Positions 1 to 64,000 of a stretch of 64,000 nucleotides of DNA are shown here, in pieces. The translations under genes and the position numbers were made by a program. This stretch comes from a phage. How positions within the stretch are numbered: position 1 is the first letter of the stretch; every line of letters starts with the position of its first letter. The stretch lies in sequence record PZ379177.1; one strand, 5' to 3'. The notes under the pieces are model-generated. The model did no database searches. It saw nothing but the letters and a program-made list of their open reading frames with translations, and was not told where the DNA came from.

Positions 1-1578
1 CGGCGGCGGCGGTACGCCGTCCAATCGGCTAACGTTCCATGAGCGTCTGATGCCGTCAGTCTCTGCAATCAATGTTGCGTTTCCTGGGTACGGGTAGCCG
101 CCGATTGAACCAGAGTACGCAAGTGATGACCCAGGCTGCATGAATGACTCGCCCACCATGCCATTTCTTGTCGTCAACGGACCGTTTGCGCAAGAAATGT
201 TGTTGAGCGTTCCCGCCGTTACAGACAGTATTGCTGTTCCGTCAGAAGGAGGGTTTTGCGTTCCATAAAAATAAGGCTCAGGTCCATTTGGATTCTGAAC
301 AGGGTCGCAGACGCAAATCGAGTATCCAAAAAGAAGTGCATCAGACCCTTCAGGCAATTCACGAGTTTGAGTTGATCCAGCGGCAGTCGCCTTCAACTCT
401 ATTGAAAAGCTGGTACTTACTCCAGAAGCAGCGGTTGCCGTCTGCTCTACAATCCAGATTCGATACCAATCGCCGCCAATTGCTTTTATGCCACCACGGT
501 TTGATTCCCTTCTTACTCCATCGAATTTGCCTTTGATGAAATAGCTCAATGACGGGTCCAAGTTGAACTGGCCAGTGACGGGGTCAAACAGCTTTCCATT
601 ACTCGATGCATCACTATTCTCTGTAACAGAAACAGAAGCGACGTTTTCAGAAAGCACCTTTATGTAGAAGCTATAGCAAACGTTGACGCCAGCCTGCGAA
701 GGAAGCGAAATTGATTTGGCACTTGGATTATTGGCCAAAGAATACACAGGCTCACCGCTTGAAGCCGTCTTGATGACCCTTACTGCGTTGGCAAAATTCT
801 CTATGGCCTCGCCTGGGTAATCACCACACAACTGCCCATAGTAATCAGGCCCACCATACTGTCTGGTGTCGCCGCCGACAAGCCCTGTGCCGGAACCATT
901 TCCCCATGAGTACCAATCTGGGTGCGCCATCCGTGACACGGTGCCTGACACTCCGCTGATGGCCAGTCCGGCGTTGTTGCCATGGCTTAAAAGTATCTGC
1001 TTATAATCATGCTGAATCTCAGTTGACCCTTGCCAGTCGTACAGAAGGAATGAGCCATTGGTTGATTCAGACGAAGACACCGCGCCTTGAGTATTGTCGG
1101 TCACATATGCGTAGCGTGATGAAGAGTAATCCCAAGCCTCTCCACGGTTGAAAATCCACTTAAGCATGCGGTTGATACTTTCGATGCGGCCATCACTTGT
1201 AAGCGTCAGATAACGAAGCTTAAGAAGTATGCGCGCTTCTTCGATATTCTTTACAACCTTCCCGCCAGCACCAAAGAAGTTGCCGCCGATGTTGTCCGCA
1301 CCTTCAAAGTTGTCGCGCGTCGGTCCAAACGCCCAGTTGTGCTCATAATTGCTTAAGTCCACAAAGTCTCTTGGTATGCAAAGAATGTCGCACCAAATAT
1401 AAATGCCCATTGCATCACAAGTGTCAATGTTAAAAATGTTATTGTACCAGTCAGTCCAAAACTGATCTTGGTATCTTTCATACCAGTCACTTTTCTTTTG
1501 CACCAAAGATGCGATGTTTGGCGCATTGTTCTGCATCCACTTAAGGTTTTGCAACAGGTTTGTGTCAAACTTTTGCAT
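1..1578 (-). CDS. Tail fibre / host-specificity-like structural protein, partial (ATG at 1578-1576; 3' end runs off the window start)
   Basis: Hand translation of the minus frame from 1578 to 1 gives 526 codons with no stop (MQKFDTNLLQNLKWMQNNAPNIASLV...). GAGGAA RBS-like sequence just upstream, directly after the stop of the 423-aa gene. Gly/Ser/Thr-rich and last in the tail gene string. Not in the ORF track because it is truncated. Confidence 0.55.
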   Translation of the reverse strand, partial: MQKFDTNLLQNLKWMQNNAPNIASLVQKKSDWYERYQDQFWTDWYNNIFNIDTCDAMGIYIWCDILCIPRDFVDLSNYEHNWAFGPTRDNFEGADNIGGNFFGAGGKVVKNIEEARILLKLRYLTLTSDGRIESINRMLKWIFNRGEAWDYSSSRYAYVTDNTQGAVSSSESTNGSFLLYDWQGSTEIQHDYKQILLSHGNNAGLAISGVSGTVSRMAHPDWYSWGNGSGTGLVGGDTRQYGGPDYYGQLCGDYPGEAIENFANAVRVIKTASSGEPVYSLANNPSAKSISLPSQAGVNVCYSFYIKVLSENVASVSVTENSDASSNGKLFDPVTGQFNLDPSLSYFIKGKFDGVRRESNRGGIKAIGGDWYRIWIVEQTATAASGVSTSFSIELKATAAGSTQTRELPEGSDALLFGYSICVCDPVQNPNGPEPYFYGTQNPPSDGTAILSVTAGTLNNISCANGPLTTRNGMVGESFMQPGSSLAYSGSIGGYPYPGNATLIAETDGIRRSWNVSRLDGVPPPP

Positions 1579-1584
1579 AGTTCC

Positions 1585-2856
1585 TCACACAAATTTAACG
1601 TTGATGAAGCCGCGCATAGTATTAGCCTTATCCCAAGGATTGGCAATCCACTCGCTGCCGTAATCGGATGGATAATTTGGCGCTGCCTGTCCGCTTTTAA
1701 CTGCTGCAATTTTGCAATCTTTAATGTACAGACCTGGATACTCGCAAGATACTGCTGAAGCAATCTCAAAAGAAGATTGAGATTGGCCTACTGCATATCC
1801 TTGCTCGCCGTTAAAATTTCCATTACCGTAATTCAACACAGCGGCAATAATAGATTCGGCATCGGCGGTTGCGGTGCCTCTTACAACAGTAATATCGACA
1901 TACAAGTCATATATGACAGCAGTGTTGAACTTTACGAAATAAGACAGTTGTGATTCTTCGTCGACAACTTCTATTCCATCAGGAGAGTTGACTGGATTGC
2001 CCTGGTTGGCAGCACCAAAGTCCCACGGCTGGCCGCCCATTTTCGCTTTGAAAATAGTCTCAGCAAAAACTTGCTTATCGAAAGTTCCGCTTGCGCACAC
2101 CCAAACACCGTTAGGCGTTGAAAAGGTGATGCCGCGTACCGTTCCAGGCAATCCCGTGTCGTTCTCCACGACCATCACAGATTCCACGCCGTCGACCGAC
2201 ATGGCGCGAGCGCGAATGGCACCAAGCGATGCAATGCCCTGCTGGTAAAGACGCTTAACGCGAGCGGCCTTTAATGCTCCGTCGCCCATGTATTGCGCTC
2301 CTGGCACAGTCGTCGTTGCTGATGTTGAATACGTTCTTGACCATCCGATGACGTCATAACCTTGCACCACTGTAAACTCTTCATCAGGTGCAACAGTAAA
2401 TGAGCCATACTCTTTTGATGCAAGAGTCATATTGCTTGTCTTGCCAGTCGAAGTGATTTGAACGTCTTCCAAAACATACCAGTATGTGCCATTTGAATCC
2501 GTCAGCAAACTTCCAGCAGGAATCTCCAACAGCGGCGTTCCTTCTGCGGTAATTCCTTTTAGCATCGTGCTGATGTTTTTAGTTCGCTCAATCCCAAGCA
2601 ATGCCGCGATGGCATCAAGGTATACGCCATACGAATAATTTGGGTTGATGAGACTTCCCAGCTCGGCGTTGTTCTTCATCACTGAAGTTCTTGCCAAAGT
2701 CTCCGTTGCGATTAGGGTGCCTTGCGGTGTCGAGGCATCAACGTCAAGCCCGACCCCTAATGACTCAATCCATTCACTTTGAACGTCAGCCAGCAAATCG
2801 GCTGTGTCGATGGTTATTACACCAGTGCTTACTATGTAAGAATATTGTGCACTCAT
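1585..2856 (-). CDS. Tail/baseplate structural protein (possibly baseplate J-like)
   Basis: 423-aa ORF between the spike-like gene and the fibre-like gene; its start overlaps the upstream stop. Function inferred from position only. Confidence 0.5.
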   Translation of the reverse strand: MSAQYSYIVSTGVITIDTADLLADVQSEWIESLGVGLDVDASTPQGTLIATETLARTSVMKNNAELGSLINPNYSYGVYLDAIAALLGIERTKNISTMLKGITAEGTPLLEIPAGSLLTDSNGTYWYVLEDVQITSTGKTSNMTLASKEYGSFTVAPDEEFTVVQGYDVIGWSRTYSTSATTTVPGAQYMGDGALKAARVKRLYQQGIASLGAIRARAMSVDGVESVMVVENDTGLPGTVRGITFSTPNGVWVCASGTFDKQVFAETIFKAKMGGQPWDFGAANQGNPVNSPDGIEVVDEESQLSYFVKFNTAVIYDLYVDITVVRGTATADAESIIAAVLNYGNGNFNGEQGYAVGQSQSSFEIASAVSCEYPGLYIKDCKIAAVKSGQAAPNYPSDYGSEWIANPWDKANTMRGFINVKFV

Positions 2857-3605
2857 TCTATCATATCCCCAGTTCTGTTTCCAGGTCCGTTACCTATGTG
2901 ACCGTGAGTGGATACATTTGTGCCGCCGATTGTTGTGCCAGTCGGAAGCGTTGCCGTCGTTCCTTCTTTCCCTTCTATACCACCATTGAACGTTGCCTTT
3001 CCATTAACTATCAATTGTTGGTCGATAGTGGTTATTGGTGTTTTCACATTTACTCCAGCCGATGCAGTTATGTTTATCGAGTCATCACTTAATGCGATGC
3101 GGACAGCTCCGCTGAGTGACTGGATTACCATTGAGCCTGCATCCTCTCCGCTTATGGTGTATTTTCGAAATACATCCGGTATGAACAGTCCATCAGCGAA
3201 AGTTTTCGCGCGACCATTGGTAGGCGCGGTCGGCTTCAATTCTTCAAGGAATGTCGACAACTCGCGGTCGCCAGCGAATATCCAGCCCAAATCACCTTCT
3301 TTCAAAGGAAAGTTGATTACAAAGCCGCCGCCGCCGATTGCTAATACAGGAATTGACACCAGGGGTTGACGCTCCACTGGTTTATCATCAAGACTTACGA
3401 AATGAATAACAGGCTTTATGACTGCTAAATTCTGTTTGCGGTCATAAGATATTACTTGTGCAGGAATCATGCCGTCAGTGGTATACTTGCCACGGTCCAG
3501 CATTCCCTGCAGCGCGGCAAACATACTTGATTTGTCAGTTTGGTTGGGGCTTGTAAGTTGGGTTAACTTTTCTGCCATCATAGACTCCTTATATCTGATC
3601 AACAA
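2853..3605 (-). CDS. Baseplate central spike-like protein (gpV-like)
   Basis: 250 aa. Gly-rich beta region (AIGGGGFVINFPLKEGDLGW) and a C-terminal His-rich tip (GGTNVSTHGHIGNGPG), as in metal-binding spike apex domains. Position downstream of the tape measure gene. Confidence 0.55.
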   Translation of the reverse strand: MLIRYKESMMAEKLTQLTSPNQTDKSSMFAALQGMLDRGKYTTDGMIPAQVISYDRKQNLAVIKPVIHFVSLDDKPVERQPLVSIPVLAIGGGGFVINFPLKEGDLGWIFAGDRELSTFLEELKPTAPTNGRAKTFADGLFIPDVFRKYTISGEDAGSMVIQSLSGAVRIALSDDSINITASAGVNVKTPITTIDQQLIVNGKATFNGGIEGKEGTTATLPTGTTIGGTNVSTHGHIGNGPGNRTGDMIE

Positions 3606-3638
3606 ATTATAATCTATAAGGAGTCTATAAGCAATATT

Positions 3639-4160
3639 TTAGCGATTTGACTTTGATTCTTTAATGGCAGCTTCGTTTGAGTAGGCTTCATTAAGTGATT
3701 TTGCTATTAAACCATCAAACATGGCAAATGCATCACGCAATGAATAGTATTCTTCCAACTCCTTTAAAGAGGCAAGGCCGTTATTTATTAGACTTGCAAC
3801 CATTGGCTCAAGATAATTAGGCTCTACTGTCGGTGCATCCGCCAAGAATCTATTTGGAATCTTGGTGCCTTTCCAATCGCTAAGGAATCCAAAGTTGTGC
3901 TTTTTAACGGCTTCCATTAATACTTTCAACACAAGATTAGGCGGCAAGTGATTAGGTATGCTTTTCACTTCCTCACTAATTACTTTTTCAGAATTAAGCC
4001 TTACTTTGGACCCGTCATATTTGATGACATAACATTCACTCAATAATTCAAGTGGAGTTAATATGCTTATGTCGTCCACCATTTCGAATGCATCTATTGC
4101 GCTGAATTGATGAATTTCATAAGTAACGCCAAACAAGTCAATTACTTTATTCTTTCTCAT
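3639..4160 (-). CDS. Hypothetical tail-associated protein
   Basis: 173-aa ORF inside the co-oriented tail gene string. Confidence 0.5.
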   Translation of the reverse strand: MRKNKVIDLFGVTYEIHQFSAIDAFEMVDDISILTPLELLSECYVIKYDGSKVRLNSEKVISEEVKSIPNHLPPNLVLKVLMEAVKKHNFGFLSDWKGTKIPNRFLADAPTVEPNYLEPMVASLINNGLASLKELEEYYSLRDAFAMFDGLIAKSLNEAYSNEAAIKESKSNR

Positions 4161-4162
4161 AT

Positions 4163-5035
4163 TTATGCCGATGGTGCAACGCCGCCCGTCACCGTAAATA
4201 TATCATCACGACTTGCTAAATCATATTCAAGTTGCATGATGACAAATGTGGTGTCGTTCAAGCTTGGGTTTAAGACTGATTTGAATTTAACACCTTGTGC
4301 AAGCTTCAAATCTGCGTTATACATACAAGTAAAGTCTGCACCCCACTCGTTCCACATCGGTATTCCGACAAATTCCTCAATGACCGTAATCTGGTCTGGA
4401 TTTAGAATTTTGTCTTTATCCTTGGCAATTAACGTATCGTCATCAATGTATGCCGCGATGGAGTTGCGTTGATAGTTCTGGATCTCAAGCAGCAGCGCAG
4501 CAGCGACATATGTCGTTCTTCCTGGATTCACAAGTCGCTGATTGTTAATCGACGTATCACAAATAACAGTATCGATGTCCATTTGTTTTGCAGACCATTC
4601 CACAAACTCTTTGAAAGTCGGGTTGGATGGCGCAGCTTGAGTGATGAACTTAGTTCTGTTTATTTGGTTGGTGTAGCAAGTGATTCTGATGACAATATTC
4701 GGCGGCGGCGCTGTTATCTCAACTGTCGTCACCTGTCCCTTGTATACCAAGTTGCTGCTGATTACATTCCCTTCTCTGTATCCAGCTTCAATAGTCACGT
4801 TGACGTAGTTCGCCGCCAGCTGGCCTTGATCACGCAGACGTTTGTTGAATGCCGTGAAGTTGGAAAGCAGGTACTCTCTCAAGTACCCTGTTAATCCTGC
4901 GACTTCAATCGTGGCCTTATTCTGAACGGAAAGTGCTGCCTTTTTGATTCGGCATCTAAGCATCAATCCTTCGTCAAGCACTTGGCTTGTGCCATCCGGC
5001 ATGGATAAGGTGACTTTAAGGATTCTCTTTTTCAA
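4163..5035 (-). CDS. Tail/baseplate-associated protein (distal tail or hub-like)
   Basis: 290-aa ORF immediately downstream of the tape measure gene. Confidence 0.5.
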   Translation of the reverse strand: MKKRILKVTLSMPDGTSQVLDEGLMLRCRIKKAALSVQNKATIEVAGLTGYLREYLLSNFTAFNKRLRDQGQLAANYVNVTIEAGYREGNVISSNLVYKGQVTTVEITAPPPNIVIRITCYTNQINRTKFITQAAPSNPTFKEFVEWSAKQMDIDTVICDTSINNQRLVNPGRTTYVAAALLLEIQNYQRNSIAAYIDDDTLIAKDKDKILNPDQITVIEEFVGIPMWNEWGADFTCMYNADLKLAQGVKFKSVLNPSLNDTTFVIMQLEYDLASRDDIFTVTGGVAPSA

Positions 5036-5039
5036 ATGA

Positions 5040-7220
5040 TCACCACTTCAAAGGTGTAGCAGTAAGGTTGTTTATGTCGTTGATATCATCTTGTTCAAGC
5101 ACGCGCTTAGTCTCAATAGCCGTGCTTCGTGGGTCTTGAGCGCCGTTGACGTTGATGACAACGTTTTTCTGACCCATAGTGATATCACGCCCACCAGGTC
5201 GACTATTCGCGGAGAGGTCGCCGCCGTATTTCTGGAACGCCTCAAGCTGGAATGCCGCAAGACGAGCATTCTTCATCGCTTCGGCCTGAATGTTCGGTCT
5301 TACGCCTGGAGTTGAAGCCAGCTGCATGTTTTTAATATAATCCCTTTGCGTTCCAAGTTTAAGGTAAGTTTGAGCAAAGTCAATATCACCTTTGTTAACT
5401 TGCCCTTGCATCAGCTGCTCAACTGGCACGTTTAGGTATCCTGCAATGGCTTCTTGCAACTGTCTGTATTGCACCGTTTGGCGGGATTGGCCTTGTACTG
5501 GTGCATAGCTTCCTTTCGGCGCTTCTGCTCCGCTGCCGCTAAGAACTGGAGTAACTGGTGCACCTTGCGGCGCTCCTGTGGCGTATTCTCCATTCGCCTG
5601 TCGGTCGAGAGCAGCCATCACCTTGCCAGGATATGCACGGGTGTTCTTTCCCCATCCGCTGCGGTCATATCCACCGTGATACATAGTCAGGGCAAGATTC
5701 CAATCGCCATTGGCAGCGGTTAAATATTCCTTGAGAAGTTGAGCGCCGCCCATAATGTTTTGTCTTGGGTCGTTACCGTCTGTAATGCCAAGTCCCTTGA
5801 AGTTGGAAGGCATTATTTGCATCAATCCGGTCGCGCCTGCTCCGCTCACAGCGTTAGGGTTGAATCCAGATTCGACTTCTGTGACGGCCTTCATCATCGC
5901 AACAGGGATTCCATAACGCTTGGAGGCTTCCTCATAGATTGAGTCATATGCAGTCGGATTTCCTGACCCCAAGTTGTTGCCTACGGTCGCACCAGTGCTT
6001 AGTGCTGGCGTGCCAGGCATTGCGGATTGGCCTGCGCTTCGTCCTATCTCACCAGCCCATGCAGCCCACGCTTGTCGCTCATCAATAACACCAGCAAAGG
6101 TTGAAACGGCGCTTGAAAACAGGTTTATATCGCGAGTGAAAAGTGCTTGCGCAGAACGTTGTTCAGCCGCGTTTTGCTCCTGGTTCCTCTGGCGTTTCAC
6201 ATCGCCGTCAGCCATCTGAGTTATCCATCTATCAACGGCACGCTCGTGACGCTCGTTAACAGCCGCCTGTTTATCGAACGGGTGTTTCAAATCAGCGATG
6301 AAATTGTCGACAAATTCAGACCATCCATCAGACATCCTTTGGAACATCATCTGGAATCCTTCGACTGTATCGGCGGTCTTGCTGACAAGCATCGAGAATG
6401 CAGGCATCACGTTCTCACCGATTACCAGTTCAATGCGTCGCCAGTCTTCTTGAATTTGGCCCATGCTGTTTCGTATCGTTTCAAGCGCAGCCTGCTGTCT
6501 TTGCAGCTTCGCCGTTTCTTCGTCGCTTATACGGGTGCTTTCTTTGACTGATTGATTTCGCTCACGAAGCGCACGGACTTCATCGGCGGTAAAACCTGCC
6601 AGAGCACCAATAGCACGAGCGGTTTGCTCATTCACACTTCTCAGCTTTGTGCCAATTTCATCAAGCAGCTGGTTTGTGTCTTTGATGCCGCCGTTACTGT
6701 TGAAAGGACTGGTCCCCATCTTGTTCAGAAGCAAGTTATCCTTGTTCATCACATCGGGGTTGGTGTATGCGTTAAATGCGAGATTAGAAGCCTTGCTGAT
6801 TAAATCCCTTGACCCTTGCGCACCAAGAACTCCGCCTGAACTTTCATTCAATTGTCGCTGTAGTTGCTCCACTCCGATTGGTGAAAGCCCTGCTTCAAAT
6901 CCAAGCTTCCTTTGCGCTTCATATTCTTTTCGAACATCAACGATTGATTTAACGACAACAGCCAATCCTGCAACAACAGGAACGAGCGCGGCGAAGCGAT
7001 AAGTAAGCCGCGCAAGGATTCCGTCAATAGACCCCAGTTCAGCTGTGAGAGGCTTCAACTCACCAAACACATCTTTGAATGCTCCGGTGAAGTCTTTACC
7101 AGCGGACTTTGCCTTTTTGTTTGTCTGATCAACCTTATCTTGCAATTGCTCAAGACGATTGATGGACTCTTTCAAGTCCACCGTATATTGAAGCACAAAT
7201 TTTTCTAATGAGTCAGACAC
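5040..7220 (-). CDS. Tail tape measure protein with lytic transglycosylase (SLT) domain
   Basis: 726 aa. Long helical, Ala/Gln-rich N-terminal part. SLT-type motifs TEVESGFNPNAVSGAGATGLMQIMP and MYHGGYD. Sits between chaperone-sized ORFs and baseplate-like genes. Confidence 0.8.
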   Translation of the reverse strand: MSDSLEKFVLQYTVDLKESINRLEQLQDKVDQTNKKAKSAGKDFTGAFKDVFGELKPLTAELGSIDGILARLTYRFAALVPVVAGLAVVVKSIVDVRKEYEAQRKLGFEAGLSPIGVEQLQRQLNESSGGVLGAQGSRDLISKASNLAFNAYTNPDVMNKDNLLLNKMGTSPFNSNGGIKDTNQLLDEIGTKLRSVNEQTARAIGALAGFTADEVRALRERNQSVKESTRISDEETAKLQRQQAALETIRNSMGQIQEDWRRIELVIGENVMPAFSMLVSKTADTVEGFQMMFQRMSDGWSEFVDNFIADLKHPFDKQAAVNERHERAVDRWITQMADGDVKRQRNQEQNAAEQRSAQALFTRDINLFSSAVSTFAGVIDERQAWAAWAGEIGRSAGQSAMPGTPALSTGATVGNNLGSGNPTAYDSIYEEASKRYGIPVAMMKAVTEVESGFNPNAVSGAGATGLMQIMPSNFKGLGITDGNDPRQNIMGGAQLLKEYLTAANGDWNLALTMYHGGYDRSGWGKNTRAYPGKVMAALDRQANGEYATGAPQGAPVTPVLSGSGAEAPKGSYAPVQGQSRQTVQYRQLQEAIAGYLNVPVEQLMQGQVNKGDIDFAQTYLKLGTQRDYIKNMQLASTPGVRPNIQAEAMKNARLAAFQLEAFQKYGGDLSANSRPGGRDITMGQKNVVINVNGAQDPRSTAIETKRVLEQDDINDINNLTATPLKW

Positions 7221-7223
7221 AGT

Positions 7224-7640
7224 TTACCCCTTGTTTGGAGTCTCGCCGCTGAGGAATGGCGCGATTAATCGCATCGATTCGCCGATGAATGCTGCAGCCA
7301 TTTCGCCGCCAGCTTGTTCCCAGTAGCCTTCACGCTCGGCGTGAGTATCTGGGTTTATACCGTTCTCCATGAGGACTGCTTCGAAGACTTCTTTAAGGTT
7401 TTCCCAGTCACCAAGATGGTTGTCAATTAGTGCACCAGTGCTTAATGGGATTTCTTGGCCCACATCAAGCTCGACTTTTGCGAAGCTCAACACTTCCATC
7501 GTATACTCTGAACGAAACGCAGGGTCCTTCGACATTGCAAATTCGACAAAGCGACGCTGAATATTCCAGCCTTCCATCGCAGTCATTTTGCTGATTTTGA
7601 TTTCTACTGTACGACCAGTTTGTTTGTTGGTGATCTTCAT
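7224..7640 (-). CDS. Putative tail assembly chaperone
   Basis: 138-aa ORF immediately upstream of the tape measure gene. Confidence 0.45.
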   Translation of the reverse strand: MKITNKQTGRTVEIKISKMTAMEGWNIQRRFVEFAMSKDPAFRSEYTMEVLSFAKVELDVGQEIPLSTGALIDNHLGDWENLKEVFEAVLMENGINPDTHAEREGYWEQAGGEMAAAFIGESMRLIAPFLSGETPNKG

Positions 7641-7641
7641 T

Positions 7642-8202
7642 TTATATTCCTACTGTTGATTTTATTTTATTATATAACGAACTCACAGTTGTAGTCAAAC
7701 TGACTGGTTCTTTAATAGCAACACCATTTGATGATTCGTCTGCAGATTGTTTAGGGTCGAAGCTTCCTTGAATGCTAAATGACGTTTGCTCGAAAGTTAT
7801 TACTATTGAGACTCCATTCAAGTTTTCTTCTGACTGGGTTATTTCAACGTCGGACATCGACATTTTACTGGCAATGATGCTTCGAGAAGTTATTGAAAAT
7901 GTGACTTCGTCATCATCAAATGAATTTATGATATTTTCAATTGTAGACTGGTCATTGCAAATTACGTTTAACGCCATATGGGCTGGCATTACAACCTTTG
8001 CCGCCTGTAAATTGCTTACTGATGACGTGCTTGATACTTCGACAACCTGCATGGCTGTACCAGCAAGAGGGAATTGAGTTGTTTCTGCTGGGGATGTTAT
8101 TTCTGCAGAAACAGGTGAAAGCCTTGTCCAGACAGGAAGACCTGTTGACTCATTCGTTATGGTCAAAGATTGACCAGAAAGCAGAATCGAAACGAAGTCC
8201 AT
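7642..8202 (-). CDS. Putative tail assembly/structural protein
   Basis: 186-aa ORF adjacent to the chaperone-like ORF in the tail string. Confidence 0.4.
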   Translation of the reverse strand: MDFVSILLSGQSLTITNESTGLPVWTRLSPVSAEITSPAETTQFPLAGTAMQVVEVSSTSSVSNLQAAKVVMPAHMALNVICNDQSTIENIINSFDDDEVTFSITSRSIIASKMSMSDVEITQSEENLNGVSIVITFEQTSFSIQGSFDPKQSADESSNGVAIKEPVSLTTTVSSLYNKIKSTVGI

Positions 8203-8735
8203 CAGAACATCCCCTTGATACCATTCATCACCTTTGTAGCGACGCCAGTGACGCTGGCAGAAGTTTCTTTTATGTATGCAATGCCGCGCTCTATTACTGT
8301 TGAGTCGCCTGCCTGCGCTGTTTGAATAGACACATCCTGCTGTGTTAATATCTCATGGAAGACCAATTGTATGGGCTGAGATGTTATATTGTCAGCGTCC
8401 TGGCTGAAGTTGTTATTTTGCAGCACCATACGTTCGAATATTAGACCACGGGAATTAATTGTGTATATAGTCGACCTGTTTTGCAACATCTTAGCTATTG
8501 CATCTGATGCGCTTTTCGTCTGAGCTATCACGGTGACAGTGAGTATTCGCGGCATCTTTACTCTGCCATCGACAATATAGCTGCCGTCTTCCCTTTGGTT
8601 TTTGAATATCTTCGCTTGGAGTCTTATTTTAACGTTAACAATCGCCCAACCAAGCGTTGACACTTCCCCAAGGTTGAAGCTTCTTATTGTGAAGCTTCTG
8701 TTGGAAAGACTATATGACAATAAATCGATAGCCAT
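8202..8735 (-). CDS. Hypothetical tail protein
   Basis: 177-aa ORF; start and stop overlap with neighbours. Confidence 0.45.
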   Translation of the reverse strand: MAIDLLSYSLSNRSFTIRSFNLGEVSTLGWAIVNVKIRLQAKIFKNQREDGSYIVDGRVKMPRILTVTVIAQTKSASDAIAKMLQNRSTIYTINSRGLIFERMVLQNNNFSQDADNITSQPIQLVFHEILTQQDVSIQTAQAGDSTVIERGIAYIKETSASVTGVATKVMNGIKGMF

Positions 8736-9232
8736 TAAATTGACCCCAATATGCTCTGCACCACGCCTTTTGCAATTTGCGATGTGCTCTGTGCGCCGCC
8801 GTAGCTGGCAAACACGAATGTGTATCTGTTTGTCTTACGACGACCGGACTGCTCAATGGAGTCGCCAAGCGGACCGCTGATGATGGTCCCGTTCGAAAAC
8901 GCCACTCTGCCGCCATCAGGATATGTAATAAGCATTGATGTGACATCCTGGATAGGAAGCCACTTGAATCCGCCTTTACGAGCGGAAAGCAAAAGCTTTA
9001 GGTTTATGTCATCTTCAGTGTTTGGGATCACCGCAATGGATACGCGAACGACGGCGGCCTTGTCATAAATACAAATGCCGCCGTCATAAGTAAGTTGATA
9101 GCCTACTGATTCAACTTCCTCAATAATTAGCGAATCCTGGTCATCAGACAAAGAACTGATATTCAGCCCAACAGGAAAAGATTGGAGAGCGACAATTCTA
9201 ATGCTTGTGCCAAATCCACTAATATTGACCAT
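8735..9232 (-). CDS. Tail tube-like protein, paralog of 10183-10650
   Basis: 165 aa. N-terminus MVNISGFGTSIRIVALQSFPVGLNISSLSDDQD matches MINVSGFGASIRLVASNTFPNGVTLSDFADDAD of the 155-aa ORF. Confidence 0.5.
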   Translation of the reverse strand: MVNISGFGTSIRIVALQSFPVGLNISSLSDDQDSLIIEEVESVGYQLTYDGGICIYDKAAVVRVSIAVIPNTEDDINLKLLLSARKGGFKWLPIQDVTSMLITYPDGGRVAFSNGTIISGPLGDSIEQSGRRKTNRYTFVFASYGGAQSTSQIAKGVVQSILGSI

Positions 9233-9234
9233 GT

Positions 9235-9501
9235 TTACTCCGCAGATGCAGATTTAACTGCTGCAAGAATTTCATCCTTATAAGAAAGACCTTTGATGTC
9301 AATCTCATGTTCCTTTGCATAAGCCTTCAATTCAGAGACGCTCATTGAATCAAAATCAACTTTCGATTCCACTTCCTTCTCTTCAACCTGTTCTTTCTTC
9401 TCCGCAACAGGGTTTGAAGTCTTTTTGAATAATTCCGATGCGTCTTCAAATTTTTCGCCAAATTTCATGACGCCATTAGCAAAATGAATTACTTGTGCCA
9501 T
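9235..9501 (-). CDS. Hypothetical protein
   Basis: 88-aa acidic ORF in the tail string. Confidence 0.45.
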   Translation of the reverse strand: MAQVIHFANGVMKFGEKFEDASELFKKTSNPVAEKKEQVEEKEVESKVDFDSMSVSELKAYAKEHEIDIKGLSYKDEILAAVKSASAE

Positions 9502-9857
9502 TATTGATTACTCACCTTTATACGTTCGCCATAAATAGTCACCACTTCAGCGGTGAATCCAAGAATACCGTTTTGGATGGTGACAGTCAATGAGTCGATT
9601 CCGGCAACGTCTGCTTTCTTCAGAATAGCATCTGCAATCGACTTTCTCGCACCGTCTTCATCAACGGGCGATTTGAAAACAGTGCCTAAATAATCGACTC
9701 CGTTTTCAACATCGTACAAGTCTTCACCAAGTCGCAGTTGATGCGCTGCCTTGATAACTTGTACCATGGCCTTTTCTCCTGACAGAATATTCAAATTTCT
9801 TCCATCAGGCAGAAACAGGTCGTTGTTATCATTAACTTCAATCGTTAGAGTTGTCAA
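9501..9857 (-). CDS. Hypothetical protein
   Basis: 118-aa ORF; overlaps neighbours at both ends. Confidence 0.5.
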   Translation of the reverse strand: MTTLTIEVNDNNDLFLPDGRNLNILSGEKAMVQVIKAAHQLRLGEDLYDVENGVDYLGTVFKSPVDEDGARKSIADAILKKADVAGIDSLTVTIQNGILGFTAEVVTIYGERIKVSNQ

Positions 9858-10183
9858 ATTGCAAACTCCGCTTCAGCAGTTTTCTGGAATTCAGCCAACT
9901 CAGATTCTGACATGTAATATAAATTACAGCCGCCAGAGTTAAAATTCTCATAATCGGGTGTGCTGTCAAAAATAAAATTGCCGTACCCAATCATGAGATA
10001 TTTATAAGGCACCATTGGTATACCACCAAAACAACGTACCCCCTGAATCAACAATTCGCCATTGCGGTAAACATCTGCGCACATGTGCTCAATTGCGGCG
10101 AATATGTGCAGCTGCCAATAAGCACCGTCAACGTTAAAGCTGATATTCTGGTTAGGTACGCTGTCAAGTGGTATTTGATACAT
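9854..10183 (-). CDS. Hypothetical protein
   Basis: 109-aa ORF; overlaps neighbours at both ends. Confidence 0.5.
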   Translation of the reverse strand: MYQIPLDSVPNQNISFNVDGAYWQLHIFAAIEHMCADVYRNGELLIQGVRCFGGIPMVPYKYLMIGYGNFIFDSTPDYENFNSGGCNLYYMSESELAEFQKTAEAEFAI

Positions 10184-10650
10184 TATAAAATCTCTTGGTT
10201 GCTCACGCCAGTTTTGACTACGTTCTCAAACTTAAAGCGATATTGACGTGTTTTTACACGACCCTGAGACTGGATGCCAGGAATTACTGAGCCAGTCGTC
10301 AAAGTGCCCTTGTTCAGTGTAATGACCATGCCAGAAGGGTAGGTCAGAATAAGGGTGATCACGTCTTTCGCAGAGTTCTTTCGCTTGCCTACACGGTTAG
10401 CCGCTGCCAGAACATCTAAGTTCACATCGCTTTCAGAAGTAGGGATGATGTTGACGCCTACTTCAAGAGGGTTGGCACGGTTCCATACTACCAGGTCACC
10501 GTTCAATCCCATTGCTGCTTCAGAGATTTGAAGATCAGGCGCGTCAATCGGATCAGCATCATCTGCGAAATCAGAAAGAGTTACACCATTTGGAAAAGTG
10601 TTTGATGCCACTAAACGAATCGAAGCGCCAAAACCGGAAACGTTAATCAT
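10183..10650 (-). CDS. Putative tail tube protein
   Basis: 155 aa, directly downstream of the 512-aa sheath/major-tail candidate; paralog of 8735-9232. Confidence 0.5.
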   Translation of the reverse strand: MINVSGFGASIRLVASNTFPNGVTLSDFADDADPIDAPDLQISEAAMGLNGDLVVWNRANPLEVGVNIIPTSESDVNLDVLAAANRVGKRKNSAKDVITLILTYPSGMVITLNKGTLTTGSVIPGIQSQGRVKTRQYRFKFENVVKTGVSNQEIL

Positions 10651-10697
10651 TACAGATTCCTCTCAGAGAGATGGCCGCCAGTTACGGCGGCAATTAT

Positions 10698-12236
10698 TTA
10701 GATAAGAACGTCACGACCTTCAACGCGACGCACAGCATCATCTTTAGAGTAGATTAGCGTGTATGTTGCATAGTATTCGGTGCGCCCATCGGAAGTGGTT
10801 TCAGTATCAAAATCTACAGTCAGCCAGTAACCGATAGTTTCAACCTGCCGCCAAGCAGTGTTGTCACCGGAAGTTTGCGTGATGTATTGTTTCTGAATCT
10901 CAGTCAGCGCCTTGCCAACAGAGATGGTGCCGTTCACTTTTGCGTTATCCACAGCAACCTGAATCATGGCTTGCACAGTCGCCTTCCCTTCTTCGTTAGC
11001 AGGGACGCGACCAAGATTCAAGAACATGCTGAACAGCTGAGATGTAATAGCAGACTTGAGCCACATTTCGTTGGCATAAGTGTTCATATCAACTGCTGCT
11101 GTCGACCCGCCCATCAATACGCCGCGCTGGAAGAATGCCAAGGTTTGTCCGGCCTGCTGAGTAGCACCGATGTAGTTCGCACGGTTTTGATCAGCAGTAT
11201 CTGCGCGAGAGTCAGTTGAAACAGTCACGTTGCGAGTATCAAACTGATAATACATGTAGTTTTGAGTCGCATTCACAGTATTATAGTTTGTTGCCGCGAG
11301 GATTTCAGCAGGTGCTTGGTCGATGTAATCGTTGGCAAGGTTAGTTGCGCGAATCATCATGCCAACGCCTGAGTACCCTTTCAGAGCGGTGTAGTATGAC
11401 CCGATATTAGCGAACGAAGTCGAGAATAAATACATGTACATATTATTCTGCGAATGAGTCCACGCTGCCACAGCGGTAATTTCTTCCAGAGTTCGGTCAG
11501 CCCCAGCAAAAAGGAATGAGCCAAAGTTGTTGGAGATTTCCACAGATGCCGCGATGGCTTCTACCGGACTTGAAACGCCCTGGCCTGCAACGGTTACGGT
11601 GCCAGTGGTGGTCCAACCCAATGCTTGAGACGGGTCGGTCGGTTGGCCTGTGACGTTGATAGACAGGTTGCCTGCACCAGCGGTCGACGGCGCTGCTTCC
11701 AGTGTAAACTGCTGAGTATTAGCATTCCAATACACTTCTGCATCAGCAAGTGCAGGCACCGACGTGCCACCAGCTGATGCAAATTTAGTATTGATTGCCG
11801 TTTCCAGAAGTTCAGCCACATTTGCCAGACTTGTTGCCGCTGAAAGGTTAATTGCGTCAGTCAGGTAGTCTGTACCATCATAAGTAATGCTTAAGATAGC
11901 GCCAGTAAATGCTTGAAAAGTAGCAAGCACTTTAGGCTCAGTATCACCGATGACCATTGCTGGAATCGCAGTTGAAACAATGCGCGAGAAGCTGATTGAA
12001 TCAGGTGAGTTAATTTGCTTGCTGATGAATCCAAAATATAATGCTGCGCGCTTATATTCTTCGGAAGAATAACCGAAATATGATCCAACAGCATCAGCCG
12101 TTGAAAATTCTGCTACAATGCCAGGCGGCAGAACTGTATTAGAAGTCATGACGCGAAGAGACAGTTTGCGAACTGCAACAGCCGCGCCTGCTCCGACCCC
12201 TGATACAATTTTAATATAACGAGATTGACTGATCAC
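10698..12236 (-). CDS. Putative tail sheath or major tail protein
   Basis: 512-aa ORF between head-tail connector-sized genes and the tube-like gene. Assignment by size and order only. Confidence 0.5.
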   Translation of the reverse strand: MISQSRYIKIVSGVGAGAAVAVRKLSLRVMTSNTVLPPGIVAEFSTADAVGSYFGYSSEEYKRAALYFGFISKQINSPDSISFSRIVSTAIPAMVIGDTEPKVLATFQAFTGAILSITYDGTDYLTDAINLSAATSLANVAELLETAINTKFASAGGTSVPALADAEVYWNANTQQFTLEAAPSTAGAGNLSINVTGQPTDPSQALGWTTTGTVTVAGQGVSSPVEAIAASVEISNNFGSFLFAGADRTLEEITAVAAWTHSQNNMYMYLFSTSFANIGSYYTALKGYSGVGMMIRATNLANDYIDQAPAEILAATNYNTVNATQNYMYYQFDTRNVTVSTDSRADTADQNRANYIGATQQAGQTLAFFQRGVLMGGSTAAVDMNTYANEMWLKSAITSQLFSMFLNLGRVPANEEGKATVQAMIQVAVDNAKVNGTISVGKALTEIQKQYITQTSGDNTAWRQVETIGYWLTVDFDTETTSDGRTEYYATYTLIYSKDDAVRRVEGRDVLI

Positions 12237-12248
12237 GTCGGTGTCCTC

Positions 12249-12734
12249 TTATTTAATGACTTGGCTGCTGACAGATTGCCACATGAGGCTGGTGTGAATC
12301 AAAGGCTTGTCGAATCCCTTCACACGTACAGTATATCTGGCGTTTGGTTGCCACGGTCCGTTTTTAATTGATTCGACAATCTTTGCTTCCATCGCAAGCC
12401 CAATTTGACCCAATGCCTGTCTAGCGTCTATTTTACCGGAAAAAATCTTTTTAGCAATTTTATTCTCTATTTCACTGCGCTCACTAACGAATAATTCATA
12501 GGCATATCTCATGAATGGTCTGGGTGGCACTTCCACCCTGACTGGGCCTTGTCCAAAGTTCAAAACGGCTATGTGACCAAATTCGTTAAGTCGCGCGACT
12601 TCTGACACCAGTATGCCTTCTCCACCAGTTTCTGAAGGGTATCTGGTGGAATCAAACCATCCTGCTTCAACAGTAAGACCCTTCATAGATTGAAGCGCCT
12701 TAATTTGTTTTTCTATCATTTTTGATTTTGTCAT
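12249..12734 (-). CDS. Hypothetical head-tail joining/tail completion protein
   Basis: Track ORF 12249-12794 trimmed to the internal ATG (MTKSKMIEKQ...), which removes the overlap with the upstream gene ending at 12736. Confidence 0.45.
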   Translation of the reverse strand: MTKSKMIEKQIKALQSMKGLTVEAGWFDSTRYPSETGGEGILVSEVARLNEFGHIAVLNFGQGPVRVEVPPRPFMRYAYELFVSERSEIENKIAKKIFSGKIDARQALGQIGLAMEAKIVESIKNGPWQPNARYTVRVKGFDKPLIHTSLMWQSVSSQVIK

Positions 12735-12735
12735 A

Positions 12736-13317
12736 TTACACCGGAACGTCACCCAAATCATTATTAACAGCTCTTGCCACTGCAGGAGTATCAATTGAAA
12801 TTGCGTTTCTGTGAAGTATTACCAAATCAAAAGAAGGGAATGATTCGAATTGAGACATGTCATCATAAAACTTTTCATTATTATTCATGTCGATTCGATA
12901 TACTGAAGCTTGGTGCTTTTTAAACCAATCTCTCAGATTAGCTTTATGAGTTATGAATCTTGCCAAATAAGTCAACACGTCATTAGCAGTAGGCTTTTCT
13001 GGATTGCCAGGAACTTCTGGGAATAAGCCGCTGATTTGAAAACGTGTTGCGTATATCTGATCTTCAATATCTTTAAATTTTCCGTTTACAAATTGAGACT
13101 CATCATTGACAAATTCACTTTTCCTCATGGACCATCCAAACGGAACTGAGAATAAAAGGTTAAACCAAATTTGGTCACCAGTCGGAATACCCTGTTGAGT
13201 CGGTTGATACTTTTTCTGGACCGGAACAGCAGAAAGGTCTGCACGACTATACGCCGCCAGACCTTCTTCAATTCGCGTTGCCAGCATGTCAATCAGGTCG
13301 ACATCTGTCATATACAC
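12736..13317 (-). CDS. Hypothetical head-tail connector protein
   Basis: 193-aa ORF in the connector region. Confidence 0.5.
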   Translation of the reverse strand: MYMTDVDLIDMLATRIEEGLAAYSRADLSAVPVQKKYQPTQQGIPTGDQIWFNLLFSVPFGWSMRKSEFVNDESQFVNGKFKDIEDQIYATRFQISGLFPEVPGNPEKPTANDVLTYLARFITHKANLRDWFKKHQASVYRIDMNNNEKFYDDMSQFESFPSFDLVILHRNAISIDTPAVARAVNNDLGDVPV

Positions 13318-13318
13318 C

Positions 13319-13705
13319 TCAAGTAGACACTGGAAAGCTTTGTTTTATTTCCACGGCAAGGCAAGTCGTCCAACCATCTTGGTCAAACCATGTCGTTTCA
13401 TCTTCCATTTTATACGTTTTCCCACCAAACACAAAATAGTCGCCGGAAGCGTCGCGGTCAAGGTCAACAATGTCTTTGTCTACCCAGATTTTGACATAGT
13501 TCTTTTGAAGCTCCAATCCAAGCTCGACGTATTGATTTCGAAGAACAGCCTGCACCGAAGCAAGTAGCGTGATTGGTTCTTCATAAGTGGTAACGTAGTT
13601 GCGCATTTTATCAAGAGCGCGCCCCTTGTACATGTAATATTGAATCGGTTGGCGACCGATGACCTTTGTCGCAACTCGATATAAGTTTACGCCAGGAATC
13701 CTCAC
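13319..13705 (-). CDS. Hypothetical head-tail connector protein
   Basis: 128-aa ORF. Confidence 0.5.
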   Translation of the reverse strand: MRIPGVNLYRVATKVIGRQPIQYYMYKGRALDKMRNYVTTYEEPITLLASVQAVLRNQYVELGLELQKNYVKIWVDKDIVDLDRDASGDYFVFGGKTYKMEDETTWFDQDGWTTCLAVEIKQSFPVST

Positions 13706-14166
13706 CAGAATACCCCACCAATTTTACGAAATCCTTCGCGCTCTGGAAGACCGCCAAACGACAAGCCGCCGACAGCCAGTGCTTGCAGAAGCGCCCAAAG
13801 CGCCATGCCATAAGGAGTGCTTGAAAGCCAGTATTCCCAACCATCACTTGCAGGCGGCGCTACCTTATTCACGGTGATGTCACCGATTGTTGCACCAGTC
13901 ACGAAGCCGCCTTGTTCAACTCCGTCACCAGAAGACACAGACACCTGTTGGTCTGTGGCTATGCATAAAAGATGAGCCGTCATATATTCCAATGCCAGCT
14001 CCAATTTACTGCCATTTAAAACACGACAAGGACTGTCTTGTGATTCAATAAATTCACATGCCATGTCATAGAATACTTGAAGCGTTGCGTCAGGGAATTT
14101 GACCTGATCAGCAAACTGTGGAAATTTTATTCTGAACTTGTCGTAATCTAATGACATGGCATTCAC
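13702..14166 (-). CDS. Hypothetical head completion protein
   Basis: 154-aa ORF; overlaps the downstream gene. Confidence 0.5.
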   Translation of the reverse strand: MNAMSLDYDKFRIKFPQFADQVKFPDATLQVFYDMACEFIESQDSPCRVLNGSKLELALEYMTAHLLCIATDQQVSVSSGDGVEQGGFVTGATIGDITVNKVAPPASDGWEYWLSSTPYGMALWALLQALAVGGLSFGGLPEREGFRKIGGVFW

Positions 14167-14171
14167 CTTAT

Positions 14172-14636
14172 TTAAACGCGGAACAAATCATCTTCTTGGT
14201 CGCCGCTCAATTTAACCTTGATGCGCTTGTCAGCAGTTTCACGCGTCATAGGTGCGAACGGGTCATCTGACATGCCGCGCACTTCTTTAGCGACAGCCTT
14301 GTGATTGCCAACGATGTCGTGGTTAACCACTTTAACCAGACCTTTTTCAAGGTGCTGCTTGAATACGTGATGATCTTTTAAATGTTCAAAATCAGCATCG
14401 CTTACAACGGTGACGATTCCTTCAGGAGTCCACAAAGGTGCACCATCAGCGCCTTTTGCCATTTCACCAAAGCCGGAAGTTGCCGAAGTAAGACCAGCAC
14501 CGCCCTTGATCAGAATCTGTTTGCGAATATTTGGAAGAGCGCCTGAACCAGCTTTTGCGTTCGGATTTTCTTTCACTTCCGTATAGAAAGTGTAGTTGAC
14601 TGACATAGACATAGTTGAAACGATGTATTTTGGCAT
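14172..14636 (-). CDS. Hypothetical structural protein
   Basis: 154-aa ORF directly downstream of the capsid gene. Confidence 0.5.
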   Translation of the reverse strand: MPKYIVSTMSMSVNYTFYTEVKENPNAKAGSGALPNIRKQILIKGGAGLTSATSGFGEMAKGADGAPLWTPEGIVTVVSDADFEHLKDHHVFKQHLEKGLVKVVNHDIVGNHKAVAKEVRGMSDDPFAPMTRETADKRIKVKLSGDQEDDLFRV

Positions 14637-14751
14637 TTTGTAGTCCTATTTATATAAGCCTCAGATAAGCCCCTACAGCCCTTGAGGTCTATTGATATGG
14701 GGCGAAGCCTTTCGACCACGCCCCATGTGTTTTACTGTGTAATCACAGCAA

Positions 14752-15891
14752 TTAGATACCAGTCATACGGACGACTGCGAAAGGACGCTTGAGCAGAACG
14801 CCTGCTGTTGCGTTTGCGTAGTCTTCAACGTAGCTCTTAGCACGTTTCTCAACGCCCAGAGTCATGAACTTAGTCTGGACCAGCTGACTGAATACTGAAC
14901 CATCATCGCTTGAGCCATCAATTGAGGAATCGATGTGATCAGCGTACAGATATGCCACATTCAGGAAAGTCGGGTCACTGCCAAGTGCGCCGTTGAGTTC
15001 CGGTGCAGATTTGATCTTCATCTTCGGATAAGTCTGGGTGATCCAGTCACGTACAGAAATACCGAAGTCGGTGGTGTTTGACAGCCAATCAATAGAGTTG
15101 GTCGGCAGCGCCAGAGTCATGTCAACCTTCTCTGGATCAATCTGGTCCTGAGAGTTTACACGAATTTGACGAACCATCAAACGGATGTCTGCAGTCACCT
15201 GTTGGAAGGTCGCAGTAGCCCAGCCGGAAGTGGTGTTTGAAGTCATCGCCGCTGGCAGGTTTGGATCATTCAGGAAGCCGAACGTGCGGTTGTTCCCGTT
15301 GTACCAACCATAGAAGCCGATTGCGTTACGCATGATTTCCAGAGATACAGCAGCCTGCTGGCGCTTGGTTTCTGCGGAGTTCAGACGCATCGCAGACGCG
15401 CGACCTTCTTCCAGCATGCCGACTGCCATGCCCATTTCACCGCGAACGATGGAACGGCGTTCAAAGTTTACGTTCCAGCTTGCCAGAGGAATAGCGGTGA
15501 AATCACCATATTCAACTGCGGTGCCAGCTGGTTCAACAATGCCCTGAACGATTTCTGCATCTTCCCACTGGCCAACGGTGTCAATACCAACCAGCTCGTC
15601 AATTTTACGAGCAGCGGTCATGATTTTGACGAAGCCAGGCAGCCACTGTTGCAGGAACTGCAGCGGGGTCGGGATTGATGGCGTGGTCTGCGGCGCAGTA
15701 AATGCGGCGTCACCTACGCGGAAAGCGCCTGCACGGTTTAAGTGCTCAATCTGATCACGCACAATCGCGGAATCAAACACAATACCGATACGCGCAAGCT
15801 GGGAAACAGCCGCGTCGGTCACGGATTGCATATCAAAAGGGCGCACCTTGCTCGCTGGGAGGCGAGAGTGTGTTTGGCTAATGCGAGTCAT
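14752..15891 (-). CDS. Major capsid protein (putative)
   Basis: 379 aa, the usual size, placed after the protease/scaffold-like and decoration-like genes and before the connector genes. No search run. Confidence 0.6.
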
Positions 15892-15905
15892 TATTCACCT
15901 GCCTA

Positions 15906-16523
15906 TTAACGAGTCAATTGTACAATGGTATAAGTGGAAGACTGGACGCTTGGGCCGGAAAGGGCAATAGCAGTCGGGTCAATCACAATACCGCCTGGGA
16001 TGGCAACCATGCCAGTTGGCAGTGAGCCAGTATAGGCGATAATTGCACCGATAGGCAAGTTGTTCGGGTTGTTGCCGCTGGAAATGCCTTTAGGTACATA
16101 AGCGAGCAGGTCGCCGTAGTTCAGCGTCTGCGGGCTGGTGCTTGGGTTGAATACTTCAACTACGAGGCCCGTGCACATATCATAGAACTCGCCTTCGCTA
16201 TATTGAGGCAGAACCATGCTGGCACCCAAAGGACCAGTAGAGTTGCCATACAGCGCGTAACGCTTGCTATTGCCGAGGATGCCGTAGTAGTTGGTGCCGC
16301 CCAGCTCAACTTCAAAGTCCTGCGCGCCCAAAGTTTTGGTTTGACCAGTACCCATTAAGGATACGTCAGTCTTAAAACCGAACACACGGCTGATGGCGTT
16401 TACGTTTGCGCCTTCGTTGGCGTTGGCAATTCGGCCTGGCTTCCCACGCTGTGGGCCGTCGCGAACGATGTCGCCAGGAAAGCCAGTTGTATATTGACGG
16501 CCTACACTAGTTTGGAAAGTCAT
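15906..16523 (-). CDS. Putative capsid decoration/structural protein
   Basis: Track ORF 15906-16544 trimmed to the internal ATG (MTFQTSVG...) so that it abuts the upstream stop at 16526. Gly/Thr-rich. Confidence 0.45.
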   Translation of the reverse strand: MTFQTSVGRQYTTGFPGDIVRDGPQRGKPGRIANANEGANVNAISRVFGFKTDVSLMGTGQTKTLGAQDFEVELGGTNYYGILGNSKRYALYGNSTGPLGASMVLPQYSEGEFYDMCTGLVVEVFNPSTSPQTLNYGDLLAYVPKGISSGNNPNNLPIGAIIAYTGSLPTGMVAIPGGIVIDPTAIALSGPSVQSSTYTIVQLTR

Positions 16524-16525
16524 AT

Positions 16526-17944
16526 TTATTCCCCTTTCAACCAAGCTTCAAATGCTTCGTCAGTTGCTGCAGAATCCGCAGCGGCCTTTTGTTTTGCGAC
16601 TACACGCTGTTTTTGACCGTGTTCAACGCCGCGCAGATAGTTATCCACAACGTCAAACTCAGCACCATCAACGCACTTCAAGCCTAACTTTTTAGCGCCA
16701 TATTTCGCTACGGACTTGGAGTCCATAGTTGCATGATCAAAGGCACCAACAACTTTAGACAGGCGCTGGTAGAGGCTATTCTTACGAGCAGAATCAGCGT
16801 AGAAAGCAGCAACTGCTGAATCAGATGCCATTGAGTGTTCCCCTTTTGCTGGACCTGGCGACGCTTTCGCCGCTTTTGTCGGTTTGTCATCTTTTTCGAC
16901 CGAAGCCCCCTTTACGTTGCTGTTTTGCAGGCCGCTAACCACATCTTCAGCTTTGTCGCAAGGTGATACATCTTCAGCCTTGACTTCAACTTCTTCGTCT
17001 TTGACTTCGGCTTCAACTTCTTCTTCATCACCTACCGCGCCACCTTTCAGTTTTGCAATAAGTGCTTCGATTTGGCTGATCAGTTGCGGAAGCTCGCCAC
17101 CAGCGTGAGATTCAGTTTCAACTTCAAACTTCTCTTCACCTTCTGGAGTCTCTTCAGCTTCTGCTTTGACTTCTGGATCAACCATCACTTCTTCACGTTC
17201 TTCGGTTGAATCCTTCTCTTCTGCTTTCACTTCAACTTCGTCCTGATGAGCAGCTTCGGTGCTCTCTTCATTCAGAAATTGTTCGAGCGCAGGGATCAGT
17301 GATTTCAGCTGTTCAACAGCATTATCACGCGCTTTACCTTTTAACGGTTTTGGCATGTCTAAATCCTCGTTGGATGGTGTTACAGTCGTCAAACAAAGAT
17401 GGTCAAAGCAACGACCATCCAGCACCCGTGCACCTGGTACTCGACCAACGTCCACGAGAGCAATGTGGTTGCCGCGAAGAGTTGTCTGTACCACTTCATA
17501 CGGCTGCCCGTCAAACTCTCCAGACTGTATGATGAATTCACAGTCATAGCCCAAAGACAAGTCAACCTTTCCAGAATCGATGGCTTTCTTCAGACGACGG
17601 CTAAAAACTTTAAGATCGCCGCGCATCCATGGCTTGTCATAATAAACATTGCCAGTTAGAACGCCATCAACGCCATACTCTTCGGGTGCTGTGTTATCCT
17701 CATCACCTTCGAATCCAGAAAGCATTTCGTGATTGTCTATGAAAGGGATATTTTTGAATGAATCTATCGCTTCGGGGTCTTTCACCGCTGACTCTGGGCG
17801 ATAAACTTTTACGATGCGATTCGGATCACCATCAAGTCCAACCTGACCTGCAGAATAATCAAAAATGCCAAATGACGAAATGGGACAACCCACAATCGTC
17901 AAGAATCCATTTTTGTCAATTTCGCGTGCCGTTTGCATTCGCAT
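16526..17944 (-). CDS. Putative prohead protease/scaffolding protein with acidic linker
   Basis: 472 aa. Globular N-terminal region, then a long acidic low-complexity stretch (EEVEVKAEEKDSTEEREEVMVDPEVKAEAEE...) typical of scaffold proteins. First gene after the repeat-rich intergenic region. Start could be the ATG two codons in (17938). Confidence 0.5.
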   Translation of the reverse strand: MRMQTAREIDKNGFLTIVGCPISSFGIFDYSAGQVGLDGDPNRIVKVYRPESAVKDPEAIDSFKNIPFIDNHEMLSGFEGDEDNTAPEEYGVDGVLTGNVYYDKPWMRGDLKVFSRRLKKAIDSGKVDLSLGYDCEFIIQSGEFDGQPYEVVQTTLRGNHIALVDVGRVPGARVLDGRCFDHLCLTTVTPSNEDLDMPKPLKGKARDNAVEQLKSLIPALEQFLNEESTEAAHQDEVEVKAEEKDSTEEREEVMVDPEVKAEAEETPEGEEKFEVETESHAGGELPQLISQIEALIAKLKGGAVGDEEEVEAEVKDEEVEVKAEDVSPCDKAEDVVSGLQNSNVKGASVEKDDKPTKAAKASPGPAKGEHSMASDSAVAAFYADSARKNSLYQRLSKVVGAFDHATMDSKSVAKYGAKKLGLKCVDGAEFDVVDNYLRGVEHGQKQRVVAKQKAAADSAATDEAFEAWLKGE

Positions 17945-18039
17945 CCACCCTCAAATAAGTATTGTGTATTATATCTAATGAAAAAAACTTAGGCAAACAA
18001 TAATTATGGTTTGAATATGTATAACAACCGATATAGCCG

Positions 18040-18340
18040 CGCCTTAATTAGTGTGATACGGATGATACGGATAAAATGAGGCGTATTTTTATCCGTATCG
18101 GTGTATAAGCCGCGCTATCACTGGTGTGCTACGGATGATACGGATGATACGGATACTTTTCATATATAAGAGTTTATAAAAAAAATAAAATTAAATTAGA
18201 TATATAATTTTAAATTAATTTATTTGAATTCCTATAAAGTATCGCGGCAACGCGTATCATCCGTATCATCCGTAAGATTCTTTTGAAAACAACTACTTAC
18301 TTGATACGGATGATACGTCATTATACGCGTAAAATCCTGC
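18040..18340. repeat. TACGGAT-family repeat module, copy 1
   Basis: About 9 copies, e.g. GTGATACGGATGATACGGATAAAA, a 13-bp-arm palindrome GATACGGATAAAA...TTTTATCCGTATC, GCTACGGATGATACGGATGATACGGATAC and CGTATCATCCGTATCATCCGTAAGATTC, flanking an AT-rich core (AAAAAAAATAAAATTAAATTAGATATATAATTTTAAATTAATTTATTT). Confidence 0.75.
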
Positions 18341-18361
18341 GGCAATCCATTGCCAGGCGAT

Positions 18362-18498
18362 TCAGTGAATATTAAAAAGCACTCCAGCAACTAAAACGCC
18401 AATCAGCATCGAGTCGTAAACAGCCCATTTCCAAGAAAGCAAAGAGTTGCAATTAATATTTCGCACTTTAACGTAACGTGACTGAATAATCTTTTGCA
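18362..18498 (-). CDS. Small hydrophobic peptide (44 aa)
   Basis: ATG preceded by AAGAGGAAG RBS; product MQKIIQSRYVKVRNINCNSLLSWKWAVYDSMLIGVLVAGVLFNIH. Below the 60-aa track cutoff. Confidence 0.3.
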
Positions 18499-18509
18499 TA
18501 ACTTCCTCT

Positions 18510-19430
18510 TTAGTTCAACTTAATTGCGGTGATCTGTCCGTAAACGGTAGATGTCAATGCGTCTGTGCATTGATAGTTTAGATACACGTTGCCAGGCGCG
18601 GCAAGAGTAATTATCTTTGTTGGGATATTGCCGCCGAAACGACCTGCAGCCCGAATGCCAGCTGACATTGTAAATGCATCATCCGTAATATCTGAATTAC
18701 TTGTTGACAGCTTGACTGTAATTCCGGTATTCGCTTGAACTCCTGCTGTCGCGACAGTCAACTGACTTGCTGTCACAAGCCATTTCCCTGCAGGCAGGTT
18801 TAAGGTTGCCAGATTCACCAGAGTTGTCGGAGGATTGCTTACGCTGTTGCTTGCGTTCTGCACAGTGCTTGCAGCAGCATTAAGGACGCCAGAACCATCA
18901 ATTGATAGTGTCGTTCCTACCTTTATGCCACCCAAGGTTGATGCTGATGCAATCGGTAATGAGTATTGAGTCACACTAATTGTACCGTCACCTGCAACGC
19001 TTATGCCACTTCCTATTTTGACGCCGCCAAGAACAGAAGCCGTTGCCGCTGGTAGTGTGTATTGGTTGCTGCTGGATTTGACTACCTTAACGGCGACAGC
19101 ATTCTTGGACCCTCCAGACTCCATGCCTATAATCACTGCTTCTCCAAAAGCGATGGCGATCGTAGATGCAGTTAAACCAGTCTGCACGTCTGTTATGTTC
19201 ATTTTGGGAACTGAAAGTGTCAGATTCGGCTTGCTGGTAGAATCGCCATCATTACCGATCATAAAGAACTGGCCAACTGAATTGTATCCAGACGCCAATG
19301 GCGGACTCAATGGAACAATCAGGTTTTTATCGGATGTGAATTCCGAAACAATCGCCAAACCGTTAGCATATACAGCAGGCAATACTGGCGTTTGTCCAGA
19401 TAGAGGAAACGTGCTGATTGGTATCGTCAT
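18510..19430 (-). CDS. Structural protein with tandem beta-repeats (fibre-like)
   Basis: Track ORF 18510-19499 trimmed to the internal ATG (MTIPISTFPL...), which removes the overlap with the upstream gene ending at 19438. Internal repeat TLPAATASVLGGVKIGSGISVAGDGTISV / SLPIASASTLGGIKVGTTLSIDGSGVLN. Confidence 0.5.
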   Translation of the reverse strand: MTIPISTFPLSGQTPVLPAVYANGLAIVSEFTSDKNLIVPLSPPLASGYNSVGQFFMIGNDGDSTSKPNLTLSVPKMNITDVQTGLTASTIAIAFGEAVIIGMESGGSKNAVAVKVVKSSSNQYTLPAATASVLGGVKIGSGISVAGDGTISVTQYSLPIASASTLGGIKVGTTLSIDGSGVLNAAASTVQNASNSVSNPPTTLVNLATLNLPAGKWLVTASQLTVATAGVQANTGITVKLSTSNSDITDDAFTMSAGIRAAGRFGGNIPTKIITLAAPGNVYLNYQCTDALTSTVYGQITAIKLN

Positions 19431-19437
19431 AATGACC

Positions 19438-20289
19438 TCAAATGATTGGTATTTTTCTGCACTTGCAGTGTATCGCCCATCCAGGAGGACCGATGTCACC
19501 CTTTTTGAACTTCAACTCTCCGCCCACTTCCCATAGACGCTTGTCATCAAGTTTGAATCTCATTCCGTCGACATGTTCATGAGAGATTCGCGGCTCCTTT
19601 CCTGCTCCTGAGTGCGCCCATTCAAATTCTTCAACTCCATTCTGGCGCATCCTTTCATCGCTTAGAACGCAATACAATTTGCTTGTCTGGTCTTTAGCGA
19701 TTAAGTCGACTCTCTTTGCAGAGAAGTGTTTTACGTTTCGCAGCGCCGCCTGAATGCCTGACGTGCCTTGCTGGGCTGGGTCGGGCGAAGTCAGCGAAAG
19801 CATGACTGCTTCGTACACTCTGTTGTGAATATCCTCGCCGACCTTAGTCACTAGAGTCGTGTTAAACGTCTCGCTTGTTCTAAGAGTGTTCTCAACGAAT
19901 TTGTTATATGTGGCCTTTGGCGCTTCTATGCCTGCGGACTTAAGGCTGGCGAATGTAGCAGAAGTAGCACCCTTTTCAACCGACTTGATAAAATCAGCGG
20001 CAATCTTCGACCCAACACGAGCAAACGCCTTTGCCCATTTCAGCTGCAGACGTTTCATAAGAGTTTGGAATGTTGAATCAGCAGAGTCTTGCGCAAAGAA
20101 CTTCTGCACCTGCTTCTTTTCAAGCCACTCTGAAATTCCTGCCTGATAGTCATCAATCATCGCATAGCAAAGACCTTTCATCTCACGACGGTAGGCCATC
20201 GCAATAGCGTTTGATGGGATTATCGGACTGCCGCGCCCGATTCTATCGGGTGAGCGGCGTTCACGTTTTTTCGAAGCTTTAAAAGCCAT
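19438..20289 (-). CDS. Head morphogenesis protein (Mu gpF-like / SPP1 gp7-like)
   Basis: C-terminal signature ...EWAHSGAGKEPRISHEHVDGMRF...GPPGWAIHCKCRKI (PxxHxxCxC). Directly downstream of the portal gene. Start set at ATG 20289 (MAFKASKKRER...). Confidence 0.75.
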   Translation of the reverse strand: MAFKASKKRERRSPDRIGRGSPIIPSNAIAMAYRREMKGLCYAMIDDYQAGISEWLEKKQVQKFFAQDSADSTFQTLMKRLQLKWAKAFARVGSKIAADFIKSVEKGATSATFASLKSAGIEAPKATYNKFVENTLRTSETFNTTLVTKVGEDIHNRVYEAVMLSLTSPDPAQQGTSGIQAALRNVKHFSAKRVDLIAKDQTSKLYCVLSDERMRQNGVEEFEWAHSGAGKEPRISHEHVDGMRFKLDDKRLWEVGGELKFKKGDIGPPGWAIHCKCRKIPII

Positions 20290-20290
20290 A

Positions 20291-22666
20291 TCAACCTTGC
20301 TTCGGTGAATTAGTAGGATTATTGAGTGCTCCGTATGCTTGAGAGCAATCACCCTTCAACCACTCCTTGAATGAGTTCACATCTAATTCGTGGATTGAGT
20401 CGAATCCGTTCCAACCGTTACCAAATGATGCTTGATAAGCTTCTTTCGCTTCTTCTGCTGAATCGAATCCAAGCATACACTTGTGTTCATCAAACTCGCC
20501 AGAGTAGTTATCGTTTTGGTTCACGATAAAGACTTTCGGCGACTTCAGATTTGGACCCACAAAGCAGTCGACTTCATCACCGTCTGCGCCCTTGGTGCCC
20601 TTGATGAATCCGTAGTGGTGCGGCATCTTCACGGCCCATTCACCGTCAAGGCTGTTTCCTCTACGAATGCTGTTTCGCGGATTCTCAATGCCAAGAATCA
20701 TTCCGTGCAACTTCATCTTAGGTAATGATGCTGCGTCCATTTTACCCACGTTGTGGCGTAAGTTGACGACGTGTCCTTTAACGCTTGGAAGGGTAGACGG
20801 TTGCACCGACCGTGAATCTTTTTGAGGGTCAAAATCCACATCCTGACCTTCTTTCAGGTAGTAATCCGCAATACCCTCCAGCCCTTCTTTCAACTGCGTT
20901 AGGACATCAACCTGATGGCTTGATTCATCACCGGTATCGTCCATGTTGATTTCGACAGGCGCTTTGTCAGGGTTTTCCGCCAACTCACCACGCGCAGCAC
21001 CCTCTGGCATAATACCTGTTTCGCTATAGAACTGGCCGCCCATCTTAACGACATCAGCTTTCGCCTGTTCAATATCGGCCTTACCTTGCAGGACTTCACC
21101 AGCAGACTTGCCAAGCAATGCCATATTCTCTGGAGACATCCCTGGGGTTTCTTCTGCTGCGTCTTCCGGCAGACGGTTGTAGCCGCTGTTTTTGTCGTCT
21201 TTGATGCGGTCGCGCTCTTCATCAGGAGAAATGACGCCAGCATCAATAAGAGTTTTGCCAGTGTTGGCTCGCTTATCATTGATTTCTGCAAGTTGAGTAG
21301 CAGTAAGTGAGCCAACTGGTTCCCATGCAACCTTAACATCGACATCCACCCCTTCTGATTTGAGAAGGATTTTGTAATGGCGGTCGAGAATTTTTGTCAG
21401 GTCATGCTGCTGGCACGTTTCCAACTCTTCGTGATAGCTGACCATCTCGAATTCACCAGTGGCGTTAAAGCCTTTTGGCGAAGTCCCAAGCAGTTTGGTC
21501 GACGGAACTTTTGCGATTGCGGCCACAAGCTGGTACTGGTTCATGATGATGCTGTCGAAGTCTGACAAGTTGATGTCAAACTGGTCCATCTCTTCTTTTT
21601 GGCCAAGCACTTTGACTGCATAGTTGTCGCGGTACTTGATCCACATCATCAGACGTTCTGCAAAAGACCGCTCATTGGCAATAGCCTTGTCAACGTCGGT
21701 CCGCAGCGTCGTTGTACGCTTGGACATCGCCAGCAATGGCGCTTCGTTGGCGGTACGTTCAGCGGCATAGATGCGTTCATAAATCTGCTGAGTCAGAGGG
21801 ATGCCGCCGTAAATATAAGTCGGCTTGAGAATATCAGCTGGCTCATCGTTGCGCAAGATTATGAGGTGGCTGCGATGATAACGTTGTCCGCTGATTACCC
21901 AATATTCTGGGTCATAGAAGTGCTGTGATGCAGGGTCTGCCGTGTTTTCAGACGTCAGAAACGGCATCATCCAATAAGGGTCAACCTGAATGATTCCCTT
22001 ATAAGACCCCTTTGTCACACCATCAATGTTAAAAGGCTTGCTGTAATATTCTGGGTCATCGCTACGCACATCAAATATGATGACGCGGATACCAAAAATA
22101 TTTTTGAATCGTTCGGCTTCAACTAAGTGCTCTTTGATATTAAATTCTTTATCAATTTGCTTTAGGCGTTCGCTTGCCTGTACTGACAATTCTGACTCAG
22201 AACTGGATTTGACTTCCCAACCTTTACGGACCGCATCGCGGCCTACCATGGAACACGCCTTGTTCACCAGCCAATGCTGTGCGATGATGGCACAAGCTTG
22301 ATAGCCGATGAATGACTGTGACAGATACCAGTTTTGAAGTTGAATAGGTACTGTGTATGGGTTGACTTGCCCTTCTGAACTGATGTTCTTTAAGGCATTA
22401 TCCATAACCTTTTTGGATACTGTTGCGGAATCGACTGAACGACCTTTTATGATTGCAACACCATCGCCATTAATATCAGGCTCATATAAAGGGAAGTCAT
22501 CAACCGTTTTAAAGGTCGGTCGATTGCTTTCAGTCTTTTCCCAGCGTTGACCGCTGCCGCGCCTTTCAAGGCGTTCAAACGGTGCCAATGGGTCGCCTGG
22601 CGGCATCTCCGCTGGTTCGGCTTCTGGTTGCGTCTTCTCCCAGAGTTTTATGCCAAGAATTTTCAT
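20291..22666 (-). CDS. Portal protein with C-terminal inorganic-pyrophosphatase-like domain
   Basis: Large ORF between terminase and the Mu-F-like gene. Track start is TTG at 22699; ATG at 22666 (MKILGIKLW...) with AGGTGG RBS preferred. C-terminal ~150 aa carries MPHHYGFIKGTKGADGDEVDCFVG, which resembles the pyrophosphatase core [24 protein letters not shown]. Confidence 0.65.
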   Translation of the reverse strand: MKILGIKLWEKTQPEAEPAEMPPGDPLAPFERLERRGSGQRWEKTESNRPTFKTVDDFPLYEPDINGDGVAIIKGRSVDSATVSKKVMDNALKNISSEGQVNPYTVPIQLQNWYLSQSFIGYQACAIIAQHWLVNKACSMVGRDAVRKGWEVKSSSESELSVQASERLKQIDKEFNIKEHLVEAERFKNIFGIRVIIFDVRSDDPEYYSKPFNIDGVTKGSYKGIIQVDPYWMMPFLTSENTADPASQHFYDPEYWVISGQRYHRSHLIILRNDEPADILKPTYIYGGIPLTQQIYERIYAAERTANEAPLLAMSKRTTTLRTDVDKAIANERSFAERLMMWIKYRDNYAVKVLGQKEEMDQFDINLSDFDSIIMNQYQLVAAIAKVPSTKLLGTSPKGFNATGEFEMVSYHEELETCQQHDLTKILDRHYKILLKSEGVDVDVKVAWEPVGSLTATQLAEINDKRANTGKTLIDAGVISPDEERDRIKDDKNSGYNRLPEDAAEETPGMSPENMALLGKSAGEVLQGKADIEQAKADVVKMGGQFYSETGIMPEGAARGELAENPDKAPVEINMDDTGDESSHQVDVLTQLKEGLEGIADYYLKEGQDVDFDPQKDSRSVQPSTLPSVKGHVVNLRHNVGKMDAASLPKMKLHGMILGIENPRNSIRRGNSLDGEWAVKMPHHYGFIKGTKGADGDEVDCFVGPNLKSPKVFIVNQNDNYSGEFDEHKCMLGFDSAEEAKEAYQASFGNGWNGFDSIHELDVNSFKEWLKGDCSQAYGALNNPTNSPKQG

Positions 22667-22828
22667 TGTTAACGCCACCTGACAGTGAAAGGGAATCAAT
22701 CTATATTATAAATATTCATGTGTTTGTAAGCAAATGATATGTATGGTGATCATAAATAGTTCATAAAATATTTTGCTTTTGTATCATTTTGAGTTATATT
22801 TTAGTTAACTAAACGAAAGGAGATTGAA

Positions 22829-23245
22829 ATGAGCACAACAATTGTATTTGTCGTCCTACACAACGGCGAAGTCGTTAACGTATGCGAATATGAAGAAATG
22901 GCAAAGGCCACTGCTGCGAGATACGAAGGTGCTACTATTGACCCGTGGATTTTAGATGCGCGCAGCGTCTTGCAGGCGACTTTAGATGAGTGGTTGTTGG
23001 GTCGCAAGGTCTATCCAGTAGACAACATCGACTCAATTCAAGGCGAAACAGTATACTTTGAAGATGAATGCGTTCGCGGCATCGGCAAATTTATGGGATT
23101 ATGTCCATCTTCATCCAAAAATAAATTTTATCGTATTCAAGTTGAAGAAAACGATATGTTTGACAAAGTCACGCGCTCGATTGTTCCTGGCGGCGGCACT
23201 CCAATCTTTATGGCAGAATCAGACATCAAGGGGATTATCAAATGA
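22829..23245 (+). CDS. Hypothetical protein (opposite-strand insert)
   Basis: 138-aa ORF with strong RBS (AAAGGAGATTGAAATG), convergent with terminase. Confidence 0.55.
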   Translation: MSTTIVFVVLHNGEVVNVCEYEEMAKATAARYEGATIDPWILDARSVLQATLDEWLLGRKVYPVDNIDSIQGETVYFEDECVRGIGKFMGLCPSSSKNKFYRIQVEENDMFDKVTRSIVPGGGTPIFMAESDIKGIIK

Positions 23246-23481
23246 GAACTTTAACCGAACTCGATGTTTTGAAAGATGTTGCAGCCGCGCTGGGCGTTGA
23301 AGTCTCCGAAAAGTCGACACTGGGTGCGTTGCGTCGCGATTTACTCGAAGCCGTCGACCGCAACGATTTTGATCGTAAGTGTTTGCAAAAGAAGATTCGA
23401 CAGGCAGTAAGGGCGGGTAAGCGATTCCGTGCCAGGTCGTTTGCCGCAAGAAAACTCGACCTTCAGCACGGAATGCTTTAA
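23242..23481 (+). CDS. Hypothetical basic protein
   Basis: 79-aa ORF overlapping the upstream stop (ATGA); Arg/Lys-rich C-terminus. Confidence 0.5.
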   Translation: MRTLTELDVLKDVAAALGVEVSEKSTLGALRRDLLEAVDRNDFDRKCLQKKIRQAVRAGKRFRARSFAARKLDLQHGML

Positions 23482-23484
23482 TTG

Positions 23485-24945
23485 TCAAAGGTTAGAGAAG
23501 AAGCCGGATGCTGCAACAATTGGTTTCATCAACGCCATGATTGCTGCGTCCGCTTTGTTAGGCGATTTGACTCCACGCTTTGCCATATCCTTTTTCGATT
23601 CAACTTTAAACTTACCAAGCACAGACGTGTCTTTGCGCGGCGCTGACATCTCAAAAAGAAATGTCTCAATTTCTTCCGCAGACCAAGCAGGAATCCCAAG
23701 TTCTGGAATGCCGTCTGTGTCGATGGAAATCAGCTCATCAGTCGGGTATACGGCCTGCCCTGTTGCATACTCATATGTCTTCCTGAATCGTTCGGCAATC
23801 TCAGTCCATTTTTGCGCTTTTATGTTTGCGAAATGGTCTTTATTGAGTATTTCAACGTGTGGTAACTCAAGGAAGACGTCATCAGGATCATCAACAGCAC
23901 CTTGCGCGTTGAACGCATTAAATTCGATTCTTGGGAATGTTGGATTTTCATGGATTGCATACTCATTAAGCTCATCAAATTTTGAACCAGCAAATGCACC
24001 AACACCGATGGCGTCATAGGTAATTGATGCGCCGAATGTTAATGCATCTTTCCAAACTCCGCTTGCGGACTTAAGCAATTCATCTTCCAGACCTTCCCAT
24101 GTCTTGATGCCGCGCAATACGTTGCCCGTGACAAATGCTGTGGCGTTTAAGTCGTCGCCGTCGTCTGCCACGTCAAAGCCTATGCGGTTAGACCCTGACA
24201 AGCTCCATCCCAGCGTAGGGTGTTTGTGTAGGTTTAGCGCGGCCTTGACGAATGCACGGTTTATGACAGACTTGTCGCCGCCTGTCTTCGGTACTCCGCC
24301 ATAAACGTGTTCTGCCTTTTTCGGGTCGCGCTCATACATGCCAGCAATAACGTCCAGCATTGTTTGCGACAAGAATGGATTGTCCTGCCAGTTAATCTTC
24401 TTAACGATGGCGTTCTTCGGCGGTCGCATGACAAAGTTCTGGTAGACGAAATCAGCCTCTTCATCAGGGTTAAATATGATCCATATTTCGGACCCTTCCT
24501 TACGAATTGTCGGCTCAATAATGTCCCACTGCTCTTCAGTCAGCGCGTGCGCTTCCTCAAGCCAAAGAACATCAACGCCTTCTGTTGATTTGATTTCGTC
24601 AACGTTGCGTGCAATACCGTAAAATAAAAATTCAGATTTTGTTCTTTTGTGTTCAATAGAGTTCTTTAATAAGTTGAACTCGTCTTTAAAATCAGAAATC
24701 TCTATTTTGTCTTTTAATAGCGTATATACTGATTCAGAAATCTTGTTCTGGAATTGTCGGACGCAAAGGAATTTTAATTTAAAGTTTGCCGCCAAATAAA
24801 TAGCAAAACCAGCGGCATCATGCGATTTGGAAGATGCACGACCGCCGTATATTACTTTGTATCGCGCTTTCGTCTTCCAGACTTCTCTTAAAGCAGGATT
24901 CAACTGGTACATGACTTTCCAATTATGTGTTAATATTTTATTCAT
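23485..24945 (-). CDS. terL: Terminase large subunit
   Basis: 486 aa. N-terminal Walker A-like VIYGGRASSKSHD, Walker B-like VLWLEEAH, C-terminal acidic nuclease-type region GFDVADDGDD. Adjacent to portal. Confidence 0.9.
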   Translation of the reverse strand: MNKILTHNWKVMYQLNPALREVWKTKARYKVIYGGRASSKSHDAAGFAIYLAANFKLKFLCVRQFQNKISESVYTLLKDKIEISDFKDEFNLLKNSIEHKRTKSEFLFYGIARNVDEIKSTEGVDVLWLEEAHALTEEQWDIIEPTIRKEGSEIWIIFNPDEEADFVYQNFVMRPPKNAIVKKINWQDNPFLSQTMLDVIAGMYERDPKKAEHVYGGVPKTGGDKSVINRAFVKAALNLHKHPTLGWSLSGSNRIGFDVADDGDDLNATAFVTGNVLRGIKTWEGLEDELLKSASGVWKDALTFGASITYDAIGVGAFAGSKFDELNEYAIHENPTFPRIEFNAFNAQGAVDDPDDVFLELPHVEILNKDHFANIKAQKWTEIAERFRKTYEYATGQAVYPTDELISIDTDGIPELGIPAWSAEEIETFLFEMSAPRKDTSVLGKFKVESKKDMAKRGVKSPNKADAAIMALMKPIVAASGFFSNL

Positions 24946-25063
24946 ATTATAGTTTGCTTGCGACAGCTATATCAAGTAAAATTATGATTCCAGCTTAGTA
25001 TTGGATAAAGGGTGATCTTTTCGGCCAGATTCTTTCTGGCCATTTTTTTATCAGGAGTAAATC

Positions 25064-25294
25064 ATGGCCCTAGTAAATATTCAACTCACTCCATCTTACA
25101 CTTCCGTTCTTTCTGTTGCTGAAAACGTATCAGGCGCACTTATTCAAGTTCGCGGCGGTGCCGCAGAGATCTGTTTCGAAGAAAAAGCCGATGACAAGTT
25201 GATCGGAATAGCAGTTGTTGGCACGGTCACAATCCCGCCAGGCGTTGAGATTTTCGCGAAAGGAAGCGGCACATTAGTCGTGTCTTCTCACTAA
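25064..25294 (+). CDS. Hypothetical protein
   Basis: 76-aa ORF with RBS CAGGAGTAAATCATG. Confidence 0.5.
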   Translation: MALVNIQLTPSYTSVLSVAENVSGALIQVRGGAAEICFEEKADDKLIGIAVVGTVTIPPGVEIFAKGSGTLVVSSH

Positions 25295-25383
25295 TCATTT
25301 GCCATGGACGGCATAAATTCACAAAAAGTTTGCCTTTCTGAAACTCTGCATTATAATCATATTAACTCAAAACCGGAGGTAAT

Positions 25384-25599
25384 ATGAAACTAATCGACCG
25401 CGCCATCAAAGTCATTGATAATCACTCCACCGCGCTTGCTTTCGTGATGGGATTTTGTTTCACTGCTGCGTTTGGCGACGTTCACACATTCAAGTCTGTC
25501 ATCTTGTGCTGGTCCATTTGGTCACTTATTTCTCTGGTTTTGATTCTTCCGATGACATGGCTTGTTCTTACTTGTCTGGAATCTCAAGGTGAAGACTGA
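25384..25599 (+). CDS. Small membrane protein (holin-like candidate)
   Basis: 71 aa, two predicted hydrophobic helices; RBS CCGGAGGTAATATG. Confidence 0.5.
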   Translation: MKLIDRAIKVIDNHSTALAFVMGFCFTAAFGDVHTFKSVILCWSIWSLISLVLILPMTWLVLTCLESQGED

Positions 25600-25820
25600 T
25601 GAGGCTATCAATCAAAGAGCGGGCAAAGCGACCCAAAAGGAGTGAGCCAAAGTCCAAATACACATGCATCGGCGGACCATTCGACGGTCAAGTGATGTGG
25701 CTTTCAAAATCTAATCCATCGACGGTTGAGTTCAGCCTTCATGGAATGCGCGGCAGATACCTGCTAAATAGAGAAACAAGTGGCAGTACATTCGTGGAGT
25801 GGAAAGAAAATGGCAAATGA
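25599..25820 (+). CDS. Hypothetical basic protein
   Basis: 73-aa ORF whose start overlaps the upstream stop. Confidence 0.45.
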   Translation: MRLSIKERAKRPKRSEPKSKYTCIGGPFDGQVMWLSKSNPSTVEFSLHGMRGRYLLNRETSGSTFVEWKENGK

Positions 25821-26043
25821 ATTGACTTTAACAGTACCAAAAGAAGTGCTAGACAAGGCATATGCAGATTCTGTAAAAGAATTGGCTGGAGTGCTTGGAA
25901 TTGAAAATGAATTCAACGTTCAGCTGCAATTCCTTAAGGATACTCTTCAGATTAAAGAGAACAGAGAGGCGGGAAGTGGTGCGCCTTTAGCTTTAGCAAT
26001 CCTCTATGCGGGACTTGTTTTGCAATCTGGAGATGAACTGTGA
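25810..26043 (+). CDS. Hypothetical protein
   Basis: Track ORF 25780-26043 trimmed to ATG 25810 (MANELTLTVPKEV...). Confidence 0.45.
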   Translation: MANELTLTVPKEVLDKAYADSVKELAGVLGIENEFNVQLQFLKDTLQIKENREAGSGAPLALAILYAGLVLQSGDEL

Positions 26044-26239
26044 ATCGTTGGTGCAGTTGGAAGTTGAAACGTCTCGCCTGGGCCAATGCCGCCAATTCTG
26101 CTGGCCCAATCACCGCTGGTGTTGGGTCGATATGGGATGGTGAGGGCCGTTGGGACTCGCTGTGTGGCACGCGCTTATTCTTTCGCGTAAAATAATATTC
26201 GCCCTTCCCACATCGGGAAGGGAATTTAAAGAGGTTATC

Positions 26240-26581
26240 ATGAACAACACTTTATCACAACTTCTAATATGGACCATCGCCGCTATCATCGGCACCGTTA
26301 TTATGATGTCAAGTGCAAAGGCCGATACGGATATTTGCGGCAGACTTATGTCTGAGAATGGCGAGATTTATTATGGCAACTCAAAAGGTGATTATATATC
26401 GACTGAAGTTTGCGCTCAGAAGAAAGCAGAAATGCAAAAGCAGTATCATGAAGATCAATCCATATCTCAGGCCGCGCTGATTGAATTAAGTATATCAGCC
26501 ATCATCTTTCTAATCGTTTTTATGCTCATTATTAAACCAAATAATGACAGCAACCGTCATATTCCTCTCAAAAGAAATTAA
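26240..26581 (+). CDS. Secreted/membrane-anchored protein
   Basis: Start set at ATG 26240 with RBS AAGAGG. N-terminal signal-like helix MNNTLSQLLIWTIAAIIGTVIMMSSAKA and a C-terminal hydrophobic helix. Confidence 0.5.
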   Translation: MNNTLSQLLIWTIAAIIGTVIMMSSAKADTDICGRLMSENGEIYYGNSKGDYISTEVCAQKKAEMQKQYHEDQSISQAALIELSISAIIFLIVFMLIIKPNNDSNRHIPLKRN

Positions 26582-26619
26582 GGCTATAATACGGTTGTCG
26601 ACAAAACGAGGACCGTAAA

Positions 26620-28962
26620 ATGCCAAGGCTAATATTCAAAAACAACTTTGAGGTCGCGCTCGCTCAGCCAACGACGACTTCAAACACCACAATCACAATT
26701 CGCTCAGGGTCGGGCTTTCCGACCTTGGGCGCAAACGAGCGTGTAGTGGCGACAATCGTTGACGCTGCAACAGGCCTCCAATTCGAAATCGTCACAGTAA
26801 CAGCCGTTGTTGGAAACGTCCTGACCGTGCAGCGTGCACAAGAAGGAACTGCAGCGCGTGCATGGGCAGCTGGCGATTTACTTTCCATTCGAACAACTGC
26901 CGCGACTTTGACGGGTACTGTCCGAAACTTTGGAGAGATTCCCTCAGGCATCAACCTTAATGCGCTTACTGGCAGCTGGTTCGGTCAGTATTATCAACCT
27001 TCTAGTGGCGCAGCATCAACTGCGCTTAATTACCCACTCCAATCGTCTGGCGTGCTGGAAGTAATTCAAATTTCAGCAAATGCTTGCTCACAAAAATACA
27101 CTACCACAGTAGGTTTTGAATATAATAGAACATTTGATGGCGCATCATGGTCACCTTGGAAGAGGGTTTATAGCGAACTCGATGTAATCCCAGTCTCCAA
27201 CGGTGGTACAGGTCAAACTACCATCCAAGGAATGAAGTCTGCTTTTGGATTCGGGCAAGTCGCTGATCAGAATATTGTTCCTACTTCGATGGGCGGCACA
27301 GGCTCAGCAGACAACGCTCAAGCATGGCTAAATATTCGTCCACAAGGCTCAACACCGCTTGCTGGCGACCCAGTTAACGACTATGATGCGACAACTAAGC
27401 GTTGGGTTGAGAACTTAGTTAACACAGGCACCGTTGGCCCAAGTATGAACGGCGTCATGAACTATGGTGTTGGTGATTTCCATCTTCGCAATAGTAGATC
27501 ATATATTCAGCAATACGAAGTCGTTGCAGACGGGCAATTACTAAACCGTGCTGACTGGCCTGAACTTTGGGCATATGCACAGATGCTTTCACCCATTGCA
27601 GATGCCGATTGGCTTGCGGATAAGTTCAAACGTGCAAAATATTCTTTAGGCAACGGAACAACGACATTCCGTGTCCCAGACCTTAACGGTGTCCAGACAG
27701 GTTCTGTACGGGCGCTGTATGGGCGCGGCGATGGCGGAAACTCCACTGCGAACGGTCAAATATTCGAATCTGCCGCGCCAAACATCACAGGCTCAGCCGC
27801 AGGTGTATCGGCAGGCACTTATGCGCAAATTTTTGGCACAGCCGTCCGAGGTGCTTTTTACACAAACAATGATTTGTACCCTCAAGGCGCTGGCGACACC
27901 ATACCTGTTGGAAGCGGTGCAGTAGAGGGTCGTCTCAATACAATAAATATTGATGCATCCAGATCAAGCCCGATTTATGGAGCAGCAACTGACGAAATCA
28001 TGGGCCGCAACTTTGTAGGCATTTGGGTTATTCGTGCATCGGGCGGATTTGTTGCCGCGAATACGCAATGGCAAGTTATCAATGCTGATGCTGTTCGCCC
28101 AGGGTCTGGAGTGAAGGCATCTTCTGGACAGGTAAAGGCACAATACAAAATTGGGACGACAGTTGAAGCAGAAGCAGGATTGCGAAGCGATGCATACATG
28201 GATGGTATGTATTACGCAATAATGTCTGTCTACAACAAAACAAAAGGTGTTACAAAGGAATTTGCATTTGGCGATGATGGAATGCTGAATGGTGACAGAT
28301 ACACTGCAAGATATGGCACATTGATGGCTTGGAGTGAGACTGGTACTAGAAGGGGAACATTCTCGATTGAGAACCAGTCACTTGCGGCGAACTATGCATT
28401 CAATAGTCTGCTCAGTGGTGGGCAATCGGTATCAGCAGGATATTATACTTCTACACACTTTGGCATGATTCACAATGACGGTGGAAGCTTTGCTCAATCG
28501 TGCTGGCACGTGGTTGGTGACGAAAACAACGGGTATGGTTGCCGATTGGCGATTCAACCAAACAACGATAACATATTCTTTTATCGTTGGGTGCCTGGTG
28601 ATACCGCTACTTATACACTTGCAAAGAATGCTGTGTCTGATGAAAGGCTTAAATCTGATATCACTGATGTCTCTGTTGATAAGGCTTGGGCGAATATTGC
28701 TGCGCTTAACTTTGTTAATTTCGTCTATAAGTCCGATGAACAGCAAAGGTTGCGGCGCGGCATCATAGCACAGCCTACAGAGTTAATTGAGCCTCTTTAT
28801 GTTAAAACTCGTAAATTTTACGACGACAACAATGTGCAACAAGAGCAAAAGGAGCTTGACACAACTCCAATGCTTCTTGACACGATGCACGTGGTTCAGG
28901 AGTTGATGAAAAAGGTTGAGTCACTAGAGGCAGAGATAGCCGCGCTGAAATCAGCAAAATAA
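26620..28962 (+). CDS. Tail fibre/spike with C-terminal intramolecular chaperone (peptidase S74-like) domain
   Basis: 780 aa. C-terminal motif SDERLKSDITDVS...GIIAQPTELIEPLYV followed by a coiled-coil, as in auto-cleaving fibre chaperone domains. Gly/Thr/Ser-rich shaft. Confidence 0.8.
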   Translation: MPRLIFKNNFEVALAQPTTTSNTTITIRSGSGFPTLGANERVVATIVDAATGLQFEIVTVTAVVGNVLTVQRAQEGTAARAWAAGDLLSIRTTAATLTGTVRNFGEIPSGINLNALTGSWFGQYYQPSSGAASTALNYPLQSSGVLEVIQISANACSQKYTTTVGFEYNRTFDGASWSPWKRVYSELDVIPVSNGGTGQTTIQGMKSAFGFGQVADQNIVPTSMGGTGSADNAQAWLNIRPQGSTPLAGDPVNDYDATTKRWVENLVNTGTVGPSMNGVMNYGVGDFHLRNSRSYIQQYEVVADGQLLNRADWPELWAYAQMLSPIADADWLADKFKRAKYSLGNGTTTFRVPDLNGVQTGSVRALYGRGDGGNSTANGQIFESAAPNITGSAAGVSAGTYAQIFGTAVRGAFYTNNDLYPQGAGDTIPVGSGAVEGRLNTINIDASRSSPIYGAATDEIMGRNFVGIWVIRASGGFVAANTQWQVINADAVRPGSGVKASSGQVKAQYKIGTTVEAEAGLRSDAYMDGMYYAIMSVYNKTKGVTKEFAFGDDGMLNGDRYTARYGTLMAWSETGTRRGTFSIENQSLAANYAFNSLLSGGQSVSAGYYTSTHFGMIHNDGGSFAQSCWHVVGDENNGYGCRLAIQPNNDNIFFYRWVPGDTATYTLAKNAVSDERLKSDITDVSVDKAWANIAALNFVNFVYKSDEQQRLRRGIIAQPTELIEPLYVKTRKFYDDNNVQQEQKELDTTPMLLDTMHVVQELMKKVESLEAEIAALKSAK

Positions 28963-28971
28963 TTCACTCAA

Positions 28972-28996
28972 GGCGCTGAAAAGCGCCTTTACTTTA
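28972..28996 (+). terminator. Putative rho-independent terminator after the tail fibre gene
   Basis: Hairpin GGCGCT-GAAA-AGCGCC followed by a T-rich tract. Confidence 0.45.
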
Positions 28997-29043
28997 TGCT
29001 CGATTAAGTTATACTCATTATACGTTAACAAGTGAGGTGGTTC

Positions 29044-29250
29044 ATGGAAATTAAAGTATTGTCCGATTTTGTGAAAAGTATCGAAGCCAAAGGCATGACA
29101 ATCAAGGCCAAAGGCAGTCTCGTTTGCATTGATAAGCAACAAAGCGATCAAAGTATATCACTTGATGATATCAAAACGATGCAAAAGCTCAATAAGAAAG
29201 GTGCTTTGCACGAGTTCTTAACGGATATTGGAGCAGTGGACAATGGATAA
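29044..29250 (+). CDS. Hypothetical protein
   Basis: Track ORF starts at GTG 29032; ATG 29044 preferred (MEIKVLSDF...) with RBS GAGGTGG. Confidence 0.45.
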   Translation: MEIKVLSDFVKSIEAKGMTIKAKGSLVCIDKQQSDQSISLDDIKTMQKLNKKGALHEFLTDIGAVDNG

Positions 29251-29341
29251 AGAGGCACGGCGCTTTGCATTTTGGGGCACGGTTTGTGTTGTCTCCCTGT
29301 TTGGGATAGTTTACGCAATCATTCATGCTGCTGCGGCATAA
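29243..29341 (+). CDS. Small hydrophobic peptide (32 aa)
   Basis: ATG overlaps the upstream stop (ATGGATAA); product MDKEARRFAFWGTVCVVSLFGIVYAIIHAAAA. Below the track cutoff. Confidence 0.3.
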   Translation: MDKEARRFAFWGTVCVVSLFGIVYAIIHAAAA

Positions 29342-29344
29342 ATT

Positions 29345-29740
29345 ATGATCATCGATATTGAAAAGGCGCTTAAGCGTGAACTGACACCAGGCGCAACTCC
29401 TGGTGAAGAAGCCTACTACCGACCAAAGTCGCAACGCACCAATGATATTCCGGTCGCCAAGCGTACAGTGAATAAAAACGGTCAGCGGTCGCGACCGCGC
29501 TCTATCCGGTCCGGTGAGAAGCTGAAAACGATTCGTCAGTGTCTACAACGCCTCGAAATCATGGGTTGTCGCGCTTATATCGACCCTGATGGAAAGGTTC
29601 TGGTGAGAATTGGCAATAGTACACAACTACAAGACGGATTGCCCTGCGGCGAATCCAGACCCATAGCCAAGACCGACCGTGTAGCTACTGGCCGCGAGAT
29701 TGAGGAAAGTTGGTTGGGTGCTTTCTTATTAAAATATTGA
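29345..29740 (+). CDS. Hypothetical basic protein
   Basis: 131-aa ORF, Arg/Lys-rich. Confidence 0.5.
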   Translation: MIIDIEKALKRELTPGATPGEEAYYRPKSQRTNDIPVAKRTVNKNGQRSRPRSIRSGEKLKTIRQCLQRLEIMGCRAYIDPDGKVLVRIGNSTQLQDGLPCGESRPIAKTDRVATGREIEESWLGAFLLKY

Positions 29741-29747
29741 GGATTAT

Positions 29748-29945
29748 GTGAATCAAAATGAATCAGTAGCATTCTTACAATGGCTGGAAGGTGTGGTGGA
29801 GTATTACGCTCCAAAAGACCGCTTCATCTTTCAAGGAAAAAGTTACAAGCGCAAAGGGCAGGCCCAGAAAGCAGCGCGTAAGTACTGGAAGGAAGTTTAT
29901 TCAGAGTTCTTTCAGCAGATGGGCAGCACAGTTGGTATCGATTGA
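29748..29945 (+). CDS. Hypothetical protein
   Basis: 65-aa ORF. Confidence 0.45.
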   Translation: MNQNESVAFLQWLEGVVEYYAPKDRFIFQGKSYKRKGQAQKAARKYWKEVYSEFFQQMGSTVGID

Positions 29946-30043
29946 TGAATGTTGATTTCGTGATGTTTTTGATCATATTGGCGATAAGTTCAGTATTTGT
30001 TGTCGCTATGATCGCGCTTATTGATTGGTTGGATAAATAAATC
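29945..30043 (+). CDS. Small hydrophobic peptide (32 aa)
   Basis: ATG overlaps the upstream stop (TGATG); product MNVDFVMFLIILAISSVFVVAMIALIDWLDK. Below the track cutoff. Confidence 0.3.
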
Positions 30044-30749
30044 GTGGTTTTGGTGATTTTGGTGATTTAACCGTGAATCGTGGGTCGCTGTGGCGGCCCT
30101 TTCTTTTGCCTGCCGCGCAGGAGTGTACTGCAAATTTACTGTGGGCACAAAATAGTACGGTACTGTCCAGGACTTTTTCTTTGAAAAGTTAGTGGACCAA
30201 ATGTGTCGTATTTTGATTAGTGTACTGCAAATTCCATCAAGTAGCAAAACGCACCAAAAGACCCATGCCATAAAAACCACACGAACGCAATAATCAATCG
30301 CCGTTACAGTTTCCAGCGTTACAATTCGAAAGCGAATGATTCGATGCATAATAATATGAAGCATAATGATTCGAAAGCTAATGATTGCGTGTAGGATAAT
30401 ATCGGTGGGGATTATTCTAGATGCATGTAATTTCGCATGCGTACTATTTTCGGACGAAGGGTCGGCATATTCCTCGTTTTAGTTCGGAACGAAGGGAAAG
30501 TTTTGCGCCTTTATAAAACAATGACTTACGCGACCCGCCCTAACGGTCCGATATAGGTGTCTATATAAAACAAGGACTTACGCGATGTTCTCCATTTAAC
30601 GTAATACCCGTTATGCGAACTAAGGCGCATCTCGACGAAGATTATGCGACGACGAAGGGAAGGATAAAGGAGTTTTCGCGGAGAAGCGCATCGAGATAGG
30701 GACGAAGAAAAGCCGCGACTAAGCGCGGCCTATTAGTAACGGAAGGGTA
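30040..30749. repeat. Long non-coding repeat-rich region
   Basis: No credible ORF. Contains tandem TGGTGATTT x2, GTGTACTGCAAAT at about 30124 and 30221, AATGATTCGAAAGC-like x2, ACGAAGG x4, and TATAAAACAA(T/G)GACTTACGCGA twice (30510-30535, 30561-30587). Confidence 0.6.
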
Positions 30750-31040
30750 TTATAAGGAAACGATTTTAAAGAAAGAGTAACGGCCTTCGCCTTCGGATAC
30801 CGCGAGATATTCGCCGCCGAACTCCGTAGCAAAATAAACCTTGCCTTCGATAGTAACGCGGAAGGTAGAAATATCTTCCTCTTCGAGTTCCGTAAATTCG
30901 CTAAAATCGATAGGACTATGAAGCTCCTCGATAGTCGCATCTACGTTAAAGAGATAAACGTTTTTAAGTTTTTCGCCAAATACGTTAGAGTTTTCGGAAG
31001 TTTCGGCGCGAGCGTTACGGATAGCGGCTAAAGTAATCAT
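30750..31040 (-). CDS. Small acidic early protein B (96 aa)
   Basis: Preceded by the conserved leader ...CCCAACTAGGAGATTATTATG and promoter cassette B. Acidic product. Leu codons TTA/CTC/CTT; TG/CA dinucleotides depleted. Confidence 0.55.
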   Translation of the reverse strand: MITLAAIRNARAETSENSNVFGEKLKNVYLFNVDATIEELHSPIDFSEFTELEEEDISTFRVTIEGKVYFATEFGGEYLAVSEGEGRYSFFKIVSL

Positions 31041-31099
31041 AATAATCTCCTAGTTGGGTCGGGAGGGTAGCGACCTATTCGCTACCTCATCCCCTCTCG

Positions 31100-31137
31100 A
31101 TATAAAACATTATAGTCTTAGTGTACGAAGAAGTAAA
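31100..31137 (-). promoter_or_regulatory. Sigma70-like promoter, cassette B
   Basis: In gene sense: TTTACT - 17 nt - TATAAT, followed by TTTTATATCGAGAGGGG, a stem-loop (GTAGCGAATAGGTCGCTAC) and the conserved RBS. Confidence 0.55.
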
Positions 31138-31148
31138 GCACTTTTTCA

Positions 31149-31451
31149 TTATTCTGCGATAAAATATTTATAAGCTTTATCGCCTTCTACGTCGATATAC
31201 TCGACGATAATTAACGCTTCGCCGCGAGGCGTAACCGTCTCGATAAGGGTAACGGCTTCGTCGTCGGTCTTCGCGAAGCGGATGGCGCTACGTTCGGCAT
31301 ACTTCATATCGTCGAAGGAAAGGCCGATGAAGGCGACCGCGCGGACCTTAATGGCGCTAGATTCTAGTTCCGCGTTAACGGCGGCGATAAGAGAGCGAAC
31401 AGTTAAGCGGTCTTCGTCGTAAGTAAGGATGGAAGAGATTAAAGTAGTCAT
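31149..31451 (-). CDS. Small acidic early protein C (100 aa)
   Basis: Track ORF 31149-31508 trimmed to ATG 31451 (MTTLISSIL...), which follows the conserved GGGAGCTTTATTATG leader; preceded by promoter cassette C. Confidence 0.55.
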   Translation of the reverse strand: MTTLISSILTYDEDRLTVRSLIAAVNAELESSAIKVRAVAFIGLSFDDMKYAERSAIRFAKTDDEAVTLIETVTPRGEALIIVEYIDVEGDKAYKYFIAE

Positions 31452-31497
31452 AATAAAGCTCCCGATGCTAGTAGAAGAAAGGGCCATCGCCCGTCTC

Positions 31498-31535
31498 GAT
31501 ATAAACAAGTATACGCGAGTGTACGAAGAAGTAAA
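31498..31535 (-). promoter_or_regulatory. Sigma70-like promoter, cassette C
   Basis: In gene sense: TTTACT - 16 nt - TATACT, followed by TGTTTATATCGAGACGGG. Confidence 0.5.
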
Positions 31536-31579
31536 GAAAAAAGATAAAATAATTTATCGCATTTTTATCTAAAAAGTGC

Positions 31580-31615
31580 TTTACTTTTTTCTACACTATA
31601 TTATAATGTACTCAT
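31580..31615 (+). promoter_or_regulatory. Sigma70-like promoter, cassette A
   Basis: TTTACT (31580-31585) - 16 nt - TATAAT (31602-31607), followed by CTCATATCGGGACGGG, stem-loop GTTAACGAATAGGTCGTTAAC and CCCAACTAGGAGTTTATTATG. Confidence 0.55.
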
Positions 31616-31675
31616 ATCGGGACGGGATGAGTTAACGAATAGGTCGTTAACGCCTCTCCCAACTAGGAGTTTATT

Positions 31676-31990
31676 ATGGCTATCGTTACCCGCTTTACCC
31701 TCGAAAACGCAACCGCCGAAGTCCAGGGCGTTACGCTTACTTACGGCGAAATTCTCGCTAAATTCTCCGGCGTTCGCTTAGGCGAAGAAATTAACGACGC
31801 GACGGTAATCGAGCAACTCGCTGCTTCTCGCTTAGAGCGCGACGAAAACGGATTCTTCGAAGTCGATGCGGAATTAAATTTATGCGGTAAAACGGCGTTT
31901 ATTAACGAGTTCGAACTCGCCGTTTTAGTTAATTACGATAGCAAAGCTTACGCCTTCGCCCTCGAATTAATCGAAGACGACGAAGAGTAA
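31676..31990 (+). CDS. Small strongly acidic early protein A (104 aa), DNA-mimic-like candidate
   Basis: First gene after promoter cassette A. Product has many Glu/Asp and ends ELIEDDEE. No CTG or TTG Leu codons. Confidence 0.55.
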   Translation: MAIVTRFTLENATAEVQGVTLTYGEILAKFSGVRLGEEINDATVIEQLAASRLERDENGFFEVDAELNLCGKTAFINEFELAVLVNYDSKAYAFALELIEDDEE

Positions 31991-32070
31991 GAGAGGATTT
32001 TTAGAGCGTCGTGCGCGGCGCTTTAATAAAATTCTTTCGCGCCTAGCGCCCTAACAAATAGGAGTTTATT

Positions 32071-32697
32071 ATGGTTAGCTTAAATCGCTTTTCTACTAGC
32101 GGCGACGTTATCGCAACTAAGACCGCCGACCTCGTTGCATTCTATAATGCAAATTCCGGCTCAAAACCGATTAAGAAGTTTGCGGACCGCCGGACCGCCG
32201 AGACTCGCGTAATCGCGTTAATCGAGTCCTTAAACGCGCTCGATGCGCCGTCCAACGAGTCGCCCATCCCCGACGCGAAGGCGCGCGAGGAAGTGTCCAG
32301 CGATGTAAAAACTCATAAGGCGCGTGCGGTCGTTAAAAAGGCTGAGCCGACCCAGGAAGAACTCGACGCGATGACCGACGAAGAATATGAAGCCTTCGTT
32401 AAGAGCGGTTTAAATGATAGTGCAAATTGCGTAGTGCAAAATGGAACTCCTTCCCATCGCCGTTCGAATAGCGAAGGTATTGCAAAAAGCTGGGATAATA
32501 AGGAAGTGGCGCAAAAGCGTCTCACCCGTAACGGTGTCATGGTCGAGGGTGTAGGCGAGTTCAAATCGGTCCGCGTAGCGTTCGCTGCGCTGGGATTACC
32601 GGATAGCAAGCACATTCGCTTCCGCATGAAGCTTAAGGAAGCTGGGCGCTTGAACTTCGAGTTCGGCAACAAGTCCTACACCTTCCAGATTATCTAA
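32071..32697 (+). CDS. Hypothetical protein
   Basis: 208 aa; RBS context AATAGGAGTTTATTATG resembles cassette A. Contains two in-frame TAGTGCAAA repeat copies. Confidence 0.55.
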   Translation: MVSLNRFSTSGDVIATKTADLVAFYNANSGSKPIKKFADRRTAETRVIALIESLNALDAPSNESPIPDAKAREEVSSDVKTHKARAVVKKAEPTQEELDAMTDEEYEAFVKSGLNDSANCVVQNGTPSHRRSNSEGIAKSWDNKEVAQKRLTRNGVMVEGVGEFKSVRVAFAALGLPDSKHIRFRMKLKEAGRLNFEFGNKSYTFQII

Positions 32698-32747
32698 TAG
32701 AATGGCGGCCCTTCGGGGTCGCTTTTCATAGTGCAAATTGGTGGCTT

Positions 32748-33011
32748 ATGAATACGCTCATTCTCATCGCTACGTTATCCATCGGAAGTGGTCGCACCTT
32801 ATCCCTTTACGACCATAGTGCAAATTGCGCTTATCCTACGCGCGTTGCGGCGATAGTTAATAGTGCAAATAAGATGCTATTCGAGACTTGCTGGCGGGTC
32901 GATAACGAGAAAGGTCGGGTAGTCTTAGGTTATAGTGCAAATCTGCTGGTGGAGTCGTTCGATTGGACGGTTGAAGGTCGTAAATTGTTACGGAAAGTGA
33001 CTAAAAGATGA
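32748..33011 (+). CDS. Hypothetical protein (iteron-encoded SAN repeats)
   Basis: 87-aa ORF. Three in-frame TAGTGCAAA copies give HSANC, NSANK and YSANL. Could be a reading frame imposed by the repeats rather than a functional protein. Confidence 0.4.
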   Translation: MNTLILIATLSIGSGRTLSLYDHSANCAYPTRVAAIVNSANKMLFETCWRVDNEKGRVVLGYSANLLVESFDWTVEGRKLLRKVTKR

Positions 33012-33125
33012 CTTATAATAATACACTTTCTAACGCGTTTATGGTTGTAACCTTCCCCGTCGTATTACCGATGGCCCTAGAAGTGGAGAAAATGTGTTCT
33101 AGGGCCGTTTTATAGTGCAAATTGG

Positions 33126-33614
33126 CTAGTGGCGGGAGAATTGCTCACCTTCTTTGGCCGCCTCTCCAAAATCCTTGTAGAAATCGTCCATGGAACGGCC
33201 CATTTTACTATTGCCGTTTTCATCAATCATCGTGATGCCGTAGATGATATTCAGTTCACGAATAGCATTAAGTTTGGCTGACGCCGCGACTTCTGGATCA
33301 CGCACAAGCTTGACCAAATTGTGAATTGCACCTTTTACGCTCCACAAATCCTTGAGTGGCATCTCTTCCATACGCTTTTTGAAGCGCATCTTGTAGTATG
33401 GATTGCGTTGCGCGCAAAGGATTCGCTGGCCAGTGTAGTTATCCGTTGCAACTTCCATTCCAAATACTAGTGCAAAAGCTGCGCGCATGTCATGGCCCTG
33501 AATAACAAGGTCAATGAACTCATCGAATAAAGCCTGATTGTGCTCTGCAAATCGCGGGTCTTCAAAGTCTTCAGGCATCGCTACATAATCTTGACTCATA
33601 GTGCAAAATCCCAT
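33126..33614 (-). CDS. Hypothetical protein, possible helix-turn-helix DNA-binding protein
   Basis: 162-aa ORF whose start codon lies within an iteron copy (reverse complement TTTGCACTATG). A small-terminase-like role is speculative. Confidence 0.45.
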   Translation of the reverse strand: MGFCTMSQDYVAMPEDFEDPRFAEHNQALFDEFIDLVIQGHDMRAAFALVFGMEVATDNYTGQRILCAQRNPYYKMRFKKRMEEMPLKDLWSVKGAIHNLVKLVRDPEVAASAKLNAIRELNIIYGITMIDENGNSKMGRSMDDFYKDFGEAAKEGEQFSRH

Positions 33615-33699
33615 AGTGCAAATTAATAGTGTGAATTATACAATGGATGGACATTATATTCAAGTGCAGATTGATGTTCATTATGGCTATAAACGTACA

Positions 33700-34110
33700 C
33701 AAATCATAGTGCTGAATGGATAACGGACCGTGGTGCGTGGTGTACTGTTTGATACGGATAAAAGAAATCCATCCCTTTCGCCGCTTGTTATGCAAATCAA
33801 TGACTTAGCCGCTGCTGGCTGGTTTAAGCGTATCATGACGTATCATCCGTATTGCCGCAAGTCTTTGTTTTTACTTATATCTTACGGATAATACGTTAAA
33901 TATATAAATTAACATAAGTATGAGGATGTAGAAAAAAAATTAATTTAAATTAATTCAAAATGGAGTTAATTAATTTTTGAAATAATTCTGGTTACAATAA
34001 GGAAAAATGGCGTATCATCCGTATCATCCGTAAGATTCAGTGTACAAATCCAGGCGCGGCGCACCCTAGCGCCATGATACGGATAAAAACCTATCCGTAA
34101 GAGTGTACGC
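33700..34110. repeat. TACGGAT-family repeat module, copy 2
   Basis: About 8 direct and inverted copies of GATACGGAT/ATCCGTATC flanking an AT-rich core (GAAAAAAAATTAATTTAAATTAATTC...). Shares the exact 29-mer CGTATCATCCGTATCATCCGTAAGATTC with the module at 18.2 kb. Confidence 0.75.
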
Positions 34111-34415
34111 TTCAATTAAAGAATCCAGGCGCGGCGCGGCTTTCACCACCACACACCACGGTTCACTCTCCAAAATCCGCACACTAAATTCCAAAATCCA
34201 ATGCTCATACTCCAAAAATAAATCCAAATTTCCATTTTATTTATTATTTTCATCCACAATATACTAAATTCTATCCGTATTAACCACGACTCAACCCACC
34301 ACGATTCATGCCAATCACTTCAAAATTTCCATCGAAAACGACAAAAGGCCGCGTAAAGCGACCAATTGCACACATTCCATTATTCAAAACACGTAAACGA
34401 GTGTTCTTTTATCCA

Positions 34416-34955
34416 CTATAATTTAGGCATCAATCCCTTTTCCGTTCTCCTTTTTATCTCGTCTTCTATCATTTTATTGGTCACTCTATAGCCAATCCTT
34501 TCCAATTCCATTAATACTTCCTTTTGGTATTTTCTTATTTTCACAATGTCAACCGTATCCCTCCAATAAGATAATACCTTCTTAATGACTGACTTTTCCA
34601 TTTTATATCTGGCGGTAGTCATATACTTCATTTTAAAAATAGAGTTGATCGCATCAGTCTTTAACCATTCCTTTCTTAATTCAGGATGATCATTCCAAAG
34701 AGTAATGGCGAACTCCTGCGGACTTTTGCACCTGCTTTGAAGCTCCTTTATATAGTCAGCCGTTTTTACTTTTCTATCTAAACGCGCGCGGCAAACGGTG
34801 CACTCTTCCTTGAGCAACCAATCGGCCTTCTTATCAATTTGCAAAGTTGAATTGCCATCCCTTTTATACCTGCCGCAAAAGCTTATGCCTTCATCTTTTA
34901 AGAAGTAATGCAACTCTTTAGAGTATTTCGCTTTACGCCAAAAGCCTCCCATCAC
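34416..34955 (-). CDS. Hypothetical early protein
   Basis: 179-aa ORF; Cys-containing, basic. Confidence 0.5.
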   Translation of the reverse strand: MMGGFWRKAKYSKELHYFLKDEGISFCGRYKRDGNSTLQIDKKADWLLKEECTVCRARLDRKVKTADYIKELQSRCKSPQEFAITLWNDHPELRKEWLKTDAINSIFKMKYMTTARYKMEKSVIKKVLSYWRDTVDIVKIRKYQKEVLMELERIGYRVTNKMIEDEIKRRTEKGLMPKL

Positions 34956-35521
34956 CCCTCCTTAACTACCCGATAAGCAACAACGTCCCAAGCTTCTCCG
35001 TGGTGATCCCAATGCAAAACACTCGAGTGAATTTGATCATTGCCACGTTCGCCGTTACGCATTTTGAATTCAACCATTTCCCCAGGCACCGGATTATCGC
35101 CACCAAACCACACGGTCCACGCTTCCTCCTTCGGCGCATCAGAATCCACGCCTATAGTAGCAACGACGTCATGCAACTGCTTAACGAGCGCCGACGCATC
35201 ACGGACTTGTGAGCGTAATGCAACCAACTCGCGTTGCACTTCACTGTATTTCGCTTCCAGCGCGGCATAATCAGCAAACTTCACATATGAACCAGAGGTG
35301 TCATCACCCTCTGTATTGAGCCATGCATCATTGCAGTTTACTGCATACGTTTTAACTTCACCGCATTTCGGCTCAAGCGCGACGCGACTTTTTACTTCAC
35401 TGTATTTCGCTTCCAGCGCGGCATAGTCCTCATATTCAACATAGCCGCCTTCATCATCCTTTACAACTTCGCATGTGCAAGCGTGCTGCGTGCAATAATC
35501 AACATCATAACGTTGTATCAT
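34952..35521 (-). CDS. Hypothetical early protein with internal tandem duplication
   Basis: 189 aa; contains YEDYAALEAKYSEVK and FADYAALEAKYSEVQ, encoded by a 30-bp exact DNA repeat. Confidence 0.5.
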   Translation of the reverse strand: MIQRYDVDYCTQHACTCEVVKDDEGGYVEYEDYAALEAKYSEVKSRVALEPKCGEVKTYAVNCNDAWLNTEGDDTSGSYVKFADYAALEAKYSEVQRELVALRSQVRDASALVKQLHDVVATIGVDSDAPKEEAWTVWFGGDNPVPGEMVEFKMRNGERGNDQIHSSVLHWDHHGEAWDVVAYRVVKEG

Positions 35522-35738
35522 TTAACTTCTCCAAAATTTCGATGGCGATTTGTGTTTGCTTCTCAAGAGCAAGACGCAACATGTCAATTTGCAAGTCACG
35601 GTGGGCCAGTTCAGCGGCGATGTCTGACTTGCGGTAAAGTCCTTCATGAGTCATGGCATAGATGTGGCGCGTATAATAGCCGCCCTCGTCGAGTTGCTCG
35701 ATGTCACGTTGCCCGACTGCGTATTGTTTATCGGTCAT
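35505..35738 (-). CDS. Hypothetical early protein
   Basis: 77-aa ORF overlapping its neighbour. Confidence 0.4.
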   Translation of the reverse strand: MTDKQYAVGQRDIEQLDEGGYYTRHIYAMTHEGLYRKSDIAAELAHRDLQIDMLRLALEKQTQIAIEILEKLNDTTL

Positions 35739-35791
35739 GATGCATCCTTAGTTGGATAAAATTTAGGATTGGCCTTGTAGAATGCTTTGAG

Positions 35792-36067
35792 TCATGCCTT
35801 TGCTTCGGCAATGCTGCTGAACTCTTCCTTGGAGAGTCCGGTGCGGTCCTCGCCTGCGACCTTGAAATGGATGCGCACCTTGAGCCGAAGGTTGGTTGCT
35901 CTCGCGTAGTGGCCTTCATAGCCGTGATGGTCTAGGCTTACGATTGCGGCGAGAAGCTCGCAATCTTCTTTATCTGGATTGCCGCTGTAACAAGTCGGCC
36001 AGCCGCGACGTTGGAATGACCTGTATGAGCCTGTTGGCTCAGGGTCCACGTACCATTTCAATTTCAT
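35792..36067 (-). CDS. Hypothetical early protein
   Basis: 91-aa ORF. Confidence 0.4.
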   Translation of the reverse strand: MKLKWYVDPEPTGSYRSFQRRGWPTCYSGNPDKEDCELLAAIVSLDHHGYEGHYARATNLRLKVRIHFKVAGEDRTGLSKEEFSSIAEAKA

Positions 36068-36387
36068 TCAAATTTCTCCGTTTCTTTAATACACTGTAAT
36101 ACTTCTTCAAGGCCGACTTCAACTTGAACATTGCTTTGACGCATCTCATCAATGAAGTCATCTTCACAGCGTATCGGGTTGTGCATTGTTGATATTTCAA
36201 ATACCTCGACGTGACTTACCAAAGGCAGAAGGTGCTTCCTTACTAGTTTGATCAAAACATCGTGGGAGTCTTTGTCTTTTAATTCTGATTCAATATTGTT
36301 TTCTTCACAGAAAAGTGACACGATGTCACCATCCATGAATCCGAACTTAGATGCAAGCGAACGCGCCTGCAAGTTAAGAGTTTTCAT
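36064..36387 (-). CDS. Hypothetical early protein
   Basis: 107-aa ORF; stop/start overlap with neighbours. Confidence 0.5.
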   Translation of the reverse strand: MKTLNLQARSLASKFGFMDGDIVSLFCEENNIESELKDKDSHDVLIKLVRKHLLPLVSHVEVFEISTMHNPIRCEDDFIDEMRQSNVQVEVGLEEVLQCIKETEKFE

Positions 36388-36782
36388 TTGACCTTCTCCA
36401 ATTGGAATCTCGCTTCTGGAAAGCCTGCGACAAACATGTCACGGCCCTCGACATCACGCTTCACGAACCAACGCATCCCGTTGACGACCGTGAAGACAAT
36501 TTGCCTTCCATCAATAATAAGTCCTTTTGCCTCATAAAGCAAATAAGTCTGCCCGACTTTGAAGCTTAACATATCCTTGCTTGTGCTGGTGCACTTAAGC
36601 CGCCACTGGGTGAGATTGGATTCGCTTGCCTCGATGTCAACAACCTTACCGCGCAGCAGCGATGTGCGCTGAAGCTCTTGCATTTGCTCGTCGAACGTTA
36701 GCTCACGGCCTTCTTGCTCTTCCATTATTCCTCCACGACGCGATGATAGACATTCTTGCGCCGCTTTGCCTTGTACAGACAA
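36384..36782 (-). CDS. Hypothetical early protein
   Basis: 132-aa ORF. Confidence 0.5.
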   Translation of the reverse strand: MSVQGKAAQECLSSRRGGIMEEQEGRELTFDEQMQELQRTSLLRGKVVDIEASESNLTQWRLKCTSTSKDMLSFKVGQTYLLYEAKGLIIDGRQIVFTVVNGMRWFVKRDVEGRDMFVAGFPEARFQLEKVK

Positions 36783-36869
36783 CGGTCGCCGCTGCGGTTG
36801 TAGATGTTAAGCCAGGTGCGCTTACTAATCTTATATGGCACATGCGGCTTGATGAATAACAAACGGGCT

Positions 36870-37163
36870 TTAAGATTGGATGTCATAATATTTACCTCCA
36901 GCCATATTTTCTTTAATCTCTTTTAATGCCGCGCGACCTGCTTTTGTCATCACCACGGATGAATAGCGCGTCGGGTCTTTCTCCCCTGGCACCGCCCAAT
37001 CAACAAGGCCCAACCGGAATAAGACAGGGATTGATGGCGCATTGATGTCGTGAAACAGTGATGGCCGCTTTTCATAAGCCTTCTTGCGGTCGCCGCGCAG
37101 CATGTATGGCGTTCCGTCTTCCATCCGGTACAATGTTTGAATTTGCGCTAGACTTAGTCTCAT
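36870..37163 (-). CDS. Hypothetical early protein
   Basis: 97-aa ORF. Confidence 0.45.
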   Translation of the reverse strand: MRLSLAQIQTLYRMEDGTPYMLRGDRKKAYEKRPSLFHDINAPSIPVLFRLGLVDWAVPGEKDPTRYSSVVMTKAGRAALKEIKENMAGGKYYDIQS

Positions 37164-37465
37164 AGCTCCCCTCCAAACGTTGCAACACGGATGCCGCGCC
37201 GCTCGAACGTTAACATTGGGTTAAGGCCGTCAGCGCAAGTGATGAACAAATCATCAACGATAAGCTCATATCCGCCGACGTAAAGGATGAATGTGTCATC
37301 GCTGTTCTTCAACAGCATTATGGCAGCAATTCCGTTTTTGTTATTATTGAATCCGTGCACCGTCACCTCACCGACTTGCCTTTCAGTAAAGGTTTTAATG
37401 GCACCACAGTTCACGGCTTCTTGCAAAGCGTTCAAAATCTTTTTCTTCATCGCTTCGGTACTCAT
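37160..37465 (-). CDS. Hypothetical early protein
   Basis: 101-aa ORF. Confidence 0.5.
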   Translation of the reverse strand: MSTEAMKKKILNALQEAVNCGAIKTFTERQVGEVTVHGFNNNKNGIAAIMLLKNSDDTFILYVGGYELIVDDLFITCADGLNPMLTFERRGIRVATFGGEL

Positions 37466-37824
37466 AGCTCACCCTCTTTAAAAACAAAGCCGCTGATAAC
37501 AGATTGATAGTAGTTCACGCCGCGCACCTCTACAACCTTGCAGCGATGGGCCTGGCCCTTATGTTCTATCCACCAGACTTCCATATCAGGCAAGTTGTTG
37601 CGACGCGTCAACCAGCCGTGAAACAGCTTGTATGTTTCGCCGACCTTAAAAGGTTTCAGCGTACCGTAAGAATCAACCTTGAATGCGCAGACAACATCTT
37701 TGCTGTCTTTGTGCACCGCGTCATGAAATAATCCGCTTCTGCCAAACCTTTCGTCGTAACTCATAATCATTTCTCCTTTGCTTGATGAACTAAGTATAAT
37801 ACAGACAAATAAAAAGGCAAGCAT
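37462..37824 (-). CDS. Hypothetical early protein
   Basis: 120-aa ORF; true start may be internal (MIMSYDERF...). Confidence 0.45.
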   Translation of the reverse strand: MLAFLFVCIILSSSSKGEMIMSYDERFGRSGLFHDAVHKDSKDVVCAFKVDSYGTLKPFKVGETYKLFHGWLTRRNNLPDMEVWWIEHKGQAHRCKVVEVRGVNYYQSVISGFVFKEGEL

Positions 37825-37842
37825 TTAGCTCACCTTTTTGAA

Positions 37843-38103
37843 TTAAATATTCTTTGCCTCTTCGTGAAGGCCGACCGACCTTAGTTTACGCCGCAAGTAA
37901 GCTTTCTTTTCGCTCTCCCGTCCGGCTGGAGTGACGCGCCAGCGTAATGTGTTCTCCAGATTCTTGCGACGGTTGTGCTCGTCGAGTAGCTCTACCAGTG
38001 CCTTTGCGTCGTCGAGTGTTAACGCCACGGGCCGCGACCCATTAACGGCTTGTCGAAGCTTCCGCGCGGCAACGGCCAACTTAGTCATCGGACCCTTGTT
38101 CAC
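37843..38103 (-). CDS. Hypothetical basic early protein
   Basis: 86-aa ORF, Arg/Lys-rich. Confidence 0.45.
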   Translation of the reverse strand: MNKGPMTKLAVAARKLRQAVNGSRPVALTLDDAKALVELLDEHNRRKNLENTLRWRVTPAGRESEKKAYLRRKLRSVGLHEEAKNI

Positions 38104-38492
38104 GGCAACTCCTTATTCATCGGCGTTATGGACAGCACCTTCACTTCAGTGATGTCACGGTTGTATTCGCGCTTGATTTGTAGAATCTGGGATTGGATGC
38201 GCGCGATAAAGTGCGACGTGATTCCTTCCTTAACGTTAATCCAAGCCGCAAGTTGGATTGAGTCGATGTCACTTCTCAATGTCGTTGGGCAGTTAATAGC
38301 ACTTGGCGCACCGCTCGCACCGTAAGCCAGTTGCGCGTCATAAGCTGAATACTTGAATGACACCAGAAACATTCTTTCTTCAAGTTCGCTTTCGCTCTTA
38401 GGATTCTTATCACAGTTAATCATGTGCTGCACGAACTCTTCGTGTGGAAGGTGCATCACATCGTGGCAATAAGGGCAACGCTTCATTCTCAT
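38100..38492 (-). CDS. Hypothetical early protein with N-terminal zinc-finger-like motif
   Basis: 130 aa; CPYCHDVMHLPHEEFVQHMINC (C-x2-C...H...C). Confidence 0.5.
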   Translation of the reverse strand: MRMKRCPYCHDVMHLPHEEFVQHMINCDKNPKSESELEERMFLVSFKYSAYDAQLAYGASGAPSAINCPTTLRSDIDSIQLAAWINVKEGITSHFIARIQSQILQIKREYNRDITEVKVLSITPMNKELP

Positions 38493-38725
38493 TTTGCATA
38501 CTCCATAGCATATTGCTGCAGCTTAAATGCAGCCTTTTGTAATTGTTTACGACGCTCATTCAATTCTTTCCATTCTTCTTCAGGACAATTTAGAGAGTAG
38601 GCCTTGTTTGCAATCTTGATTAGTGATAAATGCGTTTGTTGAAAGCGCGACACCATACGCAACTCGTTGCGCTTGTTGAAAGACAGCTTACCCAGCGCGG
38701 CATTCATAATTGCACCTCGACACAC
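38489..38725 (-). CDS. Hypothetical early protein
   Basis: 78-aa ORF. Confidence 0.45.
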   Translation of the reverse strand: MCRGAIMNAALGKLSFNKRNELRMVSRFQQTHLSLIKIANKAYSLNCPEEEWKELNERRKQLQKAAFKLQQYAMEYAK

Positions 38726-39021
38726 GATTCACTAGCCTCGAAGCCCCACCCCTCCAGGCCGACTTCGCCGCAACAGCGCACACTTGCCCAGCCAGTCATG
38801 AGCCATTGGTGATACTTTTCGAAGTATGTCGGCTTTTCTGAGTAACAATGAACAAGGCCGTTATCGTCAATGGCCACGTAACGCGTCCAAGGTGCAACGG
38901 GTACAACTACGTCGCCGTGGTCTTCTGGCCAAGGCTTGATGTGTACAGCTGTGTTCAAGTCTACGTTTAACACGCTTCCTAACCGCTCGTCTTGTTCCTT
39001 GTCGATTCCTAAGTAAATCAT
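38704..39021 (-). CDS. Hypothetical early protein
   Basis: 105-aa ORF. Confidence 0.45.
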   Translation of the reverse strand: MIYLGIDKEQDERLGSVLNVDLNTAVHIKPWPEDHGDVVVPVAPWTRYVAIDDNGLVHCYSEKPTYFEKYHQWLMTGWASVRCCGEVGLEGWGFEASESCVEVQL

Positions 39022-39106
39022 AATTCACCTCGCTTGTTTGTCTTGATGAAAAGAGTATAAGTATTGATAAAAGAAAAGGCAAGCATTTAGCTCACCTTTT
39101 TGATAT

Positions 39107-39439
39107 TCATTTTACATAGTGGAGTAGGTCAATCTCTATCTCGTGCCGCGTCCTTGTTATCTTTGTATCACCCGTCCGATGGGAGAATTGATAGAAGAAA
39201 GAGTCTTTGTGAGCACCTCGTTCAAACGTCATGCTGGCAATTCTGCACCCGCATATTGCATCAAGCTTTGCTCCGTTGGACAAAAGGTTGAATGTCAATA
39301 CAGTGTTATCCATCCTTGCGTTTTGTTTGATGCACTTCTTTAAGAAGTAATAAGAATCAGCAAAAGAATTGGCCTTCTTCCATACTTCTTTTATCAATCC
39401 ACGCTCATGCGCGGCGAGTATCTGATCACGGGTCATCAC
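39107..39439 (-). CDS. Hypothetical early protein
   Basis: 110-aa ORF. Confidence 0.45.
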   Translation of the reverse strand: MMTRDQILAAHERGLIKEVWKKANSFADSYYFLKKCIKQNARMDNTVLTFNLLSNGAKLDAICGCRIASMTFERGAHKDSFFYQFSHRTGDTKITRTRHEIEIDLLHYVK

Positions 39440-39738
39440 TGCACCTCTGTTATTCCGGTAATTCGAACGATGACTGTGTCATCCAAATTGAACTGCTGCC
39501 GCGCGACGCGTTTGATGTCGTCCTTAAGGTCCGCAATCAACTCCCTTGTTAACACTGTACGCTCTGAAACGTCATATTGAACGTCAAAGGTATACTCGCC
39601 ATAAAATACCGCGCCATTGGGAAGTTGCACGACATAGAATGCCATATACATCGCATTGATATAATCTTCCATTATACATTCTCCGAATCTTGATGATATT
39701 TCGTAAGCCATTTTTGATATCGAAATAAGCAATCGCAA
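39436..39738 (-). CDS. Hypothetical early protein
   Basis: 100-aa ORF. Confidence 0.45.
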   Translation of the reverse strand: MRLLISISKMAYEISSRFGECIMEDYINAMYMAFYVVQLPNGAVFYGEYTFDVQYDVSERTVLTRELIADLKDDIKRVARQQFNLDDTVIVRITGITEVQ

Positions 39739-40001
39739 GCCTTTTTATTGCTTTTAAATCTTTCTAAGAAAAGAGTGTCAACTCCCATTGTTAAGGATTC
39801 GTCACAGCTCGAACGACCTACCAGCCACAAGCTATAAGTCTGAATGTCCAACCCATAATTTCTATCAAGATTCAAACGCACTTTTAACGGCCTTTCACCT
39901 TGCTCTTTTTCGAATTTCGTTAATCTTTCTTTAAAAGTATCTTTATTCATTATACATTCTCCACGGGTCGACGGATGAGTTTGCGTAATCCTTCGGGCCA
40001 T
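39672..40001 (-). CDS. Hypothetical early protein
   Basis: 109-aa ORF; the overlap with its neighbour leaves the start uncertain. Confidence 0.4.
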   Translation of the reverse strand: MARRITQTHPSTRGECIMNKDTFKERLTKFEKEQGERPLKVRLNLDRNYGLDIQTYSLWLVGRSSCDESLTMGVDTLFLERFKSNKKACDCLFRYQKWLTKYHQDSENV

Positions 40002-40297
40002 ACCTTCTTGATGACGGCCTTCGCTGGGCTGGATGAAAGCTTCTTCAGCTTCAATAGAACACAGCCTTCATCATCGTTCGGTTGCACCTGGATAACGACG
40101 CGCGCTTGTCGGTCGATGACCATGACATCGCCAACGCGAATGTCTTTTACCAACACGCCCATCTCCTTCGTGCCGGATACGCCAATCACATGGTCGCATC
40201 GAACGCGCGGCGGTAGCAGCGTGCCACCTTCAGCCATCTCACGCACGCGCTTCTTGATCTCTGCGCCATACAGCACTTCGTCTTTAACATGAGCCAT
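39950..40297 (-). CDS. Hypothetical early protein
   Basis: 115-aa ORF. Confidence 0.45.
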   Translation of the reverse strand: MAHVKDEVLYGAEIKKRVREMAEGGTLLPPRVRCDHVIGVSGTKEMGVLVKDIRVGDVMVIDRQARVVIQVQPNDDEGCVLLKLKKLSSSPAKAVIKKVWPEGLRKLIRRPVENV

Positions 40298-40766
40298 GGT
40301 CGAGTACCTTATAAAGAGTGCAAGAAGGACTGCTGAATTCCCTTAATGCATAAGCCACGTTCAAGCTGCCAGGTTCTTTCTTTGCGTTTGTCACTTCCAT
40401 GTATTGGCAGCCGTTTATGCTGTATCGTCTTACTACAACAGCATTGAAAATCTGACTGCCGTAATAGACGCAGACGATAACATCACCGACTTCTATTTTA
40501 TCAGCCGGAACAGGTTTAAGGCGCGGCTTTTTATCAACATAAGTTTTAATAGGAACTTTTACGCAACGTGATTGATGATGGACAAGTCTTTCAACATGCC
40601 TTTTTGTTGGCGGTAAGATATTGAATGACTCAACACCTGCAAACTCGTTGTCGATAAATGTATTTATTTTCATCCTTAATGGCATTGGGACGTCGCATTG
40701 ACTTGCTGCCGCTAAAATAATTGCGGCTTCTGATTTACTTAACATTAAAGGGCGATGGATGATCAT
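40284..40766 (-). CDS. Hypothetical early protein
   Basis: 160-aa ORF. Confidence 0.5.
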   Translation of the reverse strand: MIIHRPLMLSKSEAAIILAAASQCDVPMPLRMKINTFIDNEFAGVESFNILPPTKRHVERLVHHQSRCVKVPIKTYVDKKPRLKPVPADKIEVGDVIVCVYYGSQIFNAVVVRRYSINGCQYMEVTNAKKEPGSLNVAYALREFSSPSCTLYKVLDHGSC

Positions 40767-40920
40767 AATTAACCTCTGATTTGTGACACAAAACGTTTAT
40801 AATGTTCTTTGGCTAAGACGCGTGCGCGCTCTTTTGTATGGCCGCTGGCTTCAAGTACGCGGCGAAGCTGCTTGATTGCGTCCGCTTTACTAATCTTGTT
40901 ATCGTTAAACTGAAATTTAT

Positions 40921-41141
40921 TCATGCTTCACAAGCCGCCTTAATTTGACGTGGAGTAACGATGACTACTTCACCAACCAGTGACTTGTCATCTTCTTTTA
41001 CCGTATCGATTCGAACGCGATAGTGATTGCGACCGCGCGAATCAGTAAGGTATTGATCCAGCTCAAGGATGGTGCCTGCGCGCATATTCTGTCCTGACAT
41101 CCAACTGATGCGGTCCCCAGCCTTAAGAGTTTTCTTGCTCA
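40921..41141 (-). CDS. Hypothetical small protein
   Basis: Track ORF 40921-41307 trimmed to the internal ATG (MSKKTLKAGDRISW...) to avoid overlap with the 41150-41428 gene. Confidence 0.4.
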
Positions 41142-41149
41142 TCTTCAAC

Positions 41150-41428
41150 TCACTTATAATATTTAAACATAGCCGCGCAAAAGTCTTGCATGGCATTCTT
41201 AATTTGCTTCTTGAACAACGGGTCGTGCATCGTTTCAACATTCGTCTTAATCCGAACGTGACCGATAACATCAAACGCAGTTGCCGGCATCGGCTCATAG
41301 ATTTCATGATCGTTCAATATTATATCTAGTCTTGACTCAGAAATCACGGGATAATTCTTTCCAGCAGTAAACTGGTCATCAATCGATGACGTGCACTTGA
41401 CAAAGAACACTTTGTATGTAGAAATCAT
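41150..41428 (-). CDS. Hypothetical early protein
   Basis: 92-aa ORF. Confidence 0.45.
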   Translation of the reverse strand: MISTYKVFFVKCTSSIDDQFTAGKNYPVISESRLDIILNDHEIYEPMPATAFDVIGHVRIKTNVETMHDPLFKKQIKNAMQDFCAAMFKYYK

Positions 41429-41634
41429 AGTGAGTCCTTCGGGCCGCAGTAGCGCCCGTCCAGGTATCGGTCGTATTGGATTAAAGCGAATGTTTTCAAC
41501 GAAAGGTTACGGCGCTTAAACAGGTGACCCGTTGATGGATTCTGCTCGTGCGCCGTAGGATAAAGGCGTGTCAGGTAGTGGATGAGGACTTGTAAAGCCC
41601 TACGTTGCTTTGTTATTCTCCCTTGTGTATTCAT
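41425..41634 (-). CDS. Hypothetical early protein
   Basis: 69-aa ORF. Confidence 0.35.
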   Translation of the reverse strand: MNTQGRITKQRRALQVLIHYLTRLYPTAHEQNPSTGHLFKRRNLSLKTFALIQYDRYLDGRYCGPKDSL

Positions 41635-41824
41635 GGCTGAATCTACCCTCTGTCAATATCCGGTCGTGGATGACTATACCAGTGCACCGCAGGCGGTTGG
41701 CATTGCTTCGCGCCTTTGCTGCTTGATGAGGATTGAACAAGCCAAATAAACTAGCCTTAAAAGCAAACTGGTAATATTTGATTAAGGTACTAAGTGCTAA
41801 CTCAATCCTGTCTAAATTAATCAT
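41600..41824 (-). CDS. Hypothetical early protein
   Basis: 74-aa ORF. Confidence 0.35.
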   Translation of the reverse strand: MINLDRIELALSTLIKYYQFAFKASLFGLFNPHQAAKARSNANRLRCTGIVIHDRILTEGRFSHEYTRENNKAT

Positions 41825-41863
41825 AATATCACCTCGTCAGAAAAGCAAATATTTTGATGATAA

Positions 41864-42511
41864 TTATCCTGTGGCCTGCATATTGCGTACATACTTCTGC
41901 TCTAATGAATAGATGAAGTCGGCGACCGTCAATCCTTTGGTGTGCCACTCATACATTGTGTAGCCTGTATTCAGGAAATAGCCGCGCACTTTATCCATCG
42001 CTTCAGCTTCCTCCATGGAAGCCATCAGCGCGGCGACGTTATCATAAGAAGGCACAAATCCCTTCTTGCGTAGCGCATTGCGCAAATCTTTAGTTCTGAA
42101 TCCAATCTTGCACGGGTCATCACGGCCCGTTGATGATGCAACCTTCGGCAAAGCAAGGAACTCTTTGAGGAACATCGAGATGTTCAGGTCGCCTGCATCA
42201 TCAAGCTTCTGGAGTCGGTTGCGACCGCGCCCCTTGAATTCACTCGCACGGGGGTGAGCGCCAAAACAGTGCGCACCTTCCAATTTAGGGTCGATGATCA
42301 TCAAATCTTTTCCTACGCGCAATTCAACGTAGTAAAGGTATGTCTCATCGACAAGCTTCGTGCGTTTACAGGTGATGGAGTCCTTATCGTAACCAAAACC
42401 ACGCAACACGGTTGAAATCATCCGGTTCATTTCTTCTCCGTGAACGTCACTCTCTTTGTTCAGTTCACCGAGATGTTGAAAGAATTTAGCGATGTTGATT
42501 GCTTTATTCAT
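41864..42511 (-). CDS. Hypothetical early protein
   Basis: 215-aa ORF abutting the helicase gene. Confidence 0.5.
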   Translation of the reverse strand: MNKAINIAKFFQHLGELNKESDVHGEEMNRMISTVLRGFGYDKDSITCKRTKLVDETYLYYVELRVGKDLMIIDPKLEGAHCFGAHPRASEFKGRGRNRLQKLDDAGDLNISMFLKEFLALPKVASSTGRDDPCKIGFRTKDLRNALRKKGFVPSYDNVAALMASMEEAEAMDKVRGYFLNTGYTMYEWHTKGLTVADFIYSLEQKYVRNMQATG

Positions 42512-44181
42512 CAGAATTCATCCTTATCTCTTCCTAAAGAACGTTTGCGCTCAATAACCTTCTTCAAGAATTCAATATCTTCAGGGTCAGACTCGTCGCG
42601 AATAAGATACGCTAAGATAGTCATCAAGTCAGAAATGTATTCCCCTGCTTCATTCTTAATCAGCGGCGTAAAGTATCCACGCTGGTTGCGATAGGTCGCA
42701 GGCTCAAATCCAAGCTTCGACATGTGCGGCGCAAGGGTACGTGAGAAAGGCGACTTGCCGCACTTAGCTCTGAATCCCATAGCGATTGCACCACTGGTGA
42801 TGTGCCAGCGTCCGCTGTGATGTCGGTCATAAGGCGCGGTAATGACGACTTCAACAAGGTCGTTGTCGACCATCTCATCACGGATAACGCCGCGAGCACG
42901 TTCCATTTCATTCTTGCTAAACTCAGTAAGCATGCGAGATGTTTCACCAACAAACGCGTTGTAACCTGCTTCGCCGTGCTTCTCCATCCATGCAGCGCAC
43001 TCAGCCATCAATTGCCAAACGTCTTCTTTCAAAGTGGAAAGATCAGCTTGGAAGTCTTTCGACCAGTTCGGCTGCCCGTCCTTGTCAGCAAGTTGGCCAA
43101 CAAAGATAGGATATACACGACGGTTGCCCGTGTCATCACGCTGCATACCTGCGTATTCGTTGCCGTCCATGATAGCAATCCACTGGCGTGGTTTAACCTG
43201 CGTATCTTCAAATTTGAAGTCCAGGTCATCTTCCGTCTTAGTCAGGAATGCTTTCATGTTTTCGATGTCAGCCTTTTTAAAGCCTGTCATCTCGCCAACG
43301 TTCGCGATAATTGAGCGACCCGTAATAGCTCGCAAGAACGGGTTGAAGTTCTGCGCGGCCAAGTTCAACGGAATCGGTGTTGCGTGGCGGTCGTTCATAA
43401 TAGCTTCGCAAAGTAGCTTACTAAAATAACTCTTCCCTGCGTTCTGGCCGCCGATGAGCGCGATGGAGATTGGCGCTTGACATCCAGGGTTTGTCAGGCG
43501 GTTGTAGAGCGATAGCCAAAAATACACACCGATTTGTCGGTTTAACTCTGTATCGAACGGTCGGAATAGCTCGATAAGGTATTTTTCAATGCGCGCAGTA
43601 CCGTCCCATTCAGGAAGCTTCTTGTAGAAGAAGTCCATCAGGTCGTCGCGCTGATAACGCATGGCCCATTCCTTATAGGATTGAGCGACCTGACGTGAGT
43701 TTGGGTTGGACAGTCCTGCTGCGTCGACAGCGGCAACTATCTCTGTGACTTCCAAAGTACGGTCGGTGAATGTTTCGCCGCGATGGTCGACTAAGCGCCC
43801 ACGAAAAGTATCTTTGTGAGGGAATGGAACAACGCCACTTCCCTTATCAAACAACGCGTCGAAAACCGCATAACGGTTCATGTCACTCGTCCGGTCTGCC
43901 TGTAGAACGAAGTCATCTTTGGTAGGCTTGTAGTGAGGGAACTTGATTACCTGAAGTGAGGCGAGCAAGCGTGCTCTTTCAACCAAGTCTTCTTCACCGT
44001 AGCATTCCATGCGCTCTGCATCTTTCTCAACAGCCTTATGCTGGAGGCTGATTTTAGCTCTGGTGCCTTGCTGCTCTGCCGCTTGCATCTCTTCTGAAAC
44101 ACCAGCGTCTTGAATTTCGTCAAAGATTGCACCAAATTCATCACCTGTATCCTCTGGAAGATTGTCATGTTCAATTGACAT
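42511..44181 (-). CDS. VirE/D5-like P-loop DNA helicase (primase-associated)
   Basis: 556 aa; Walker A IALIGGQNAGKSYF; WDGTARIEKYLIELF region typical of phage VirE-family helicases. Confidence 0.7.
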   Translation of the reverse strand: MSIEHDNLPEDTGDEFGAIFDEIQDAGVSEEMQAAEQQGTRAKISLQHKAVEKDAERMECYGEEDLVERARLLASLQVIKFPHYKPTKDDFVLQADRTSDMNRYAVFDALFDKGSGVVPFPHKDTFRGRLVDHRGETFTDRTLEVTEIVAAVDAAGLSNPNSRQVAQSYKEWAMRYQRDDLMDFFYKKLPEWDGTARIEKYLIELFRPFDTELNRQIGVYFWLSLYNRLTNPGCQAPISIALIGGQNAGKSYFSKLLCEAIMNDRHATPIPLNLAAQNFNPFLRAITGRSIIANVGEMTGFKKADIENMKAFLTKTEDDLDFKFEDTQVKPRQWIAIMDGNEYAGMQRDDTGNRRVYPIFVGQLADKDGQPNWSKDFQADLSTLKEDVWQLMAECAAWMEKHGEAGYNAFVGETSRMLTEFSKNEMERARGVIRDEMVDNDLVEVVITAPYDRHHSGRWHITSGAIAMGFRAKCGKSPFSRTLAPHMSKLGFEPATYRNQRGYFTPLIKNEAGEYISDLMTILAYLIRDESDPEDIEFLKKVIERKRSLGRDKDEF

Positions 44182-44317
44182 TTAATCCTCCTGATACGGC
44201 TTTGTTATATTGTTGCATGGATATATCCTTTCAGGGTGCGGTAAATAAACGCCAGATTTCTGGCGTTGTATATTAATATAGTAAAACTCAATTTAAAGCA
44301 ATATAACTGGTGAACTA

Positions 44318-44608
44318 TCAGCAAGGAAATTGGTTGGCGTATGCCTTTCTCAATTTGTTTACTGATTGAACAGCATGAAGGTATTGGCAATCGGTGAAGA
44401 TGCGGCGCAAATGATCCATAGAAGACAGGTCATCGTTAGTAACCACCAGAATCTCTTCCGAAGGACAGCCAGCTTCTTTGACAATCTCATTGAGATTTGC
44501 GCCACTAATTTCTTCAACACGTTTCACCTCATCGATACCGTAAACATCAACGGCAACTTCGATGTCGTCATCGCTGATATTTTCACCATAAAGAATTACA
44601 ATATTCAT
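44318..44608 (-). CDS. Hypothetical early protein
   Basis: 96-aa acidic ORF. Confidence 0.45.
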   Translation of the reverse strand: MNIVILYGENISDDDIEVAVDVYGIDEVKRVEEISGANLNEIVKEAGCPSEEILVVTNDDLSSMDHLRRIFTDCQYLHAVQSVNKLRKAYANQFPC

Positions 44609-44727
44609 CCACTCACCCCTGCCAAATAATATGCCATATCCAATACATATAATAGCCCCAGGATGATGACAAGGGAAATGATTAATGTGTATTTCTTTAC
44701 GGCTTTCATAAGTATCTATACCTAAAT

Positions 44728-45072
44728 TTACTGTTGAGGATCACCAATGGAGTCTGTTGCATCCCATTCAACGCGTGCTGTGCGCTCTGCTGGTGGGCAA
44801 CCTTCGCCAGCGTAAAGCTCCACAACGCCTTCATGAGAGCAGCACTGGCACTCTACAAGGTCGCCATCTTCCCAGGCACCTTCCTCCGCGTTGCGATGCT
44901 GCCGCACCTTGATAACATCGCTTGCACAGTTAGGACAAGTCGAGAGATTGCTGGTAACGTTCCAGGTGAACTCGTTACGGAAAGCACCCATGCTACACCT
45001 CTTGATCTCTTTGCTGTTGAATCGCGGCTGAAGCTTCGTCAAAATTGACTGGCTCAACGGTGAACGTTGCAC
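44728..45072 (-). CDS. Hypothetical zinc-ribbon-like protein
   Basis: Contains CPNC...CQCCSH Cys clusters; start uncertain. Confidence 0.45.
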   Translation of the reverse strand: MQRSPLSQSILTKLQPRFNSKEIKRCSMGAFRNEFTWNVTSNLSTCPNCASDVIKVRQHRNAEEGAWEDGDLVECQCCSHEGVVELYAGEGCPPAERTARVEWDATDSIGDPQQ

Positions 45073-45283
45073 TGACCGTAAGGTTTTTAATAGTCAGCAG
45101 CGTATTGAATCGTTCGGCCTGAAGATTCATAGCGACATGCGTGGATACGTTAAGGATTGCCCCAACAACTTCCTCCACTGCGTAGCCTGCAAACAAAGGA
45201 AGAATCTGGTTGACAAGCTTAAGCTCGTTTTCAACACGAAGATTTTGTGCTTCTTCAACGGTCATCATTTTTGGTTCGTTCAT
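44993..45283 (-). CDS. Hypothetical early protein
   Basis: 96-aa ORF. Confidence 0.45.
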   Translation of the reverse strand: MNEPKMMTVEEAQNLRVENELKLVNQILPLFAGYAVEEVVGAILNVSTHVAMNLQAERFNTLLTIKNLTVSATFTVEPVNFDEASAAIQQQRDQEV

Positions 45284-45287
45284 TTTT

Positions 45288-45432
45288 ATTCCTTAACAAA
45301 TTCAGAGTAGTGTTGGGCCGCAGCCGCTTGATGGTGAGCCATGACTCCTTGAAGGGTCGGAAGCTCTGCTGGTTTAGGTTCTAACGACTTTAACAGACAT
45401 TCAACCTCGATGTTCAATTCTTCGCTTTGCAT
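45288..45432 (-). CDS. Small ORF (47 aa)
   Basis: ATG with AGAGGTGA RBS; product MQSEELNIEVECLLKSLEPKPAELPTLQGVMAHHQAAAAQHYSEFVKE. Below the track cutoff. Confidence 0.3.
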
Positions 45433-45490
45433 GAATCACCTCTGCTTCAGTTCATAAAATGATTATAGTTGCTATGAAAATAAAAGCAAA

Positions 45491-46573
45491 CTATTTTATG
45501 CCACCTGCACGACGATTTATCATGTCAAGTTGATTCTCAATATAAGGCATGACGATTGCTTCAACAAAAGCAGTCCAACCTTTCTTGCCTTCCCCTTTCC
45601 GGTGACAGTCGTGAGCGCAACCGAAAACGAATTCATGTTCAGCGCCAGGGATTGGGCCGCGAAAATAAGCGCCGTATGGGTCGCCGTTGGTGTGTTCTTC
45701 ACCCCAAGGACAGATGATGCGGCATTTGCCTGACATGTTTTCAACAACATCGCCATCGGACCCTTCACCCATCTTATTGCGAGCAAGGATTTGCTGGGCT
45801 ATTTTATACCAAACAGCATCATATTTGTATTCGTCAACGTCAATTTGAATTTCACGCTTTTGCGGCATAACGACGTGGAAACCGAAGGCTTGGCAAATCT
45901 CTTCGATTGTGTAGCGCAAAGAATAGTCTGCATGAACAAGTCGGCAGCGGAACGGGTCGCCGTTCTCATCGACATATTTATAGGGGCCGTCGTGAGTCAC
46001 ACGCTTGTTGTTGATGCACCCAGGAACACGGCCCACGCGCGTTACGTCTTTAATCGTGTTGTCGCCGCCCTTCTTGAGTACCATGTTAACGAAAGACCCA
46101 AGGAACGCTTTGAACTGAATAAGATGGTCAATCGGTTCTTTAAAGAAGTACCAAAGCTGGTGGTTGTTCGGTGAAGTCTCGACGATGACAGTCGGCTTCA
46201 GTCGCTCGAAAAAGAATTCCAAATCTAAATCGCCTTTGGACCCTTTACCGTGACCGATGTCGTCGACCATCATCGCCATACCGTGACCAAAGGCCGACTC
46301 TGTACGCCAGTATCGCATCTCACCCGTCTTTGGGTTGGGAGACTTACGCATCGAACTGATGCAAGCATAGCCGTTTTGGTGCTGCATGAGCGGCTTGCCC
46401 AACTTCCAAGGCTTAGGCCAGAAGCTGCTGTTGATCTTCTTGCCGCGTTCGTCGGTCTGTACCGTTGCTTCAGGAGCAAACACCGTCATGACGCGCTCAT
46501 CTTCTGGAATGCCTCTTTGGAGTTCTGTTAAAAACTCTTCGATTATTTTTGCTTCTTCTCTTAAACTAGCCAT
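45491..46573 (-). CDS. PrimPol-like (archaeo-eukaryotic-type) primase with C-terminal Cys/His cluster
   Basis: 360 aa; acidic MVDDIGHG, then ETSPNNHQLWYFF (SxxxxH motif), and C-terminal CPWGEEH...CAHDCH. Confidence 0.65.
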   Translation of the reverse strand: MASLREEAKIIEEFLTELQRGIPEDERVMTVFAPEATVQTDERGKKINSSFWPKPWKLGKPLMQHQNGYACISSMRKSPNPKTGEMRYWRTESAFGHGMAMMVDDIGHGKGSKGDLDLEFFFERLKPTVIVETSPNNHQLWYFFKEPIDHLIQFKAFLGSFVNMVLKKGGDNTIKDVTRVGRVPGCINNKRVTHDGPYKYVDENGDPFRCRLVHADYSLRYTIEEICQAFGFHVVMPQKREIQIDVDEYKYDAVWYKIAQQILARNKMGEGSDGDVVENMSGKCRIICPWGEEHTNGDPYGAYFRGPIPGAEHEFVFGCAHDCHRKGEGKKGWTAFVEAIVMPYIENQLDMINRRAGGIK

Positions 46574-46733
46574 CTTTCTTTCCTTCGGTGATCAATACCT
46601 GCAGTATAATATTGAGTGATACAAAGTCAACAATATTTACCATTTAGTTCACAATTTCGATTTACTTTGCTTTATACTATATCTGCAATTATACTATCAG
46701 AAAATATTTCCGCACTAACAAAGGTCGCCTGAA
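46574..46733. promoter_or_regulatory. Divergent AT-rich intergenic region
   Basis: Separates the leftward early operon from the rightward replication operon; contains TATAAT-like hexamers. No promoter mapped. Confidence 0.4.
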
Positions 46734-47060
46734 ATGAACGAAAAAGAGACGAAGCAACGCGAACGTGCAACACACGTCGGCATCGTTGAGTCCTTCCTTA
46801 ATACAAGATTGAATTCAAGCCTAACAATCATGCGATTCCTGGGTCAACCAGACAGAATCAAATTTATTTTTGCCGCAAATCCGGTATCGCTGTACATCCC
46901 TGTTGAATCCATGGCGTACTTAGTGCGCGACGAGAAAGGATGGAAGATACCAAACACAACTGTTTTCTTCAGCCATGTTGATGGTGAGATGTTTGAACGA
47001 AAAGAAGATTGCCATTTTATTCCAGTATATCTGGACCTTGACAGCGTAGTGGAGTTATAA
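46734..47060 (+). CDS. Hypothetical protein
   Basis: 108-aa ORF; its stop overlaps the helicase start. Confidence 0.5.
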   Translation: MNEKETKQRERATHVGIVESFLNTRLNSSLTIMRFLGQPDRIKFIFAANPVSLYIPVESMAYLVRDEKGWKIPNTTVFFSHVDGEMFERKEDCHFIPVYLDLDSVVEL

Positions 47061-48244
47061 TGAGCATTCCAGAATTTAATGATGAGCCAGTGATTCAGTT
47101 TAACGCGCAACAAATCGATGCCATCGAGAAGGCCGTTGCATGGTACAAGCGATTGCAGGACGGTAAAACTACGAAGCGCGTGTTTTTCATTGCTGGCTAT
47201 GCAGGGACTGGTAAAACCTCTATTGCTCGCGAGATTGTGCGCCGATGTGTCGGTGAGTACGGCGCTATCTATATTGCTCCGACCGGAAAGGCTGCAAGCC
47301 GATTAAAGCAAAAAGGCTGTCGTGGCGCTAAGACCCTTCACCAGTTCATCTATAACGTGCGCGGCGTTAACGATGACAATGAACCAATCTTCGCAAGAAA
47401 GTCAACGCTTGATGAAAGGCCGCACCTTGTCGTCCTTGATGAAGCTTCAATGGTCGGTGAGTGGGACACAGAGCGCCTTCTTGATCACCGCATCCCTGTC
47501 CTGGCATTAGGCGACATTGGACAAGTCCCTCCGGTAAAAGCCGCAGCCTACTTTACCGAAGAAGCCGTTGACGTACTGTTAACCGAAATCATGCGGCAGG
47601 GGAAAGAGTCAAACATAATCCGCGCCTCCTTCTTCGTGCGCCAAGGCAACCGACTTCCTCCGCGTGAATACGATGACGTCAAAGTATTGGCAGAATCGCC
47701 GCGCGTTACTGCGTTGAAGAAATTCATGGGCAAAGATGATCAAATTATTTGCTCCTATAACAGCACCAAAGATAAATGGAATTCATTATTACGGCAAGTG
47801 AGCGGACGTATAACGCCAATGCCAGGAATCGGTGAGAAGGTTATTTGCACCTTCAACCAACACGGGCCAGGATTCTGTAATGGCGAGCAAGGGATTGTTA
47901 TTAGCTATGAGCCAGTGCCGGACTTTGAAAGGGATGAAGATGAGTCGAATGAAATCATGTATGTTAATTTACGCTCATTGACTGATGGGAAAGATATAAA
48001 GGTAAAGATCAATCCTCTTTCCTTCTCTACTGATCAGGAAGTGCGCAAAGAGGCCCAACGCGCTGTTGGAGGCATGGACTATGGCTATGTCATCACGGTG
48101 CACAAATCGCAAGGCAGCGAGTGGGACAATGTGTGCGTGCTGGAAGAAATCTTGCACGGCGTTCCGTACTCCAAGATGATGTACACCGCTATCACCCGTG
48201 CTAAGAAGAATCTGACCGTGTACCGTGATTTGAAAGCGCGTTAA
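47060..48244 (+). CDS. Dda/RecD-like superfamily 1 DNA helicase
   Basis: 394 aa; Walker A GYAGTGKTS, Walker B VVLDEASMV, C-terminal VITVHKSQGSEWDNV. Confidence 0.85.
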   Translation: MSIPEFNDEPVIQFNAQQIDAIEKAVAWYKRLQDGKTTKRVFFIAGYAGTGKTSIAREIVRRCVGEYGAIYIAPTGKAASRLKQKGCRGAKTLHQFIYNVRGVNDDNEPIFARKSTLDERPHLVVLDEASMVGEWDTERLLDHRIPVLALGDIGQVPPVKAAAYFTEEAVDVLLTEIMRQGKESNIIRASFFVRQGNRLPPREYDDVKVLAESPRVTALKKFMGKDDQIICSYNSTKDKWNSLLRQVSGRITPMPGIGEKVICTFNQHGPGFCNGEQGIVISYEPVPDFERDEDESNEIMYVNLRSLTDGKDIKVKINPLSFSTDQEVRKEAQRAVGGMDYGYVITVHKSQGSEWDNVCVLEEILHGVPYSKMMYTAITRAKKNLTVYRDLKAR

Positions 48245-48397
48245 TGTTGACGTAAATTTACGAAAAATAAAACTGAAAATCAGTTTAATTAAAGTGGCAT
48301 TGCCGCCATAGTTTTTAGTTGCTACTGGCGGCGACTGAAGGCATAATTAAGTTATCCCAAACGGGGAATATAAAATAAACTAATTTATTTAAGGACT

Positions 48398-49243
48398 GTG
48401 AATATGGCCGAAGCAATCAAAGTATTATCTAAAGAAGAAAAACAAGCAGCCGCAGCAGAACGTCGTCGCGTGGCTGAAGAAAAACGCCTGGCTAAAAAGA
48501 AAGAAGCCGAAGAAAAACGCCAGAAGCGTGAGCAGGAAAAACAAGCCAAGCGTGAAGAAGCTGCGCTGAAACGCAAGCAAGCTGCTGATGAGAAGGCTCA
48601 GAAGCGTGCTGAAGAAGCAGCTAAGAAAGCTAAAGAGCGTGCAGAAAAGGCTGCCGCTAAGAAGGCAGAGCGTGAAGCCGCTAAAGCCGCTAAAGAAATT
48701 GAAAAGGCAAAGGCGAAAGAAGAAGCCAAGCGCCTGAAAGCTGAGCAGGCTGCGGCCAAGAAAGCTGAGCGTGATCAAGCCCGTGCTGCAGCGAAGGCCG
48801 AAAAAGAGAAGGCAAAAGAAGAAGCTAAAGCGAAACGCAAGGCAGAGCGTGAAGCTGCTAAGATTGCGGCGAAAGAAGCTGCAGAACAGCAGAAAGAACA
48901 GCGTAAGAAAGAAGCTGAAGAACGTCGCAAAGCCATCGCAGAACGTAAGGCTGCTAAAAAGGCAAACGGTCAGCGTCGTGCAAAAGCCACTCACTTCATC
49001 TACACTGGCAATGGCCTGAGCCAGCCGCAAGAGCATTCCACCCGTGGACGCGTTCTGGCGGCGATCAAAGAAGGCGAAGTTGGCGTGGCGCAGTCTATCG
49101 ATGAGCTGGGCGAAAAAGTTAAAGATCAACTGTTTGGCGCTTCCGTTCGCTCCTACCTGAGCAAGCTGGAAGAGATGGGCCACATCGAGTTTGTCGATGT
49201 TGAATCCAATGACGATGCCGAAGACGGTGATCAAGCGGAATAA
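48398..49243 (+). CDS. Lys/Ala/Glu-rich charged helical protein with globular C-terminal domain
   Basis: 281 aa; about 190 aa of KAE low-complexity (AEEKRQKREQEKQAKREEAALKRKQAADEKAQKRAEEAAKKAKERAEKAAAKK...) followed by a roughly 80-aa non-repetitive tail. Confidence 0.6.
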   Translation: MNMAEAIKVLSKEEKQAAAAERRRVAEEKRLAKKKEAEEKRQKREQEKQAKREEAALKRKQAADEKAQKRAEEAAKKAKERAEKAAAKKAEREAAKAAKEIEKAKAKEEAKRLKAEQAAAKKAERDQARAAAKAEKEKAKEEAKAKRKAEREAAKIAAKEAAEQQKEQRKKEAEERRKAIAERKAAKKANGQRRAKATHFIYTGNGLSQPQEHSTRGRVLAAIKEGEVGVAQSIDELGEKVKDQLFGASVRSYLSKLEEMGHIEFVDVESNDDAEDGDQAE

Positions 49244-49271
49244 CCTGTAGGACGGTTATGTAGCGGTAATT

Positions 49272-49298
49272 GACCCACACTTGTTGTGGGTCTTTTTT
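49272..49298 (+). terminator. Rho-independent terminator
   Basis: Hairpin GACCCACA-CTTGT-TGTGGGTC followed by TTTTTT, directly after the KAE-rich gene. Confidence 0.7.
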
Positions 49299-49377
49299 CG
49301 TCTGTACTAAATAGAAATGACTTGTTGCTGTAAAATAATTTAGCTATTATACTTCTCATATCACCCACAAAGGACAA

Positions 49378-50373
49378 ATGAACATGAAACAACCTGTAAT
49401 GATTATCGGCGGCGGCTTGGCAGGACTTATTACCGCGTGTCACTTCCCGAACTCTATTGTGTACGAAGCAGGGGAGCGAGCGCCACAGCACAAGGCGCTG
49501 CTACGCTTTCGCGGCGAAGAAGTAAGCCGTATTACCGGAATACCTTTTAAGGCCGTGACAGTTGACAAGGCTGTGTATTTTCGCGGTAACTACTACCACG
49601 ACCATTGCCCAATTAACCTTGCAAATATGTATTCCATGAAGGTCACCAATCAGTTTGGCAGCCGTTCAATCATGAAGCTTAAGACTGCAACGCGTTATAT
49701 TGCGCCTGATGACTTTTATGATCAGCTTGTCGACAAACTGGGTGACCGCATATTCTTTAATACTCCGGTTGATACTCTTTGCGGCTATAGCGAGACGCCA
49801 ATCATCAACACGTCGCCGCTGCCAGTAATGATGAAGCTTGCTGGGATTGATCAAAAGCTTGATTTCTCATTTGATAAAGCAAACATTCGCGTTTACCGCT
49901 TTAAGATTAAACGTAAGTGTGATTTGTATCAGACAATTTACTTCCCTGACTACTCCGTCAGAACTTACCGCGCATCAATTACTGGTGACACACTTATCAT
50001 TGAAACCATTCCTTTGGTCAGCGTGAGTGAAGCTGCAGTTGAAGCCGCTGGCGGCATCACTCGTTACCGTGACATGAAGCTGCGCGCAGAAGTCGACGAA
50101 GTGTTGACAGCCTTTGGCCTCTCATGGAGTGACATCGCTCTTGAAGAAGTTGAAAAGGTCGACCAGAAATATGGCAAGATTGTCGACATTCCGAAAGACT
50201 TGCGACACGCCCTACTCCTGCAGCTGACCATGGATTTAAACGTGTTTAGTGTCGGTCGATTTGCTACCTGGCGCAACATTTTGCTTGATGACGTCGCTCA
50301 TGACCTTGTTGAAGTTGAAAAACTCATCAAAGCAAATAACTATCAAAAATTTGCTTATATTGCTAATAAATAA
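49378..50373 (+). CDS. FAD/NAD(P)-binding Rossmann-fold oxidoreductase-like protein
   Basis: 331 aa; N-terminal dinucleotide-binding motif VMIIGGGLAGLITA (GxGxxG). Confidence 0.55.
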   Translation: MNMKQPVMIIGGGLAGLITACHFPNSIVYEAGERAPQHKALLRFRGEEVSRITGIPFKAVTVDKAVYFRGNYYHDHCPINLANMYSMKVTNQFGSRSIMKLKTATRYIAPDDFYDQLVDKLGDRIFFNTPVDTLCGYSETPIINTSPLPVMMKLAGIDQKLDFSFDKANIRVYRFKIKRKCDLYQTIYFPDYSVRTYRASITGDTLIIETIPLVSVSEAAVEAAGGITRYRDMKLRAEVDEVLTAFGLSWSDIALEEVEKVDQKYGKIVDIPKDLRHALLLQLTMDLNVFSVGRFATWRNILLDDVAHDLVEVEKLIKANNYQKFAYIANK

Positions 50374-50438
50374 TTTGCTTTCTGCTTCAATGGGCGTATA
50401 CTTTAATCATTGAAGCAGAACTCATAGAGGAAACGAAA

Positions 50439-50885
50439 ATGAAACGAATCACTGGAATCGCGCTTGCCGCGACTGCTATTCTCGGCACCATGTATATGGA
50501 AGCGACTGAAGCCGCTGTCCGTACTTCCGATTCAATCGCTGTTTACGATTGTGAAGCGATGGACGGTAAGACCGCAGCAACGACTGGTGCAAAGATTACC
50601 ACTTACATCGGTGTGAATGAGCAAGAAGGTCTGAATATTCAGATTCAGGGATTCACGGGAAAAGGTGTCAACCGGACTCCGTGGATGCAACGTTTCACTT
50701 TCGTCCAGCCTCGTTCAACTGGCGGCTTTATCAACCTGATTGGTGAAAACCGTTCTGGTGCAGAAATCTTTACATCAATGAGTTCTAATAATGAACCAAA
50801 GAAAAGTTTTCAGTTGCTTTATAACGCACAATTCGTTTATCATTGCGTTTTCTCTGGTGATCAGCAACTGGTAAATTACCGTTAA
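50439..50885 (+). CDS. Secreted protein
   Basis: 148 aa; signal-peptide-like N-terminus MKRITGIALAATAILGTMYMEATEA. Confidence 0.5.
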   Translation: MKRITGIALAATAILGTMYMEATEAAVRTSDSIAVYDCEAMDGKTAATTGAKITTYIGVNEQEGLNIQIQGFTGKGVNRTPWMQRFTFVQPRSTGGFINLIGENRSGAEIFTSMSSNNEPKKSFQLLYNAQFVYHCVFSGDQQLVNYR

Positions 50886-50898
50886 TAGGATAATTAAA

Positions 50899-51672
50899 AT
50901 GAAAGTTGAATTAGTAAGATACACCCAAGATGCACTTGAACTTCTGCTGGAAACAAAGAACACGCGCATGACTGGCAAGCCTGTCTCTGAGATGACAGAG
51001 TCAGAGAAACAAGAGCACTGGCGATATATGCTTGACACCATCAAGTCACCTTTTGACTTTGTGGACTATATCTTTGACATCACCGACGTGTCTAAGAACA
51101 TGACCCATCAAATGGTGCGCACCCGCACAGGCGCATATCAAGAGCGCACCAGTCGCGCTCAGGAGTCGTCAGCGTTTGATGCGATTCGTCCGAAGGCTTT
51201 TGAACATCCTGAAGGGTCCACAAGCGTGCTTGGCGAAAAGTGGGATGATGCCATGGCGACTATTGACGCAATCTATCAAGAGTTGCGCGCGGCGGGTGCA
51301 GAAATCCAAGATGCGCGTGGCGTCCTGCCTTCGAATATGCAAACGCACATCATGGCCAAGTTCAACTTGCGCACGCTGCAACAAATGGCATCCAACCGCC
51401 TCTGCACGCGCACTCAAGGCGAGTACCAAAACGTATTTCGCGCAATGGTTGCTGAAGTTCTTAATGTGCACCCGTGGGCAAACCCTCTCTTACAGCCGCT
51501 GTGCATCGGTATGGGTAAGTGCGCATTCCCTCGTCACGGTAAGGCCCATTGCCCTTGGTATCGTGATTGGATGGATACCACTGCACAGCAAGAAGAATTA
51601 CGCATCCAGTTTTGGGATGCCGCGCCAATCACCAATAATCCAGTTGCCAAAGATGGAGTATCAAAAGGATGA
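50899..51672 (+). CDS. ThyX-like flavin-dependent thymidylate synthase homolog with variant motif
   Basis: 257 aa; THQMVRTRTGAYQERTS aligns with the ThyX signature RHR-x7/8-S, but His is replaced by Thr (RTR). Confidence 0.55.
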   Translation: MKVELVRYTQDALELLLETKNTRMTGKPVSEMTESEKQEHWRYMLDTIKSPFDFVDYIFDITDVSKNMTHQMVRTRTGAYQERTSRAQESSAFDAIRPKAFEHPEGSTSVLGEKWDDAMATIDAIYQELRAAGAEIQDARGVLPSNMQTHIMAKFNLRTLQQMASNRLCTRTQGEYQNVFRAMVAEVLNVHPWANPLLQPLCIGMGKCAFPRHGKAHCPWYRDWMDTTAQQEELRIQFWDAAPITNNPVAKDGVSKG

Positions 51673-52517
51673 AAACCTTAAACATTTTTGATTTAGACGG
51701 CACCATATTTAATGACGCTTGGCGTTTACAATACATCGATAAAGAAAACAAGAACTATGATGGCTATCACGAGCGATTGACTCATGATGATCACTTTCCT
51801 AATATAGCTTCGCAAGTAGGCTGGTCACTAAGTGAAGGCGCTGTTGAGTTCTGGACAGCGCGACCTAACAAGTGGCGTGCGACTACAACTAAGAAGTTGG
51901 AAGATACTTTCGGATGTATGCCTGGCGTAATCATACGCATGCGCGGCGATGATGATTTGCGTAGCGCGGCAGCATTGAAAGCAGATTACATGCGTCGACT
52001 CCCTTCAGGCTATGATCAGGTGTATGTGTACGACGACCGCGCAGACGTTTTGGATGCCATGATCATTGAAGCGCGTCCAAAGACTGGCGTCACGTTCCGA
52101 TTCTACCTTTGCACCAATGGTAGCTTCACGGAATACCACACACTTTTTAACCGCTCTAATAAAGCGAAAGTGCCTACTACGCAGGACACGCTGGGAGATT
52201 CGTTAGAAGCAACCAAGCCTGCCACCGCCGCCGATATTCTTGATGCGATGGCCGCGACCTTCCGTGAGCGCAACGCCGTTTATGGCGATAACGCTGTGAT
52301 GGTAGGTCAGGTTATGCAGGTGCTTTTCCCTAATGGCGTAACGTTGAAAACGCCGGAAGACTACCACATGTGGCATCTGTTCGAGCTTAAGATTGTCAAG
52401 CTTACACGCTTTGCAATCAGCGGCCTGAAGCACGAAGACTCTATACACGATGATGGTGTTTACAGCGCCATGTGTGAACGTCTTGTCAACACCCATAATA
52501 TTAATTTCAATAAATAG
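51669..52517 (+). CDS. HAD-superfamily phosphatase-like protein with C-terminal extension
   Basis: 282 aa; N-terminal motif I IFDLDGTIF (DxDGT); start overlaps the upstream stop. Confidence 0.55.
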   Translation: MKTLNIFDLDGTIFNDAWRLQYIDKENKNYDGYHERLTHDDHFPNIASQVGWSLSEGAVEFWTARPNKWRATTTKKLEDTFGCMPGVIIRMRGDDDLRSAAALKADYMRRLPSGYDQVYVYDDRADVLDAMIIEARPKTGVTFRFYLCTNGSFTEYHTLFNRSNKAKVPTTQDTLGDSLEATKPATAADILDAMAATFRERNAVYGDNAVMVGQVMQVLFPNGVTLKTPEDYHMWHLFELKIVKLTRFAISGLKHEDSIHDDGVYSAMCERLVNTHNINFNK

Positions 52518-52581
52518 TTTACTTGTGCGTTTCGATGAGTTATATTTATCTCATCGAAACGAAGTCCAAAAGGATAAATAA

Positions 52582-53265
52582 ATGAAAAAAGTAATTGTTG
52601 TAACTGGCTGCAATTCCGGTCTTGGTAAATCCATTTTTGACACCCTTGGTGCTTACGGTCATGAAGTTGTCGGTATTGATTTGGAGAACGGCTATGACAT
52701 CCGTAACGCGAAACAGATGAAAGAGCTTCTCTCTCAATACGACGTAGAAGGCTTGATCAACTGCGCTGGCGTCAACTCCAACAACTGGTTCGAAGATGTT
52801 AACTACGAAGAGTTCAATCGCGTTATGCACACCAACGCCTTCTCTTTCGTCAACACGACTCAGGCCGCGCTGAAAAGTCTTATTGACAACAAAGGTTTTG
52901 TGATCAACATCGTTTCCAACGCTGCGCATATTCCTATGACGTCCAGCTTGTGTTATAATGCATCCAAGGCTGCTGCGCTTATGATTAGCAAGCAGATGGC
53001 TCACGAGCTTACGCCTAAGTACGGAATCACGGTATTCTCTATTAGTCCTAACAAGCTACGTGGTACTGGCATGTCCAAACAGATTGAAGATGCTGTTTGC
53101 GCGACTCGCGGCTGGACTCCTGAGTATGCTGCTGAATACCAGAAAAAGGCGTTGATGAACGGATTGGAGACTGAGCCGCAAGTAATTGCTGACTTCATTC
53201 GCCATATCTTAATTACGGGCGCATGGCGCTTTATGTCTGGTACTGATATTCCATTTGGGAAATAA
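52582..53265 (+). CDS. Short-chain dehydrogenase/reductase (SDR)
   Basis: 227 aa; cofactor motif VIVVTGCNSGLGKSI (TGxxxGxG) and catalytic YNASKAA (YxxxK). Confidence 0.75.
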   Translation: MKKVIVVTGCNSGLGKSIFDTLGAYGHEVVGIDLENGYDIRNAKQMKELLSQYDVEGLINCAGVNSNNWFEDVNYEEFNRVMHTNAFSFVNTTQAALKSLIDNKGFVINIVSNAAHIPMTSSLCYNASKAAALMISKQMAHELTPKYGITVFSISPNKLRGTGMSKQIEDAVCATRGWTPEYAAEYQKKALMNGLETEPQVIADFIRHILITGAWRFMSGTDIPFGK

Positions 53266-53268
53266 ATC

Positions 53269-53439
53269 ATGACTATCAAAGTTGTTGTAGAAGTGATTGG
53301 CGACGTAGCAGAAGTGAAGATTGATCAAGAAGGTGTTGGATTTGAAGTAATAAGAATCGAAAACGCAAAGATTAACCACGAGCGCGTCGGTGCCATTGAG
53401 ACTTATTCCATCGAAGGCAACACAGTAATTAATCAATAA
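53269..53439 (+). CDS. Small ORF (56 aa)
   Basis: ATG immediately after the SDR stop; product MTIKVVVEVIGDVAEVKIDQEGVGFEVIRIENAKINHERVGAIETYSIEGNTVINQ. Confidence 0.3.
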   Translation: MTIKVVVEVIGDVAEVKIDQEGVGFEVIRIENAKINHERVGAIETYSIEGNTVINQ

Positions 53440-53459
53440 TATTTAATTAAGGAAACAAA

Positions 53460-54011
53460 ATGCCACATTTTAAAATTGAACAAATCGCCCTGTCAATTCC
53501 AGGTGCTCAGCGCGCACAGAATTTCCTGGCTAAAATCGGCCTGACAGAATGGTTCCATGATCACGTTGTTGCTACTGGTCGCGTATTTGAAGCTGATGTC
53601 TTTAAGGGTCAGCGCGGCGATTGCACCAACGAAGCTGACTTGCGCTTCAACTATCAGGCTGGCAACGGCACCGATGGCGGCGCTGGTAAGCCTCTTGAGC
53701 TTGAAATTCTTGACTATACAAAAGGTTGCAACTGGATTCACGAAAACATCGAATACATCGATGCGCACGACAATCAGGTTAGCCATCTTGGTATGCACGT
53801 GACTGCCGCTGAACTTGCTGAATGGCGCAAGTTCTTTAAAGAAGAAGGCATTCAGGTTGCGCAGGAAGTCGTAACCGACTCTCACACCAACCCAAATATT
53901 GCTGGTCAGCGTCGTTACAACTATGTGATCTTTGATACGCGTGAGATCATCGGCGTTGATTTGAAGTTTATCGTGCGCTTGAATCAAGACGGTACTCCGT
54001 ACACTGTATAA
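53460..54011 (+). CDS. Hypothetical enzyme, possibly glyoxalase/VOC-like fold
   Basis: 183 aa; His/Glu-containing beta-alpha segments (LELEILDY, SHLGMHV). Assignment weak. Confidence 0.4.
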   Translation: MPHFKIEQIALSIPGAQRAQNFLAKIGLTEWFHDHVVATGRVFEADVFKGQRGDCTNEADLRFNYQAGNGTDGGAGKPLELEILDYTKGCNWIHENIEYIDAHDNQVSHLGMHVTAAELAEWRKFFKEEGIQVAQEVVTDSHTNPNIAGQRRYNYVIFDTREIIGVDLKFIVRLNQDGTPYTV

Positions 54012-54027
54012 CGAATCGTGAATCTGT

Positions 54028-54052
54028 GGCCGTCCTAATGGGCGGCCTTTTT
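54028..54052 (+). terminator. Putative rho-independent terminator
   Basis: Hairpin GGCCGTCC-TAAT-GGGCGGCC followed by TTTTT. Confidence 0.55.
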
Positions 54053-54065
54053 GTAGGAGGCCAAT

Positions 54066-54608
54066 GTGTTATTTCTCCCTTATGACTTCGAAACAACCGG
54101 ATTGACCGTGCACCCGAAAGCGCCGCTTGGGATGCAGCCGCGCCCTATTGAATTTGCAGGTCTGTTGACAGACGGCAAAGAGATTATTGAAACGTTTGAA
54201 TTCATAATTAATCCTGAAATCGTGATTGAAGAAATTATCACAAAGATTACCGGATTAACAAATGAAGACCTTGAGTGCAATCCACCATTCATCAATTTTG
54301 TCCCGCAGCTAAAAGAAATCTTCAAGAAGACGGCTGCCACTATCGCGCACAACCATGCGTTCGATAAAAACATTCTTGATTATGCACTACAGCGCGAAGG
54401 ACTTACGCTTGATGATGTTAATTTTCCAGAAATAAACATTTGTACAGTTGAGCAAACCTTGCCTATTTTTGGCCGAAGAGTTAAGCTTCAAGAGCTGTAT
54501 GAATTATATTTCGGAAAATATGAACAGAAACACCGTGCATTAGACGACGTAATATTACTGCACAAAGTCTGCCAACAAATTGGCGTATATGACATCTGGA
54601 GTAAATAA
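54066..54608 (+). CDS. DnaQ-like 3'-5' exonuclease (DEDDh family)
   Basis: 180 aa; Exo I motif FLPYDFETTGL, Exo II-like HNHAFDKNIL, Exo III HRALDDVILL. GTG start with AGGAGG RBS; stop overlaps the DnaE start. Confidence 0.75.
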   Translation: MLFLPYDFETTGLTVHPKAPLGMQPRPIEFAGLLTDGKEIIETFEFIINPEIVIEEIITKITGLTNEDLECNPPFINFVPQLKEIFKKTAATIAHNHAFDKNILDYALQREGLTLDDVNFPEINICTVEQTLPIFGRRVKLQELYELYFGKYEQKHRALDDVILLHKVCQQIGVYDIWSK

Positions 54609-57505
54609 TGTTTCCACAATTGAGAGTTCGCAGCGGTTACACGTTCAAAGAAGTTTATGGACGGCATCCTGAAATTATAGCACGGCTCAAAGAGTTGGGC
54701 TGCGAAGTCGCGGCATTAGTTGATAACAACACATGGGGTCACGTTCGCTGGGAAAAGGAATGCCAGAAAAATGATATTAAGCCTATGTTTGGAATGGAGA
54801 TTCCAATCATCGACCCTGATGCGGACCCGAAAAAGGGATTCAAACCGAAGGCTTGGATATTGGCCCTTGACTTAAAATCTTTTTACAACGCTACAACACT
54901 TGCAACGCAGCGTGGTGGTCTTACCCGTGCAGAGTTCGGGGCGCTTGATGGCGTCGTTAAATTCTGTGGCGGTGCCGTGGAACTGCTGCGGCCAGAGGAC
55001 TACGACTATATAGACGTCAACCCATCGTCGTTCCTTTTGGCAAAGCGCCAGGCGTTGGCTCATCGTAGCAGTGGAAGGCCGCTGGTTTTAACCGGATACA
55101 ATCACATGCCTTCTCCTGAGCACGTTGACTTCGCTTATGCGTGGGAAGTGCGCGACACGGTTAAGCCGCATTGCATCGTTGACGTTGAAGACTTGCGCAA
55201 ACAGCTTAAAGGCATCTTGACTGAAGATGAGCTTGATCAGGCAACGGCCAATGCCGTGGACATCGCGAACGGCATAGTCGGACTTGACTTGAAATTGCGT
55301 AAGGCACCGATTATTCACCTTGCTGGTGACATGGTAAAGCTTGCTCGCGAGGGGATGGAGTACCGTCTAAAAGCAGGTCACATCAAAGAATGGACTCAGG
55401 AATATGAGGACCGCTTCAACGAAGAAATTCACCAGATTCAGCTGAAAGATTTCGACTCATACTTTCTGGTGGTAGCGGACCTTGTACGATTCGCAAAAAC
55501 AAAAATGCTAGTCGGTCCTGCGCGCGGCTCATCGGCTGGTTCACTTGTTTGCTATTGCCTCGGCATCACGGAAGTGGACCCAATACCGTATAAACTGCTT
55601 TTTGCCCGATTCATCGACGTAAGCCGCGCCGACCTTCCTGACATCGACATCGACTTTGAAGATACCAAACGCTATATGGTGTTTGATTATCTTAAAGAGA
55701 AATACGGCGAAATGAACGTTGCAAAGCTTGGCAACATTAACACGCTTAAGGCCAACTCAGTAATGGCGCAGGTTGGTAAGAAGTTCAACATTGGATACCA
55801 CGAAACGGCCAACATTAAAAACGCACTGCTTGAATACTCATCCGGTGACGCCCGTTATGGCCACGGCCTGGAGGATACCTTTGCCACAACAACCACGGGT
55901 CAAGAGTTTGTGGCCAAATATCCTGATGCCGCGCGTTGCATGGGCGACCTTGAGATTCACCCGTCTCACACAGGTGTTCACGCAGCGGGAATCATTGTGT
56001 GTAATGACCCAATCTCTGATTATTGTACTGTAACTGCAGAAGGGATTGCACAAATTGATAAGCCTGACAGCGAATACCTTAACCTTTTGAAGCTTGATGC
56101 GCTGGGCCTTCGTACTCTCGGCATTATTTCTGATACAGGCGTTATTGATGCTGAAACGCTCTACGGCATCAAGCTTGATGATCAAAGCGTCCTTGACATT
56201 CTTAACGAAAACAAGATGTCAGGCATCTTCCAGTTTGAAGGCGACGCTGTACGCTCAGTAACAAACTTTGTGCACGTCGATAACTTTAACAAAATCGACA
56301 ACCTGACGGCTTTGGGTCGACCTGGCCCGTTGTCATCCGGTATGGCCCAGAAATACATTGAACGCGCAGCAGGGCGTGCGCCGATTGAATACGACGTGCC
56401 GCAGCTTGAGCCGTACTTAAAAGAGACTTACGGCGTGTTCCTTTACCAAGAGCAAATCATGGCCGTGGTTAAAGAGATTGGTTCATTTGACTGGGCGAAA
56501 ACATCCGCTGTGCGTAAGGCAATGTCAGGCCGTAAGGGTGAGGAATACTTTAACAAGCTTGGCGAAGACTTTGTTGCAGGCGCAATAAATAACGGCGTAC
56601 CGGAAGCGGATGCAAGAAAGCTTTGGCAGGCGATGGCTACGTTCGGGTCATGGGGCTTTAACAAGTCGCACTCCGTGTCATACGCGGTCGTGACCTACTG
56701 GACCTTGTGGCTTAAACGACACTACCCGTTGGAATTTGCCGCTGCTTGCTTACGCGCTGCTAAGGACGAAGACCAGACGATTGCGATATTACGTGAACTT
56801 GCGAAGGAAGGCGTGGATTATGTGCCAATCGACCCTGATCACTCTTCAATGAACTGGACCATCGCTAACGGAAAGCTAATCGGCGGCATCATGAACGCGA
56901 AAGGGTACGGAATGGTGAAGGCGATGAAGTATATCGAAGCACGTGAAGCCGGAACCTTAACGCAAAAGCAAAAGGACGCATTGGCCAATGCTGAAGTAAA
57001 ATACGGCGACCTTACAGAGATGCACACAAAGTTCGGCTGGGCGTATAATGACCCGTATCTGATTGGTGTGACGTCCGGCGCTTCAATACGCCAGATGAAG
57101 GAAGTCGGTGATGACGAGCGCGCAATAGTAATCGGCAAGTTGACAAAGAAAGTGCTTGCGGACGAGAACGAAGCAACACGCATCCGTAAACGACTTGAGC
57201 GCGGCATCTATACAAAGCACGGCAAGCTTAAAAAGGGTCTTCAAGTTGATGGCCGCTACGCAGAGTTTGACCAGTACGGGAACAAGCTTGAGACTCAGTT
57301 CATCGACCTTATGTGCAAAGACGACTCGACCGACTCGCCAATGCGCTTCAGGATTCGCCCAGAGAAGTTCCAGAAGTACGGGAAGTACATTGCTGAAAAC
57401 GTCGGGAACGGCGCATTCTTCCTGATGAAAGGTCGCAAGCTTGAAGGCATTGACATGTTCATCGTTGACGTGATCAAACAGGTGTATCCAGATGGCAACA
57501 AATAA
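54608..57505 (+). CDS. DNA polymerase III alpha-type (DnaE-like) replicative polymerase
   Basis: 965 aa; DnaE-like segments GPARGSSAGSLVCYCLGITEVDP and FNKSHSVSYAVVTYWTLWLKRHYPLEFAAACL. Confidence 0.85.
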   Translation: MFPQLRVRSGYTFKEVYGRHPEIIARLKELGCEVAALVDNNTWGHVRWEKECQKNDIKPMFGMEIPIIDPDADPKKGFKPKAWILALDLKSFYNATTLATQRGGLTRAEFGALDGVVKFCGGAVELLRPEDYDYIDVNPSSFLLAKRQALAHRSSGRPLVLTGYNHMPSPEHVDFAYAWEVRDTVKPHCIVDVEDLRKQLKGILTEDELDQATANAVDIANGIVGLDLKLRKAPIIHLAGDMVKLAREGMEYRLKAGHIKEWTQEYEDRFNEEIHQIQLKDFDSYFLVVADLVRFAKTKMLVGPARGSSAGSLVCYCLGITEVDPIPYKLLFARFIDVSRADLPDIDIDFEDTKRYMVFDYLKEKYGEMNVAKLGNINTLKANSVMAQVGKKFNIGYHETANIKNALLEYSSGDARYGHGLEDTFATTTTGQEFVAKYPDAARCMGDLEIHPSHTGVHAAGIIVCNDPISDYCTVTAEGIAQIDKPDSEYLNLLKLDALGLRTLGIISDTGVIDAETLYGIKLDDQSVLDILNENKMSGIFQFEGDAVRSVTNFVHVDNFNKIDNLTALGRPGPLSSGMAQKYIERAAGRAPIEYDVPQLEPYLKETYGVFLYQEQIMAVVKEIGSFDWAKTSAVRKAMSGRKGEEYFNKLGEDFVAGAINNGVPEADARKLWQAMATFGSWGFNKSHSVSYAVVTYWTLWLKRHYPLEFAAACLRAAKDEDQTIAILRELAKEGVDYVPIDPDHSSMNWTIANGKLIGGIMNAKGYGMVKAMKYIEAREAGTLTQKQKDALANAEVKYGDLTEMHTKFGWAYNDPYLIGVTSGASIRQMKEVGDDERAIVIGKLTKKVLADENEATRIRKRLERGIYTKHGKLKKGLQVDGRYAEFDQYGNKLETQFIDLMCKDDSTDSPMRFRIRPEKFQKYGKYIAENVGNGAFFLMKGRKLEGIDMFIVDVIKQVYPDGNK

Positions 57506-57914
57506 CCGTGAGCAGAAATACATATTCGTGCCTTTGAAGAAGCATTCAGAATCGGTATTGAAGCTTCAACGAATCGAGTCGATGACTGGTGATGGCGTGC
57601 CGGACGTAATCGGCACCAACCGGAAAGGGCGCGGCTTTTGGCTTGAAATGAAGTTCTTTGAATCGTGGCCTGCAAGGGCCACCACTGCACCTTTCAGAAA
57701 TGCATTTGAGAAAGGCCAATGCAGCTTTCTTTCTTCGTGGAATGATTGGAAATACCCATCATTTGTTCTGCTTAAGGTTGATTCTGAGAAGATGTTTTAT
57801 TTAGTCCACCCTTCTATTGAATTAAAGCGTTATAATATTGCAGACGTTCAACGTGAGATAATCGTGAAGGGAACTATTCATCACATCATCAAGTATTTAG
57901 AGGAATTGTCATGA
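57492..57914 (+). CDS. VRR-NUC domain nuclease
   Basis: 140 aa; PD-(D/E)xK-type motif GDGVPDVIGTNRKGRGFWLEMKF. Immediately upstream of and overlapping the SNF2 helicase gene. Confidence 0.65.
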   Translation: MATNNREQKYIFVPLKKHSESVLKLQRIESMTGDGVPDVIGTNRKGRGFWLEMKFFESWPARATTAPFRNAFEKGQCSFLSSWNDWKYPSFVLLKVDSEKMFYLVHPSIELKRYNIADVQREIIVKGTIHHIIKYLEELS

Positions 57915-59434
57915 AAACACAAGGAATGCGCCACCAATTATTGGCGCTTGATAAAGCAGGCCGCAGAAAATACTTTGCTTATTTTATGGAGCAGGGTCTT
58001 GGCAAAACCTGGACTGCTTTGGCAGAGTTTGAAAAGCACTTCACTGCTGGCGCGTTCGATGCCATGGTCGTCATCGCTCCAAACGGTGTCCACTCCAACT
58101 GGATTCGTCGTGAAGCACCAGAACACCTTTCCATCAAGTGGATTGGGCACTACTGGCGCGGCAACGACAAGATGAAGACTAAAAAGGGCAAGGCGCTTTG
58201 GGAGAAGATGTTTGCTGATCACTACCCTGAAGGCGAAGTGCCTGCGCGCATCTTCTCATTCAACATCGATACCGTCAACACACCAGTAGGTTATCAACAC
58301 ATCGAGTCGGTCTTGAAGAAATACCGCTGCCTGATGATCATTGATGAATCGACTCGCATCAAAAATAACACAGCAAAACGCTCCATCAAGGTCGTGGAGT
58401 TGGGTCGGCTGGCAAAGGCCCGTCGAATCCTTTCTGGCACGCCGTTGCCGCGCTCGCCTGCGGATATTTACATGCAATATCACTTCCTTGAAGCAGGCTT
58501 GCTCGGCACCAAATCTTTCCGCGCCTTCAACTCTGAATTCACTGTGCTACTTGAAGCGCACGACCCAGAAATGCAAGCCATCCTCAAGAAAATCGGCGGC
58601 AATGGCTATGGGATTCCGCAAGTGCCGCGCAAAGACCAGTTTGGCCGACCGATGTACAAAAACCTTGACAAGCTTATCCGGCTGATGGAACCGCACTATT
58701 TTCGTGCGACAAAAGCGGAATACTTGCCTGACCTTCCAGAGAAGGTGTATAAGTTTATCGACTTCGAGCTGTCGCCTAAACAACGCGATGTCTACGATGA
58801 ACTCAAGAATGAGTACAACTATTTGATGGAATACAAGGGCGAAGAAGAAAACGTCAAGTTTGAGATGATCGCATCTCGCACTAAGATGAAGCAGGTGACA
58901 TCAGGCTTTGTTAAGGTGTATGATGAGATGGTCTACATGGAAGACAACCCACGATTCACAGCCTTTAAGGATTATGTGGAAGGGGTGCTGGAAGACGACC
59001 CAGAGCGCAAATTCATTGTTTGGGCCATCTTTAAGGAAGAGATGAACCAGATTAAGGACTGGCTTGAGTCTGAAGGCGTGGTCACTGGTGTGTACAACGG
59101 TGAAACATCAAAAGAGCAGCGCGAGTTCTTGATTGATGACTTCCAGAAAAACACAGTCGAGAACGGTGGAACGCAAGTGTTGGTGTGTCACGCAGCTGCG
59201 GCAGGCATCGGAATCACGCTTACCGCCGCCGACTTGGCAATCTATTATTCTTGCAACTATGACAACGAGTTGCGAAAGCAATCCGAAGACCGAAATCACC
59301 GCATCGGCACCAAATCAAGCGTGTTGTATGTTGATTTTATTGGCGTTGATACCATCGACGAAGAAATTCAGCGTTCACTGAGCATGAAATCTATGCTTGC
59401 TGATCACATCCTCGACGGCAAAAAGATGAATTAA
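57911..59434 (+). CDS. SNF2-family helicase
   Basis: 507 aa; motifs MEQGLGKTWT, LMIIDESTRIKN, LSGTPLPRSPADIY and C-terminal helicase motif QVLVCHAAAAGIGITLT. Confidence 0.85.
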   Translation: MKTQGMRHQLLALDKAGRRKYFAYFMEQGLGKTWTALAEFEKHFTAGAFDAMVVIAPNGVHSNWIRREAPEHLSIKWIGHYWRGNDKMKTKKGKALWEKMFADHYPEGEVPARIFSFNIDTVNTPVGYQHIESVLKKYRCLMIIDESTRIKNNTAKRSIKVVELGRLAKARRILSGTPLPRSPADIYMQYHFLEAGLLGTKSFRAFNSEFTVLLEAHDPEMQAILKKIGGNGYGIPQVPRKDQFGRPMYKNLDKLIRLMEPHYFRATKAEYLPDLPEKVYKFIDFELSPKQRDVYDELKNEYNYLMEYKGEEENVKFEMIASRTKMKQVTSGFVKVYDEMVYMEDNPRFTAFKDYVEGVLEDDPERKFIVWAIFKEEMNQIKDWLESEGVVTGVYNGETSKEQREFLIDDFQKNTVENGGTQVLVCHAAAAGIGITLTAADLAIYYSCNYDNELRKQSEDRNHRIGTKSSVLYVDFIGVDTIDEEIQRSLSMKSMLADHILDGKKMN

Positions 59435-59508
59435 TATCAAAAATAATTTGACTTGTCATGGAAGATGAGTCATAATTACTTCATCGAAACGAAACAGAGG
59501 AATACAAA

Positions 59509-59772
59509 ATGGTACGCATCCTTGAACGTTACAAAAATGAAGCTACTGGCGCAATCGCTTTCAAACGTCTTTTGGTCAAAGAAATTGACGGGATGTTCCG
59601 CGTTGTTAAAGAGTTTGATTATGGCAACGGTGCTGGGGTGAATACCGTTATTATGCCTGGCATCAAGGCGTATAAAACCTTGAAAGGCGCTGAGAAGGCT
59701 TTGGCGGCTTGGAAGCCTGAACGTTATCAAATGACCCGTGTTGAAGGGCTAATGCAAGAAGGTAAAATATGA
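59509..59772 (+). CDS. Hypothetical protein
   Basis: 87-aa ORF. Confidence 0.5.
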   Translation: MVRILERYKNEATGAIAFKRLLVKEIDGMFRVVKEFDYGNGAGVNTVIMPGIKAYKTLKGAEKALAAWKPERYQMTRVEGLMQEGKI

Positions 59773-60326
59773 GCAATATTAATTGGGAAGATGATTTGCC
59801 GCAGGTCGCTCCTGAGAGCATTCAAGAGCGCCTTGCGCGCTTAGTATCTGAACTGGCAGAACGCCAAGAAGCTTTGACAGAGCTTGAAGATGAAGCTGAT
59901 ATGCAAAAGCAGCGAATCAGTGAAATCAAAACTGTTCTGCTTCCTGGCGTTATGGATGAGCTTGGCGTGTCCGAAATCAAGCTTGAGGACAAGACCAAAA
60001 TCAAGGTCGAGTCCAAGGTGAATGCTTCAATCAAGAAAGAAAACGAATTAAAAGTTTTCGATTGGCTTGTCAACAACGGTTACGGCGGCTTGATCAAGTC
60101 CAGCGTCACGGCTGAGTTCGGTCGCGAAGAAATCGAACAGGCGCAAGAGATTGTTGCCGCGCTGCGTGAAGATGGTGTTGAAGTCACATTGAAACAAGGC
60201 GTTCATTCTGCTACACTGAAGTCATTTGTAAAAGAACAGCTGGAAGCAGGCAATCCAGTTAGTGAAGATATTAGCGTTTTTGAATACAAAGAAGCTAAAA
60301 TAACCTTGCCTAAAAGCAAAAAGTAA
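59769..60326 (+). CDS. Hypothetical coiled-coil protein
   Basis: 185-aa ORF; acidic coiled-coil N-terminus. Confidence 0.5.
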   Translation: MSNINWEDDLPQVAPESIQERLARLVSELAERQEALTELEDEADMQKQRISEIKTVLLPGVMDELGVSEIKLEDKTKIKVESKVNASIKKENELKVFDWLVNNGYGGLIKSSVTAEFGREEIEQAQEIVAALREDGVEVTLKQGVHSATLKSFVKEQLEAGNPVSEDISVFEYKEAKITLPKSKK

Positions 60327-60385
60327 TTTAACCTTTATCTTGAAATCAGGTTGCCACGAAACTTGATACTATAGGAAAATATCAA

Positions 60386-61246
60386 ATGTCTAAGAAAGAA
60401 ACTACCGAAGTTGCAGTGAAAAACACCCAGATGTCCGCTATGGCTGATTTTGTCGACATGACCGATTTTGGCGCTGGTTTTGAAGGTGCCGATGCCGATG
60501 CATATGCCATTCCTTTTATCGTCGTGCTGCAGAAGATGTCTCCTATGGTCGACGAAGATGATCCAAAACACGTTCCTGGCGCAAAAGCTGGCATGCTTTA
60601 CAACACCGTTACTGGTGAGTTGTATGACGGCAAGAAAGGCGTGCAGATCATTCCTTGCGCATTCAAACGTACCTTCATTCTTTGGGGCGGTCGCGAGTCC
60701 GACGATAAAGGCTTTAAAGGTGAATTTACCAAAGAGCACGTTGATGCAGAAGTAGCGGCAGGCCGCGCTGTTGAGATCAACGGTAAAGTATTTGTGCCGG
60801 ACGAAAACGGCAAGGTGCACGAGAAGAAGTCTCCTTACTACGCAGATACACGTAACCACTTCGTAATTCTGTTGAACGAAGAAACGGGTGAATTTGGTAG
60901 CGCAATGCTGTCTTTGACTTCTTCCATGATCAAGCCGTCTCGCATGCTGATGACCGCTCTGCAGCAGAAGAAAGTTCAGACTCCGCAAGGTCTGAAAACG
61001 CCGCCGACCTTTATGAACATCGTTCGCATGGGTACTGCATCCCAGTCCAAAGACGGCAACACCTGGTCCGTTCTTAAGTTTGAGCTGGAAGGTCTGGTGC
61101 AGGACAAAGGTCTGTACGAAGTCGCCAAGGCATTCCACAACGACGTAGTTGGCGGCAACGTTAACATCGACCGCAGCAAGCAAGAAGAAGCAAGTGGCGC
61201 TGCTGGCCCTGTCAATGAAACTCCGACCGACGCAGAAGAGTTTTAA
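60386..61246 (+). CDS. Putative ssDNA-binding/annealing protein with acidic C-terminal tail
   Basis: 286 aa; ends ...NETPTDAEEF, an acidic tail with terminal Phe as in SSB-type proteins; sits in the replication module. Confidence 0.45.
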   Translation: MSKKETTEVAVKNTQMSAMADFVDMTDFGAGFEGADADAYAIPFIVVLQKMSPMVDEDDPKHVPGAKAGMLYNTVTGELYDGKKGVQIIPCAFKRTFILWGGRESDDKGFKGEFTKEHVDAEVAAGRAVEINGKVFVPDENGKVHEKKSPYYADTRNHFVILLNEETGEFGSAMLSLTSSMIKPSRMLMTALQQKKVQTPQGLKTPPTFMNIVRMGTASQSKDGNTWSVLKFELEGLVQDKGLYEVAKAFHNDVVGGNVNIDRSKQEEASGAAGPVNETPTDAEEF

Positions 61247-61303
61247 TCGACAATCAAATCAACAAGGCTGCCGATTGGCGGCCTTTTATTTATCTGGTGC
61301 ATC

Positions 61304-61822
61304 ATGATAGAAAGAATTGTACCGCTCCTGAAGATTCTGGCCCTTGTTGGCGCATTTGCCGCTGGATCATACGTTGAAGACCTGCAGCAAACCAACGCAT
61401 CACTGGCCAAGGATAATCAATATCTGACATCGCTTAATGAGCGTAAGGACAAGATAAATGCACTCGAAGAGCAAATTGCATCTTTACAGGTTGAATCGGC
61501 ATCGGCATATGAGAAGGGTCGCCAGGAAGCGCAACTGGTTGCTGATGACACTATTGCTAGTTACAAGTCTGGGAATATCAAGCTGCGCGAGCAACTCAGC
61601 TGCTCCCGTGAGTTACTCAGGAGTATGCCCGACTCTGCGACCACTGGACGCCTCTCTATCCCAGAAGGAAACTGTGGACTATCAGAAGAAGATGTCAGAT
61701 TTCTTGTTCAGTTCGCCGCAGAAACAAACCGATTAAAAGAGAAGGTTAATAGCTTGATTGATACTTATAATCAGGCTAAAATAAAAATCGATCAATTCAA
61801 TGCATCAAAGGAAAATAAATGA
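61304..61822 (+). CDS. Putative i-spanin (Rz-like)
   Basis: 172 aa; N-terminal transmembrane helix (IVPLLKILALVGAFAAGSYV) followed by coiled-coil; a lipoprotein ORF is embedded in the +1 frame. Confidence 0.5.
   Translation: MIERIVPLLKILALVGAFAAGSYVEDLQQTNASLAKDNQYLTSLNERKDKINALEEQIASLQVESASAYEKGRQEAQLVADDTIASYKSGNIKLREQLSCSRELLRSMPDSATTGRLSIPEGNCGLSEEDVRFLVQFAAETNRLKEKVNSLIDTYNQAKIKIDQFNASKENK
61509..61736 (+). CDS. Putative o-spanin (Rz1-like lipoprotein) embedded in the i-spanin gene
   Basis: ATG at 61509; product MRRVARKRNWLLMTLLLVTSLGISSCASNSAAPVSYSGVCPTLRPLD... with a lipobox-like ISSC and a Pro-containing mature region. Lies wholly inside 61304-61822 in another frame. Confidence 0.45.
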   Translation: MRRVARKRNWLLMTLLLVTSLGISSCASNSAAPVSYSGVCPTLRPLDASLSQKETVDYQKKMSDFLFSSPQKQTD

Positions 61823-62412
61823 AACAGATTTATGCAAACATTCGCCAGTGGGCTTCTGACCGTAACATCATCCAAGGTTGCGACCTTAAGGACCAATACC
61901 CGAAGCTTATCAGCGAGTTTGGGGAGTTAACCGACCACGTTGATCAACTCCATGACCTTGTGTTCTTTGACCCTGAAATCGGATATACAGAGCAGGCCAT
62001 TTGTGATTTGCAAGCCGCAATCAAGGACGACATCGGTGATTGCCTTGTTGTGTTAACTATTCTTGCCGCGCAAAATGGTGCAAAAATCGAAGACATCAAC
62101 GGCGGCGGTTGCGCTGACAAAGGCGCTCACCCTCATTCCTTTATCCTTCGCTTGGCGAAGACTCTCGGACGGCTTGGTGACGCCATTGCTAAAAATCAAA
62201 GCATGGATATTGATGTCACTATCATGGCCGCAGTCGATTATCTTTCCGGCGTAGCGCATGATTATGGACTTCGACTGTCTGATTGCGCTCAAGCCGCCTA
62301 TGAAGACATCAAGGACCGTAAAGGTGTGATGTACAACGGAACGTTTATCAAATCGACTGATCAGGCTTATGCCTATGCGCTGGAACAAGTGATGAATAAG
62401 GAGTTTGAGTGA
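61819..62412 (+). CDS. MazG-like nucleotide pyrophosphohydrolase
   Basis: 197 aa; EExGE-like LISEFGELTDHV and DDIGDCLVVLTILAAQNGAKIEDI. Confidence 0.6.
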   Translation: MKQIYANIRQWASDRNIIQGCDLKDQYPKLISEFGELTDHVDQLHDLVFFDPEIGYTEQAICDLQAAIKDDIGDCLVVLTILAAQNGAKIEDINGGGCADKGAHPHSFILRLAKTLGRLGDAIAKNQSMDIDVTIMAAVDYLSGVAHDYGLRLSDCAQAAYEDIKDRKGVMYNGTFIKSTDQAYAYALEQVMNKEFE

Positions 62413-63386
62413 TGGCAGGAGAAATCAAAGCATTAAAACCAATGAAAGGTTGCCAGCGTAAACAAATCATCGAGCGCGGCGAAGATGTGCCGCTGCCTTG
62501 CGGATTATCCTTCAAGGTCGATGGAATACGCGCGATGGCGTATGACAACTTGCCAATGGGCACATCCGGCATGGCACTGCGCAACATTCAAATCAAAAAA
62601 GAGTTCCTATTCTTGGGTGAATTGATTCACGGACTTGATGGAGAGCTAATTGACGGTAATCCGAATGACAAGAACGTCATGCAACAGGCCTATACTGCAT
62701 GCATGAACACTGATGCAATCACTAACTTTACATGGTGGGTGTTTGATGACTTCAGCGACCCTGATTTGCCTTTTGAAAAGCGTTATGCAAACTATCGCGC
62801 TAGAGTTGCTGAAGTCAATCAGCACCTCATCAACCATGGTCGACGCCCATTCCTTCGCGCTCTCGAATATCGAAACATCGAAAATATGGAACAGTACGCG
62901 GCGATGCAAATCGAAGCAGACCAACTTGGCTATGAAGGCTTGTATGGCAAGTCTTGGACGGGCAAATACAAGCATGGCCGCGCGACGCCAAAGTCACGTG
63001 ATGTGTGGAAGGACAAGCCGTGGACCGATGAGGAAGGACTGATCATAGACTTCGTTGAGATGATGGAGAACAACAACGAAGCATTCATTGATGAGTTGGG
63101 TCGCACTAAGCGTTCGAAAGAGGCTGAAGGCTTAGTTGCAAAAGGATACCTTGGATCATTTGTGGTTGTCAATCCAAAATATGTTGATGAGAAAGGTGAA
63201 ATGATTCCTTTCCGCGTCTCCGCTGGTTCAATGCCTATGGCAGAGAGAAAAATGCTTTGGGAGAATCGCGAGAATTATCGCAACAAGTATCTGACATATA
63301 AATTCTTCAACTTTGGCATCGTTGACGTGCCGCGCTCTGCCTTGTATAAATGCTTCCGTGATATTACCGATATGGAGTATTTTTAA
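62409..63386 (+). CDS. ATP-dependent DNA (or RNA) ligase
   Basis: 325 aa; nucleotidyltransferase motif I LSFKVDGIRAM (KxDGxR) and motif EGLVAKG. Confidence 0.7.
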   Translation: MMAGEIKALKPMKGCQRKQIIERGEDVPLPCGLSFKVDGIRAMAYDNLPMGTSGMALRNIQIKKEFLFLGELIHGLDGELIDGNPNDKNVMQQAYTACMNTDAITNFTWWVFDDFSDPDLPFEKRYANYRARVAEVNQHLINHGRRPFLRALEYRNIENMEQYAAMQIEADQLGYEGLYGKSWTGKYKHGRATPKSRDVWKDKPWTDEEGLIIDFVEMMENNNEAFIDELGRTKRSKEAEGLVAKGYLGSFVVVNPKYVDEKGEMIPFRVSAGSMPMAERKMLWENRENYRNKYLTYKFFNFGIVDVPRSALYKCFRDITDMEYF

Positions 63387-63471
63387 CACACTGGATAAAT
63401 AATTGGTGCGTATAATCTATCGCGCCGTTTTCTAGAATTTAATATACAGTGTATACATAAAGCCGGAAATT

Positions 63472-63497
63472 TCCGGCTTTTCTTTTATTTACTTTCG
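63472..63497 (+). terminator. Rho-independent terminator
   Basis: Hairpin AGCCGGAAATTTCCGGCT followed by TTTTCTTTT, downstream of the ligase gene. Confidence 0.65.
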
Positions 63498-63561
63498 GCG
63501 TATTTACTTTCAAAACCTTGAGCCTATACTATTAATATTCATAATCAAAAGGTGAATTATA

Positions 63562-64000
63562 ATGAAAGCGAACAAATTAAAGATTGTTTTGATCATCATC
63601 ATGGCTATGCTGACAGTTATATTCTTCACCAAGACTGCATCGGCTGAAAATATGTTTACGCCGCCGAATGGAAGTGCAAAAGTTTTGACAAGATATTTCA
63701 ACAATGGGCAGTCATTTGAGTTTTGCTGGAATAAATACGACGTAATAAAAGAAAGATTTGACAAAGAAAAGATGTGCGTAATGAATGATCGCGGTCGGCA
63801 GGTCGTGTCGTTTGTGTTCGGAATGTCAATGGCAAAAGTTGATGCCCCTGAAATCGTTGTCAGGTATAATACATTGGACAGCGGCCTTGTCGACAAGACA
63901 TACCCTGTTGCAGTAGACAGCAGGACAGGCGGCGCACTAATACTCACTCCAGAAGATAAATCAGATGTCGTTAACATGCTCATCAACAGCAAAGACGTAA
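63562..64000 (+). CDS. Secreted protein, partial (3' end beyond the window)
   Basis: ATG with AAAGGTGA RBS; signal-peptide-like N-terminus MKANKLKIVLIIIMAMLTVIFFTKTASA; no stop before the window end. Preferred over the antisense track ORF 63510-63992. Confidence 0.5.
   Translation, partial: MKANKLKIVLIIIMAMLTVIFFTKTASAENMFTPPNGSAKVLTRYFNNGQSFEFCWNKYDVIKERFDKEKMCVMNDRGRQVVSFVFGMSMAKVDAPEIVVRYNTLDSGLVDKTYPVAVDSRTGGALILTPEDKSDVVNMLINSKDV

What the first reader, a model, noticed from the sequence alone, without database searches (positions are those of the whole stretch)
60386..61246. SSB-like protein ending in an acidic tail with terminal phenylalanine
The 286-aa protein ends ...TDAEEF. Established knowledge: an acidic C-terminal tail ending in an aromatic residue mediates polymerase and helicase interactions in phage SSBs such as T7 gp2.5. 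Inference: this may be the phage single-strand-binding or annealing protein despite no recognised OB-fold motif by eye.
Basis: inference. Interest (0 to 1): 0.35.

Follow-up and report, generated by a model that had tools for sequence, protein, structure and literature searches.

The report
Unrecognised phage single-strand DNA-binding protein
This "hypothetical" gene of an E. coli Wifcevirus phage most likely encodes the phage's single-stranded-DNA-binding protein, and it belongs to a very large phage-only family that nobody has annotated, although no binding experiment exists yet.

Summary
Window 60386..61246 (+) encodes a 286-aa protein ending ...TDAEEF. The tail is not chance: among 143 divergent full-length relatives, 76% end in Phe and 92% in a hydrophobic residue, after a variable acidic linker. 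Some tails read ...DDIPF, like bacterial SSB.

The protein matches Pfam PF23977 (Pam3 gp34-like, function unknown). It is called "hypothetical" in essentially all 511 phage genomes that carry it.

The gene lies in the replication operon (exonuclease, DnaE-like polymerase, SNF2/UvsW-like helicase, gp33-like partner), and no other recognisable SSB is encoded.

Caveats:
- No sequence-level homology to any SSB family.
- No zinc site.
- Relatives in Vibrio and Acinetobacter phages coexist with a separate small SSB, so a specialised recombination or annealing role remains possible.

This is a new sequence family of a known kind, of moderate interest.

The parts
60386..61246 (+). CDS of the 286-aa gp34-like protein (PF23977), the putative phage SSB; the end coordinate includes the stop codon
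   Evidence: ORF and translation. Pfam PF23977 at E 4e-86, 289 bits against a cutoff of 27. phrog_2402, function unknown, at E 4e-105.
60373..60376 (+). Shine-Dalgarno-like AGGA, 9 nt upstream of the ATG
   Evidence: Read directly from the sequence. An RBS is annotated at the equivalent place in phage Mansfield.
60386..60505 (+). N-terminal region (residues 1-40), predicted disordered and net charge -5. It contains the start of a strongly conserved peptide, DF-G-x-GFEG-x-D (residues 27-36). Its inferred role is self-association or partner binding.
   Evidence: pLDDT below 50 for residues 1-14 and 32-40. G31 is invariant; D27, G29, F32, E33, G34 and D36 are nearly invariant. G31 stays invariant and E33 is at least 90% conserved in the 126-sequence alignment. 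The role is inferred by analogy with the gp32 N-terminus and the TG1 RDF N-terminal peptide.
60506..61165 (+). Ordered core (residues 41-260): an elaborated OB-type beta-barrel with inserted elements and flanking helices. It has conserved W100, D154-T155-R156-x-H158, K183, S185, T205-P206-P207 and W227, and no zinc site.
61166..61219 (+). Flexible linker (residues 261-278), variable in sequence and length across the family and rich in Ala, Glu, Gly and Asp
   Evidence: pLDDT of 40-50 and no regular structure after residue 270. The alignment is variable here.
61220..61243 (+). Acidic C-terminal tip TPTDAEEF with the invariant terminal Phe; the inferred docking peptide for partner proteins
   Evidence: Sequence. 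F286 is invariant and A283 nearly invariant.
61264..61295 (+). Intrinsic-terminator-like hairpin (AAGGCTGCC-GATT-GGCGGCCTT) plus T-rich tail, directly downstream of the gene
   Evidence: Terminator scan. It is annotated as a terminator in phage Mansfield, and YuA gp05 likewise ends at an annotated terminator.
59769..60326 (+). Conserved upstream partner gene: the gp33-like protein (PF23984/DUF7307), with a long N-terminal helix plus a small alpha/beta domain; function unknown
57911..59434 (+). SNF2/UvsW-like SF2 helicase, syntenic with the gp33/gp34 pair in every lineage examined
   Evidence: Pfam SNF2-rel_dom plus Helicase_C. The Mansfield annotation notes an HHpred match to T4 UvsW. The same order is seen in YuA, BcepF1, H2, DMU1 and USP_1.
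54608..57505 (+). DnaE-like (Pol III alpha) replicative polymerase; a candidate docking partner of the acidic tail (inferred only)
   Evidence: Annotated as DNA polymerase III alpha in related phages. PF07733 is found in the BcepF1 orthologue. The partnership is inferred from the T7 precedent (PMC12339929).
42511..44181 (-). Primase/helicase-like protein that also ends in acidic residues plus Phe (...RDKDEF). This suggests a shared docking site, as with T7 gp4 and gp2.5 (inferred).
   Evidence: phrog_4630 at E 4e-255. The tail is ...RDKDEF here and ...ILGEDF in the Pbunavirus orthologue, which is 44% identical.

Best explanation
The gene encodes a non-canonical phage single-stranded-DNA-binding protein built in three parts.

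1. An ordered, elaborated OB-fold core (residues ~41-260). It binds ssDNA through conserved aromatic and basic residues (W100, R156, H158, K183, W227).
2. A flexible linker of variable sequence.
3. An acidic tip ending in an invariant Phe.

By analogy with T7 gp2.5, T4 gp32 and bacterial SSB, the tip is proposed to do two things. It docks into basic or hydrophobic pockets of replisome partners: the phage DnaE-like polymerase, the UvsW-like helicase, the primase/helicase, and possibly host SSB-interacting proteins. When it has no partner, it folds back on the DNA-binding cleft. A conserved N-terminal peptide (DFGxGFEG) probably mediates self-association or another partner contact.

In Wifcevirus and PB1-like phages, which encode their own replisome but no recognisable SSB, this protein most likely serves as the replication and recombination SSB. 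It may also promote strand annealing, as gp2.5 does.

Shown here: the ORF, family membership, tail conservation, predicted fold and its structural neighbours, and synteny. Inferred: ssDNA binding, the partners of the tail, cooperativity and annealing.
For: - Viral structure library. BFVD Foldseek hits include proteins named SSB and RDF.
- Tail. Terminal Phe is invariant in close relatives. It is present in 76% of 143 divergent representatives, and 92% end in a hydrophobic residue, with a net acidic tail. 16 of 143 carry a bacterial SSB-tip-like [DE][DE]x[IVLA][PG]F. Control families show 0-6% terminal F.
- Context. The gene sits in the replication operon, after the exonuclease, DnaE, a nuclease-like gene, the SNF2 helicase and the gp33-like gene, and before MazG and the ligase. 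This synteny holds across distant phages.
- No other SSB. None is detectable by PHROG annotation of a complete Wifcevirus genome, by PHROG or Pfam scans of module genes, or by tblastn with five SSBs.
- Second tail. The primase/helicase carries a similar conserved acidic, Phe-ended tail. This parallels T7 gp4 and gp2.5, whose tails bind the same polymerase (PMC12339929).
Against: - No sequence or profile similarity to any SSB family. hhalign against the gp3 family gives probability of 1% or less even at Neff ~5. The PDB profile search returned only noise. A Pfam scan of 126 members hits only PF23977.
- The zinc site of gp3 and gp32 is absent.
- The core is not basic: net charge is 0 here and averages -1.8 in the family.
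- In VP2-like Vibrio phages and Acinetobacter phage DMU1, a gp34-like gene coexists with a separate small SSB that carries a perfect host-type tail (...DFDDDIPF...DLDDDLPF). The family's conserved role may therefore not be that of the general replicative SSB.
- Several orphan proteins in the same module cannot be excluded as SSBs.
- There are no experimental data for any family member.
Confidence: 0.65

Rival explanations
1. The protein is a specialised ssDNA-binding recombination, annealing or fork-restart factor, not the general replicative SSB. It would act as part of a conserved cassette of SNF2/UvsW-like helicase, gp33-like protein and gp34-like protein. Its acidic tail would couple it to the helicase or gp33-like protein, and general ssDNA coating would be left to another phage or host SSB.
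For: - The constant companions of the family are the SNF2 helicase and the gp33-like protein, whatever the polymerase type. The cassette occurs with DnaE in Wifcevirus, PB1-like phages and BcepF1, and with PolA in VP2-like phages and DMU1.
- In VP2-like and DMU1 phages a separate small SSB with a host-type tail sits beside the polymerase.
- The helicase is UvsW-like according to the Mansfield annotation.
- No RecA/UvsX-type or RecT/Erf-type recombinase is annotated in Wifcevirus, so an annealing activity would have to come from somewhere.
Against: - The small second SSB is absent from the PB1-like, YuA-like and Wifcevirus groups, which make up most carriers. In those phages nothing else fills the SSB role.
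- OB-fold SSBs such as gp2.5 combine both roles, so the two readings are not exclusive.
- The gp33-like fold gave no functional clue.
Confidence: 0.22
2. The protein is not primarily a DNA binder. Its OB-like barrel would be a protein-binding scaffold, and the SSB-like tail a decoy. The decoy would hijack or titrate host SSB-interacting proteins (chi, PriA, RecQ, ExoI and others) or defence sensors.
For: - A subset of family tails is nearly identical to the bacterial SSB tip...DDIPF...DEEIPF...DFDDDVGF.
- The core is not positively charged.
- There is no sequence homology to DNA-binding families.
Against: - Virtually all structural neighbours are nucleic-acid-binding OB folds.
- The conserved aromatic and basic residues and the replication-operon position are typical of SSBs.
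- In Wifcevirus the tail (…DAEEF) is not host-like, yet it is conserved. The phage's own primase/helicase has a similar tail, which points to a phage-internal partner.
Confidence: 0.08
3. The protein is a virion structural protein or a holin, as a few database records name it.
For: One record says 'putative structural protein' (Pseudomonas phage Nello). One cluster is named 'putative holin' (phiLCL12). The spanin genes lie just downstream.
Against: - There is no transmembrane-like segment: the maximum 19-aa hydropathy is 1.14.
- The predicted fold is a soluble OB-type domain.
- The gene lies in the replication operon and is separated from the spanins by a terminator.
- All other records say 'hypothetical'.
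Confidence: 0.01

Closest known systems
PhiC31 gp3 / TG1 gp25 family (Pfam PF18897 Gp3-like): actinophage SSBs that moonlight as recombination directionality factors
   Different: There is no detectable sequence or profile similarity. The gp3 family has an invariant HHC...CxC zinc site, which is absent here. The gp3-family interaction peptide is N-terminal, whereas here a conserved acidic, Phe-ended tip is C-terminal. Wifcevirus is virulent and no integrase is annotated, so an RDF role does not apply.
T7 gp2.5 (OB-fold SSB with an acidic C-terminal tail ending in Phe)
   Same: Both combine an OB core with a disordered acidic tail ending in Phe. In T7 the tail contacts a basic patch on the polymerase, and the helicase-primase gp4 carries a similar tail (DTDF) that binds the same polymerase (PMC12339929). 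Here both the gp34-like protein and the primase/helicase end in [DE][DE]F.
T4/RB69 gp32
   Different: The structural score is weak, there is no zinc finger, and there is no sequence similarity. The gp32 C-terminal domain is longer and does not end in a conserved Phe (own knowledge).
Bacterial SSB (E. coli-type, PF00436)
   Same: Both have a core, an intrinsically disordered linker and an acidic tip. 16 of 143 family representatives carry tips such as ...DDIPF that are virtually identical to the bacterial tip.
   Different: The core is ~220 aa rather than ~110 aa and has no sequence similarity. Oligomeric state is unknown. In this window the tip is ...DAEEF rather than ...DDDIPF.

Membership tests
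Pfam PF23977 (Pam3 gp34-like) / PHROG 2402 | Profile HMM match above the curated threshold over the full domain | tested here: met
   289.1 bits against a cutoff of 27, covering residues 15-259 of the protein and positions 3-234 of the 235-position model. phrog_2402 at E 3.6e-105.
OB-fold SSB with acidic tail (functional kind, not one homologous family) | OB-type beta-barrel core | tested here: met
OB-fold SSB with acidic tail (functional kind, not one homologous family) | Disordered linker plus acidic C-terminal tip ending in an aromatic or hydrophobic residue, conserved in the family | tested here: met
   pLDDT is below 50 for residues 266-286. F286 is invariant. 76% of divergent representatives end in F and 92% in a hydrophobic residue, with a net acidic tail, against 0-6% terminal F in control families.
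OB-fold SSB with acidic tail (functional kind, not one homologous family) | Preferential, sequence-independent binding to ssDNA | not testable with these tools
   This needs EMSA or anisotropy. No experimental data on any family member were found.
OB-fold SSB with acidic tail (functional kind, not one homologous family) | Gene located among replication genes, with no redundant SSB in the genome | tested here: met
   The replication operon context is shown. No SSB is annotated among the 111 CDS of Bas101, and there are no tblastn hits. Orphan proteins remain unassigned, and other lineages do carry a second SSB.
Gp3-like (PF18897) SSB/RDF family | Sequence or profile match to the family | tested here: not met
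   Only PF23977 matches. hhalign probability is 0.2-1.1%.
Gp3-like (PF18897) SSB/RDF family | Shared three-dimensional fold | tested here: met
Gp3-like (PF18897) SSB/RDF family | Zinc-binding His/Cys cluster (invariant H115 H116 C117 ... C135 C137 in gp3) | tested here: not met
   The gp34-like family has no conserved Cys/His cluster.
Gp3-like (PF18897) SSB/RDF family | Cognate large serine integrase in the genome | tested here: not met
   No integrase is annotated in the complete Wifcevirus genome.
T4 gp32 family | Sequence match, zinc site and fold | tested here: not met
T7 gp2.5 family | Sequence or fold match to gp2.5 | tested here: not met
Bacterial SSB (PF00436) | SSB OB-domain profile match | tested here: not met
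   There is no match. tblastn of E. coli SSB against the window gives only E > 3.

The most novel reading that the evidence does not exclude
The gp33-like and gp34-like pair, together with the UvsW-like SNF2 helicase, forms a previously unrecognised and very widespread phage recombination or fork-restart module. In it, an OB-fold protein of a new sequence family acts as an annealase or mediator rather than a plain SSB. In many lineages its C-terminal tip mimics the host SSB tail, which would plug the module into the host's SSB interactome. This would explain why it coexists with a dedicated small SSB in PolA-type, PurZ-encoding phages.
Probability: 0.2. Interest if true: 0.65.

Novelty: new variant of a known kind. 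Interest (0 to 1): 0.45.

Why it matters
PF23977 is a large phage-only family: 4,780 cluster representatives, and 511 sequenced phages including about 360 PB1-like Pseudomonas phages, a group used for personalised therapy (PMC11990801). Every record annotates it as hypothetical.

Assigning it as an SSB would fill the missing SSB slot in the self-encoded DnaE-type replisome of Wifcevirus and Pbunavirus phages. It would also provide a handle, the acidic Phe-ended tip, for mapping replisome contacts. Phage SSBs are known triggers of several bacterial defence systems (own knowledge), so the assignment could matter there too.

The result also links this family structurally to the gp3/TG1 RDF proteins. 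That extends a zinc-less version of the gp32-like OB architecture to Gram-negative phages. It is a useful annotation and a testable mechanism, but not a conceptual surprise.

Tried and rejected
1. Sequence homology to known SSBs. phmmer and a profile search against the PDB gave nothing or noise. hhalign against PhiC31 gp3 alone and against a 30- or 120-sequence gp3 alignment, with shallow and deep query profiles, gave probability of 1.1% or less. A Pfam scan of 126 divergent members at E up to 1 hit only PF23977.
2. N4 SSB (gp45, 265 aa) as a possible relative, a lead from memory. There is no similarity, so it was rejected.
4. The 87-aa ORF at 59509..59772 as a divergent Pam3 gp32-like protein. 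No similarity to the YuA or BcepF1 gp32-like proteins and no Pfam hit, so it was rejected.
5. The ligase tail (...DMEYF) as a third Phe-ended tail. It is not conserved in Pbunavirus, so it is coincidence.
6. A zinc-binding subfamily. There is no coherent Cys/His cluster.
7. Plasmid homologues: none.
8. The afdb50 fold library was unavailable.
9. Literature searches for PF23977, DUF7307, Pam3 gp34, or an SSB in Pbunavirus or Wifcevirus found nothing relevant.
10. The 'holin' and 'structural protein' labels were rejected.

Full report
**Observation**

Window 60386..61246 (+) is an ATG-started ORF of 286 codons whose product ends ...GPVNETPTDAEEF. It has an AGGA ribosome-binding site 9 nt upstream. 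A GC-rich hairpin with a T-run lies at 61264..61295 and is annotated as a terminator in the near-identical phage Mansfield.

**Source**

The window is about 96% identical to Wifcevirus myoviruses of E. coli and Shigella: ECML-117, WFH, Mansfield and the BASEL phages Bas98-101. These are distant relatives of the PB1-like Pbunavirus phages of Pseudomonas (PMC11990801).

**Family**

- The protein matches Pfam PF23977, "Pam3 phage gp34-like protein" (E 4e-86), and PHROG 2402. Neither has a known function.
- tblastn finds it in 511 phage records, including 364 Pseudomonas phages, YuA-like siphoviruses, and Bordetella, Vibrio, Acinetobacter, Burkholderia and Xanthomonas phages. Apart from records with no annotation under the match and one "phage protein", every listed record calls it "hypothetical protein". 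One calls it "putative structural protein", and one protein cluster is named "putative holin".
- An exhaustive profile search finds 4,780 cluster representatives at E up to 1e-3.
- There are no plasmid homologues.
- No paper mentions the family.

**Is the tail more than chance?**

Yes.

- In 50 relatives at 50-79% identity, the terminal Phe is invariant. It follows a variable linker within a [DE]-A-[DE]-x-F motif.
- In 143 full-length representatives of 50%-identity clusters, 76% end in Phe, 82% in an aromatic residue and 92% in a hydrophobic residue. Their last ten residues average 3.0 acidic and 0.65 basic.
- Sixteen carry tips such as ...DDIPF, ...DEEIPF or ...DFDDDVGF. These are essentially the bacterial SSB tip.
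- Control families show 6% terminal Phe (gp3 family) and 0% (gp33-like family).
- Of 88 ORFs in this window, only this one combines four acidic and no basic residues in its last ten positions with a terminal aromatic.

**Fold**

AlphaFold2, run with the 50-sequence alignment, gives pLDDT 81.7 and pTM 0.75. Residues 41-260 form a confident beta-rich core. The N-terminal ~40 residues are partly disordered, and residues 266-286 form a disordered tail.

Foldseek against viral models finds many uncharacterised phage proteins. It also finds entries named SSB (e.g. Streptomyces phage BRock) and RDF (Microbacterium phage Armstrong).

**Limits of the fold evidence**

- The relationship is structural only. 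Profile-profile comparisons with the gp3 family give probabilities of 1.1% or less, even with a query profile of Neff ~5.
- PDB sequence and profile searches give noise.
- Scanning 126 divergent members against Pfam at E up to 1 hits only PF23977.
- The invariant His/Cys zinc site of gp3 has no counterpart.
- The core is not basic.
- A lead from memory, N4 SSB, showed no similarity.

**Context**

The gene closes a replication operon. In order:

| Coordinates | Gene |
|---|---|
| 54066..54608 | DnaQ-like exonuclease |
| 54608..57505 | DnaE-like polymerase |
| 57492..57914 | small nuclease-like protein |
| 57911..59434 | SNF2/UvsW-like helicase |
| 59509..59772 | 87-aa orphan |
| 59769..60326 | gp33-like protein (PF23984) |
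| 60386..61246 | gp34-like protein, followed by the terminator |
| 61304..61822 | spanins |
| 61819..62412 | MazG |
| 62409..63386 | ligase |

Elsewhere the phage encodes a Dda-like helicase and two primase-like proteins. No SSB is annotated among the 111 CDS of a complete Wifcevirus genome. tblastn with E. coli SSB, two small phage SSBs, gp3 and N4 SSB finds nothing in the window. Several orphan proteins in the module remain unassigned, so another cryptic SSB cannot be excluded.

**Synteny and a counterpoint**

The trio of SNF2 helicase, gp33-like and gp34-like genes is conserved in BcepF1, YuA (gp02, gp04, gp05), Pbunavirus USP_1, Vibrio phage H2 and Acinetobacter phage DMU1. A Pam3 gp32-like gene is inserted between the helicase and the gp33-like gene in YuA and BcepF1. 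It is not present here.

In the PolA-type, PurZ-encoding phages H2 and DMU1, the gp34-like gene coexists with a separate small SSB (PHROG 7364/18154). That SSB's tail is a perfect host-type tip...PPMDFDDDIPF or ...DLDDDLPF. The gp34-like proteins there keep acidic tails ending ...DFPDEM and ...NGGEF.

That small SSB is essentially restricted to VP2-like Vibrio phages, a few enterobacterial phages and GJ1-like coliphages. It is absent from the PB1-, YuA- and Wifcevirus-type carriers.

So the family's conserved role may be tied to the helicase cassette, in recombination, annealing or fork restart. In Wifcevirus and PB1-like phages it is nonetheless the only SSB candidate. The gp33-like model, a long helix plus a small alpha/beta domain, gave no informative structural neighbours.

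**Mechanism proposed**

The OB core would bind ssDNA. The N-terminal DFGxGFEG peptide would mediate cooperativity or a partner contact. The acidic Phe-ended tip would dock on replisome partners and compete with ssDNA for the cleft.

This follows T7 gp2.5, whose acidic tail contacts a basic patch on the polymerase. The tail of the T7 gp4 helicase-primase (DTDF) binds the same polymerase (PMC12339929).

A parallel exists here. The Wifcevirus primase/helicase-like protein ends ...RDKDEF and its Pbunavirus orthologue ends ...ILGEDF. The ligase's ...DMEYF is not conserved and is discounted.

All of these mechanistic steps are inferred.

**Verdict**

- The protein fails the membership tests for the gp3, gp32, gp2.5 and bacterial SSB families at sequence level, and it lacks the zinc site. 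I therefore file it as a new sequence family (PF23977) of a known functional kind: an OB-fold SSB with an acidic, aromatic-ended tail.
- Confidence that it is an ssDNA-binding, SSB-type protein is about 0.65. A specialised recombination or annealing role is the main rival, at about 0.22.
- Interest is moderate (0.45). This is a useful annotation for a very large, therapy-relevant phage group and a clearly testable mechanism, but not a conceptual surprise.

Noticed in passing
window 42511..44181 (-): The 556-aa primase/helicase-like protein (phrog_4630) also ends in acidic residues plus Phe (...SLGRDKDEF). Its Pbunavirus orthologue, 44% identical, ends ...AKILGEDF. This parallels T7, where the gp4 and gp2.5 tails dock on the same polymerase, and it suggests a shared docking site in this replisome.
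   Followed up: partly
window 62409..63386 (+): The ATP-dependent DNA ligase ends ...RDITDMEYF, which looks like a third acidic, Phe-ended tail. The Pbunavirus ligase ends ...GWGGSH, so the resemblance is probably coincidence.
   Followed up: yes
L008 7744..8220 (Vibrio phage H2 SGB-2014) and L009 11648..11950 (Acinetobacter phage DMU1): These are very small phage SSBs (158 and 100 aa; PHROG 7364/18154, no Pfam match). Their tails, ...NEPPMDFDDDIPF and ...PPADLDDDLPF, copy the bacterial SSB tip almost exactly. They sit beside PolA and an adenylosuccinate-synthetase-like (PurZ-type) gene, in phages that also carry the gp33/gp34 cassette.
   Followed up: partly
window 57492..57914 (+): This 140-aa gene overlaps the end of the DnaE gene. 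PHROG annotations label it 'DNA helicase' (phrog_2165), but it is far too small for a helicase. It has a weak match to a Holliday-junction-resolvase PHROG (E 1e-3), so it is probably a small nuclease. It is conserved between DnaE and the SNF2 helicase in BcepF1 and Pbunavirus.
   Followed up: no
window 61304..61822 (+), with embedded 61458..61736 (+): An i-spanin gene with an embedded o-spanin gene sits inside the replication gene block, between the gp34-like gene and MazG. It is far from the endolysin, which in Mansfield and Bas101 lies beyond the ligase on the other strand.
   Followed up: no
window 48398..49243, 49378..50373, 50439..50885, 53460..54011 (+): Four mid-sized genes inside the replication and nucleotide-metabolism block have no Pfam match at all. 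Two fall in unknown-function PHROGs (4765, 4828). They are unassigned parts of this replisome, and in principle they could hide another DNA-binding protein.
   Followed up: partly
window 59769..60326 (+): The gp33-like protein (DUF7307) has an invariant W99 and a nearly invariant FGGLIK motif (residues 105-110), an invariant H146 and T149/L150/F153, a basic C-terminus (...LPKSKK), and a 48-residue N-terminal helix. It always lies directly upstream of the gp34-like gene, so it is a likely physical partner. Its fold has no informative match.
   Followed up: partly

What the first reader, a model, noticed from the sequence alone, without database searches (positions are those of the whole stretch)
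61304..61822. Embedded spanin-like gene pair inside the replication module
A 172-aa protein with one N-terminal transmembrane helix and coiled-coil fully contains, in the +1 frame, an ORF encoding a lipoprotein signal (MRRVARKRNWLLMTLLLVTSLGISSC...). This is the embedded Rz/Rz1 architecture. No endolysin or holin is adjacent; the pair sits between an SSB-like gene and MazG/ligase genes.
Basis: partly seen in the sequence, partly recalled or inferred. Interest (0 to 1): 0.45.

Follow-up and report, generated by a model that had tools for sequence, protein, structure and literature searches.

The report
Known embedded spanin pair, PB1-like coliphage
This is a genuine pair of overlapping phage genes (an inner-membrane and an outer-membrane "spanin") that break the host's outer membrane at lysis, but the same pair in near-identical phages was catalogued in 2018 and is annotated in GenBank, so it is ordinary.

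Summary
ORF 61304..61822 (+, 172 aa) has one N-terminal transmembrane helix and a mostly helical periplasmic domain. It fully contains, in the +1 frame, an ORF ending at 61736. From ATG 61509 that ORF encodes a 75-aa lipoprotein precursor, MRRVARKRNWLLMTLLLVTSLGISS|C.

The window is a Wifcevirus, a PB1-like E. coli myophage 95-98% identical to ECML-117, WFH and Mansfield. Kongari et al. 2018 list the ECML-117 pair as an embedded two-component spanin at the same offset (205 nt, 75 aa). The GenBank records of Mansfield and of Bas98, Bas99, Bas100 and Bas101 annotate an i-spanin (or "Rz-like spanin") and an o-spanin here.

Independent support: i-spanin homologues at 24-28% identity in Pantoea, Yersinia and Burkholderia phages all carry an embedded +1 lipoprotein ORF. 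Those ORFs are 43-47% identical to this one. Two of the homologues sit in holin-endolysin-spanin cassettes. A profile of the o-spanins aligns with lambda Rz1 (92% probability), matching both cysteines.

The endolysin is about 2.5 kb downstream on the opposite strand, just past the window end. No holin was identified. Function has not been tested experimentally in this genus.

Verdict: real, correctly interpreted, already known, low interest.

The parts
61264..61295 (+). Intrinsic-terminator-like hairpin (AAGGCTGCC-GATT-GGCGGCCTT) plus T-rich tail, ending 9 nt before the i-spanin ATG
   Evidence: Terminator scan. The Mansfield record annotates a terminator at the equivalent position.
61304..61822 (+). 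i-spanin gene (172 aa). N-terminal TMD at about residues 5-24 (nt 61316-61375). Helical periplasmic domain with a non-helical linker at residues 115-127. Periplasmic Cys100 (nt 61601-61603) and Cys124 (nt 61673-61675).
   Evidence: ORF. PHROG 1327 Rz-like spanin, E=1e-26. Hydropathy. AlphaFold2 single-sequence secondary structure H5-88, H92-114, H128-170. Cys100 invariant in 5 divergent homologues. 98.8% identical to the ECML-117 i-spanin, which is listed in PMC6139136.
61509..61736 (+). o-spanin gene, +1 frame, wholly inside the i-spanin gene (75-aa precursor). Signal peptide residues 1-25, lipobox ISSC (nt 61575-61586), lipidated Cys26 (nt 61584-61586), Ala at +2, second Cys40 (nt 61626-61628). 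The mature lipoprotein is 50 aa.
   Evidence: Same offset (205 nt) and length (75 aa) as the ECML-117 o-spanin in Kongari 2018. Homologous embedded ORFs in LIET2, Nafs113, PY54, Mica and P744. hhalign against lambda Rz1 gives 92% probability.
61458..61508 (+). Possible 17-codon N-terminal extension of the o-spanin. This alternative ATG has an AAGGA Shine-Dalgarno-like motif 8 nt upstream and is the start used in the Mansfield, Bas99 and Bas101 GenBank records inspected. Either start gives the same mature lipoprotein after signal peptidase II cleavage.
   Evidence: Both ATGs are conserved in 9 Wifcevirus genomes. Divergent homologues have 14-19 residues before the Cys (16 for the candidate GTG start I chose in P744), which favours 61509.
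61819..62412 (+). MazG-like pyrophosphatase gene. Its ATG overlaps the i-spanin stop codon (ATGA). Context only, not part of the spanin.
62409..63386 (+). ATP-dependent DNA ligase gene. Its start overlaps the MazG stop codon. Context only.
63459..63490 (+). Terminator-like hairpin that closes the spanin-MazG-ligase block
   Evidence: The Mansfield record annotates a terminator at the equivalent position.

Best explanation
The locus encodes a two-component spanin of the embedded (lambda Rz/Rz1) architecture in a Wifcevirus, a PB1-like E. coli myophage.

Shown from sequence:
- The 172-aa product of 61304..61822 has an N-terminal TMD and a long helical domain with a central linker and two Cys.
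- The +1-frame gene, most likely starting at 61509, has a lipobox and a non-Asp residue at +2.

Inferred from established knowledge of spanins, not shown for this phage:
- The 172-aa protein is a type II inner-membrane protein whose helical domain extends into the periplasm.
- The inner gene product is lipidated at Cys26, cleaved by signal peptidase II and sorted by Lol to the inner leaflet of the outer membrane.
- The C-termini of the two subunits bind, and disulfide-linked homodimers form a complex that spans the periplasm and is held in place by the peptidoglycan meshwork.
- When a still unidentified holin releases the GH19 endolysin and the murein is degraded, the complexes are freed. They collapse and fuse the inner and outer membranes, which completes lysis.

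Transcription, also inferred: the genes lie in a terminator-flanked block with MazG and DNA ligase, on the strand of the replication genes. They are probably transcribed by read-through of the upstream terminator. Early synthesis would be harmless, because spanins stay inactive until the peptidoglycan is degraded.
For: - PHROG 1327 'Rz-like spanin', E=1e-26.
- TMD, lipobox ISSC, Ala at +2 and the Cys positions.
- Helix-linker-helix prediction.
- 29 phage records carry a 95-99% identical i-spanin. Mansfield annotates i-spanin and o-spanin; Bas98, Bas99, Bas100 and Bas101 annotate 'Rz-like spanin' and o-spanin.
- Kongari et al. 2018 list ECML-117 as embedded, i-spanin 45375-45894 and o-spanin 45461-45689, 75 aa.
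- Five divergent homologues all keep an embedded +1 lipoprotein ORF with invariant Cys26, Cys40-Pro41, Asp57, Met62 and FLF65-67. The o-spanins are 43-47% identical, against 24-28% for the i-spanins.
- The PY54 and Mica homologues lie directly after holin and endolysin genes.
- The o-spanin profile against lambda Rz1 gives 92% probability, E=6e-7, with both Cys aligned. The i-spanin profile against lambda Rz gives 70% probability over 45 columns, up to the conserved Cys (window Cys100; by my count lambda Rz Cys99).
- The embedded ORF, both candidate ATGs and the lipobox are intact in all 9 Wifcevirus genomes compared.
- It is the only plausible lipoprotein signal in the six frames of the window.
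- No homologue of the PB1-type u-spanin is present, so this pair is the only spanin candidate found.
Against: - No experimental test exists for this genus. I found no paper reporting complementation or mutants.
- The window's i-spanin has no Pfam hit at E<=0.1. The link to lambda Rz is only 70% probability over 45 columns.
- Within the genus, substitutions in the o-frame are 6 synonymous to 11 non-synonymous. Purifying selection on the inner frame is therefore not demonstrable from close relatives alone.
- ATG 61509 has no obvious Shine-Dalgarno sequence, whereas 61458 has one, so the true start is unresolved.
- The mature o-spanin has only 4 Pro in 50 residues, which by my recollection is less proline-rich than lambda Rz1.
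- No dedicated signal-peptide or lipoprotein predictor was available. The lipobox was called by pattern and hydropathy.
- No holin was identified.
Confidence: 0.9

Rival explanations
1. Only the outer gene is functional. It encodes a membrane-anchored coiled-coil protein, and the nested ORF is an untranslated by-product of the outer gene's sequence.
For: An alternative-frame ORF of at least 92 codons arises in 4.3% of synonymous shuffles. ATG 61509 has no clear Shine-Dalgarno sequence. Within the genus the o-frame shows 6 synonymous to 11 non-synonymous changes. The embedded protein has only a weak PHROG hit, E=0.005.
Against: A lipoprotein-like signal arises in only 0.65% of shuffles. Five phages whose outer proteins are only 24-28% identical all keep an embedded +1 ORF with a lipobox, and its product is more conserved (43-47%) than the outer protein. 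A profile of these ORFs matches lambda Rz1 with both Cys aligned. The Mica record annotates its counterpart as an o-spanin.
Confidence: 0.04
2. The pair is a spanin by descent but is dispensable or inactive in this phage. Outer-membrane disruption would be carried out by another factor, such as a disruptin-type peptide or an unrecognised u-spanin, with the pair surviving as a passenger in the replication operon.
For: The pair is detached from the endolysin and embedded in a block with MazG and ligase behind a terminator. The syntenic slot in Pbunavirus, Kylevirus and Myosmarvirus holds an unrelated 201-aa membrane protein, so the slot is exchangeable.
Against: Both frames are intact, with conserved starts, lipobox and cysteines, in all 9 genomes compared at the DNA level, and the i-spanin is 95-99% identical in 29 records. 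No homologue of the PB1 u-spanin is present. No other lipoprotein signal occurs in the window. Unlinked but essential spanins are known from T4 (PMC6139136).
Confidence: 0.05
3. The outer protein has a non-lysis role linked to DNA replication or nucleotide metabolism, as its neighbours might suggest, for example anchoring a replication complex to the membrane.
For: Only position: its stop codon overlaps the MazG start codon, and MazG in turn overlaps the ligase start.
Against: There is no similarity to any replication family. The only family hits are Rz-like spanin PHROGs. Homologues sit in lysis cassettes. The bulk of the protein lies C-terminal to a single N-terminal TMD and carries Cys residues conserved in the homologues, as in periplasmic spanin domains.
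Confidence: 0.01

Closest known systems
Escherichia phage ECML-117 embedded i-spanin/o-spanin (Kongari et al. 2018, BMC Bioinformatics 19:326, PMC6139136), also annotated in phage Mansfield (QEG09882/QEG09883) and in Bas98, Bas99, Bas100 and Bas101
   Same: The i-spanin is 98.8% identical. The lengths are the same (172 aa and 75 aa), as are the 205-nt offset of the inner gene, the +1 frame and the flanking genes.
   Different: Only a few substitutions, for example S86R and M107V in the i-spanin. GenBank records use the upstream ATG (92 aa), whereas Kongari uses the 75-aa start.
Phage lambda Rz/Rz1, the prototype embedded two-component spanin
   Same: Embedded +1 architecture. N-terminal TMD, helical domain, linker, helical domain. 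Lipoprotein with a second Cys shortly after the lipidated Cys. The o-spanin profile aligns with Rz1 over 54 columns with both Cys matched (92% probability). The i-spanin aligns with Rz over 45 columns up to the conserved Cys.
   Different: Sequence similarity is marginal: no Pfam PF03245 hit for the window protein. The mature o-spanin is longer (50 aa, against 40 aa by my recollection) and less Pro-rich. It is not the last gene of an S-R-Rz cassette but sits between a gene of unknown function and MazG.
Phage T4 PseT.3/PseT.2 spanins
   Same: Spanin genes are located away from the holin and endolysin genes (PMC6139136, Fig. 8 legend).
   Different: The T4 genes are separated, not embedded, and no sequence relationship was tested or expected.
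Spanins of Yersinia phage PY54 (gp62), Pantoea phages LIET2/Nafs113, Burkholderia phage Mica and Yersinia phage P744
   Same: These are true homologues of both subunits: 24-28% identity for the i-spanin and 43-47% for the o-spanin. They share the embedded +1 layout and the conserved cysteines.
   Different: The PY54 and Mica pairs follow a holin and an endolysin directly. Signal peptides are shorter, 14-19 residues before the Cys against 25 here.
PB1-type unimolecular spanin (Pbunavirus, AWAC lipobox, for example 14-1 gp07)
   Same: It is the spanin type of this phage's nearest large relative group, which shares the genome backbone.
   Different: It is a single 133-aa protein with a lipobox and a C-terminal TMD, encoded near the terminase gene. 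There is no homologue in the window. The Wifcevirus lineage uses a two-component spanin instead.

Membership tests
Two-component spanin, embedded architecture (Rz/Rz1 type) | i-spanin has a single N-terminal transmembrane domain, with the bulk of the protein C-terminal to it (periplasmic) | tested here: met
   Hydropathy maximum of 2.1 for residues 5-21, and no other hydrophobic segment. The region is predicted helical. No dedicated topology predictor was available.
Two-component spanin, embedded architecture (Rz/Rz1 type) | The periplasmic domain of the i-spanin is largely alpha-helical or coiled-coil, interrupted by a linker | tested here: met
   The AlphaFold2 single-sequence model gives H5-88, H92-114, a coil at 115-127 and H128-170, with mean pLDDT 69.9. 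The Kongari supplement lists one coiled-coil segment for the ECML-117 i-spanin.
Two-component spanin, embedded architecture (Rz/Rz1 type) | o-spanin is a small lipoprotein with a signal peptide ending in a lipobox with an invariant Cys | tested here: met
   MRRVARKRNWLLMTLLLVTSLG-ISSC. It has a positively charged n-region, a hydrophobic h-region and the lipobox ISSC. The Cys is invariant in 5 homologues and 9 close relatives. This is a pattern-based call, not a LipoP or SignalP prediction.
Two-component spanin, embedded architecture (Rz/Rz1 type) | Outer-membrane sorting: the residue after the lipidated Cys is not Asp (Lol avoidance signal absent) | tested here: met
   The mature N-terminus is C-A-S-N. 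The rule comes from established knowledge of E. coli lipoprotein sorting.
Two-component spanin, embedded architecture (Rz/Rz1 type) | The o-spanin gene lies entirely within the i-spanin gene in the +1 frame | tested here: met
   61509..61736 (or 61458..61736) lies inside 61304..61822, with frame offset 1.
Two-component spanin, embedded architecture (Rz/Rz1 type) | Periplasmic cysteines are available for homotypic intermolecular disulfides | tested here: met
   i-spanin Cys100 is invariant in the homologues and Cys124 is present in 4 of 5. o-spanin Cys40 is invariant. Whether disulfides actually form cannot be tested here.
Two-component spanin, embedded architecture (Rz/Rz1 type) | Location in or next to a holin-endolysin lysis cassette (usual but not obligatory) | tested here: not met
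   The flanking genes are a Pam3 gp34-like gene, MazG and ligase. In relatives the endolysin is about 2.5 kb away on the other strand. No holin was found. T4 shows that this feature is dispensable.
Two-component spanin, embedded architecture (Rz/Rz1 type) | Function: required for outer-membrane disruption, and complements lambda Rz/Rz1 defects | not testable with these tools
   No experimental report for this genus was found in the searched library.
Two-component spanin, embedded architecture (Rz/Rz1 type) | The C-terminal ends of the i- and o-spanin interact to bridge the periplasm | not testable with these tools
   No complex-prediction tool was available.
PHROG 1327 (Rz-like spanin) | Significant match to the family profile over most of its length | tested here: met
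   E=1.1e-26, residues 6-160 against profile positions 9-156 of 158.
Pfam PF03245 Phage_lysis (bacteriophage Rz lysis protein) | Score above the Pfam gathering threshold | tested here: not met
   The window protein has no Pfam hit at E<=0.1. The LIET2 homologue scores 22.3 bits, below the 25.4 cut-off. hhalign of the 5-sequence profile against lambda Rz gives 70% probability over 45 columns. This indicates a distant relationship only.
Lambda Rz1-like o-spanins | Detectable homology to Rz1, including the lipobox Cys and the second Cys | tested here: inconclusive
   hhalign of the 5-sequence o-spanin profile against lambda Rz1 gives 92% probability, E=6e-7 over 54 columns, with both Cys aligned. 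The sequences are short and of low complexity, and the profile is shallow.

The most novel reading that the evidence does not exclude
Spanin type may have been swapped within one conserved phage backbone. In Pbunavirus, Kylevirus and Myosmarvirus the slot between the gp34-like gene and MazG holds a 201-aa glycine-zipper membrane protein (phrog_1544, unknown function, possibly holin-like). Pbunaviruses encode a u-spanin elsewhere. Wifceviruses lack both and instead carry a PY54/LIET2-type embedded spanin in that slot, read from the replication-gene operon behind a terminator. A further unexcluded twist is that the two conserved in-frame starts (61458 with a Shine-Dalgarno-like motif, 61509 without) give two precursor forms with different processing kinetics. 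That would be a dual-start control on a spanin, by analogy with holin/antiholin pairs.
Probability: 0.12. Interest if true: 0.35.

Novelty: already known. Interest (0 to 1): 0.1.

Why it matters
It matters little beyond correct annotation. It confirms that this phage has a complete outer-membrane disruption function and shows that several GenBank records of the genus still label one or both genes 'hypothetical'. The modest added value is comparative. The o-spanin family shared with PY54, LIET2, Mica and P744 is well conserved and distantly Rz1-like. Kongari et al. 2018 treated ECML-117 and PY54 as singletons, and these comparisons link them. The holin of this genus remains unidentified.

Tried and rejected
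- Pfam on both proteins gave no hits at E<=0.1.
- A PDB sequence search with the upstream 'SSB-like' protein found nothing, and a literature check on Pam3 gp34 was uninformative. The SSB label could be neither supported nor refuted.
- tblastn against the window found no significant match for the Mansfield endolysin, the 201-aa slot protein of Kyle, MyoSmar and steven, or the 14-1 AWAC u-spanin and its neighbours.
- PHROG searches of small membrane-protein ORFs (25384-26581) and of the two small genes next to the endolysin in Mansfield gave no lysis family, so the holin was not identified.
- The IMG/VR scan with the i-spanin returned only 4 near-identical loci and one weak one. It was not useful for divergence analysis.
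- Within-genus substitution counts were too few to show purifying selection on the inner frame, so I relied on the divergent homologues instead.
- The Kongari supplements held as text did not contain the PB1 u-spanin sequences. I recovered one from the phage 14-1 genome instead.
- The Mansfield genome announcement says nothing about lysis genes.

Full report
**What is there.** The window carries an ATG-initiated ORF at 61304..61822 (+, 172 aa). Wholly inside it, in the +1 frame, is an ORF at 61458..61736 (92 aa). An internal ATG at 61509 in that ORF gives MRRVARKRNWLLMTLLLVTSLGISSC... (75 aa).

The outer protein has one hydrophobic segment, at its N-terminus. The 17-residue Kyte-Doolittle maximum is 2.1 for residues 5-21. 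A single-sequence AlphaFold2 model (mean pLDDT 69.9) predicts helices at 5-88, 92-114 and 128-170, with a non-helical linker at 115-127.

The inner product has a positively charged n-region, a hydrophobic h-region and the lipobox I-S-S-C. The residue after the Cys is Ala, so there is no Asp retention signal. A second Cys lies 14 residues further on.

**Is it more than chance?**
- I ran 20,000 shuffles that keep the outer protein sequence and permute synonymous codons. An alternative-frame ORF of at least 92 codons appeared in 4.3% and one with a lipoprotein-like signal in 0.65%. This control is conservative, because the fixed protein sequence determines two of every three bases of the +1 frame.
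- A six-frame scan of all 64 kb for lipoprotein-like signals found this ORF and one other, at 49378. I judge the second a false positive, because its sequence looks like a Rossmann-type glycine-rich motif.

**Where the window comes from.**
- The 4-kb surroundings are 95-98% identical to Wifcevirus genomes. These are PB1-like E. coli and Shigella myophages: EC150, WFH, ECML-117, Mansfield, FEC19, Bas98, Bas99, Bas100 and Bas101.
- 29 records encode an i-spanin 95-99% identical to this one.
[quoted passage not shown] The Bas98, Bas99, Bas100 and Bas101 records annotate 'Rz-like spanin' plus 'o-spanin'.
- Kongari et al. 2018 (PMC6139136) list ECML-117 among the embedded two-component spanins, as a singleton family for both subunits. 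Their supplementary tables give the i-spanin at 45375-45894 and the o-spanin at 45461-45689. That is a 205-nt offset and 75 aa, which corresponds exactly to ATG 61509 here.
- The finding is therefore already in the literature and in public annotation.

**Independent evidence that the inner frame is a gene.** Within nine Wifcevirus genomes the inner ORF, both candidate ATGs and the lipobox are all intact. There are only 17 substitutions in the overlap: 9 synonymous and 8 non-synonymous in the outer frame, and 6 synonymous and 11 non-synonymous in the inner frame. That is too few to show selection.

The decisive evidence comes from distant homologues of the outer protein, which are 24-28% identical to it: Pantoea phages LIET2 and Nafs113, Yersinia phages PY54 and P744, and Burkholderia phage Mica.
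- Every one contains an embedded +1-frame ORF with a lipobox ([IM]SGC).
- The mature sequences align with the window's at 43-47% identity.
- The invariant positions are the lipobox Cys, the second Cys followed by Pro, Asp57, Met62 and Phe-Leu-Phe 65-67.
- The inner product is thus better conserved than the outer one, which an untranslated frame would not be.
- In PY54 the homologue directly follows a holin and a glycoside hydrolase. In Mica it follows a class II holin and a SAR endolysin and is annotated as i-spanin and o-spanin.

**Relation to the prototype.**
- A profile of the five o-spanins aligns with lambda Rz1 over 54 columns (92% probability, E=6e-7). The lipidated Cys and the second Cys both match.
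- The i-spanin profile aligns with lambda Rz over 45 columns (70% probability), up to the conserved Cys, which is Cys100 in the window protein.
- The window protein does not reach any Pfam family, including PF03245. It matches PHROG 1327 'Rz-like spanin' at E=1e-26.
- It therefore works like, and is distantly related to, Rz/Rz1, but it belongs to its own subfamily shared with PY54, LIET2, Mica and P744.

**Start codon of the inner gene.**
- ATG 61458 has an AAGGA motif 8 nt upstream and is the start used in the Mansfield, Bas99 and Bas101 records inspected.
- ATG 61509 has no obvious Shine-Dalgarno sequence and is the start used by Kongari et al..
- The homologues have 14-19 residues before the Cys, or 16 for the candidate GTG start I chose in P744. 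That favours 61509 (25 residues) over 61458 (42 residues).
- Either start yields the same mature lipoprotein after signal peptidase II cleavage.
- This question remains unresolved.

**Genomic context.**
- A terminator-like hairpin at 61264-61285 with a T-rich tail ends 9 nt before the i-spanin ATG. No sigma-70-like promoter was found between them.
- The i-spanin stop codon overlaps the MazG start codon (ATGA), and the MazG stop codon overlaps the ligase start.
- A second terminator follows at 63459-63480. Mansfield annotates both terminators.
- By inference, the spanin genes are read together with MazG and ligase, probably by terminator read-through. Early synthesis would be harmless, because spanins act only after the murein is degraded. 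That last point rests on established knowledge of lambda and T4.
- The endolysin is absent from the window. In Mansfield and Bas101 a GH19 endolysin without an N-terminal hydrophobic segment lies about 2.5 kb downstream, at the end of the convergent tail-gene operon. That is about 360 nt beyond the window end.
- Detached spanin genes have a precedent in T4.
- No holin was recognised among the small membrane proteins tested.

**Comparative note.** The gene order helicase, gp33-like, gp34-like, [slot], MazG, ligase, then a convergent endolysin is conserved in Pbunavirus, Kylevirus and Myosmarvirus. In those phages the slot holds an unrelated 201-aa protein: a glycine-zipper N-terminus with one or more hydrophobic segments in the C-terminal half, phrog_1544, and only sub-threshold Pfam hits.

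Pbunaviruses instead use a unimolecular spanin of about 133 aa with an AWAC lipobox (PMC6139136). I located it in phage 14-1 as gp07, near the terminase gene. The window has no homologue of it or of the slot protein. So the spanin type differs within one backbone. This fits the mosaic distribution that Kongari et al. describe and is not a new principle.

**Verdict.** The feature is an ordinary embedded two-component spanin that has already been described bioinformatically, though it has never been tested experimentally in this genus. Interest is low.

Noticed in passing
window 61304-61822 slot; L003:3416-4021, L004:3623-4228, L006:3330-3935, L019:37881-38486: In Pbunavirus, Kylevirus and Myosmarvirus the syntenic slot between the gp34-like gene and MazG holds an unrelated 201-aa membrane protein instead of spanins. 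It has a glycine-zipper N-terminus and falls in phrog_1544, with only a sub-threshold GTA_holin_3TM hit, and that in one member. The window has no homologue of it.
   Followed up: partly
L019:3258-3659 (Pseudomonas phage 14-1 gp07); whole window: The PB1-type unimolecular spanin (AWAC lipobox, C-terminal TMD) lies near the terminase gene in 14-1. It has no homologue anywhere in the window, so the spanin type differs between closely related backbones.
   Followed up: yes
L015:1967-2233 and L015:2493-2687; L005:3493-3687: The Pantoea phage Nafs113 record labels a separate upstream lipoprotein (ORF67) as 'putative o-spanin'. Both Nafs113 and LIET2 also carry an unannotated embedded +1 ORF that is 47% identical to the window's o-spanin. 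That embedded ORF is the likelier o-spanin.
   Followed up: partly
window 59769-60326: The DUF7307 / Pam3 gp33-like protein has Pbunavirus homologues that some annotations call 'u-spanin' (for example JJ01 ORF85, PMC9583000). The window protein has no lipobox and no transmembrane segment, so that label looks like an annotation error.
   Followed up: partly
window 25384-26581 (+); L001:7620-7832: There is a cluster of small predicted membrane proteins: 71 aa with 2-3 hydrophobic segments, 77 aa with a C-terminal TMD, and 113 aa with an N-terminal signal or TMD plus a C-terminal TMD. A 70-aa gene also abuts the endolysin in Mansfield. None matches a lysis PHROG. They are the only holin candidates seen, and the genus's holin is unidentified.
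   Followed up: partly
window 63562-64000 (runs off the end): This ORF encodes a protein with an N-terminal signal-peptide-like segment (MKANKLKIVLIIIMAMLTVIFFTKTASA...). It is the homologue of the 180-aa Mansfield_054 and lies between the ligase gene and the convergent endolysin. Its function is unknown.
   Followed up: no
window 61811 equivalent in L010 (phage WFC): A 1-nt insertion near the 3' end of the i-spanin gene in WFC-type genomes shortens the product to 170 aa and changes how its stop codon overlaps the MazG start.
   Followed up: no
window 49378-50373: This ORF of about 330 aa has an N-terminus (MKQPVMIIGGGLAGLITAC) that mimics a lipoprotein signal. It looks like a Rossmann-type glycine-rich dinucleotide-binding motif. 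The homologous gene is annotated as hypothetical in Bas101.
   Followed up: no
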